Positions 1 through 64,000 of a DNA stretch of 64,000 nucleotides are shown here, piece by piece. Each line of letters starts with the position of its first letter. Position 1 is the first letter of the stretch. A program made the translations under genes and the position numbers. The DNA lies in the NCBI RefSeq assembly GCF_000002075.1, contig NW_004797483.1, positions 627,144 through 691,143 on the forward strand, in the 5' to 3' direction. A model generated the notes under the pieces. The model was not told the DNA's origin and did no database searches. It worked only from the letters and a program-made list of their open reading frames with translations. The DNA is from Aplysia californica. Taxonomy: Eukaryota.

Positions 1-53
<53 letters not shown>

Positions 54-54
54 C
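1..54 (+). repeat. (TAG)n microsatellite
   Basis: Directly visible. Confidence 0.95.
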
Positions 55-184
55 CATAGCACTGATAACAAAATAAACCATCCTACAATTTCCTTATTCA
101 GTGTATTAGTATTAGTCTTACAAGTCATCAGGCTTCATGTACCGTCGAACACAATTCAATTGACAACCAGAAAAGCACTTTACT

Positions 185-425
185 TTTACTTTTATCTGCT
201 GCTTATACCCTTTTGGTTGTCGCGGGAAGAAAGAGGTGTCTCTCTGTCCCCAGCTGGAGAGCTTGGGTCAGGGGGATGCAGTGGGTGGTTAATGTTTCCC
301 TGACTCAATCTATCCAGGTCTTTCTCGGTCGCCCTCTAGCCTTGTTGCCATCGAATTTTTTTATGTAGGCACGTTGTGCTGGATGGTGTGTTGGTAATCG
401 TAGGAGATGTCGGAACCATTTGATT
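185..425 (-). mobile_element. RTE-clade LINE 3' fragment
   Basis: Translates KWFRHLLRLPTHHPAQRAY...GNKARGRPRKTW, a typical RTE ORF2 C-terminus; near-identical copy at ~20095-20320. Confidence 0.75.
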
Positions 426-3343
426 CTTTGGTGTTGGATGCGATTGTGATGCATGGCATCATTTGTGTCCTCCTTTTCTCGGATTACAGAAAAGCACAAA
501 GATCGAAAAGCGATGCGTTCCAAACTGGCATCATCATAGATTCGTCTCAACAGAACGATCTCTGGCCATCATGCAGGGCCTACAAAATCGAAAGGGCGTC
601 ATTGTATGAAATCTAGCTCTACACTGTTTAAGAAACAAAACAACAACAACAAAAAATATAAAACTGTGACCCCGCCCTGATCAAAATCTGCGCCAGAAAA
701 ATCAAAACGTCTCTACAGTTGTTGTAGTTGGTGGTGGTGGTGGAGTGTGTGTGTGTGTGTGTGTGTGTGTNNNNNNNNNNNNNNNNNNNNNNNNNNNNNN
801 NNNNNNNNNNNNNNNNNNNNNNNNNNNNNNNNNNNNNNNNNNNNNNNNNNNNNNNNNNNNNNNNNNNNNNNNNNNNNNNNNNNNNNNNNNNNNNNNNNNN
901 NNNNNNNNNNNNNNNNNNNNNNNNNNNNNNNNNNNNNNNNNNNNNNNNNNNNNNNNNNNNNNNNNNNNNNNNNNNNNNNNNNNNNNNNNNNNNNNNNNNN
1001 NNNNNNNNNNNNNNNNNNNNNNNNNNNNNNNNNNNNNNNNNNNNNNNNNNNNNNNNNNNNNNNNNNNNNNNNNNNNNNNNNNNNNNNNNNNNNNNNNNNN
1101 NNNNNNNNNNNNNNNNNNNNNNNNNNNNNNNNNNNNNNNNNNNNNNNNNNNNNNNNNNNNNNNNNNNNNNNNNNNNNNNNNNNNNNNNNNNNNNNNNNNN
1201 NNNNNNNNNNNNNNNNNNNNNNNNNNNNNNNNNNNNNNNNNNNNNNNNNNNNNNNNNNNNNNNNNNNNNNNNNNNNNNNNNNNNNNNNNNNNNNNNNNNN
1301 NNNNNNNNNNNNNNNNNNNNNNNNNNNNNNNNNNNNNNNNNNNNNNNNNNNNNNNNNNNNNNNNNNNNNNNNNNNNNNNNNNNNNNNNNNNNNNNNNNNN
1401 NNNNNNNNNNNNNNNNNNNNNNNNNNNNNNNNNNNNNNNNNNNNNNNNNNNNNNNNNNNNNNNNNNNNNNNNNNNNNNNNNNNNNNNNNNNNNNNNNNNN
1501 NNNNNNNNNNNNNNNNNNNNNNNNNNNNNNNNNNNNNNNNNNNNNNNNNNNNNNNNNNNNNNNNNNNNNNNNNNNNNNNNNNNNNNNNNNNNNNNNNNNN
1601 NNNNNNNNNNNNNNNNNNNNNNNNNNCCAGAGTAGGCTGAACACTTTTTATGGTAAACGCTTCTTGAAAGGGGAAAAAACCGCATGTCTTCTCCCTTTAC
1701 ACGTTTGAGCTCATACGCACAGAGCCATCAAGAGTGCAAATTGTGTAATCAGTTGCATTTGCATTGCATCTAGTTCGCCTGACAAATCAATCTCTATGGC
1801 CATGATCAGTGATCACCGCTCATCTCTCGTAGCTGTGAAATTCGATTCCCAATAAATGCCGACGCTTTCGAGAGAATTTCTCCAGATCTGCACCTTCCAG
1901 CATGCCCAAATCCACTGGAAAGAAATTTATAAATTTATTGACTTTATATCTGCGGAGCTTATTCTTTCATAGCCATGACTCGGCCATGCTCATAGATTAC
2001 AAAAAGTGATGGGAAAGTGAATAGTCACAATAGGAGTTCATGTAACACAGACAGATTAGCATCATTATAATTTATTATAGATCTAGTATAGCAGCCCTGA
2101 AGGGTGGCTTTTCAAAAGTCTCATTAAAACTGCAAATTAAATATTTATGTTCTTGGGAAAGGAAAGAGTTACCATTAACTGCGAAAGCTTCCGATACGAC
2201 GCCTTAAGTGTTTTGACATTGTGATTTCCTTCTGAAGTTTTGTAACAATAGAACAATCAAAGTGAAAGCAAAATTTTTTCGGTGGGTGTCAACTTTTCTT
2301 TGAAACTGAATTTTTGTTAACCCTTTATAGGCCTACTTATGCTTTGATTACTAACAAGCAACAAAATACGTTGTACCTGAAATATGATCAATATGTAGTT
2401 CTAGTAGATATTTCTCATTGACCTTTTAAAAAATTGTTCGAAATAGACCATTGCAACCTGGATGCTGAAGATTCCTTAACTGAGGAGCATGCAAAGTAAA
2501 CCAGCTACTATACTGCACCTAGGTAATTTACATATTGTTTTTTATGGGTTCAGAATAAAATAATGCTTACCTTCTCATGCTTAATTAAAAATAATGTAAG
2601 CATAAATAGAAACAGGATCATCAAGCACTGGAGATCTAGATAGCTGACAAACAGTTGTGACAAAGAATAACGTTTGTGACAAGCTATTGGCAATGCGTGG
2701 GGAGTATGAGGGAGGAGGAGCTAAATTACCTTCTCACTTGTTCCGACAGAGGAATGCCACTGGAAAGCATGTAGGCTGCAGGCTACCGGTACACACACAA
2801 AAAAGTTAATTGATGTTGCTTTCAACTGTTTCATTTTGCTTTCTGACTCTGATAATATAACTTACGATTACGATGCGTGTTCTGCCTAATTCCGGTAGAA
2901 AGAAGATGCCATAACAAATAAAAATTCTTAATTCGGCAGAGGTCTTTGAAAACCTCCCAGAAAACCCACGTCCGGGAACGCATAAGGGGTGAGTCCTACC
3001 AAGGCCAGTTTCATTATAATAATCAAACGAGATGGCAACTGAACTAAAAGAGGATCACCACCATACCAGTAGGCCTACCAATGTGCTAATCAATTTCTAG
3101 TTTGAGAAGCAGAACGTACCATTGCCCCCTTCTGATATGCGCTAAGGCACACATTTAATAATTTCTTAATGTTGTTGTTCAGATGTAAGTTGCACTGGAT
3201 CAGCACAATATGGATGCACTGCAACGTGATCAAATACGGGGAAAAGGAATTAGGAGATTCCCATACAAAAGCACCTTCTAAACCAGTCACATCGGTACCG
3301 TAGAAGAAAGAATGGGCACTAAGAAAAAGACCCGACACCCCCA

Positions 3344-3345
<2 letters not shown>

Positions 3346-3423
<78 letters not shown>
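3346..3423 (+). repeat. (CA)n microsatellite
   Basis: Directly visible. Confidence 0.95.
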
Positions 3424-3425
<2 letters not shown>

Positions 3426-6322
3426 CTTTTTTCTCAAGGACCCCTTTTATTGGGGTTTTTTTTTAAAGAAGGAGAAACGGTTAGAAAAGGGGCTTTTTGG
3501 GTGACTAAATTCCCATCTAGTTCGCCTGCAAGGTTTCCCATCCAACGTCTATGTTCGAAGTTTGTGAGTGGGGGTAACACAAGGATAGACGTGAGTGTCA
3601 GTCAACTAGAGTGGAGCCCCTGATTAAATCCACCGACTCCCCGCCACCTTTCCCCCATCAGTTCTATCCACCTCGACCTTTCCATCGACACTTACCGGAA
3701 GCTGCGCGTAAGAAAATGCGCAAAGAGACATCTTGTTAGCCCACACTTCCGGTGACGCCAAATCACAATGATCAAGAGGCGACTGAAGACCGGAATTGGA
3801 GCAAAATGTCCTCCTGTGGGCAATAAAACCAATCTTATGGAAGGCAAATCGCTTTCCCGCCACTTTGTCCGTCCGTTCGAGATGCTTCCAAAGGGAGACC
3901 ACTGTCTGATGAGTTGCAGCGAGAATCTGCTATTCGATTTTTCGTGTGGATAGATTTTTTTTCCTTACGAAATTTTATCTCTTCTGCTTTTTTTCTTCTT
4001 ACCATTCTCTCAATAGTCTGTCAATCCAGACGCTGCCCTTCTCTCGGGCCAAGCACAAGAGGTACTCAGGGCAGAAATTATTGCATTGAAAAATGTTGAC
4101 CGAGAAACGAAAAAAACCCCCTGTAGATTTAGATTCTAGGTGTCAAATTAAGACCGATGATTTTGGCTGAAAGAGACCAAATGGCCTAGAAAAAATGGTA
4201 TGGTGTAACCAAAGGCAAAATAAAACAAAACAATGGGCAGATTTGGGACTGGTAGCCGGACACAAACCGATCCAACTACAGACAATGTATTATTGGTTTA
4301 AAAAATGAGTGAAGTAACAAAAATCAGGAGGCAATAAAACATACGACTTGGCGGAAAGGACACAATCAAAAAACAAAAAAAAAGCTTGCAAGGTTTTCCA
4401 ATTCTAAATCTCTCAGAGGCAAACAGCAGAGAAAGGGGCCTTGATAGGAACTGCCACACTCTGTATCTTGTTGTCTCGTGGCTCAAGAGTGCAATGTAGA
4501 TATCTAGAGACAAGACTTTGGGAAAGGGGAACACAGAAAGCGAGTGAAGGGTGGCGATAGGACAGGAAGGAAAAAAGGTCCGGCATGTGAAAATTACGCG
4601 AAGAAAATGCTTACGCGTTCGTCTCCAGGTTGCTGTGCTTCTTGACCTTTCTAACTGTTTGAACTGTCAGTCGCAAATGTTTTTGAAACGAGATTTCATT
4701 CTCCAGCAACCAATCTTCTGTATTTTTGGATACCAGGTTATTGTAATTCACCCCTCTATTCCACTCGCACAAGCTGGAGCTTTATTCACTTTGGGGGATC
4801 CTCCAGCTGTGTAAAAACTTCTGTTCCGACTCATTCTGAGCTATTTCTTGCTTACGGTACATGGTTTTCACAATGGCAACTTCGCATTTCTGGTCCGCAA
4901 TTTTGACTGTCGCTAGTAGAATTTGTTTTGTAAGTGTGTGAGGGGGGGGGGGGGTTCACCACCTCGATGAGTAAGCAGTTTCTTCATTTTCGAGGAAAAT
5001 ATGAGTTAAGCAAACAATAATTTTTTGTTTGTTTTTTAAATACTTTATATACCTAAACAAATAATAGCAGAAGGAGACAGAAAAACAGAAAAATGGATGT
5101 GCGGGAAAGAGAAAGATGCAGTTATTGTTTGATTGTTGACACCAGATCTTCGCCAAACATACATTATTGAATTTTTGTTACGTCGTTCTTTTGAAAGGCC
5201 GAGAACCCGAAGAGTGGGTTGGGAGACACCATGCCAGAGAGAAGAATGGCTTTTCCGGCCTCTTGTATGTGTACATGTATAGCCTACTGTGTGAAATACA
5301 GAATAGTGCTGGGAGAGCCAGAGAAGTTTAGAATAGACAGGAAAATAACCGAACGAAAAGATTCTGAACACATTTAGTGGTTCAGAAGTATCGATAACCG
5401 CACTTTGTGCGTGTGTGTACCGGTGTGTATCCTACTGTATGTGAATTTAGTTTTTTAGTCGCGTATGTGCGCACGGGCGCAGGCGAATATGTGCGCATGT
5501 GCGTGTGAGTGTGTGTATGTGCGCGTGCGTGTTTGTGTGTGTGAGCCCAGGTTCACACAGACGGACATGTGCCTATTATTTAAATAAAGAAAACGAATGC
5601 ACTTGATTTCCTAGTTAATTTTTAAAAATGTTATTCACAATATTTCGCCACCAAAAGGAAGAAACATACACGTACATGTTACTGGCGTTTCTGGTTCACT
5701 GGACGGTTAAGATTATGTCATTTCGCTAGGTAAGAAAAGAAAGAGTAATGGTATTTGGTATGAGAGCCAAACAAGTTTAGCCTGGTTGCATGTAGGGCTT
5801 GGGTGATTTTGCCATGCCCTTGGTGCAAATACAGACATCCTGCTGTTTTAATAGTTTTATTTTTATGTACAGCAAATGCAATTAATGCTTATCACAATCA
5901 GTAGCAAATAATCAATGACTCGTCTTGATGAAGAAAACAACGGCAATGAAAACTGAAACTATTGTTTTTCTTTTTTTAAATTTCCCCTTGAACAACTTGC
6001 ATACCAATTTCACAAAACAAGTTTTTCAACAAATATTTTAACACTAACACTACTGGATTTACCAGCTTCAGTAAGGGGAAATGAAAAAAGCAAGTGGATT
6101 ATAAGTCAACTGACAACCCAAAAGACTGTGCTGTTGTTTTTTTTACTCCTCTGCTTTATTTAGTGATAGTGAAAGTGGTTGCAGTTGCACCTAGGGCAAT
6201 TTACCTACACGTAATTGTCAAGGTTTAGAAGTTTTGGAAACTGCATTGTGTGTGTAGTGTGTGTGGGTGTGTGTTTGTTTGTTTGTTTGTGTGCATGTTC
6301 GTGTTTTTTCGTGTGTTTTTTT

Positions 6323-6500
6323 CAATAAGTGTTTTACGGCACTTGCAACTAAATAAGGTCATATAAGTGCCGAAGATTAGAGGTGTTACAAGAGACTTAG
6401 AGAGTAACAAACACAAGAAAGAAGGAGGGGAGATAAAGACCATAGATGTTTGATACGAAAGAAGAAGCAAACCATACCAGGGCACCCGCCAGCAACCCAC
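6323..6500 (-). mobile_element. Hairpin-tail SINE, 5'-truncated copy
   Basis: Reverse complement matches the copies at 35500, 36930, 40925, 48512 and 58438. Confidence 0.8.
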
Positions 6501-8136
6501 ATGTGCGTGTTTGTGCGCGTGTGTATGTGAGTGTGTGTGTGGGTGCACGAGCGCATGAGTGTGTGCGCGCGCATGTGTAGGCTACTGTATGCGTGTGCCC
6601 AGGCGTGTGCGTTTGCATGTGTCCATGTTCACACAGACCTACACCTGTCATCATTTTCAATAAATAACATAATAACTTGAATTAGATCTAGATCTAGAAA
6701 AACAAATGGGTATGATTTCTCGGATATTTTAAGCGTTGTCCAGGAATACATGTACTTTTCGGCACCACAACAATTATGGTTTGCTGCTGTAAGCTGTACC
6801 GGCAGATCTACCGTGAAGGCAACATACTGGGTAAAACTGTAATCGTAATTGTGGCACGTAGAAGAAGTGAGTTCGATTCCCGCATGGGGAGGGTCTATTT
6901 TATCGAATAGATTCTGGCTCTGTCTGAGTGTAAGTGTAAGGACGACGTTGTATTCCTCTCAGTCCAAGTATGCCCTGGGTAGCCTGAGTCCAAGCAGCCG
7001 CCAAATTATTTCAAGATCTAAATTATGTCAATTGGGGACGAAAAACATAGATTGATATACAATTATTACAATTACCGAACTACCTCTCATCCATTCAGTC
7101 ACAAAACTCAGTATCTCTTCACAGACAATTTCTGTAGTTATGGTAAAAAGTGTGGAGGCCTTCCGGGGCCGATGAACATACAAATGTATGTAGTTCGAAT
7201 AGACGACAAACATGATTATAGCCTAGAGAGCAAGAAAGGTGAACGAAGAATTCTTTTCAAGAGAAGACAAATTTCCTTCGCTGTCATTGTCAGGTTTCGA
7301 ACCCCTGGATCTATAAAATGAGAAGTGAACACCATACCTCTAGTTAGACCATGACAGCCGCCAAACAGAGGATCTGAACCCCTCAATAAGGTTATTATTC
7401 TGACACGTAGTCGTTGTGGCCTTCTGGTCACTTAATGGCCATGATTTGTAGCATATTAAATGGACCCGATCGTGACCTAAAAGATCATGTTTGATTTTGA
7501 AAAATTTGACCAAAATACAAATACAATACAGTAGGCCTACAAAATTAAATCTAGGCCTATGTTGTATTAAAAGCATCTCCGCACAGAAATATTCACATAC
7601 ATGTACTTTGCAGACGAATTTGGGCCTATTGCAATAAACACATCTATAAATGATTATAATTCATGTAGCTGTAAGTTCTCTAGAAGGAGGTTGGAGGGTA
7701 CTCAGTGCCGCAGGCAGGCCAAAGTCTTCTTTTTGTTATTTCCATTTGTTGTCTCCGCCTGGCTGTCATACTCTTTCCCTGCACTCAATGGTCGTTGTGT
7801 GATAGTCATTGTATAGATCTGCGTCTCTTTACGCAAACAAACGGATCTTCCCCACTCCAAGTGCAGCAAATAAGTTTATGATAATAAAAATGATATATAC
7901 AATGAGAGCTGCTTTTCTGTCCATGTTGTTTGTGATGTGAAGCTTATCTAGACTGAACTAAACCAAAAACAAACAAAGAAACAAACAAACAAGAACACCC
8001 AAAAGGGTATGAGAACGTGGTTTTATACACAGACAAAGGCTTCATTCATCAGATCTGATAAAAACAACATTCCATATTTTATTTGTACAGACATCATCAG
8101 AACAATACTACTACTGTTATAACCAGTATGAGAATA

Positions 8137-8300
8137 CAGTAGAATCTGCCCTAACGACCACCTTTCCAATACAGTCTCCTGTACAAAAAACAGCGACTTC
8201 CCCCTTGCTTTTTATAATGACACTGTCCAAGAAGACCACCTGTTTAACATGACCAATTTTCCCCTCGAGAATGGTGAGTCGTCTTGGACAGGTTCGACAG
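8137..8300. mobile_element. Short degenerate mariner-like MITE
   Basis: TA|cagtagaatctg...gaccacc repeats...caggttcgacag. Confidence 0.5.
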
Positions 8301-9611
8301 TGGTTTCTAAATGAAGAAAAAATTAGATTTTGAAGTAAAGCTAGAAATTAGAATCAAAGAACCATCAAACAGTAACAACATATTTGCTGGTAACTCAAAG
8401 ACTTGGAATGGGTGTCATCTTAACTTTAACCTCATGAAGTGACTACCTTTATCTTTGTTCTAGTACTCTGGGCTACAAACTGAAAAGGGATTTAAAGGAA
8501 ACTTTCAAATTGAATTCATATTTCCTTTGCAATCTTCAAAAAGGTAGATGTAAGTTTAACAAATCACAAACTGGAGCTAGACTAATCTCAAATTACCTTA
8601 CTTAAAGTCTAAGCAAAAAGCAAAAATTCACCTTCAAAATCTCAAAAGATGCCCCTTTACAATCACGTATCCGTAAACAGCAGTATTTCTTTAAATTGCA
8701 TTATTCTTTAAATCAAAACATGATTGTATGTATATGTCTGTGATAATCAACCCATCTTGGGTTAAGCGGCTGATTTATTAAGTAATGAAACTTTTTCATG
8801 CGAAGGTTGTTGAAGTATGGGCGGAATCGAACTTCAGAATAGATCTAACCTGTTCATAGAATTAGCCTAACCTAAGCACATTTCAAATAAATTATCAGCT
8901 TACAATTTCACAAGAACCTTTTCCTTCTGAAAAAATATCACTGATTCTGTGCAGAGGGGTAAGCATAGATCAGTTCAGCAATTTCATAAACGATAAAATC
9001 AAAGTAAATACACAAAGACAACGTGCTGGAACAGCATTAAAAAAGAAGAAGATTATTATTGAGACCGGAAGCTGGGCAACCTGTGTAAGACTCTGAAATT
9101 AATGTAGAAATAACAAGTTCATGGCGAAAACAGGTTCTTTAACAAATGGTGGTGAAAATGAAAGTCACGGCTACTTTTTTCTCGTTTTCCAAGTCTTCGC
9201 CAGCAAGTCTCTCATCCCACAGCTGTTGAGGAATTGGTCTTTTTTTAGGTCAATTCAGCTACCTAATATTCTGACGGGGCAGAGTAGAGGTAGCCACACT
9301 TTATTTCACAGCTCCTGTGGTTTTCACCAACGACATGCTATTCACTATTCACATTTCAGTCAAGATGGCTAGAGCCATCTATACATGTTGTTGCAAGTGG
9401 GGGGCAAATCGCATCTTAACTTATCAGTAACTTTCCCAACATGATTTTGAACCCTTTGTCCCTTTCAGATTTCCAAAACCCAAATTTGACTTCACGGCAA
9501 TTCGACTTTCATATTTTTAAAAAACCATTCCAGAATTCACGATTCTGATCTTACTTTATTGTTTCAACTGCTAAACAGATCCCCTTGGGAATACACAGAG
9601 ATCCTTTTCGC

Positions 9612-9824
9612 TTAGTCATTGACAAAACCAGATTTCCAACTCATTTTTGAGATGTTGTTCTTTACTGCACTTTGTCGTGAGTTGTTGTCGCTCTGTCTGG
9701 AGCTTGGTTTACTAGCCTTCTTTACAACATTGCTCAATGGATTCGACCACATGTTAGCAGTCAGGCGGTTCCCAGGTCTTGCTACTTTGGGGGAAGACGG
9801 AACCATTGGTTCAACACAGGACAC
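9612..9824 (-). CDS. M1AP: M1AP probable terminal coding exon (VSCVEPMVP...KSGFVND*)
   Basis: Acceptor gtttccag, in frame to TAA at 9614-9612; low-complexity basic tail; an AATAAA lies at 9560-9555. Confidence 0.7.
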   Translation of the reverse strand: MSCVEPMVPSSPKVARPGNRLTANMWSNPLSNVVKKASKPSSRQSDNNSRQSAVKNNISKMSWKSGFVND

Positions 9825-12800
9825 CTGGAAACATAGAGAAATATTTTAATACATGTTCGGTTGGTACATAATAATAATAATAATAATAAATAGCGTTTGT
9901 ATAGCGCAACTCCCCGCTCAGCAGCAAGCTCTATGCGCTTCATAAACTAGCTTATAATATATTCAAGACACATTATCTTTGTATCAGTACAAGTACAAGT
10001 TTAAGAAGTGAGGAGACACAGATATAAGTAATTTCAGAGGCAGCTCTCACACTGTGAAGTCTCAGTACCGTAGTCATTATTATTTATACACAACAGAAAC
10101 GCACACATGCATTATATCATATGTGAGGCAGCGTGGTGGAATCAGGCTCTCGTCAAAATAATCAAAATGAAGAAACTTGCATTTTCCCGCAGGTTTGTAA
10201 ATTTTTATTAAATTTTTGTTTTTTGGCTCAGCACCTTTCATGTCCTTTAGAGAACTAATATATGTGTGGATTTTTCTGAAAAACGTTGATTAAAGGCACA
10301 GAAAATGTTAATTTTCGATTATCATGGACTCTTAAGCTAAGGAAATAACTAACCTCTGTCGGATATTTTCTCACTAATTTTACCTCTGAAAACAAGTGAC
10401 CCCCACCTCCTTCTTTCGTAAATATCTCAATTTGTATTCAAGATGAAAGGATATTTTTTTCATCCAAATATAGACAAATGAACAAGCTTTAAGATGATAC
10501 CAATAACTCTACATGCCCAAAAATTGACGAGAGCCTGATTCCACCACGATGCTTCACATATTACATAAATATATATATATATATAAACGATTTGTATTTA
10601 TATATTTATATGAGGTCAAGTTTAAGTGCATGTGTCTATGGTGAAGGAAGGTTTGGCATCAATTCTAGAGAAACAGAGGGAGCCAGCGAAAGAGAGTAAG
10701 AATGTGTTTATGTACCAGAAATATTCATTATTGTTGCACACGTGTTGGGTCAATTTCTCGGTGAGAGATCTATTACATCTATTTCAAAGTTTTTTGCAGT
10801 TCATCCTTTAGTTCACAACCAAACTCCTGGGTTTTAACCCCGTAAGGGGCCAGGTACGTTGTGTCCCTGGGAAAGACACTTAACAAGAATTTTACTCACT
10901 TCACCCAGATGGCAATTGGTACCCGGCTTTAGACAGTAACAGATCTTGCCGATTTGTTAGTTCTTAAGCTGCCTGCACTGTATGCTTTTTGGGGAGTCAA
11001 GAGTATTTCTGAGTGTTTTAGGTTTTGCAGGCTTATTAATATAGATTGTAAAGCGCATAAGGCTTGATGTTGAGCGGGTAAGTGCGCTCTACAAATGCCA
11101 TTTACATTTGTATTACTGGAAAACTTACAAGTGATATTCCATGGTCTTGCACACCTTCGGACCGAAGATACACTGATGTGTGCACAAAACAGGATATACA
11201 TAAAAGCTAATAAACAGCAACAATAAAAAAAAGAAACAGGAAATGCGTTCTAATATGATGACCTTGTTCAATCTTTTCAGCTCGATTTTCCTTTTGGCAG
11301 CCCATCCTTTATCCAGAGCATACTTGGGCAAGCTGCAACGCTTCAGGGCTGAGAATAACCCTGTGCTGAACTTCAGTGGGTTGAAATGGTCACAGGAATC
11401 CAGCTGAAGAGAAGGAAAAGGATTAGGAAAAAGAATACCATCAGTCTAATGAAGTTAATTTCGTACATCTAGTTTACCGAGCCACCTTATAAAGATCGGA
11501 GCATCAATATCAGAGAAAAAGATTGCAGGAAGACTGCAATATTGTGCGGCTGAGCAATCAGAAAGCTCAAAAGTGTGATTAGCGATATTCATTTGTTGTG
11601 ACAGTGTGTAATGCAGCCGCTTGTTGTTCAGAAAACGAAGTTTGATATCTGTAAAGTTTGAAAGCTTCGTTAACCAGTCTTTTTTATTATGGTAAACTGG
11701 TTGTAGAAGTTGAGAATGTGTCAGAGAGGTGTTTCAGCTTGACTGTATCCATGACGAGCGTTTCCGATCCATGACAAAATGCTGCGGTGTTGCTATATTC
11801 TTCGAAGAATTATGCATTATATATGCTTAGTTATGTTCGTCTGTATGTCTTTGAGTCCATGAGTACATTGTCCTGGTGGTATATGACCGGGGCCTACACT
11901 CTTAGTTTGTTTTCTTACCAATACATGTAAACAAATGGACACAGGTTCATCAAGAGAGCTATGCCTTAGAAACTCAGAAAGGGTTTGATACCCAACCAAA
12001 ATGCTGAGATACAACTGGACTTGTGTTCATTCTCAGTGTGAACTGTTTAATTAAATCAAAATTCAAAGATGTGTGTTGTGGCTACCTGAGAGAGAGAGGC
12101 CTGGATACACAGTTCACTTTCTTTAGTCAGAGGCTTCATTATTTGTGAACGACTGGACGGTAACAGTAGTTCGGCGGATACAACACTCTTCAAGAGAAGA
12201 GTCCTGTAGAAATAGCAAAGTAAAGCTATAGAACGATATGAAAGTGGATACTTAACACAAAAAACATTTCACTCTCTTGTTTAATTGTTTGAATGACATG
12301 AAGAAAAGCACATCAGGTAAGGTTCAAAAGGTGCACACAACAAGTAAAGAGATTAGAGATTAACCAAGAATGTTTCTTTTTGTACAGAAATGTAGCACTC
12401 TACAATACACAAATAAATAATCTAGAATGCGGAGTAATTAGCGAAGTACATGATCAAAATAAAAGGAAGAAGACATGATACACTAAAGAAAATGCCAAAA
12501 ATATTAAAAAGCCTAAGTGTTATGTATATCATTCTACCACAAGAGATGCTGTGCCTTCTACGATTTTCTATTTGGGTCTTTCTGTTACCCTCTAACCTAC
12601 CCTTCAACTGACTAGGGGATCCTGGACAGGAATCAATTTAGATCTGTTAAAATTAAAGTCTAGACAGACATACCTTTCCTCACTTAATCATCTGTAGTAA
12701 TCAGAAGGAAATAAATTGAAGGAAAGCACGGTAACGACCAGTCAAACTCCAAATTTTCTACCATTTGAGTTTAAAGACAGATCATATTATCATTTCTTCA

Positions 12801-15372
12801 GGCATTTCACTTCGATTTTTAAAAATAATGTTTATGAACCTTTCTGCTCCCAGTTTGCAGGTACCTGTTATCAGACGGGATCATGATAAAATACCCTGAT
12901 GCTGACAGTTGTCTGGAGGAGACATTTCCTGCTGTTGACTTGGTAGACACAGAAGTGCCAGAGGAGCTGCTGCTGTAGGGGACAGCACCAGTCGGAGAGT
13001 TCACATCCAACAGCTGCAGCAAAAGCACACTGTCCTGAGACGAGAACACAAAATACAACAATTGTCAAAAAAAAAACACTAAATGTGTCTTCAAAGCAAA
13101 ATGAACTAGACAGAAAACATAACATGGCAGTGTCCGTTCGTAGCAGCACTTAGACATTTTGGGGAAGTCAGTCTCATTGTAACCGTTCCTGTTGAGTGGA
13201 AGTTCACATCAATTCAGCATACTTTTGACCACTCTTAGCATGCTACTGTACTGTATTGTATCGTTCTACACTTCTTTCTACAACATACGATTATCCAATT
13301 TTATCAGGACTTGTGAATTCAACACTGAAAAATATAAGTTGTGGAGCATAAGAGAGCCGTTATAAATCACCTGCAGTAGAGCCAGTGCCTCATTCTACGT
13401 CTACACATGCTTGGATTTATTAGAGTACACGCAATCAACTTCTTTCTATGTTGCTGGTTCTTTTGCAAAAGGGGATGCAAAATTCACAGTAATTAATTCG
13501 CTTGTCCTTCAAAGAAAGGGTGTAGAAGGAGAGTGGTAGCAGCAACATTTTTTTAACAACAAAGGCAATAGTAACGCTGAAATAAAGTAGAGAGAGCAGA
13601 CAACATCAAAACAAACACAGGCAATCTTCTCTCAATGATACTACTACAACAGTCACATTGAAAAAAAATGTTGACATCCTCTTGAGCTAATAGACTGTCA
13701 CCTGTTCAAAATTGCAAAAATAGAATGTTCAAGAAGTCATACATTTGCCACAAGCTCCGCACACAATGCATTGAAGTTGTTCTGGTTCGTCTCCAGCTCC
13801 TCCCAGTCAATAGTCCAGCAGGCTGTGGGTACGGCCACCAGGGGCAGGCCAAACAGCACAGACTCACACAGAGCTGAACGCGGGATGCTGCACACTGTCT
13901 GGGGGATACAGAGCCAATTATTAAATCGCTACCTCAGAATTACAAAGTAATATCTGCTCATGGCCTTGTTTTAAGAAATTTGACGTCAAAGATTTTGAGT
14001 TCATCATGTCAAGCTTTTGCGAATACAATTCTTTGAATATCTTGATAACAACTTCGAATAATCTAACGGTTTTGATAGAAGAGACGGAACATTTTGTTTT
14101 GACCTCATGGTCTTAGTAACTCAAGACGGCAAAAAATGTCAGTGAGAATTTTGTAATTCTGAGGTAGCAAAATAACGTCTACAAAACACACTCTCACGCA
14201 GAGCCAAACATGGCAAGCTACACACTTTCAGGAAGAAAAGTAAATCCTTATTCTATTAGCTATCTCTACAAAACATAGACCCGCACACGGCTGAATGTGG
14301 CAAGTTAAACATTGTGTGGAAGAAAAAGCTAACTACCTGCACAGAATAGATTTACACAAAGCTGAGCTAGTTATTATAAAAACCAAATTTTCACAAACTA
14401 ACACAGAATTGAACAACGCAGGCTACATATATATTGCACTGGTGGAAAGAAATTATTCTTGGCATCTATCAATAAATTGACTAGAACATCTTAATGCATG
14501 GCAATGTTAATACTAATATTAGAACCTATAAAAATATTTTCTTCCGAAAGGACAACTTTGTAGAGAAAAATGAGGGTTGCATTTATACCTTACAGAACTA
14601 CGGAAACTAATGCGTAAATTCTTGAACATTGCTTGCAATTTTGAACGGTTGACATATTTCGGCCCAAAAGGGTAAGTCACATTAATTATCACTTTTCTTG
14701 TGGTTAGTATGTATTTGTGCCTTTTGCAGTCTCAGATAAGATGCTGAGTTGCCTGTATACTTCATATCCAAGTGTACTAGATCTAGTAAACATAAGGCTC
14801 ATGGATGGTAATTTGGGGTGGGGGGGTGGGTGCTTGCAATATACTAGAAAACAAAAAAATGCATCCGGTAAGGACCGTGGTGGAAGATTAATGCTCTAAT
14901 AGATCCAAAACAGCAAAAATTTTATATTACAGAGTATGTCAGTCGTTCTGCCGTAGTGTAGTATCTCATTAGCCAATACAAAGAATAAGAACAATCCATA
15001 ATGTGAGAATTACGTTGGAAATATTATGATAACATCAAGGCTATAACATATGATCACGCTCTCATTACACTAACCTTGAGCTTATGAATGGACACTGTCA
15101 TACCTACAGCTTTGCTGGGAGTAGGATAGACATATTTGCAAATACTGGCATCAACATCCAGGCTCTGAGGAGAAAAGTAAAATAAAAAGTTGATAAGACA
15201 GGGAAAGATGTGCTTTACTAATGAATATGTGAGAAATTTAGCCTCAACACACAGTTTATGTAATTTGAGCAAGACCATTTCATTACAGAAGAACAACGTC
15301 TCTGGTATTAATCACAGTTCAGTGACACCATTTCTGGAAATCCTCTCCCTCTCCCTCCCTCTCTCTCTCTCT

Positions 15373-15424
<52 letters not shown>

Positions 15425-16672
15425 GAAGGTCAGTGGGTTATGGCTCAGCAATGCTGCAGATAATGTCATAATATGACTCCTCGGAGAATGACAAGAGCTA
15501 CTCAAGATGTCGTGCGGTATCTTTTGCTATAGCTGAAATGTTGATAAGATGTCAGTGTACACTGCAAACACACAAAAGTGTTGGCCTCGAGAGGTCCTCC
15601 GTTGCGTTTATAGTTACCCGTAACCGGCTTCATCCCTAAGGATTATGTCATTTCAGGAAATGACAGTGCACCCGAGTCTGTAGTGTAGTACTTAACTAGA
15701 TTCTTTGGCACTTCGCGGTCACAAGCAGTAGACCTGAGTCTCACTCGTGTTGGGAGAGTTTTATCGAGTATCTCAGTCTCTCAGTCTTTCTGCTGGGGTG
15801 TTGTATCCTTTCTCAGCCTGGGTTGGCACTGAGTTTATTGATTTGGGGGGGTAGAGCATTCATTGTAAAAAATGACAGTGCAGATTTGTACAAGGTATTT
15901 GTCAGCTGTGAAATCAGCTTACACTAGATTAGAGAATATGGGGTCTCTAGAGTTGACTAGATCAATTTTGTAGTCTTGCTTTTACTTCAGTCTGTCATTA
16001 TGTGCGGAGATTTGCTGAAATGATAATTACATATATACACCTCACGAAAAATTCTGCATATGGGTAGTTCTATTCTTCAAACTACAAAACCCAGTAAAGT
16101 ATAAGACACCGAGACCAGAATGATTGACGAAAGGTGATAAAATTACTGAAGCAAAAAGGGGCATGGCTTTGGCGTTTGTGGTGTAGGGGACGCAACTCTT
16201 CATCCTTAAGAGTGTGTTGGTGAGATGTCAACTTGTTGCCCCTTTAATCTCCAGTCAGTAAGTACTCCAAACACTTGGGGTGGAATAGGGCATATAATAG
16301 TCTTAGTTAAGGAGCCTCTCGCTTATTTATGTTTGTTTCAAAGACAATAGGAAACGTGGGAAAGTACTACACTCATAAAGTGTGTAGCAGCTATAATATG
16401 GATTCAAAAGAGACAAAAAAATGAAGAAGTTATTTCGAGAAGAAAAAAAAAGATTATGTTATTCTGTTCCTCTGTTCCTCTGTCTTTCTGTACACACACT
16501 GTTTTGCGCAGACATAGCTTTTTACAATCTATTTTGTGTCTCTAAGATTGTGGGGCATTCGAGTAATGTTGATTCATTAGGTTTAATTTACTGAGTTTTA
16601 TGCTTATTTCATCTTAACAAACTATAGTGTGTTTGTGCATCCTTATTCTTCCCTTTAGTTTTCTCTAGAAAG

Positions 16673-16746
<74 letters not shown>

Positions 16747-19700
16747 CGCTTTACACTATGTTATTACCCCAGCAGACCCTATAACACTCAGAAACATTCT
16801 CAGCTTCCAGGGAAGCATACAGTGCAAGCAGCCGATTAAGCGACACTAACAAACTGACAATATCTTTCGCTATCTGTAACTGGGTACCCATTCTCATCTG
16901 GGTGAAGTGAGGAAAATTCGTGTAAAGTGCCTTTCCCAAGGACACAACGTCGGGCCCCTGACGGGATTCGAACTCACAACCTTACAGTTGCGAGTCCCAG
17001 AGTCTAACCACTAGTACGGCACCGATGCTACAGAGGCCTTTCTTATTCCCATGAAGAAGAAGATGAGGAAAAAAATAAATAATAACTTACATATCTGTTG
17101 TGACAAGGCAAACGTTGAGGGTTGAGCATTTTCTCCAGTACATCACACTTGATGAGAAGCTCTGTATCAGCTTGAAAAAAGTCATTAAAGCAACAATATT
17201 TCAGCTGTGTCTTTTCATTGATGGAGATGTTACATAGATTCTTTTATAACTCATATCAGTAGGGGGGGGCATCCCTTCCTTATTATATTATGAATAGTTG
17301 AATACATTTTTAAAAATACAGAGTGCAGTGTTCATGACACAAAACAATCGGTCAATCAACCTGACAACACTGTGAAACTCACAACCAACAAAGTGGCCAA
17401 GTCCCACCTTCAATTTCAGTGAAACCAATCAGGCTTGGGACGACCATCCCCGACCCAGTGAGTCCCATGTGGCAGACAATGAATAGTTACTGTAAAGGAG
17501 ATTAGCTGTTAATTTGAATAAGCAACCCCGACTACCTAGCGATTCTCTTACCAGGAAGAGGAGTGCCCCCGCCTAGCGCCTTATCGAGTTGGAGTCAAGG
17601 AGACCAACTATCTGACACCAAAGATACTACACCCTACAGTAGGCTGTACTATCTTTGCTGACACTGCTCTGGCTGTGCTGACTTCAAATTTGGCTGTTTT
17701 CAACCTTAACTTTTAGGTGTATCAATAGAATAGATGGAAGGACTTGCAAAAGGGCGTAACTTCTTAGATGATTGAAAGTTGTATTTTTGCACCATGATCC
17801 ATCTTGCAGACAATGTGTTGAGAATTATTAGTTTTTAAAAACGACTTTATATTTAATACAGTCATGAATATCAACATATTATAATTGTACAGGCTTGGGA
17901 CTGCGACTGTAATTTGGTAGTATTAAAGATGTTTTGGTTGTTGAAGCTTGTCTGGGAAGGGTGGGAGAGGGGTTGTCCTCCCTGAGCTCTTGAAAGTCAT
18001 GCATCAGAGTGTGGGAATGATAGTAGAAAATTGGCCTTCCCAGACCTTTACTTTCAGGCAAATGTATTATCATGACAGACTATCCGTTAGACCTTGGTCA
18101 TTCAGGCGAGGTTTATGGTAGACCGCATTATCACAGCAACCGTCAAGTGGGCGGCACCGATTTTCTTTTCTTTGATACAATACTGATGGTGTCCCTGGAC
18201 TACGGCAAACTTTAACACTGATGTGGGCCCACAGTAGACTATACAATGGACTCTGCACAGAGTGCACATGGCGCAAAAGCATAATAAGGATGTACCTGGC
18301 GTCGGTGGCGGAAGCAACACATGTAGATGTTCACTTTCACTGAGAGTGTCAGTCAGCCAGCTGTAAAAAAACCTATGTAGAGACACTTGATCTGTTGATA
18401 GAAAAGAGAAAAAAATACCAAAGTCAGGTTGAATCACTTAAATTCTATTTTATTTCTAACGCTACCGTCAGTTTGGTAACATGTGTACTATTTTCAGGCT
18501 TTGAAAATAATAAAATGCTCCTCTAACTTAGGGTTTTAGAGCAGAATGCTGTTGGAATTTACTCAATTCTTGTGACTTTCAATATTATTATTAGTGTCTT
18601 ACCACATTCTAAGCACAACATATCCACCAAGCCACTGTAGTCTTCTGTAGCGCCATCTACAGCCATTGTTTCCTGGCTGGCTGTGTCAATGCTCTCCGAC
18701 ATACTGCTGTTGACTTTAACGCTGAGAATACGCTGAGAAGGCAACAAAACACGTGTAAACTAAAAACACATTGGCACTCACAAAAATATATTATTCATGC
18801 AACCAACTAGCTTCATAACAATACACAAGCCAAGAAAGTCGAAAAGGAAAGCTGTGCATTTTACACATGATTGATTGCAATCAAAGTGAGATAAGGGTCA
18901 TTTGTATAAATTCAAGAGGAGGGGGGGAAATTATAATGCGCTCAAGAAGGTCCTATTTGCATCTACTAATGAAAAAATCTGTCTCAGGCACAAGTATTGC
19001 ATAGCAATCTCAAAACAAGTATGAAATTGTACATGGGAGACTTTGTCTTCAGGTCAGTCCTGTTTCATAATGTGTATACTGGCGGCAGCAGAGAACTTGA
19101 AAGACTGCATGCAAAAAAATGACATTGAAAATTGAAATCTACATTAAGTTAGAAATATATTCAGGCGAATGGGTAAAGAAAAAATATGTTTATTTTTCTG
19201 AAAGCCGAAAAAATTAATGAGTCCCATTTTAAAGTAAAAACTCTTCATATTTTGTTTATATACAAACCTTGAGTAATGTCAGGTCAACCTGACTTGGCAA
19301 GTCCTTGAGATTCTGCTGTACATAACCTCCTGGGTGGGCTGTGAGGACAATCACCTCAAGTTGGTTAAAATTCAAAGATGCCTGAAAATATTTTAAAAAG
19401 TGAGAAGTGTATTTGTTCATAATCAAATCATTTTGCTTTCTACTTCAAATGCATGTAATGTGTTAGCCCTGATTTGATAAATAAATAAATGCATCTTTCG
19501 TCTCTAATTTCCTCAAGTATGCACTTTCTCTGAGTAAAAAAGTTCAGTTTTAGACGACTGTCAGGGGCACTATGGATGATAGGGCAACCACTTTTCTCCA
19601 CCCTTGTCTATTGTCTGCCTTTCAAAGGCTTCGCCCAACCTTAAACCTGTCCATTCCGTTATGTTTCTTCCCATCTATTTTTCTGCCTGCCTTTCTTTTT

Positions 19701-21869
19701 TCCTCCTTGTATGTACAGTGCCCTGTAGGATCACCATTGAAGTCCTGCTGATCTTGTTATGTGCCCAACGATCTCGATTTGCGTTGTTGTTGTTTTTTCA
19801 GTGGTGAGAAGGTCTTCATAGGGCCCAATGGCAAGCCTGATTTTGTCCCTCACTTACTCATTTGAAACATGATTTCTGTAGGAGATGCCCAACAGTCTTC
19901 GAAATCATCTTATTCATAGAAAATGATGTAAGCTTGTATTAATGAAAAAGGCAAATAATATGGAAACTCAAAATAAACTGCTACATTTTGTTGTTGCTAT
20001 TGTTATAAGATAAATAATTAAACACCCTTTTCACTGGAAGTTTCCTTCAAACAAAAGGGCCCACAGTTTATTTGTTTGTTTGTTTGTTTGTTTGTTTTAT
20101 CCGCCGCTTATACCCTTTTGGGTGTCGCGGGAAGAAAGAGACGTCTCTCTGTCGCCAGCCGGAGAGTTTGGTTCAGGGGGATGCCGTGGGTGGTTAATGT
20201 TTCCCTGACTCCATCTGTCCAGGTCTTTCTCGGTCGCCCTCTAGCCTTGTTGCCATCGAATTTTTGGAGGTAGGCACGTTGTGCTGGATGGTGTGTTGGC
20301 AATCGTAGGAGATGTCCGGACCCACAGTACACATCATAATCATAGTCATACAAAATGAAAATGTGTAATCTCTTGCAGCTAGTGTGACACCGCAAGAGTA
20401 TGATAGTCTTATGTAATCCAACAATGGGAAAGAGCAAGAGGTCAATTAAAACGACAGAAAAACAAGAAGGAGATCCCTCCTTGTAAACCAGTCTCTCACA
20501 TTCATGCACATCGGAAATAGATTATAACTTTAAACTTTAATCACTGCGCTGGGTTTACATCTTTGCCATTAGGGCACAGACAAGAACGAGTATGAAAGAC
20601 GCATTTTTTTTTTAAAGACTACAAAAGAAAATGTATTTTATCAATCCTCATAAGGATATTGGAACTCATTTTCATTTTGGCATAATATTTCAAATGACAG
20701 CTTGTGATTTCAGATAAATAAGATGAAGCACCCAGTTTTTTTCATTTAGTTAGGGCGAGCCTGTGTTTCTAAAGAACATCCCCTCATAACTACCCATCTA
20801 AAAGTCATTCTACTGAAAGCACTAAAAATTTCTTTTTTGGACCCCAGAAAATAACAGGGGGGGGGAGAAGTCCACAATGAAAGAATGAAAGCTATTTCTT
20901 CTTTAGATGTAGATAACAAATCTCTGTTGTTCTGCAACAAAGGCCTGACTACCTGTTGGACATTCCCGATGTACCGCTGGAACTGTCTGCAGGCTTCCAG
21001 CAGCCCCTGAGCTAAGCATTGGCCCATTTCCGTGGGACTACGATCTGGCAGAGACTCATCTAACAAAGTCCTGATGTCCTGCAGCGCTGTGTACAGACGG
21101 ACACAGTTGTTCCTCACGTGAGTCAGAGGTAAGATCATCTGTTGATCAGGGAAAATAACTAGATATTTTTGATGTTATGTCAAATAAATATAAGTAACCT
21201 AACCTGGCTTGTAGACCTGTGGATAAAGATGAATGATGAACGCAATTTTGCTTGAAGTAAAGAAATGGTAACAATTTTGCATTGCCAGCTGAAATGCAAC
21301 GCTGAAACAGGCGAATCCATCCACTGAGCTCTAACAAAAGAAAAGAAAAAGAAAGAAAACCCAAGTTTAATCACCCTGACAATTGACTGGGGGCTTTTTG
21401 TTTACAATACCTCCACACATAAAATGCAAGTTTTGATACACGAAAAGCACTGATACCACTATGCAAATTACCTCTGTCTGTCAGAGGGTGGAAAATGTTC
21501 AAATTGCTCAAGCGTATGTCTTCTACTCTACTGAAAAGCCTGCTATATAATCTCGTGTGAATCATAGGTAGGCCTAGCTCAACAAGCAAATGCTCATTTT
21601 CAAACAGATGGGCCAGAAGCTCACGTTTAACCACAAGGTTATCAGTCATAACAAGTCATATTGAACCACGCAATGAAACAGACCAATAGAAATCTAACAA
21701 GTCCTACTCACATCAGGGAACGTGGTCAGAACGTACATTCCAAAGAGAGGGATTCGTGATAAACCTGCCAGGCTTGATCCAACACATAAGACATTCTCAA
21801 GAGCATCACATATAGACCGACCAGCAAGAATTTCAAAAGGGGGGTTGATATCAAACAGGACAATACGAG
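9612..21869 (-). CDS. M1AP: M1AP-like meiosis 1 arrest protein gene: 12 coding exons, ~547 codons; first coding exon unresolved
   Basis: Exons 21869-21712, 21138-20953, 19381-19268, 18732-18603, 18391-18296, 17161-17091, 15164-15075, 13898-13743, 13034-12865, 12203-12086, 11403-11263 and 9824-9612 all have GT-AG boundaries and splice in frame. Motifs match recalled human M1AP colinearly: LCESVLFGLPLVAVPTACWTIDWEELETNQNNFNALC vs LCESLTYGLPFILRPTSCWQLDWDELETNQQHFHALC; FFYSWL vs FFKAWL; IKCDVLEKML vs LKCDLQERLL; TLLLKSVVSAELLLPS vs TLLVKAVATRELMLPS. Confidence 0.93.
10119..10561. mobile_element. MITE with ~40-bp TIRs, superfamily unassigned
   Basis: atatgtgaggcagcgtggtggaatcaggctctcgtcaa ... 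ttgacgagagcctgattccaccacgatgcttcacatat. Confidence 0.8.
10825..11105 (+). mobile_element. Degenerate SINE with the same core as 16674-17025
   Basis: gttgtgtccctgggaaagacactt...cacccagatggcaattggtacc; its 3' tail matches the minus-strand tail at ~9868-9945. Confidence 0.7.
11263..11403 (-). CDS. M1AP: M1AP exon (LDSCDHFNPLKFSTGLF...KRLNK)
   Basis: 141 nt; FNPLKFSTGLFSAL resembles YNPLHVQSHLYSHL; the donor (gtcatc) is weak. Confidence 0.8.
12086..12203 (-). CDS. M1AP: M1AP exon (TLLLKSVVSAELLLPS...ASLSQ)
   Basis: 118 nt, phase 2-0. Confidence 0.88.
12865..13034 (-). CDS. M1AP: M1AP exon (DSVLLLQ...SGYFIMIPSDN)
   Basis: 170 nt, phase 0-2; YFIMIPS resembles FYVIMPS. Confidence 0.85.
13743..13898 (-). 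CDS. M1AP: M1AP exon (TVCSIPRSALCESVLFGLP...WEELETNQNNFNALCAELVAN)
   Basis: 156 nt; contains the most conserved M1AP block. Confidence 0.93.
13928..14168. mobile_element. MITE with 19-bp perfect TIRs; partial second copy at ~58940-59140
   Basis: gctacctcagaattacaaa ... tttgtaattctgaggtagc; the shared caattctttgaatatcttgataa...gacctcatggtctta recurs at 59.0 kb. Confidence 0.75.
15075..15164 (-). CDS. M1AP: M1AP exon (SLDVDASICKY...SIHKLK)
   Basis: 90 nt, phase 0-0, acceptor tctcctcag, donor gttagt. Confidence 0.8.
15342..15422 (+). repeat. (CT)n microsatellite
   Basis: Directly visible. Confidence 0.95.
16674..17025 (-). mobile_element. tRNA-derived SINE, full length, with (TTA)n tail
   Basis: A-box-like tagtggttag, B-box gagttcgaatccc, core gttgtgtccttgggaaaggcacttt...cacccagatgagaatgggtacc, 3' gtaaagcgc then (tta)n. 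Confidence 0.85.
17091..17161 (-). CDS. M1AP: M1AP exon (ELLIKCDVLEKMLNPQRLPCHNRY)
   Basis: 71 nt, donor gtaagt; an alternative in-frame acceptor 9 nt upstream (17170) is possible. Confidence 0.85.
18296..18391 (-). CDS. M1AP: M1AP exon (DQVSLHRFFYSWL...HVLLPPPTP)
   Basis: 96 nt, phase 1-1; resembles DIVSMEIFFKAWL...EQIHLLL. Confidence 0.88.
18603..18732 (-). CDS. M1AP: M1AP exon (RILSVKVNSS...VDMLCLEC)
   Basis: 130 nt, acceptor ttctcag, donor gtaag, frame continuous. Confidence 0.85.
19268..19381 (-). CDS. M1AP: M1AP exon (ASLNFNQLEVIVLTAHPGG...DLTLLK)
   Basis: 114 nt, phase 0-0; resembles AALTYTSLEITILTSQPG. Confidence 0.88.
19547..19910 (-). mobile_element. Degenerate RTE-clade LINE 3' end, second family
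   Basis: Frameshifted RLLGISYRNHVSNE...AIGPYEDLLT...GHITRS...ILQGTV...KKGRQK.RWEENI.EWTG. Confidence 0.75.
20072..20322 (-). mobile_element. RTE-clade LINE 3' fragment with (AAAC)n tail
   Basis: GHLLRLPTHHPAQRAY...RGRPRKTW; same family as 185-425. Confidence 0.75.
20953..21138 (-). CDS. M1AP: M1AP exon (MILPLTHVRNN...QFQRYIGNVQQ)
   Basis: 186 nt, phase 0-0, AG/GT flanks; resembles CILPFVQVKGNFARL...QFKQY. Confidence 0.9.
21712..21869 (-). CDS. M1AP: M1AP exon (RIVLFDINPPFEIL...LSRIPLFGMYVLTTFPD)
   Basis: Acceptor ttttcag, donor gtgagt, 158 nt; resembles human RLLIVHIALPSW...SRMSLFSLYMV. Confidence 0.88.
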
Positions 21870-22019
21870 CTGAAAATAAATAAATATAGGATAAAATCAA
21901 AGAGTAAGAGTGTAAGGCTAATCAGAATGGGGGAAAAAACGTATAAGATTTAGCTTTCCACTTGCCTGCAATTAAGTATCAAGATTCTTAATCATTGCGA
22001 TGATGCGTTTCAGAACCGT

Positions 22020-22160
22020 TTCTCTAGATGTCTAGAAATCTATATATTAGACTAGATATCTAGATCTAGACTCTAGATCTAGATGTAGATGTAGATCTAA
22101 TATTATTAGATCCAGATCTAAAGAGCTAGAGTGTTAATTGCCCCTAACACTACCTTATTA

Positions 22161-22199
<39 letters not shown>

Positions 22200-23415
22200 T
22201 ATTGTTATTGTGTAGGCCTAGTCCTACAGCAGATAGTAAAACGGATAAGACCTGTGCACATGTAGATCTAGTATTTCCAAAATATTAAATGACTAGTTCA
22301 ACGTGTCGCCCTCAACGGGCTTCATCCATCAGGAACATTCAAAATATAGCCAAAATGACTCAATCTAGAATACATGTATATCTAAAATCTCTTCATCTTG
22401 ATCTGCACCAGGCAAGCTGAAAAAAACAAAAACAAAGTGCGTAGGCCTACATTCATGTCACAACAACGCAAAACGGTGCGGTGAACGCATAGGCCTATCG
22501 GAAAGAGAAAGGGGAACACTAANNNNNNNNNNNNNNNNNNNNNNNNNNNNNNNNNNNNNNNNNNNNNNNNNNNNNNNNNNNNNNNNNNNNNNNNNNNNNN
22601 NNNNNNNNNNNNNNNNNNNNNNNNNNNNNNNNNNNNNNNNNNNNNNNNNNNNNNNNNNNNNNNNNNNNNNNNNNNNNNNNNNNNNNNNNNNNNNNNNAAC
22701 AAGTGCGTGGCCATGGAGGTATAGCCTAAAGAATAGATCTAGAAATCTAGATCTACATCTAGAATCTAGATCCAGTTCTAGATTCTAGATCTATATCTAT
22801 ATCTACATCTAGATCTAGTTCTAGATGTATCTACATCTAAATACAGATACGGAAAGGCAGAGCCATATGATGGAAGGGGTTACTGGCAGGAATACAAGGT
22901 GTGATGGCGATTTTGTAGTTTCGTTCGTTAAAGTCAAGCAGGGGGGTTTCAGGGGGGTTTCAGGGGGGCTTGCCCCCCTGACCTAAAAAACATGTGGAGG
23001 TGGGGGGCTTCAGGGGGCATGCCCCCCTGAATAAAATGTTATCCTAATTTGATGTTTTGCAGTTAGGTTGCATCCCTGCTCTTTGTGTAGCCTAATTCAA
23101 ATAGTATTTGGTCTTCAAGACTTCTGGATTTCTTCTCTGGATGTAAACAAATGGATCGTGGACTTTAACGAACGGAACTACAAGATCACCGGGGTGATTA
23201 GTAGGCTTAGGATCTACTATCATTATCATTATTATATGAATCCAAAAAACGCACTACCTGGGTGTTGGCCTATCGCCGGTCGATTCATTATCACTTGACT
23301 GGAATTTATATAGATTTCTAGATCTAGATCTAGATCCAGGTCTGGATGATAGGCCTTACGTATTTGATTTTAGATCAACATCTAGATATATCTAGGCCTA
23401 CATCTAGAATCTAGG
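22020..23415. repeat. Clusters of TCTAGA/AGATCT palindromic low-complexity repeats (22020-22130, 22735-22835, 23310-23415)
   Basis: e.g. tagatatctagatctagactctagatctagatgtagat. Confidence 0.8.
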
Positions 23416-36000: not shown

Positions 36001-39000
36001 TTCCCCCCCCCAACATTAATGAAAATTCTTGAAGTTTCACAGGGAGCATGCTGGAATTAAGCCAATACCTGAACCTTCAAGGACTTATTGTTTCTCACAT
36101 TGTCATGTCGTTAATAATCAGCTTTTGACTTACCATTATCTAATAATATAAAATGTGCTGTTATTTTGTTTGCACTATCTGTATTGATACGCTGAATTGC
36201 TTTATTAGTTTTATTTATTTAGTTGAGGTTTTACGGCGCTCGTAACTCCATTAAGTCATATGANNNNNNNNNNNNNNNNNNNNNNNNNNNNNNNNNNNNN
36301 NNNNNNNNNNNNNNNNNNNNNNNNNNNNNNNNNNNNNNNNNNNNNNNNNNNNNNNNNNNNNNNNNNNNNNNNNNNNNNNNNNNNNNNNNNNNNNNNNNNN
36401 NNNNNNNNNNNNNNNNNNNNNNNNNNNNNNNNNNNNNNNNNNNNNNNNNNNNNNNNNNNNNNNNNNNNNNNNNNNNNNNNNNNNNNNNNNNNNNNNNNNN
36501 NNNNCTTTCTCCGACTCTCTCCCTCTCCCCATCCCTCTCCCTCCTCCTGGAAGCAGTTATCCTGCTGAATTTGTTTCCAAGATTTTGCATCCTTCTCAAT
36601 CTCAAACAGGTTCATAGGTGGTGCTGGCCAAAGCTCTAGCCATGTGTCGGAGGGGCTTAGTACAGCATTACAGTGTTTGGATGAGATTAAACAGCTCAGA
36701 TATTCAGGGTAAGAAATAGAAAAAGCTTAAGGTCATTTGTTTGGTATCAATAATTCATATTTTCATTGTGGGCTTTAAAAAAAAAAAGAATCGAAACAAT
36801 TTTTTTTCAATACATCTTTCTGCACAAGTATAATTACTTTCTCCCTCCTACTCTCTCTCTCTTTCTCTCCCCCCCTCCCCCTTTGTTTTTAAAATTTTTC
36901 GCTCACAAACGCACTGACAGTCCCATTGTAGGAGGTTGGCAGGTGCTCTGGTGTGGTTTGCTTCTTCTTTCCAATGAAACATCTATCGTCCTTTTCTCCC
37001 CTTCTTCTTTTTTATGTTTGTTACTCTCATGTAGCACCTCTAATCTTCTAGCGCTCATAATACCGTATGCAGTTGCAAGCGCCGTAAAACTTCTACTAAA
37101 ACTTTTTAAAAACAGTCCCATTACCTGAAATACCTCACCAACTCTTCTCTTAAGTCTTCAACAAGAACAAGTACGCATTGTTTATTCTTCACTGATTTAC
37201 TCAACTTTTACTTTTAATGTTTCAATCCTACTATTAGTTTCTGTGTTTTACGTTTCCTGCTGTCTTCAAGCTTAAATCTTACATTCATTAAATAATAAAA
37301 AATCTTCAAAATTGGCCCTGAACTGTGGAAAGAAATCTCATGCTTCCTTTTATATTTTCATTTTCATTTGTTGTCCGTTGGGTTCTATCATAAACGTTTT
37401 TGGTTAGCCCAGTTGGTGTCATGTATGATCTTAATTCAAATTGTATATATATATAACAACTTTGATGATATGCTTTTGTTTCGTCCTTTATAGCAAGGCT
37501 CAAAATTAAAACGCTGTTTTAGTCATAGTTTGTGTGCGAGTATAAGGGGAAGTAACCAAGGATGACAAATGTTTGCTTGTATGAGTTGGTGTTTTCCTTG
37601 GTATAGTTGCCAAGTTCAAACTGTTGACACAAAGCTTGTTGTAATGGCCTGACAACCTAACCACAAGTTTCCATTCTATTTATTTTGCCCCTTTTTTTGC
37701 TTCCTCAATCAACTACAGTTTGGTTTCATATGAGGGGAATTTTACTTTCTTTGTTCCAAATACTATACTTATAATAAGGTTGCTCATTGGAGCCGTGATG
37801 GGGTCTTCTCTTTCTACTTCTTTACAGTGTGTCTATTTTTCCAGGATGTTTTTGTGTAATGTAGCATTTGTATTGCCACTTTCCACTGAACAGCAATTCA
37901 AATCAGCTGACACTATTTACAATTTACTGCTTCTTGTTATCGTGTCCCTTACTTGGAACAGCAAACCGAGTCAACGCCACTGCATCCTCATCTGCAACTC
38001 TCCTCCATACCACATAGTGGCAGAAGAAAGCCAGGACTATCGAGGTTACAACAGTGAACAACTGGCAAGCATGATGGGAAAGGTATAGAGTTGAATTTTT
38101 ATATGCAATACAGTCCAAATTGTACAAGATTGCCATCCATTGTCGAGGAGAAAAGTGGTTGTCTCAGACAGGTGTGGTTGTCTTGGAAAGTGTCATTATA
38201 ATAAAGAAAAAAGCCAGCAAGATGGAAAGCAGTCATTTGCACTCTTGCGATTGTCTTGGATAAGTAGCCATAACAGAAGATTTGACTGAAATATATATGG
38301 TCCTGATTGTAGAATTCTAAACCTTAGCTGCTTTGTTAATCTCTCTCTTTTATGTGGTGATTCTACATTTACTGTGACCATGTCTTTTGTTATTATGACA
38401 ATTTCCACTACTTACTCTAAAATAATTTTAGTTGGAGTTTCCAGGAAAGGCATTGAAAAGTCTAAAAAACTTCTTGATATTCTGTTTAAAATAGTTTATT
38501 TGTTGATAGCTAAGCAATAACTATCAGGAAATATATTAAACACTTTCTGTTCTGATCTTTGCTCCAAGTAATGTTCTTGCAAGCAATGTGAGTTGCTAAA
38601 ATAAGAAACAAAGGGTTTAAATACTTAAAAAGCATCATTGCTTGCTTTTTGATATGGTTGAAATACAGACCACAGGATGAATAAAGTAAGACTTATGTGT
38701 ACTGTATGTTCTTTGGTATTCCATTTTGTCTGGGATTTTAGTGTTTTCTGTCAGAGAGGTATTGTTTTTTAACAGTATTTCATTTTTGTAACCATGGATA
38801 GATCGTCTACAGAATTTATCTCTGTTAGTTCTAAATATGACCTCTCTTTTTTTGCTCTAGAGAGGAGTGCATCTGTCGATTATTTCCCCTCGTAAGATTC
38901 CAGCACTCCAGAAACTTTTCAATGAGGTATGACTTTTCTTTTCATTTCTTCTTTATTCTTGTGTTTGATGTAATTGTGTCTTTTTTGTTGAAATGCTTTT

Positions 39001-42000
39001 CTTTTTTTTTTTTTTTTTTTTTCTGATTACCATGTTTCAATTATATTGATTCAGAAATACTGCTGTAGAAATTTTGACAGTAAATGACCAAGTTTTCTGT
39101 ATAATCCCAAAATAGACCTGCAACTCTGACCTTGATTAGAGCTCTAAGGAATGGACAACATTTGTTTTATAGTTAAACATCAGTTTTGGATTGGGGAGGG
39201 GATATAAGCTGAAGACTTGGCTAAACCGTGTCTGACACCATTGACACAAACAAGGCATCTTTTTTCTACACCAGCAGATGGCTGGCAGGTAGGGCTGTAC
39301 CCCGGTAGCAAACACGCTCGTGCTCGCAAGACCCTAGTTCAAGTCACAAGCCTCAAATCACTAGGTCAAATCATCAAATCAAATCACCAGCATGATACGT
39401 TGAGTCTAGCCTAAGCTTCAAGTACCCACACCAAATTGCAATCCGCGAAGCCACTCGTGTCTGACCCCCTCTTCCTTCCCCTCCCTGCTTGCATTCCGCG
39501 AAACCCCTAACGTCAGAAAGAGAGAGAGGGGGAGAGAGAGAGAGACCCCGCGCACAGTGTCATTGTGGCACAAACTAGTCTGTTCGATTATTCGAAGGCA
39601 TACGAGCAGTGGACGGCAGGCAAGACTCAAATTGCAGCAGAGCAAAGCACTTGGTCCCAAGACCTGCTTTGCGTCTCGTATTGCTTTGTGCTAAGGGCTT
39701 GCTCTCGTGCCAATAAATCTGCTTTGAGTCCAACACCGCTCATCAGGCAAACACCGCTCGTCAGGCAAACACCGCTCGTCTGCATCGAGCCGTAAGATCT
39801 ACCGGTAATCCACCCTGCTCGCGGCGTGAACTCTGAACTCTGGACGTGGAGGAAGCGAGAGGCAGCGCTGGTTTTGGTGCAAGGCGAAGAGGGCTGTAAT
39901 AGCCTAGTGCAGACCGTTCGCGACCTCGGTGCTTTAACAGTGAAAATGTGACATCTTCATAGGCTCACATTTTGTTATCAGCTGTGTTCACTGGTATTAA
40001 AAATGGAGATACGACAAGAAAGCACTGGGGTCGCGGTATGCTAAACTATTTAGGACGCAGAATAAAGGTGTGAACACTTACAAACAATTTTTAACTGACA
40101 AAATAAATCAGTATTGTTAGCATCCCGTGGCTTGTAATTTAATCACTCGCCTAAACTACACTTCCACTCCCACCCCGACACTTAGAACAAGTTGAAGTTG
40201 AAGAGAAAGCATTGGGGAGGGGATGACAATCGTGATTTTGTCTCTGAACAATGTAAAAAACTTTTGATTTGACTGCTTCCCTATCAGAAGATCATTGTTA
40301 AGGTAAATTATATCACATTATTAATTACATTGTAGGCCTATAACTTTTAAAAAACATCTTGCTGCACTGTAACTGATATTATGTATGTATTGTGCATGTT
40401 CTATCATACAAATATTAATTATGATGTCGAATTACGCCCAGAAAATCAATAAAGCAAAACATAATCCTTCCCCCCACCAACAAATTTTTTTTTTAATCAA
40501 CAAAAAACTGAACCAAAACCCCCCCCCAAAAAACAAGACAAATAAAACCCTGTCAAACCAGGAGGCGTAAGGGGAGGGGCGGGTTCTACGGAAAGCGAGG
40601 GGTGGCGAACACCTCTCGCTTTCCCAGCCATACCACCCCCTCCCCTCCCCAAACAGTGCCATCACTGGAAGTGTGAGGGTTTTTTAGGGCTTTTCAGCGT
40701 GCGGCACACGGGCAGAAGTATCGCGCGCTCAGTAAACAAGAGTTTGTGACGTCACGACACAAATCAGTAAGCCCATCCGCCGTCCACGAGTAGCAACTCC
40801 GGTTGCGGGCAAAGCTCAAGCCTGCTCGCAAGCCTCTGGCACGAGCCGTCCGTTACTCGCAAGCCTTCGATTAATCGAGCAGACTCCAGCCCTATTGGCA
40901 GGTGCTCCTTTTATCTGCTCCAGCGGATGGTTGGTAGGTGCATTGGTGTGGTTTGCTCCTTTTCTATCAAACATCTATGGTGTTGATCTCTCCTCCTTTT
41001 TTGTGTTTGTTACTCTTTTGTCACACCTCTAATCTCGGGCACCTATATAACCTTATTGTGCTACACAAGTGCCGTAAAACGCTTACTAGGACAAATTATT
41101 CTACTCCACATGACAATTCCCTTGTCTATTGGCCAGGCTGCGGCAGGTGACAACTACCACCCGCACCAACAGGGATACTACGCTGTCGACCCCCGCCATC
41201 TGGTGCTGCTCAAGGGGTTTCAGCTTCAAGGTACAGATTATTCGGCTGGGGGGGGGGGGGGGGGGGGAGGGGAGGGGGGGGGGGGGGGGGGGGGGGGAAG
41301 AGGAGCTTTTCGGCATTTAAAACCTCTTTAATATAATAATATGTTGTTATGTATAATGTTTGTTTTGGCTTCAAACACTCCTGCCGTTGGTATGTAAAGA
41401 TAGTTTCTTTCTGTGCTTTTAGCTTCAAGGCGTGACCTCACATGATAAATGTTCTTTGTATATATGAAGCCCAACAGCTATGGAAGAAAATTTTTCTCAT
41501 TGTGTCGTTTATAAGGAGTTGATGTATACTGCAGCTTGGTTCAGGAGAAGTGTTTATTGCAGTGCGTGCCAACCAGGGAGGTACTTTCCACTAGCAGGCA
41601 ATGTGGTAATATTGGTCGGTGGTAGGGATCACCTGGGTAGTAACAGCGGTGGTTGTTTAATGCCCCGCTTCGAAATACATGTAGGTTGGCAGTATAAAGA
41701 TATTAGCCTCCTAAAGTGTAGAAACAGTAGATGCTATGAAAATGTTGACAGACCCTGAGTAGTTAAGGGAAAGTTTACCATGTTTATTCTGTTCACATAA
41801 AAGGATGTGTGAGGTCTGGTATTTTTCTGAAAGTAGGATGTGGTTGGGGGGGAGGGGGGGGGAGGTGTATTTTGGGTTGTTAAAGATTTCAGTTCTACAT
41901 ATCTGTTCTGTTGAAACAAATGTGTCCAGATGGATGAAGTCAGTTGTTACAAAATACAAAAGGGAGGTGTCCTGACAGGTAGGTCTGACTACATTGTGTT

Positions 42001-45000
42001 GCTTTATTTGCTTTTTTCAGAGAGATCTGAGATTGAAGAGGACAAAAAGCAGGCTGTCAAAGGTAAGTAGTTTTGTAAAGATGATGCTGTCTACAGTTCC
42101 AAAAAGTGTATTTTACTGGAGACAGAACTGAGCAGATCTCAGACTCAGGATTTTATGCTGGACACTACCAATATGTCATCTCTACACTAAAAAAATAAAT
42201 AACTTCAATCAGGGTTTTTTTCCTCATCGTGTAAAATAGGGTCAAATGGAGTCATTCATTTTTCTTATGACTGTAATGTCATGAAGTTTCTTTGTAGATT
42301 CTACAGCCTCTAGTGACATTAAGGTGCCCACTACTCCTCTCATCTTCGAACCTAAACCCAAAATATTTACTTTTGTGAGTGTTGGAACCTTGATCACAGT
42401 TTGTTACAGCCTTAGTCATTGCATATTTTTACCTTGATCAGACTGTGTTACAACATTAATAAAACTATAGTTTTACCTAAATCATGGTGTGTTATGACCA
42501 TGGCCTGTATGTATGATTATTTTGTTCATTGTACTCAACTTCTCAGCTCCCAGCCCAGCCATGATAAAGGAGCAGGCTGCACAGAATGTCCCCGATGCTT
42601 TCAAAAAGCCAATGACCAGTCAACCAGGTATCTCCATCTATGTGGCTTGTTTTGTTCTTCTGTTTTGGTTGTTTTATTTAAATGTTATAGTGCATATGTA
42701 TAGTCGGGTATCCTGGAGAAGCTTGCACTGCTTTACAGTAACTTCCTTAAACAGCGTGTGCGGTCATATATACTTTTTCTTTTATACTACTTCAGGGGCG
42801 TAGTTTTTCCAACCCCACAGTATACATAGTGTTTGTCGCCTTACGGGCAGCCAGATACCACTTATGAATGCACTTGTTATTCATGTGTACTGCTCCTATG
42901 TGGGGAAAATAGTCCTTGGAGTAGCGATTAGGCACTTCGCCTTTGCACGCAAAAGACCTGAGGTTGATTCCCAAGTGGGGAGAGTTGTTATTATCTCTTA
43001 TCTTTCTGCCGGGATGTTGTATTGTATCCCTCTCTGCCCAGGTGGCTTTAAAAATTTCATTTGTAGGTCCATGTGCAAGTAGCTCTGATATGTCCTCTCG
43101 TGTGGGTGGTTGGCAGGTGCTCTAATGATGTTTGTTCTTTCTTTCCTATCAAACAACTATCAACCTTATCTCTCCTCCTTCTTTGCTTTGTATGTTACCC
43201 TCAAGTAACACCTCTAATTTTCAGCACTTTTATGACCTTATTGTGTTGCAGGCCCTGTAAAAGTCTTATTACTAAAACTATGGAAATCAGGTTGCTCCTC
43301 TAAACTTCTGCACTTATATGACCTAATTGTGTTGCAAGTGATGTAAAACTCTTACTAAAACTGAAATGACACCCTTTCTGCTCCAGGTATGATGAACCAG
43401 CAGCCGGGCGCCCAGCAGATGATGCAGCCCCCTGGCCCCCAGGCGGCACAGTCCTCTCCCCTTGGCATCCAGCAGGTGGGCAACCCACAAGTGGTGATGG
43501 CTGGAGCTGGGAACATGGCCGGTGGGATGGACCCCATGGGGGCGGGGCAGGCTCCGGGTCAAGGCCAGGGCAAACACACGCTCATGATGCCCATGAGGCC
43601 ACAGGTGGGCCTTTGCACTGACTTTGTGTGCATGTTTGTGTGTGTGTGTGTGCGTATCTGTGTGTCAGACTTTCCCTTCCTTAGCCCCCCACCACCCTTC
43701 CCTCCCCCCACCTCTCTCTCTCTTTAATGTCTTCAATATTGTTCACAAAATATTTGTTTTTTGATCCAAATGAGGTAACCCGGTCTCATTAAAAACGCTC
43801 CCTGCAATTCTTAGGTGTAAGTTGATAGTTTTCATTTGAGCTGTTATCTGTTATGTTGTAATTGTCCTTGTAACATCAACTATACTTATTCAGCTTTTAG
43901 TTACTGTTTTCTTAAAAATTGAATAACTGCTTATTTTGTCAAGAATTAAAAAAAAATTTAAATCGCTTGTCAGTTGATATGTCTGGTTGATGCATATATT
44001 TGTGTATTGTATTGTGTGCACACTGTTGTGCTAAAGACTAAAAATTGATCAAAGTATCAAGTAAAAAAGTAGAAGGATATTTTCTAAAGAGAACAAAGTA
44101 TGGACATGAAAATAACAAAATTACTGTAAAAATGTGAAATATAATTTTTTTCTTATCTGTATCGGAGAAGTGTTTCCTGAAATTACAGAATTATTATTAA
44201 TATTCTATGTGTGTTTTTATGTTTAAAAGATAAGTCAAAGATGCAGTTATGTATTATGGGCAGGTATAAATTATTGGGCTTTTTTATTTTGGTGCTAGAA
44301 TTTGTTAAGGAATTGATAACATTAGAAAATGTCACTGATATCTGTAATCGTAAGGCTGCTCCTGCTCCTAAACAATGAGTTCAATTCTCACTTGGAGAAG
44401 ATATTTAATCGGGTTGTGGCATTATTGTACTGTCTTGTGGTGTCTCACACAGCCTGCATTCAGTCTAGCTCCTTGTTTTTCCAGACTGCCAATGAAGAGA
44501 GTAAAAGTGATATTTTAAAAACCTATTGTGAGAGCTGGTGTAGTAACATGGACATTTTTTCAGATTTAATTTTCTTTTTCTAAAAAAATTGAACATTTTG
44601 TGTAATTTGTGTTTGACTACACTATCTTCACAAAGAGCTGCACACAGCTTGTGTCTCTTTGTAGAGCAATAATCATTGTGTAAATGTTCAGATAGAAGAT
44701 TGAACTGCTATAGCATGCAAGAGCTTTCCTTTCTTTCTGTGCATTTCTATTTTTGAAGTTCATATTCCTTCATTGAAGTTGCTTTCTTTCTATCTTTGGT
44801 TTTGCCTCCTTCAGTTGTCCCACATTGTTTCTTATGCTCCCAATTCTGTCTTTGGATTCCTTCACATGTGGTTGAGTTTAGGGGGCTTTTATACTTCAAG
44901 CCAAAGTAAAATATATTAATGAGGGCTGACATTGCATGGTGACCAAACAGTCAAGAATTTAGGGGGATATTTCTTTTTGTGTGGCAAACTAAGGAGGGGG

Positions 45001-48000
45001 TGGGGATGGTGCTCATAATATTACTTTAGCAATGTATTTTAGAAATAGAAACCAAAAGAATATTGTAATGAATGTTTTTAACAAGTGAATAAGCAATTAA
45101 TGTTACTGTATTTTTATTGTTATACTGGTGGATCTGAAATGTAAAATAGAGTCTGTTCTGTGGTTTGCAATGGTGCTCTAGGACACATAGACTCTGAGGC
45201 TGTCATATGGGAAGTGTGTTAGAGAGTTTTGGTTGATGAAAATTGCTAAATGAATGCTGAATAAGTGGTCTGTTTGATTTTTTGTTTATGTTTGAAAAGG
45301 GCATTTTGACTCGCTAAGTATTTTTTGGAAAGGGTGTCCTCCACCTTCTTTTAGAGCTTTGTGGTTGCCCCTCTGTGGCTCCTTCTTGAGCATTGCTCAA
45401 AAATGCCCTACGCTGAACATTTGGTGTTGTTGCCTTTTCCCATTCTCTGCAAGGTTGTTTTTTTGTGTGTTTTTTTCTTAGATTTTCTTACACTAGGTGA
45501 CTATCTCTATGCCAGTGTGTTCCTCTCTAACAGACCCCCCAAAAAAACGTTGGTTCTGTTGGTGCCGTGTAGACATATTGTCTTAGGTCATTTCACCTAA
45601 TGTCACCTCCTTCAGTGAGCAATGTTATGCTGTGGGTGCTGCCTGTAGGGGTTGTAAAGCCTGAGATGAGTGCTGTGTTAACTTATTACACAAGTACACA
45701 TTTTGTATTGGATGTTCAAGCACATTTGGGGGGGGGTGTTGGTGTTAAATCTCTGTCTTCTTTTTTTTCTTTTCTCTACCCATAGGGTCATAGTACCTTG
45801 TGTGTCTTGCAGGACTGGCCTTTTGTGAAAAGGGAGTTCATGTACAGGCTCATGTATAAGTATGTGGCTTCAGGAAGAGGACAGGTTTTGGGGGAATTAA
45901 GGCCTTATCCCATCCCACTTTCCCACTTGCATGTGTTAATGCTATTTTATATTCAATCCAGCTGTCTTTCATGCCATTGAGTCGACCGATAGTTCGATTT
46001 GGCGAAGAAGACAAACTGAAAAAACCCACGGTGTGGGACCCACCTTTGAAGTGACCTATCTGGGTTTACTGAGGTGTTATACAAGTGCAAAAAATGAAGA
46101 CTTATGTATGCTGTATGATGACCTGAGCCTGTGCCTTGTTTTGCTTCAAAGGGTCAGCAAGCCAAAGTTCAAGGTCAAGCGGGACTCGCAGGCGCCACTA
46201 ACATGATGCAGCCCAGAATGGTAGTTGACTTATTCCCCTCCCCCTCTCTCTCTGATAAACACAATGACTGTTTAGCAATATTTATGTCTCTCGTAGTTTC
46301 TTTATTGTGTTGATTGTTGATGTAGTCGAGCATGCAAAGGTCATGACTTGACGTACCACTCGGTGGCGACGAACCTCTCCTCGGTATCCTTACTCCTCCC
46401 TGCTCTGATGTTATATGCCATTTATCTATTGTTAACTGCCAACTCCACTCTGGATCTAAAGGTCTAAAGACAGAACAGCATATAGCCACCCCACTCTGGG
46501 TCTAATAGTCCTGAAACAATGAACAATGAAAGACAACAGCACATGGCCACTCCGCTCTGGGTCTAAAGACAGAACAGCATATGGCCACTCCACTTTGGTT
46601 CTGAAGATCTAAAGACAGAACAGCATACAGCCACCCCACTCTGGGTCTAATAGTCTAAAGACAACAGCGTATGGCCACTCCGCTCCGCTCTGGGTCTAAA
46701 GACAGAACAGCATATAGCCACTCTGCTCTGGGTCTAAAGACAGAACAGCATATAGCCACTCTGCTCTGGGTCAAAAGATCTAAAGACAGAACAGCGTATG
46801 TCTCAACAGACCATATAGTGTTTGTGTTTTATTGGGTCTACTTTTGTGTGTCATGTGATGATGGTGTGTGTGGTTAGTTGGACCAGTGTGTACCAGAAAA
46901 TGATGGTGTGTGTGGTTAGTTGGACCAGTGTGTACCAGAAAATGATGGTGTGAGTTCAAGGACAGAATGTAAAAGCAAAAAAGAGGGGATCACTTTATTG
47001 GTCCCCATTGGGATATTTGTCAAATTTTCCTGAGCCAATAGCATGATATTGTTTGTTTATCCATGGCCTAATAAAAAATTTCTATCTATATCACTCTATC
47101 ACGTTGTTACTTGTTACCACAGTATGCACTCTGTACTGAGTTATGGTCACAGTGTCTTGCTGAAGGTCATGTCCTCAACTACCCATCGAAAAGCTCTATA
47201 TTAAATCCATATTTGTGGGAGGGGGGGGGGTAAGCTTGCTAGAGACCTCTCTGTGTGGGTAATGAGAAGAAGTGGTGCAGTACTGCTTCTTCATTTGTTA
47301 GTCATCTTTTTGTAGTTGGTCAGATGACTTTTGTGAGATACAATCGAAATTGTCTAAGACAGCAACATGTGGACATTTCACACAGTGTCATTATTATGTA
47401 AAAATGAAATATTCAGAGGAGAAGGGGGGGATCGATAGTCGCCTTTTATGCAAGTGATTGTCTTATACTAGTTGTTATAGTTAGTTTCAAATACTTTGTT
47501 TTGTCAGTTTCAGTAAATAAAAAGAACCACCTAGCTAGATAGTGTATGGATATTTTAAGGGCAAAGAAAACTGTGTATCACACAGAAAATTTAGTGTTCA
47601 GGCAAAAGTCAGTTGCATTTTGGGTTTAAGGGCCTTGGTGCACAAACACAGAGGAAAAAGACATTATTTCCAAACAGAAACAAAAGCACATTGCGCTGAG
47701 CAGTGTGTAGCAAATATGTTTTGACCTGGCTAGAACATGGTAGCTGACATCAGAGCATTGACTATGTGTTTCTTTTGCCTATTTCCTCCTGATGGTTCTT
47801 GCAGCTTACCTCGACTACTACACCCGTGATTGCCTTGTATACTTTATTTTATCCATTTATACTTTATTTGTTTAAATGATTGCATGGACTCAATTCATTT
47901 TAACTTGATTGGTTTTATTTGATTTGTAAAAATTTTAGTTTGGGAATTATGTTTTAGCCTGTCTTTTGAAATTATATTTAATTTGTTGTTGTTTTTTTTT

Positions 48001-51000
48001 TAGTTCCATAGAATTATAGTTTATTTGTACTTTTTAGGATTATGTTTTTGTGTATATTTTAGAATTGTGTTTCAGTTAGTATTTAATTTATGTTTAATAT
48101 ATCTTACTTGCATATTATGTTTCTGTACATTTTAAAAACTTATGATTATTTGGCTCATATCTTGATATTACTGTTTTGGCTGCATGCGAGCAAATTATGC
48201 TGTTTACTCTGCCCTGATTTGCGTGAAACTTACTCTGTCTGCAGCGCCAGCAGCAGCCTCCTCAAGATGCCAACATGATCAGTGAGTAATGAATATACCA
48301 TGTGTGTGTATGTGTATTTGTGTTTGAGTCTGTGCATTCACCCTTCAAATTATGAGTGATGGACAAACTCTCTGGTATGTTTTGTTCCTTCTCCCCTTTC
48401 CATCATATATTATCCTATTATCTCTCCTCCTTATCTTTGTATGTTCCTACCTTTAATCGTCTGCACTTATGTGACTTATTTGTGTTGCAGATGCTCTTAC
48501 AAAAAACGAAAGTGGGTGGTTGGTGGTTGCTCTGGTGTGGTTTGCTCCTTCTTTCCTATCAAACATCCATGGTCCTGATCTCTCCTTCTTTTTTGTGTTT
48601 GTTACTCGTTTGTAACACCTCTAATCTTCAGCACTTATTTGACTTTATTGTATTGCAAGTGCAGTAAAACTCTTTCTAAAACTAAAAAATTGGAATGAAA
48701 TCATCCTTCAAATAAATTATCGTATCTTGTATACTATTGAATTGGAAAAGGTTGAGAAAAGATGTTTTGATGTCGGGTTGTTGGGGGGGTTTTTTGTTAT
48801 TGTTTTCTTCCCCATCATCTAAAATAAATTTTGAAGCTCCATGTCAGGAGGTGAAACTGTAAATGTTATTTGAATCCTTCCCCCGTCCCCCATGCCTTTT
48901 TTTGTTGTTGCTGTTTTTGTTAGGTTTTTTGCTTTTGTTTTATTTTGTTACGGGTTGTTCACACCTTGTTTTGTCCGCGCAGTGCGTCAGCCGGGCATGG
49001 CAGGCAACCAAGCCATGATGAACATGCAGCCACAAGGCTCGGTGGGAATGTCCACCCCAGGGGCCATGATCAACCCACAGATGGCACAGCAGGCAGTGCC
49101 AAACTCTCAGGTACGCCTTTACCTTTCAATGTTCGTTCACCGTTCATTCAAGACTTCAACCCTTGTTTAGGCATCAGCTACATCCCTCGTGCTGATTTGT
49201 TGATATATTTGGATTTATTTCGTTTCGAAGCGAGGGGAGTGCATTTGGGTTTTTTAAAGTTTTTGTATGGGGATAATGAACTCGTACAAAAATTTAGCCT
49301 TTTCTTTGCCATGAGAATGATTTTTTAAAAATTGGTTTGGCAGCAGACTACTGGCTAATTGCCTTGAAAATGAAGTAAGGTATACAATCGTGTAACTTGA
49401 TAAAAGTGTTCTAGACTTCAACATAATCTCAAACACTGTAAATCTGAGAATTTCTTGCTACATCGTTCGTCTGTAAACTTTCTTGTTAAATATCTGTTGT
49501 GGGGTTAATTATTGGTTAAAAATTCTAACTGTGTGTTTTAAAAAAAATATTTTGAGCCTTTATAGGTAGCTTCAAGACTGAAAAGTACCAAATAAATCAA
49601 ATCTGGACCTGTTCTGTAAAATTTAGTCTTGGTAATGTCAGCGGTTTCTGTTTCACACCATTTCACACCACTGTCCTCTGACCAAGTAGTCTTCTGGTTG
49701 CTAGGTTGACAGTTTTGGCAGCTTATGTTCTCCTGCTGTCGTGCCTTTCTAATCTTTTCAGTGTGACTTAGGTTATCTACTTTATTTTGGCTGATTGCTT
49801 CCTTCCTTTCGTCTTGGATGTTTTGTTTGGTTTTATTTATTTTTGGTTGGTTGTGATTGTTTCATGGCTTAGAAGGGAAGAAATTTATAACAAGAAAAAC
49901 ACGTTCATCTCATAAATCTGTCTCTGGTCTTATGGCATTTGCCACGTTGTAGCTTTTTGCCCTCCGTGTTAAAGTATCTGATCAGTTCACGAATAGGAAA
50001 ATGTGTAGAGGAATAAGTAGATACCAGTTTCTACTTTGGTTCCTCTCGAATGGAACAGTCTTTTTGAGACATTCAAGGTTTTCAGGGGGGGAAAAAGGGA
50101 CTTGCAAAGCAACAAATGCCCTCAATTTATGTGTAGCATTTGTTCCTCTTTCTTAGAAGTTGCTTGGTGTGAAGTTTTCGTTGCGTGTATTGTCGGAGAG
50201 ATGCCTTCGTTAATTGGCTCTATAGGACAGCATGGAAGTTATGGGGTTAAACACTGTGTGTTACTAGATCGATGTCAGTAACGACAAGGAATGAAAGAAA
50301 ATTGATCTTATCTTTGTGCCCATACAATACAAAGTCAGTTCTGCAAGGCAATATTCATATACAGAGTGATAAAAAAACAACTGTACCACTTTTTTTCTGA
50401 ATATCTCGCACAAAAATTGTTCTAGAATGCTGTAATTTCGAACAAACATAGAATTCATTTAAAAGGAATTTGTTTGACATAAAATCTGCGAAGAAGAAAC
50501 TTGTTTTGAAAACAGAAATGACTTAAGAAAAAGCGACCATAAACGCAAAGCTCACCAATTTTTTAAAATCTTGTAAAGAAAGTCGTGAAAAGATTGGTTG
50601 GATTTTTTCTTTATTTTCTCTTTGACTTCTAATTTTCCATCTCTGTCACACTTAAACAATATTTAATTTCTTTTACAGAGTTAAAAAGAATAACGATTTC
50701 ATTCTGAAATTCCTAGAAGCAGTGGTTTACCTGCCCTCCTTTTGACTCGACACATTTTTAACGCGTCGTTCGAAATGTTCAATGTCGCCTAAACACATGG
50801 ACCTACTAAACCATGAGTGTTTAAAGCCACAAACACTGTACATATTCAGTATGAAGTGGCTTCTAGAGACAATAGGGAGTGGGGTGTCCAATAAGACAGC
50901 ATTTTGGGAGTTAACATATCCCACAGGGTGAAAATGGACTTTTCACTAAACCAGATGTCATCGAAGAAATGTTCCCGCTTTTCAAGACAATCGAGGGATC

Positions 51001-54000
51001 ATGAACACGTTGCCATGCTCTGATCCATGTCATCTCGGCCTAGGGAAGATGAAAGTGTTACAGTCATGAGTTAAGATCTGCCATGAGAATGCAGCCTGTT
51101 GAGTGTATGAAAGTCCTAGCTGCAGATCGTCTACAGACAGACTACTGAAATCTGCACCCTCGTGACATTTATAGGGCTGTGCATGGTGCGTGTTTGAAGT
51201 GGTGATTCTTTAGGAAATTTTTAGTTCTGATTCGCTGTAGATCCAAACTGAAGGAACTTTTCTACTTGTGACACCAAAGGTCTTGAGGGCACCTAAGCAT
51301 TCTCTCCATGCCGTGCGCAGAACTTACAAAATGTCAAGGACAGTGAGTTTTGTGGAGAGGTGATGTTCAATGCAAAAAGCTCTCTGCTCTTTACTAAACA
51401 TAACCATTATCTCAGCTTGCAAACAAAATTTGGGGAAAATAATATCTGCTGACTTCTATTGATTTGTTAGACTGCTGTAGCTTGCAATTTGGTGTGATTG
51501 TTGCAACTTTTAGTGCTAGGCCTAATGCGAACTGGTGCGTCATGCTATGAAAATGGCGACAAGGTGGGAAATGGTTTTCTTTTAATGCGCCGTATAGAGC
51601 AAAATCATTCAATGGACATATCTAAAATGAATATCAGGCAAATTCCTTTTGGCTTTCAAATGTTTTGTTCAAATCTGAAACGCAAAACTTCAGTATGGAG
51701 GAAGATATTTACTAAACAAGGTGCACAGATTTATTTTGGGATCACCCTGTATTTTCTTTTGCTTTTTGGTGTCCAGATTTAGCACTCTTTGGAGTCCCTT
51801 CCATGAGCAGGCTATAACATCATCTCATAATTTGCTAGATTACAGTGCAAACAACTGTAGTTCAAGTCATTGACATGCCTTTTTAAATTTGAGTTTGAGA
51901 AATTTTCCGTCTGCACTCTCAGCTTTGTCAATTTGTGCCTCATATTTTTATTAACCTCACCGAAATATAACAGAATGGATCATACTAGACAATGCTGTGT
52001 GCCGTCAATGGAACGCATTCTTTTATAGCTGTACAGTTGGTGTGTTGCATGACTGGTGTGTGAGCCCTCATCCCCGTCTAGGATTCCTCTGTTCTGACTG
52101 TTTTAGCATGTATGTACTAGTGGCTCAGGTTTAGTTACATTGTGCATAATTATGTCACGTTGCCAGTTAGGGTTTTGGATGGAAGCCTGGGAAAGACCTT
52201 TGTTTTGTATGCCAGTAGCGTAGTCTTGAGAATTTCTGATAAGGTGATTTTATCCTTTTTTCTCGCTATGGCCTGATTGGCCCCACATACTATCATCATA
52301 GGACATAAAATAAACACCCACATAGTGTATGTTCCCCCCCCATGATGAATTAGTGATGTGCCAGGTTTTCTTTGTGAATTGGATAACAACAAGGAATGAT
52401 TGCCAGTTGGGTTTTTTTGGTCCATGCTTGCAGAATCATGGGGTGGGCAGCCAGGGAATTCTCTTATCTTCCCTAGTTTACATGCTCTTTTGTCCTAATT
52501 TTAGAGTACCTTCTCTGATGTACTGTTCATGTTTGTATTTATGATTTTAACGTAAAACCAGTCTCTACAGCTCTGTCAGAGCTTGATGTGAGTGTTTGGA
52601 GGGCACCACAAGAAAGCCCTATTTCTTTTCTTTCACTCAGTTTTTCCTCTCTTATCTGTCTTGTTTTTTCCCCTGTGCTAGATGGTTACTATGGAGTTGA
52701 TGTGCTTCTCTTTACTCAAAGAGCCTCCTAATTTATCTAATCTAAATTGTATAGATAAGGGCATGAACCCCCTACAAGAAAAAAAGGAAGTTTCTTGTGA
52801 TAATAATAATATATGGACTTTTAACTGTGGTGACCTGTTGTAAGCCTCCACTTTGATTTGTTCCGCTTTCTTGCTTCAAGAGCTCGCACCAGGAAAATAA
52901 TGAGTAGCGTTTTTAAAATTTGTTATCAGTTCTGATTTGCATTGTACTGTCATGTTTGATATTAGACTGCCTTTTGGCTATTTGGATTCAACCTCGTTAG
53001 CTTGTTTTTTTTTACATTGTTTTTTTCCTCCAATTTTTTCCCTTTATAACCAGTTGAGTTTATTTTTCCTAGTTAGACTTGCATGTTTTCTGGAGTTTAC
53101 CATGCATTCCGTTGTGTTTTGCTTTGTTTTATAATTTCCCCCCAACCTGGGCCCCCCGTGTTTTGTTTCACTACTAGGCTAACTTGCTGAGCTCACAGGC
53201 TATGGCTAACATGCAGCCTGGAGCCCCGCAGAACCCTGCCATGATGGCAATGGGCATGCCACAGAACCCGGCCATGATGCAAACGGGAGTCCCGCAAAAC
53301 CCCAGCATGATGCAGGCCGGCGGGCCCCAGCCACCGCAAAACCCGGCCATGATGCAGGCTGGTGGGCCATCGCAAAACCCGGCCATGATACAAACCAGCG
53401 GCCCGCAAAATCCTCCTGGCATGATGCCTCCGTCGGCCGGGGTGATGGGCATGTCGCAGCAGCAGGGCCAGCAGCCTGCCCAGACGCCGCAGTCGCAACA
53501 GCAACAGCAGTTCCCGCCGCAGCAGGTGCTGTCTACTCTCTCTGTGTCTTCACGTGTCAACAGACAGACAGATACGACTCATGCACCGACTCACTCTGTC
53601 CACGCTTCCCGGCCTCTTCCTCTTCTCCTGTCTGGGATTGATCGCTTGAATGAAAAAGGTCTCCCTCACCCTTTACTACCCCCAACACTACCCCTCACAT
53701 ACAACCTCACCCCCTCTCCCCCCTCCATCCCCCAACACCTAGCTAGATACATCACTGTTTCAAGTGTCCCACCATCCGTCCTTCCTCCTCCTCTCTCAGG
53801 CATCAAGAGCGATTATCTGACATAATTCTATAGTCACCTCCCACCACAGTTGTGATCTTCTCTTTATTAACCTGTCAATGTTTTGCAACATTGCTAGAAA
53901 ATCACATCTGTGAATGATTTGCTTGACACCAATGTCACCATCCCTCCCTGTTCTGTGTGTTAACCCCAATTTGGTTTGTTTTTGGTTTGGGGTTTTTGTT

Positions 54001-57000
54001 TTTTTGTGCTTTTTTTTTCCTTCAGTTTGTTCTTATGTATGCTTTTCAGTGTCAGAAATTTGATGTTTATGTAGCAGATTTGTCTGTTAGACTTTTAGTG
54101 TGTAGACATAATTGTTATCAAAACAGTACAAAGCATCTTCGCATTGTGGAAGAAAGGGGCGTATGTGTGGAAAATGTGAATGTAATGTGCCGCAGACAGT
54201 GGGCTGCAACTTTCTCATGCTCACACAGGGTACTGTTTCTCACATTGGATCAAAGAGCACATCATGATGTGTTCGTTTTTGCCAAACGTAGCTGTTTACG
54301 TGCTTTTAGTAGAGGTTTTGAGAATGGTTTCGTCATATTGTCTCTGTCTGATGATGTCTTCCCTCTGTGCTTTCTCTCTGTCTGTCTTGATTTTCTCCTG
54401 TAGTAATTATTGCTATGTTGATGTACTTCTTGACCTGAACAAACTGTGTCCTTTCTCAAATCTCTTTGTCACTTGACTTTTTCCTCGTCTCTTTTTCTCT
54501 CAGAAAGCCCACTTACACTAACTGTCCATTTATTATAAGAAAGTGCTGAAGAAATGACACAAATCTGAAATGCAAAACTTCAGTATGGAGGAAGATATTT
54601 ACTAAACAAGGTGCACAGATTTTTTTTGGGATCACCCTGTATTTTCTTTTGCTTTTTGGTGTCCAGATTTAGCACTCTTTGGAGTCCCTTCCATGAGCAG
54701 GCTATAACATCATCTCATAATTTGCTAGATTACAGTGCAAACAACTGTAGTTCAAGTCATTGACATGCCTTTTTAAATTTGAGTTTGAGAAATTTTCCGT
54801 CTGCACTCTCAGCTTTGTCAATTTGTGCCTCATATTTTTATTAACCTCACCGAAATATAACAGAATGGATCATACTAGACAATGCTGTGTGCCGTCAATG
54901 GAACGCATTCTTTTATAGCTGTACAGTTGGTGTGTTGCATGACTGGTGTGTGAGCCCTCATCCCCGTCTAGGATTCCTCTGTTCTGACTGTTTTAGCATG
55001 TATGTACTAGTGGCTCAGGTTTAGTTACATTGTGCATAATTATGTCACGTTGCCAGTTAGGGTTTTGGATGGAAGCCTGGGAAAGACCTTTGTTTTGTAT
55101 GCCAGTAGCGTAGTCTTGAGAATTTCTGATAAGGTGATTTTATCCTTTTTTCTCGCTATGGCCTGATTGGCCCCACATACTATCATCATAGGACATAAAA
55201 TAAACACCCACATAGTGTATGTTCCCCCCCCATGATGAATTAGTGATGTGCCAGGTTTTCTTTGTGAATTGGATAACAACAAGGAATGATTGCCAGTTGG
55301 GTTTTTTTGGTCCATGCTTGCAGAATCATGGGGTGGGCAGCCAGGGAATTCTCTTATCTTCCCTAGTTTACATGCTCTTTTGTCCTAATTTTAGAGTACC
55401 TTCTCTGATGTACTGTTCATGTTTGTATTTATGATTTTAACGTAAAACCAGTCTCTACAGCTCTGTCAGAGCTTGATGTGAGTGTTTGGAGGGCACCACA
55501 AGAAAGCCCTATTTCTTTTCTTTCACTCAGTTTTTCCTCTCTTATCTGTCTTGTTTTTTCCCCTGTGCTAGATGGTTACTATGGAGTTGATGTGCTTCTC
55601 TTTACTCAAAGAGCCTCCTAATTTATCTAATCTAAATTGTATAGATAAGGGCATGAACCCCCTACAAGAAAAAAAGGAAGTTTCTTGTGATAATAATAAT
55701 ATATGGACTTTTAACTGTGGTGACCTGTTGTAAGCCTCCACTTTGATTTGTTCCGCTTTCTTGCTTCAAGAGCTCGCACCAGGAAAATAATGAGTAGCGT
55801 TTTTAAAATTTGTTATCAGTTCTGATTTGCATTGTACTGTCATGTTTGATATTAGACTGCCTTTTGGCTATTTGGATTCAACCTCGTTAGCTTGTTTTTT
55901 TTTACATTGTTTTTTTCCTCCAATTTTTTCCCTTTATAACCAGTTGAGTTTATTTTTCCTAGTTAGACTTGCATGTTTTCTGGAGTTTACCATGCATTCC
56001 GTTGTGTTTTGCTTTGTTTTATAATTTCCCCCCAACCTGGGCCCCCCGTGTTTTGTTTCACTACTAGGCTAACTTGCTGAGCTCACAGGCTATGGCTAAC
56101 ATGCAGCCTGGAGCCCCGCAGAACCCTGCCATGATGGCAATGGGCATGCCACAGAACCCGGCCATGATGCAAACGGGAGTCCCGCAAAACCCCAGCATGA
56201 TGCAGGCCGGCGGGCCCCAGCCGCCGCAAAACCCGGCCATGATGCAGGCTGGTGGGCCATCGCAAAACCCGGCCATGATACAAACCAGCGGCCCGCAAAA
56301 TCCTCCTGGCATGATGCCTCCGTCGGCCGGGGTGATGGGCATGTCGCAGCAGCAGGGCCAGCAGCCTGCCCAGACGCCGCAGTCGCAACAGCAACAGCAG
56401 TTCCCGCCGCAGCAGGTGCTGTCTACTCTCTCTGTGTCTTCACGTGTCAACAGACAGACAGATACGACTCATGCACCGACTCACTCTGTCCACGCTTCCC
56501 GGCCTCTTCCTCTTCTCCTGTCTGGGATTGATCGCTTGAATGAAAAAGGTCTCCCTCACCCTTTACTACCCCCAACACTACCCCTCACATACAACCTCAC
56601 CCCCTCTCCCCCCTCCATCCCCCAACACCTAGCTAGATACATCACTGTTTCAAGTGTCCCACCATCCGTCCTTCCTCCTCCTCTCTCAGGCATCAAGAGC
56701 GATTATCTGACATAATTCTATAGTCACCTCCCACCACAGTTGTGATCTTCTCTTTATTAACCTGTCAATGTTTTGCAACATTGCTAGAAAATCACATCTG
56801 TGAATGATTTGCTTGACACCAATGTCACCATCCCTCCCTGTTCTGTGTGTTAACCCCTGTTTGGTTTGTTTTTGGTTTGGGGTTTTTGTTTTTTTGTGCT
56901 TTTTTTTTTTCAGTTTGTTCTTATGTATGCTTTTCAGTGTCAGAAATTTGATGTTTATGTAGCAGATTTGTCTGTTAGACTTTTAGTGTGTAGACATAAT

Positions 57001-60000
57001 TGTTATCAAAACAGTACAAAGCATCTTCGCATTGTGGAAGAAAAGGGCGTATGTGTGGAAAATGTGATTGTAATGTGCCGCAGACAGTGGGCTGCAACTT
57101 TCTCATGCTCACACAGGGTACTGTTTCTCACATTGGATCAAAGAGCACATCATGATGTGTTCGTTTTTGCCAAACGTAGCTGTTTACGTGCTTTTAGTAG
57201 AGGTTTTGAGAATGGTTTCGTCATATTGTCTCTGTCTGATGATGTCTTCCCTCTGTGCTTTCTCTCTGTCTGTCTTGATTTTCTCCTGTAGTAATTATTG
57301 CTATGTTGATGTACTTCTTGACATGAACAAACTGTGTCCTTTCTCAAATCTCTTTGTCACTTGACTTTTTCCTCCTCTCTTTTTCTCTCAGAAAGCCCAC
57401 TAACACTAACTGTCCATTTATTATAAGAAAGTGCTGAAGAAATGACATACCGCTGATAAAAACACTTTCTTAAGCTGAAAGGCTTCCGGCATAAAACAGA
57501 TGAAAATCCTCAGGTCACAGTATTCAGTAATTTACAGATAGAGCTCAAACTGAAAGTTTACCCCCCCCCCCCCCCGCGGTGGTGCTACTGACTGAAATGT
57601 CTTTAGGCCATTCTCAAAGGGGGGACATTAACATGTTCTTTTGAGCAGTAGAATTGTAAACGGGCTGATTCATCAATGTCATGCTCCTAACTGTTCCTGA
57701 ACTGCTGCTTTTTCTTTCCTAGTCCTTACTATCATCTTTTTTTCCTCTACTTCTTTTGTATGTTTGTCACCCTCTTGCGACCCGCTATTTCCAGGGTGGG
57801 GTGCCTTGATAGTTTGTGCTGTTGAAGCTTGAGAGGTGAGCAGAATAAGCCATATTCCCTTTATGGACTGCTCTGTTGACATCCACCCTTGGCGCTCGTA
57901 TGACCATATGCAGTTGCGAGGCGCCCTAAAAACTCTACTAAAACTTAAAAACTAAAAACTTAAAATTACTGAGTACTATGGCAGGTGACTTGGGGATTCT
58001 CATGCTGTTGTCCCCATTTGTGTATCTTTATGTTTTCTTGAAAGGACATTAAGTTCAACATGTACTACTGGTATTTTGTTTCGCTCTTGGCTATCATTTT
58101 TGTTTTTAAGGTGTCGAAGCTCAGTTTTTCTTGACAAAAGTCTATTCTACTTCTTGTTTCTTGCCCTTTTGTTTCTTGCCTTTTAACATTTGTGTAATTA
58201 TCCTGTGTTACATTTATTGTTTCATTTATGGATTTGTTTTTACTAATCAGTGGATGATTGGAGTTCGAGGTAGCTACTGGTGGATCCTACTTTTTGTCTC
58301 TCTGTCTATTGTTTCTGCTGATGTCTTTTTTCCCCCCTGCGCTATATTACCGTTACTGTGTCAATGTGCTTATCTTTACTCAAACTCAGACTTTACTACT
58401 CAGTGATTGTATTTAGTTCTCTCTCTATAAATAAGATGGTGGGTGGCTGGCAGGTGCTCTAGTGTAGTTTGCTCCTTCTTTCCTATCATATATGTATCGT
58501 CCGTATCTCTTATTTTGTTCTTTGTATGCTGCTCTTCAGTAACACTTGTAATTGTCAGCACTTATATGACCGTTTTATGTTGGAAGAGCTGTTAAACTTA
58601 TCGTCTCACTCTCTGTATATAAGATGTGCATTCTGTCTGCTAACATTTTTCATTTTGTCCTTTCCCCCATCCCCATCACCCCTAAAACTTATTATCTCTC
58701 TATATAAGATGTGCATTCGGTCTGCTAACATTTTTCATTTTCTTCTTCTCCCCTTCCCCTCCCCCCTATGGTCATGGTGTGTCCACCACAGCAGGGATAC
58801 ATGCCTGATGCACAGGGCATGGGTCAGCAGCACGGCCAGTTGCCCATGGTCCCTGGACCCAGGGAGAAAAGAGTCATATGGACAGGTTGGTTTCATTTCG
58901 CTACAGTACAATTACAGTTCTATGTGCTCAGTATCTAGTTTTGAGAAGTTTGAGGTAAAAAATGTTGAGTTTCTCACTATGTCCAGCTCTTTTGAATGCA
59001 ATTCTTTGAATATCTTGATAATGACTCTGAATAATCTTATGAGTTTGGCAGAGCAGATAGAACATTTGGTTTTGACCTCATGGTCTTAACAGCTCAAAAC
59101 GACCAAAAATGTCTGATAGAACTTTGTCATTCTGAGGTAGTGATTTGTCATCCATTTTAAACGCGCAGGTGGAATGGCAAAAGAATACTGGTGGGGAATG
59201 AAAGATATTAGTTGGCGTTCACGTCTAGCTACTTTTCTATGACTTACACAGATAAGCATAGTCAAATAGGTGGTGGGACTGTTTTCGGGAAAGTTCTTTT
59301 TCTAAACTTTCTTGCCTAAAACAACCGTTTTCCTAAAATATTTGTGGAATATTTTTTAGAATTATTTTATGCAAATGAGAAAACCAAATGTGTACAATGT
59401 TTCTGTGTGTCATGTTTCCCCATTGCCCTTTCCAGGCACCATGGAATATCAGGACCGTAATGCCCAGGCAGCGAATCAGCAAAATGTCAATTTCTTACTC
59501 AACTGCAATGTCTACATCGAGATGCAGGATGCTGACATGTAAGTTGCACTCCTGATAACTTCAAACCCTCTTTTTTCTTTTTCCCCCTTTAAATTTTCAT
59601 AATCGGTTTCCCCGAGCCTGATTTCCCTAATGACCTTCATTTTCATTTCCCGTTTTTTTCTTCCGTTTTCTTTTTTTTTTTTTTTACTTATGAGTTTGTG
59701 AGGCTATCTGTAGGCTTACTGCTGTTGTAGACCTTTCTGGAAACTAGAATTTTCTGAAATTTCAGTGCTCATGTGTCCTTAACTGTGAGATTTGTCGTAG
59801 CTTGTTTACTTTCCTTACTCTCTCATCATCCCCCCCCCCCTCCCCCGAGGGCAGTGCTACTGACTGAAGTTTCTTTAAGCCATTCCCAAAGGGGGGTATT
59901 AACATGTTCTTATCCGCAGTAGAATTGTAAATGGGCTGATTTATCAATGTCCTGTCATACAGTGCCGGAAAAACATAGGAGGAACTGCTGCTTTTTCTTT

Positions 60001-63000
60001 CCTCATCCTTACTATCGTCATTTTTCCTCCACTTCTTTTGAATGTTTGTCGCTCTATTGTGAACTTCTATTTCCGGGGTGCCTTGATAGTCGAAGCAGAC
60101 TGTGCAGTTGAGGCTTGAGAGGTGAGCAGAGTAAGCCTGATTCCCCGTTTAGACTTCTCTGTTGACATCCACCCCTTGGATATGACCTTATGCAGTTGCG
60201 AGCATTGTTAAACACCTACCTTATCACCCCTTGGCGCTCTTATGGCCTTATGAAGTTGCGAGCGCCGTAAAACCTTACTTACTAAACTAAAATTACTCTC
60301 TCAGGTCCACCTTAAGTGACCTTTCAGTGTTGAAAAGGGCACTCAACCAACCATATAGTACCTCAGCCCAACGAATTTTGTATTTCTTTTTGCTTTTCTC
60401 CTAACAGCAACACAGGAGACTGGCCACAGAAACTGACCATTCAGCTTTTGCCGCAGCGCATGTTGTCCAGTGTGCAGCACCTGTGCAAGAACTCGCGCCA
60501 GGTTTTGTTTCATTTTCCAGTCAACACCAGTCCCAACAATGAGGCACTTGGCAATCTCTACATGCTCATGAGCAATGGTTTCGTACGTATCCATGATCAT
60601 ATTTTAAGTTTTTACTACTTTTGTGTCCTTACAATTTGACCTTGGTCTGCGTGGGTTGGTCAGTTTGTACCACAGCTGGTGGAATGCTATTTTATAATTC
60701 AAAGATGCCAATTTTCCAAATAAATCGGGAAAGCTGGATTCCTAAAATAATGTGCCGTCTGATCGCCAAGAAAATAGTCCTGATACAGGATTTATTAGAC
60801 AAAATGATCCATAAATTTTGAATCTCTGCCCAAACATTTCCATGGCGTCCGAAAAACTCAGGATCTTTTTTGCGTTGCCAGATGACACCCCTGATAACCT
60901 GCTCACGATAGTACTATAGTGCTGCAGTGTTGAAAGGGGTGTTAGATCCGCAATGTACCATGGAGAGGTAGTTTCTTAGACACATCGCTAATTTTAACAT
61001 TTATTAACATTATTTGATTGATGGGTCCAAGCAAGGTTGCCTGGGGGAGGAACAGGGATCAGAAATAATCGATATCTTGAATTATCTTAAATACACTTTG
61101 TGCTCGACCAAAAATTAGAATGCCAAAATCCAGTTCTAAAGCTTATTATGAAGAGGCTGTTGCTTGATACAGTGCAGCAGGTCCTTAAGAGGGAACGGTT
61201 TCTTAAGCATTTGTTTGATAGAATATCACATTGTGTTTGTGTTAAAGAATGCAAGAAAGAATAATGCAAGTGTGAGCATAAGTTGGACTCTGGGACTTTT
61301 AATAGTCTGACTCACATTTGTTCCTTCTTTCCTATCAAACATCCGTCGTCCTTATCTCTCCTTCTTTATTGAGTTTGTTAGAACATTTTTTTGACTCACT
61401 GTTAGCTACACATACTCTTCTCATTTGGGAGTGCTGTGAAATTTGTTCTGGCTTTGTCCCTTGCAGGCAGGTTGCGTTCGCTTCCCGCCTCAGTCAGATA
61501 CCAAGATCATCTTGGTGATGTACAGCGGCAAGAAGAAGTCTCTAATCGGCCTCATCCCCAACGACCAGAACGGCATCATGAATGGCATCAAGAAAGTGGT
61601 AGCACACTACCGCTTGAAGGTGGGTCGAGAAAATCAGCTCTTTCTGCCTTTTGCAATGCTTGAGAAGGGGAGAGCGAGGAGGAAGGGGGGGGTGCAAAAT
61701 GTCAGTTATAACACAGTTCCAGTTCGTTAGGTCTCTTTTCATATAGAATTTTAATGAGAGTAATATATGATAAAATGTTTTTAATGTATACCTGCATGTG
61801 TTTTTACGGTCCTGTACTGCCAAGAAAAATTTCCCTCTGGGATAATAAAGTATTATCTTATCTAATCTTATAGCTCTGACTGAGAAGAAATGGTGACAGC
61901 CGAGTTCTGTCAGGAGTCAGAAATACACTTGCCATATTTAATGATTGACTATGGCATTTCTGTGGGTGACAAATAAATCAAAATTAAATGCTGTCCAATA
62001 TTGTTTAATGGGATGATGTGCGACTCCTAGTGTGTTGTAGCCCTAGAACTGTGTTGTAGAACAGGTAATTCTTCGTGAATATTTTCAACAGTGATGAAAT
62101 AGTGGATACGATTATTTAGGGCTTTCTCTTGTTGCGTTGTACCTCCACCATAAATGTATCGACCTTGCGTATACAGTCAAACCTGTGTAAAACGGCCACC
62201 CATTGTCATGGAGAAAATTGGCAGTATAAAACAGGTGGCCGTCTTCGGCGGGACTGATCAAAATGAAGAAAGCAAACTCTTCGGAGGTCCAAACAGGGGC
62301 TGAATTCTGGCTTTAGACTGCCGCAAGGATAATTCAAAAGGGTTTTTGTTTTCTTTTGATAAAGGGGTGTTGGTGGTGTGAGGAAGGTTTTTTGTGTTGC
62401 TGTTTTGTTGGTTTGTTTTTGTTTTTTGGGGTTAACTTTCTTTTTATTGATGATTTTGTGCAATGGTAAAATAGACTAAAAATTATTTAAGTAAGACGAT
62501 GAAGACCGAGTGCCATTGTGAAACAAACACACAGGTCGCCACCACTCGGAGAACAAGCGACACTTCTGGCACAAGTTCATATCAACGCCCATTGTTACTT
62601 TGTTACAGATTAGGTAAACAAAACAGTGACAAGTCGCCTCACACACGATATGTGCATGAGTTGTGGGCGAGCTTATAGGTTATGACGGATCATGCTACTC
62701 TCACTAGCAGTTGAAAATTTATTTCTAGGCTTTCCTATTGGTCAATTTGGGTAAACATTCATTGGAGGGACTAACAATAATGATAGGTGAATGAATTATG
62801 ACAGCCCGTCCACAGCGTCAGGGGCCAATTCAAAATTTTTGACAAAGCATCGGGCAGTGAGTGACCACGCTTGGCTGCCTGAGGCAGGTAAATTTGGCTG
62901 TTGGTTGATAAAATAAGGTGGCAGTGGCCACGTTGGACAGGTGACCGTTTTACACAAGTTAAATTATATAGAAAAAAGCGCAAGGGAGAAAATGGAAAGT

Positions 63001-64000
63001 GGCAGTTTGTACAGGCGGCCGTATTATACAGGTGGCTGTCATGGCAGGTTCGATTGTACTTTTTTAAAAACTTTGTGTGGTTTTAAATGAATCCTTTTGA
63101 CATATTGAATTTATAATTTGAAAAGTCTCTGACTGCTAAGGTTCATTGTCAGACCATTTATGACAAGAGGTTTTTAAAAAAATTGCTTCTGTGTAACCTC
63201 ATTGAGACATGCTGGCCATATCTGAACAATTGTGTGTACTATTTTGTTTCAGTCTGAGGGGAAGGAAATAAAAGATGGCAATCGTTTCTTGTAGATCATT
63301 TTTTCAGGGTTTTTTTTAGCCATCACTTCAGTTTTCATTATGAAGTGATTACTCGATATAGAGCCAAAAGAGAAAAAAAAACATTTGTTTGAAAGCAATC
63401 ACTGGATGGAAGCCCTGTAATGAAAATAACGCTCTGCATTAAAATGGTTCAATTTTGCACAAATTTTTCAAGAAATGGCCTGCAAGTATATAGTGTTTAG
63501 TGGCTCCTTGTGTGGGGTTGGTTTTTCACAGTGAGTAGGCAGAGGATTATTGAAAGGTTTGACATGAGTGAACCCTAGTGGGCAGAGCATTGGTCAGCCT
63601 TGTTTAGTAAGACTGGACTGCTACACATACCCGTTTCACTAAGCCAGAAACATTTCCGTCTTCTTCAGAATCAAGGAGGGCCCGCTGCCATGGCCAACGC
63701 TGCTGCCGCTGCTGGGGCTCAAGCCATGCAAGGCAATGTCGCGGCCTCGCAAGCCGCCGCAGTCAGTGCAGGAGGAATGATGCAGCCACAGGTAGGCTCC
63801 TGGTTGGACTATGTGGCTATGTAGGTCTATAAACAGTGCAACCTTGTAGATTGAACCGGGAGGGGTCATTTTTTTCTCCTAATCATATTTATTGTTAAAC
63901 ACAACAATTTACTTCTGTTTCCATTTTTAAACATCTGGGCATTTTGTTCACGCCATTGCTTTTACGTAACAGGGACCCGTTATGTGCAGCCTAGGAATGA
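29868..64000 (+). CDS. MED25: Mediator of RNA polymerase II transcription subunit 25 gene: at least 19-20 coding exons, 3' end beyond the window
   Basis: Spliced translation gives the MED25 VWA domain ([78 protein letters not shown]) and the ACID domain (WPQKLTIQLLPQ; MSNGFAGCVRFP; IGLIPNDQNGIMNGIKKV). All junctions are GT-AG and in frame. Length is 753 aa through exon 19 with one copy of exon 14, or 869 aa with both. Confidence 0.97.
30634..31951. mobile_element. TIR element with a 9-bp flanking direct repeat (Mutator-like), hosting the mariner-like MITE
   Basis: Left cgaagtggctagccgtactgaagtacggctagactg; right (reverse complement) ggaagaggctagccgtacttaatgacggctagactg; ctgcactaa at 30625-30633 and 31952-31960. 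Confidence 0.65.
31019..31832. mobile_element. Tc1/mariner (pogo/Tigger-like) non-autonomous element
   Basis: TA|ctgtcaaacctg...caggtttgactg|TA; repeated gtggccgt subterminal motifs; homologous to 62174-63056. Confidence 0.85.
33962..34007 (+). CDS. MED25: MED25 exon 2 (YFNGGPPSPIDTGHD)
   Basis: 46 nt, ttttgcag / gtaagt. Confidence 0.93.
35316..35440 (+). CDS. MED25: MED25 exon 3 (YNCTLYCLVTY...FDNLE)
   Basis: 125 nt, ttctcag / gtaagt. Confidence 0.93.
35500..35685 (+). mobile_element. Hairpin-tail SINE copy
   Basis: ggtgtggtttgctccttctttcctgtcaaacat...gtaacacgtctaatcttctgcactt. Confidence 0.8.
36610..36708 (+). CDS. MED25: MED25 exon 4 ([21 protein letters not shown]...)
   Basis: 99 nt; resembles [21 protein letters not shown]. 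Confidence 0.93.
36930..37105 (+). mobile_element. Hairpin-tail SINE copy
   Basis: Same body; tail gcgctc...gttgcaagcgccgtaaaacttctactaaaac. Confidence 0.8.
37962..38082 (+). CDS. MED25: MED25 exon 5 ([13 protein letters not shown]...MMGK)
   Basis: 121 nt; conserved LICNSPPY. Confidence 0.93.
38861..38926 (+). CDS. MED25: MED25 exon 6 ([22 protein letters not shown])
   Basis: 66 nt; resembles [22 protein letters not shown]. Confidence 0.93.
39290..40894. mobile_element. hAT-like non-autonomous element, ~1.6 kb
   Basis: TAGGGCTG...CAGCCCTA termini; 8-bp TSD ctggcagg/ttggcagg; CpG-rich; repeated ctcgcaag; no transposase ORF. Confidence 0.8.
40903..41090 (+). mobile_element. Hairpin-tail SINE copy
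   Basis: Same body and tail; adjacent to the hAT insertion site. Confidence 0.8.
41137..41230 (+). CDS. MED25: MED25 exon 7 (AAAGDN...[14 protein letters not shown]), end of VWA domain
   Basis: 94 nt; [10 protein letters not shown] motif. Confidence 0.92.
42021..42062 (+). CDS. MED25: MED25 exon 8 (ERSEIEEDKKQAVK)
   Basis: 42 nt, phase 1-1, strong tttttcag / gtaagt. Confidence 0.8.
42547..42627 (+). CDS. MED25: MED25 exon 9 (APSPAMIKEQAAQNV...SQP)
   Basis: 81 nt, phase 1-1. Confidence 0.78.
42912..43362 (+). mobile_element. tRNA-headed SINE of the hairpin-tail family (most complete copy, tail duplicated)
   Basis: Degenerate A-box tggagtagcgatt, TGC anticodon-like loop, B-box-like ggttgattccc; body ggttggcaggtgctc...ctttcctatcaaac...taacacctctaat; tail gcactt..tgacct..gttgcaagtg..gtaaaactcttactaaaac. 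Confidence 0.7.
43387..43604 (+). CDS. MED25: MED25 exon 10 (GMMNQQPGAQQ...MPMRPQ)
   Basis: 218 nt, GC-rich, Q/M/G/P-rich, phase 1-0. Confidence 0.88.
46152..46220 (+). CDS. MED25: MED25 exon 11 (GQQAKVQGQAGLAGATNMMQPRM)
   Basis: 69 nt, phase 0-0, uncommon AAG acceptor; composition matches the linker. Confidence 0.7.
46445..46800 (+). repeat. Minisatellite, ~35-45-bp unit (ggtctaaagacagaacagcatatagccactc..ctctg), about 8 copies
   Basis: Units directly visible. Confidence 0.85.
46859..46952 (+). repeat. 42-bp perfect tandem repeat, ~2.2 copies
   Basis: gatggtgtgtgtggttagttggaccagtgtgtaccagaaaat repeated. Confidence 0.9.
48245..48281 (+). CDS. MED25: MED25 exon 12 (RQQQPPQDANMI)
   Basis: 37 nt, phase 0-1, donor gtgagt; needed to join the frame into exon 13. 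Confidence 0.8.
48365..48688 (+). mobile_element. Two adjacent hairpin-tail SINE copies (degenerate 48365-48505; better preserved 48512-48688)
   Basis: Same body and tail motifs occur twice. Confidence 0.75.
48983..49110 (+). CDS. MED25: MED25 exon 13 (MRQPGMAGNQ...VPNSQ)
   Basis: 128 nt, phase 1-0. Confidence 0.85.
53178..53525 (+). CDS. MED25: MED25 exon 14, copy A (ANLLSSQ...PQNPAMM repeats...FPPQQ)
   Basis: 348 nt, phase 0-0, ctactag / gtgctg, GC-rich island. Confidence 0.88.
56068..56415 (+). CDS. MED25: MED25 exon 14, copy B (same protein sequence)
   Basis: Within the second tandem unit; one synonymous CCA/CCG difference; splice sites intact; may be an assembly duplicate. Confidence 0.6.
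57560..57965 (+). mobile_element. Retroposon fragment with a different body and the same type of hairpin tail
   Basis: ~400 bp homologous to 59835-60292; ends ggcgctcgtatgaccatatgcagttgcgaggcgccctaaaaactctact. Confidence 0.7.
58438..58600 (+). mobile_element. Hairpin-tail SINE copy
   Basis: ggtggctggcaggtgctctagtgtagtttgctccttctttcctatca...gcacttatatgacc. Confidence 0.75.
58792..58885 (+). CDS. MED25: MED25 exon 15 (QGYMPDAQ...EKRVIWT), start of ACID domain
   Basis: 94 nt, cagCAG tandem acceptor; KRVIWTG resembles KLLAWSG. Confidence 0.88.
59436..59538 (+). CDS. MED25: MED25 exon 16 (GTMEYQDR...LNCNVYIEMQDAD)
   Basis: 103 nt; resembles GVLEWQE...LPCQVYV. Confidence 0.9.
59835..60292 (+). 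mobile_element. Second copy of the 57560-57965 retroposon, tail duplicated
   Basis: gtgctactgactgaa...ccattcccaaaggggg...gaggtgagcaga...ggcgctcttatggccttatgaagttgcgagcgccgtaaaacc. Confidence 0.7.
60408..60582 (+). CDS. MED25: MED25 exon 17 (NTGDWPQKLTIQLLPQ...MSNGF)
   Basis: 175 nt; ACID core. Confidence 0.93.
61467..61619 (+). CDS. MED25: MED25 exon 18 (AGCVRFP...IGLIPNDQ...HYRLK)
   Basis: 153 nt; end of ACID domain. Confidence 0.93.
62174..63056. mobile_element. Second copy of the Tc1/mariner-like non-autonomous element
   Basis: TA|cagtcaaacctg...caggttcgattg|TA; internal similarity to 31019-31832 (gtcgccaccactcggagaac). Confidence 0.85.
63669..63791 (+). CDS. MED25: MED25 exon 19 (NQGGPAAMANAAAAAG...MMQPQ)
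   Basis: 123 nt, phase 0-0, ttcttcag / gtaggc. Confidence 0.85.
63973..64000 (+). CDS. MED25: Possible MED25 exon 20, truncated by the window edge (GPVMCSLGM...)
   Basis: Acceptor taacag followed by an open phase-0 frame; only 28 nt visible. Confidence 0.5.

What the first reader, a model, noticed from the sequence alone, without database searches (positions are those of the whole stretch)
51670..57447. 2.89-kb tandem duplication that doubles a frame-symmetric MED25 low-complexity exon
Seen: two head-to-tail copies with no N-gap at the junction. Each carries a complete 348-nt phase 0-0 exon with intact splice sites; the exon copies differ by one synonymous change. The ~10 differences cluster in the first ~65 bp and the last ~600 bp, leaving ~2.2 kb almost identical. 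Inference: if real, including both copies adds 116 aa in frame (6 to 12 PQNP repeats) to the disordered linker between the Mediator-anchoring VWA domain and the activator-binding ACID domain, giving a copy-number or splice-tunable linker. A false duplication of two haplotypes in a draft assembly is about equally plausible.
Basis: partly seen in the sequence, partly recalled or inferred. Interest (0 to 1): 0.75.

Follow-up and report, generated by a model that had tools for sequence, protein, structure and literature searches.

The report
False tandem duplication in MED25
The doubled 2.9-kb piece of the MED25 gene is really in the assembly text, but reads from three samples indicate that the animal has it once, so the doubled exon is most likely an assembly error.

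Summary
Window 51670-54559 and 54560-57447 are abutting copies that differ by 10 substitutions and one 2-nt indel (99.6% identical), with no N at the junction. Each copy holds a 348-nt exon that is open in one frame only and has AG/GT splice sites. The exon copies differ by one synonymous change. The exon lies between the Med25_VWA and Med25 (ACID) exons.

The biological reading is not supported. Logan contigs are non-branching k=31 graph paths. In three DNA runs, including the likely source sample, they run from the end of the unit straight into the right flank. A real tandem junction would create a branch there, and none is seen. Word depth of the unit equals that of unrelated contigs (55.1 against 54.7 and 56.5 in X5). 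The alleles that separate copy 1 from copy 2 occur as mosaics in other individuals, so they are segregating SNPs of one locus. Copy 2 starts 85 nt inside a high-copy repeat, where short-read contigs tend to break. The same scaffold holds a 611-nt duplicate pair flanking a 100-N gap.

Points against: the junction has no gap, I could not directly show that junction-spanning reads are absent, and the RNA data were too thin to test exon-to-exon splicing.

Verdict: false duplication of two alleles, about 0.9. Interest is low.

The parts
51670..54559 (+). Copy 1 of the 2.89-kb unit (2890 nt): end of an intron, the 348-nt exon, and the start of the next intron.
   Evidence: Its alleles at the late sites are the ones that the X1 contig carries straight into the right flank (record 8 and table 3).
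54560..57447 (+). Copy 2 of the unit (2888 nt), continuous with the right flank.
   Evidence: X5 contig record 16 (3026 nt) covers 54581-57550 as a single path.
54559..54560 (.). The novel junction (end of unit joined to start of unit): no N and no microhomology. This is the suspected mis-join.
   Evidence: for the sequence. Of the 24 contig pieces listed out of 935, none bridges it. The listing is truncated, so absence is not proven.
53178..53525 (+). Q/P/M-rich 348-nt exon (116 aa, 6 QNP motifs), copy 1.
56068..56415 (+). The same exon, copy 2. One synonymous difference (G at 56223 against A at 53333).
50604..51753 (.). High-copy dispersed repeat of about 1.15 kb. The left breakpoint of the duplication (51670) lies inside it, about 85 nt from its end, so copy 2 starts with only the tail of the repeat.
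   Evidence: (2401 first-look candidates; 43 scored matches elsewhere at 70-87% identity, most of them spanning query 5-1153), and (1445 candidates for the first ~85 nt of the unit).
57558..57900 (.). Start of a second high-copy dispersed repeat, about 110-125 nt to the right of the duplication. Its right end was not mapped.
   Evidence: 7379 first-look candidates; matches start at query 459-489, which is window 57558-57588.
29907..38082 (+). Four exon-sized matches to Pfam Med25_VWA: 29907-30014, 35307-35441, 36605-36724 and 37963-38082.
   Evidence: with contig coordinates converted by subtracting 627143.
60400..61613 (+). Two exon-sized matches to Pfam Med25 (ACID domain): 60400-60588 and 61467-61613.

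Best explanation
This is a false (heterotype) duplication in a gappy short-read draft scaffold. The animal has one copy of the 2.89-kb segment, which is the near-unique DNA between two high-copy repeats in a MED25 intron-exon-intron stretch. The assembly wrote two allelic versions of it one after the other. Version one arrives from the left flank and stops at 54559. Version two starts 85 nt inside the left repeat, where repeat-limited contigs begin, and continues into the right flank. The 12 differing positions are ordinary SNPs and an indel between the alleles. The second exon copy, and the 116 extra residues it would add, therefore do not exist in the gene. Shown: the duplication in the text, the absence of a graph branch at the unit's end in three samples, single-copy depth, the segregating alleles, and the breakpoint inside a repeat. 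Inferred: the assembler step that produced a gapless join.
For: (1): contigs cross 57447|57448 without a break in X1 (record 8, 56209-57550 plus 25 further letters), X5 (record 16, 54581-57550 plus 50 further letters) and X8 (record 24, 56736-57481, with 34 letters beyond the boundary). According to passages of the Logan preprint PMC12424806, contigs are non-branching paths of a k=31 de Bruijn graph after simplification. The last 43 nt of the two copies are identical, so a real tandem junction would give the unit's last 31-mer two successors and would end the contig there.

(2), table 8: mean word depth of the unit's contigs equals that of contigs that lie mostly elsewhere in the genome. In X5 it is 55.1 against 54.7 and 56.5. 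In X1 it is 16.3-18.7 against 14.5 and 23.6. In X8 it is 3.7-5.3 against 6.0 and 6.5. It is not doubled.

(3), table 3: the X1 contig that runs into the right flank carries the copy-1 allele at 56858, 56859, the indel, 57044, 57068, 57323, 57375 and 57402. X5 carries copy-1 alleles at 57068, 57323 and 57375 but copy-2 alleles at 56858/9, 57044 and 57402. X8 shows a third mix. The differences therefore segregate as alleles of one locus.

(4): the left breakpoint lies inside a dispersed repeat with at least 2401 candidate copies, 85 nt from its end. Logan contigs of X1 and X5 start at unit column 22, which shows that graph contigs do begin just there.

(5): the same scaffold has 64 N runs in 264 kb. 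It also has a 611-nt pair at 99.35% identity flanking a 100-N gap, which is the textbook unmerged contig-end overlap.

(6) Ko et al. 2022 (PMC9516828; passages read) list half depth per copy and haplotype-specific k-mers as marks of heterotype false duplications. They report that such duplications create false exon and gene gains.
Against: There is no N gap between the copies. Ko et al. list gaps between duplicates on the same scaffold as typical, and the other example in this scaffold does have one, so I cannot name the assembler step that made a gapless join.

One search lists only 24 of 935 laid pieces. A short junction contig of about 60 nt could be among those not shown, so the absence of junction reads is inferred from the missing branch and was not seen directly.

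Contigs drop variants and are not phased, so the link between copy-1 alleles and the right flank rests on the graph path and not on single reads.

The depth baseline is two unrelated contigs per run, each touching a repeat.

It is not certain that X1 is the individual that was assembled.
Confidence: 0.9

Rival explanations
1. This is a real, very young tandem duplication, fixed or polymorphic. A blunt non-homologous join duplicated the intron-exon-intron segment, giving MED25 two copies of a frame-symmetric exon. Splicing could then include one or both and lengthen the disordered linker by 116 aa.
For: The junction is gapless and clean. Both exon copies keep identical splice sites and an open frame. 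The exon length is a multiple of 3, so double inclusion would stay in frame. Identity of 99.6% is compatible with a recent event. The listing is truncated, so a short junction contig cannot be excluded.
Against: No branch appears at the unit's end in X1, X5 or X8, and the unit's word depth equals that of unrelated contigs (read with the Logan method passages). The alleles that tell the copies apart occur as mosaics on single paths in other individuals (table 3). The left breakpoint sits just inside the edge of a repeat. No transcript evidence exists: 9 RNA reads were laid, with a depth of 0.1-0.4 over the exon bins.
Confidence: 0.07
2. This is a false duplication of the homotype kind: one allele written twice, with the differences being sequencing or consensus errors at contig ends and not a second haplotype.
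For: The differences lie close to the junction on both sides: the last ~600 nt of copy 1 and the first 64 nt of copy 2. That is where contig-end errors would fall.
Against: Both allele sets are seen in independent samples. Copy-1 alleles appear in X1, X5 and X8. Copy-2 alleles appear in X5 at 56858/9, 57044 and 57402, and in X8 at 57323 and 57375 (table 3). Only the T at 57068 was seen in none of the three runs.
Confidence: 0.03

Closest known systems
Heterotype false duplication in draft assemblies (Kelley & Salzberg 2010, PMC2864568, seen as search listing and abstract only; Ko et al. 2022, PMC9516828, passages read)
   Same: Two allelic versions of one locus lie side by side on one scaffold. 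Per-copy depth is half. The differences are haplotype variants. The result is a false gain of an exon.
   Different: There is no N gap between the copies, whereas Ko et al. list gaps as typical. The size is small (2.9 kb), and one end lies in a dispersed repeat.
Gap-flanking contig-end overlap in the same scaffold (L038:49-659 and L038:764-1374)
   Same: A near-identical pair (99.35%, 4 mismatches in 611 nt) sits in tandem, and the second copy starts next to repetitive DNA, an (AG)n run.
   Different: That pair is separated by 100 N. The MED25 pair is joined directly.
Real tandem exon duplication that lengthens a protein or creates alternative exons (general knowledge, recalled, not searched)
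   Same: A frame-symmetric exon with intact splice sites is present twice in one intron context.
   Different: The marks of a real duplication were not found here: no junction branch, no doubled depth, and no transcript joining the two exon copies.

Membership tests
False heterotype duplication (assembly artefact; criteria from Ko et al. 2022) | Read or k-mer depth at the haploid level (half) per copy. | tested here: met
   word depth of the unit, counted once, equals that of unrelated contigs (X5 55.1 against 54.7/56.5; X1 16.3-18.7 against 14.5/23.6; X8 3.7-5.3 against 6.0/6.5). Two assembly copies therefore share single-copy depth. The measure is rough: contig means, with 2 baseline contigs per run.
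False heterotype duplication (assembly artefact; criteria from Ko et al. 2022) | Haplotype-specific variants distinguish the copies. | tested here: met
   table 3: copy-1 and copy-2 alleles both occur in independent samples, in different combinations, each on a single contig path.
False heterotype duplication (assembly artefact; criteria from Ko et al. 2022) | Assembly gap between the duplicates on the same scaffold. | tested here: not met
   there is no N at 54559|54560, and no N anywhere from 36505 to 64000. Ko et al. describe this as a typical feature, not a required one.
False heterotype duplication (assembly artefact; criteria from Ko et al. 2022) | Discordant read pairs or linked reads across the duplicates. 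| not testable with these tools
   Only Logan contigs were available for the DNA runs. No paired raw DNA reads were offered.
True tandem segmental duplication | Reads or graph edges that join the end of the unit to its start. | tested here: inconclusive
   none of the 24 listed pieces bridges 54559|54560, but 911 pieces are not shown. Indirectly the test is negative, because contigs pass from the unit's end into the right flank with no branch in 3 of 3 DNA runs.
True tandem segmental duplication | About twofold depth of the unit relative to single-copy DNA. | tested here: not met
   table 8: see the depths above.
MED25 gene (Mediator subunit 25) | Med25_VWA and Med25 (ACID) domains in that order on one strand. 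| tested here: met
   4 exon matches, best E 3.9e-8, all over the curated cut-off; 2 exon matches, E 1e-10 and 3.5e-8. These are the only matches in the genome for either family. Med25_SD1 (PF11235) gave no match.

The most novel reading that the evidence does not exclude
The duplication is real but polymorphic. It would be carried by the assembled individual and absent from the three samples examined, or lost from their contigs. Some animals would then express a MED25 whose disordered VWA-ACID linker is lengthened by 116 residues (12 QNP motifs instead of 6) or is spliced variably.
Probability: 0.07. Interest if true: 0.45.

Novelty: not a real feature. Interest (0 to 1): 0.08.

Why it matters
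The main value is as a warning. An annotation pipeline run on this assembly could produce a MED25 model with a doubled low-complexity exon, or a spurious alternative exon, and comparative work could read that as lineage-specific linker expansion. This case lacks the usual N-gap flag, so gap-based screens for false duplications would miss it. If the duplication were real, it would be a modest example of in-frame exon doubling in a disordered Mediator linker.

Tried and rejected
1. Orthologue comparison. I searched the 116-aa exon translation against 1.84 billion representatives by phmmer. It gave 4 hits at E <= 0.001, and none is MED25. Pfam shows LED_rpt/IMCp below cut-off, RING plus cyclophilin, Mucin-like, and VWD/C8. 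These are low-complexity matches, so nothing was learned about the linker in other species. The exon itself matches no Pfam family.

2. Independent assemblies of the locus through the look-up of encoding contigs.

3. Base rate of such duplicates. The base rate therefore rests on 264 kb, which holds 2 local duplicates at 97% identity or more over at least 200 nt.

4. RNA test of exon-to-exon splicing. X22 (raw polyA RNA-seq, about 90% of the run read) laid only 9 reads, 8 of them only partly. Five of them are poly-T-tailed reads at a T run near 54009-54022. No joint from 53525 to 56068 was listed, but the depth is too low for this to mean anything.

5. Earlier notes of this scan. Nothing is recorded near this place, and nothing matched the long word query. 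The query 'tandem duplication' listed 8 of 16 unchecked titles from other pieces of this genome about small splice-site-anchored duplications. I did not test them and they did not affect my reading.

6. NAHR origin rejected. The right flank does not repeat the start of the unit, and there is no third partial copy.

7. Single tiling rejected as evidence. The fact that contigs tile the unit only once says nothing by itself, because all 31-mers of a Logan accession are distinct by construction.

8. Terminal inverted repeats in the left repeat: none found. Its ORFs of 60 aa or more are 3 short ones, and I did not search them.

9. Supplementary files of papers were neither needed nor opened.

10. 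As the operators required, I built no joined spliced model of MED25 and searched none. Exons were handled apart.
Full report
**The observation**

The window holds two abutting copies of a 2.89-kb unit, 51670-54559 and 54560-57447. They have 2890 aligned columns, 10 mismatches and one 2-nt indel, at 99.585% identity. The differences lie at unit columns 12, 64, 1664, 2299-2300, 2350-2351, 2487, 2511, 2766, 2818 and 2845. There is no N at the junction, and the last N run of the window ends at 36504. There is no microhomology at the junction: neither the left flank's end matches the unit's end, nor the right flank's start the unit's start.

In the whole 927-Mb, 4332-contig assembly, only these two places match the unit over its full length. 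Within the window it is the only duplicate above 93% identity.

Each copy carries a 348-nt exon, at 53178-53525 and 56068-56415. The exon is open only in frame 0, and both copies have the same AG acceptor and GT donor. The copies differ by one synonymous change (CCA/CCG at 53333/56223). The 116-aa product is Q/P/M-rich with 6 QNP motifs, 5 of them PQNP.

The gene is MED25. The only Med25_VWA matches in the genome lie at window 29907-38082. The only Med25 (ACID) matches lie at 60400-61613. All are on the + strand, with the doubled exon between them. I did not verify the exon number.

**Surroundings**

The left breakpoint is not in unique DNA. Window 50604-51753 is one copy of a dispersed repeat of about 1.15 kb. 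It has 2401 first-look candidates, and the scored copies are mostly 81-87% identical over nearly its whole length. Position 51670 lies about 85 nt before the repeat's end, so copy 2 begins with only the last 85 nt of that repeat.

A second high-copy repeat (7379 candidates) begins at about 57558-57588, some 110-140 nt to the right of the duplication. The unit is therefore essentially the unique DNA between two repeats, which is the piece a short-read graph assembler yields as one contig.

The scaffold is a gappy draft. The 264 kb made of the window and the 200 kb upstream hold 64 N runs, totalling 59,987 N. That stretch contains exactly one other local near-identical duplicate: a 611-nt pair at 99.35% identity (4 mismatches) flanking a 100-N gap and starting at an (AG)n run. 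This is the classic sign of overlapping contig ends that the assembler failed to merge.

**Read evidence**

The look-up of sequencing runs listed 24 runs. I laid four of them on 51600-57550:
- X1: a 2011 run of sample S1, the best holder at 0.84 of the words, and possibly the source of the assembly.
- X5: a 2022 run from another sample and study.
- X8: a 2013 run from a third sample.
- X22: raw polyA RNA-seq reads from 2026.

The three DNA runs are held as Logan contigs. According to passages of the Logan preprint (PMC12424806), these contigs are non-branching paths of a k=31 de Bruijn graph after simplification, and all 31-mers of an accession are distinct by construction. It follows that tiling the unit once proves nothing. 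It also follows that a contig cannot pass a real branch.

The last 43 nt of the two copies are identical. A real tandem junction would therefore give the unit's last 31-mer two successors, the unit's start and the right flank, and every contig would stop at 57447. Instead, contigs run through 57447|57448 in all 3 DNA runs:
- X1 record 8: 56209-57550, then on beyond the stretch.
- X5 record 16: 3026 nt, from unit column 22 to 50 nt beyond 57550, as one path.
- X8 record 24: 56736-57481, with 34 letters beyond the boundary.

Depth agrees. The unit's contigs have the same mean word depth as contigs that lie mostly elsewhere and touch the stretch only through the repeat:

| Run | Unit's contigs | Unrelated contigs |
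|---|---|---|
| X5 | 55.1 | 54.7, 56.5 |
| X1 | 16.3-18.7 | 14.5, 23.6 |
| X8 | 3.7-5.3 | 6.0, 6.5 |

This baseline is small (2 contigs per run) and touches repeats. It still shows no sign of a twofold excess.

**The differences are alleles**

The X1 contig that runs into the right flank carries the copy-1 state at all late sites: 56858, 56859, the indel, 57044, 57068, 57323, 57375 and 57402. It also carries two non-reference bases in the flank, at 57448 and 57492 (table 3).

X5 has copy-1 states at 57068, 57323 and 57375 but copy-2 states at 56858/9, 57044 and 57402, plus private variants. X8 shows yet another mix.

The states that separate copy 1 from copy 2 therefore segregate in the population, in various combinations, on what each sample's graph treats as a single path. 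That fits two haplotypes of one locus. It does not fit consensus errors: both allele sets recur, and only the T at 57068 was seen in none of the three runs.

Contigs of X1 and X5 begin at unit column 22 (records 6 and 16). This shows that graph contigs do start just inside the repeat tail, about where copy 2 starts in the assembly.

**What the reads do not show**

The answer lists 24 of 935 laid pieces, and none of those 24 bridges 54559|54560. A junction contig could be as short as about 60 nt and sit among the unlisted pieces, so its absence is inferred from the missing branch and was not seen directly. Contigs are not phased and they drop variants, so the link between copy-1 alleles and the right flank is a graph path and not a read.

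The RNA run gave 9 laid reads, 8 of them partial. Five are poly-T-tailed reads at a T run around 54009-54022, and depth over the exon bins was 0.1-0.4. The exon-to-exon splice could not be tested either way.

**Explanation**

The most likely account (about 0.9) is a heterotype false duplication. One contig came in from the left flank carrying one allele of the segment. A second contig carried the other allele, started inside the repeat tail, and ran on into the right flank. The two were placed one after the other instead of being merged.

This meets two criteria given by Ko et al. 2022 (PMC9516828, passages read): half depth per copy and haplotype-specific variants. It fails a third, typical criterion, a gap between the copies. 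I could not test the fourth, discordant read pairs.

The gapless join is the one feature I cannot explain. The assembler or gap-closing step behind it is unknown to me. Kelley & Salzberg 2010 (PMC2864568) describe the same class of error; I saw only the search listing and abstract.

**Rivals**

A real, young tandem duplication (about 0.07) would need one of two things. Either X1 is not the assembled individual and the duplication is absent from all three samples, or the graph simplification removed a junction edge that should have half the unit's depth.

A homotype artefact, where the differences are errors (about 0.03), is contradicted by the recurrence of both allele sets.

**Dead ends**

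- The exon peptide found no MED25 relative among 1.84 billion representatives. It gave 4 low-complexity hits.
- Earlier notes of the scan held nothing on this place.

**Verdict**

The MED25 linker is not doubled. Interest is low, apart from the point that this false duplication carries no N-gap flag and could mislead gene annotation.

Noticed in passing
L038:49-659 and L038:764-1374 (G000:C213:557192-557802 and 557907-558517): A 611-nt pair at 99.35% identity (4 mismatches, all within columns 84-90) flanks a 100-N gap and starts next to an (AG)n run. It looks like an unmerged contig-end overlap, i.e. another false duplication in the same scaffold.
   Followed up: partly
window 50604-51753: A dispersed repeat of about 1.15 kb with at least 2401 candidate copies in the genome, mostly 81-87% identical. 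No terminal inverted repeats were found, and it holds only 3 short ORFs of 60 aa or more. I did not classify it.
   Followed up: partly
window 57558-57900 and beyond: A second dispersed repeat family with at least 7379 first-look candidates at 78-84% identity. I did not map its extent or determine its class.
   Followed up: no
window 54009-54022: Five polyA-RNA-seq reads of X22 end here with long poly-T loose ends, and 4 of 6 reads show C>T at 54009. The site is next to a genomic T run inside the intron. This is probably low-complexity or internal-priming noise and not a transcript end.
   Followed up: no
G000:C213:427144-691143 (window plus L025-L044): 64 N runs totalling 59,987 of 264,000 bases (23%). 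Eleven of them are exactly 100 N and one is 13,676 N. This is a very gappy draft region, which lowers trust in any local structural feature.
   Followed up: yes
window 57448 and 57492: Contigs of X1 and X5 both read C where the assembly has T, in the right flank just after the duplication. With C at 57448, the flank would share its first 2 nt (CA) with the start of the unit.
   Followed up: no
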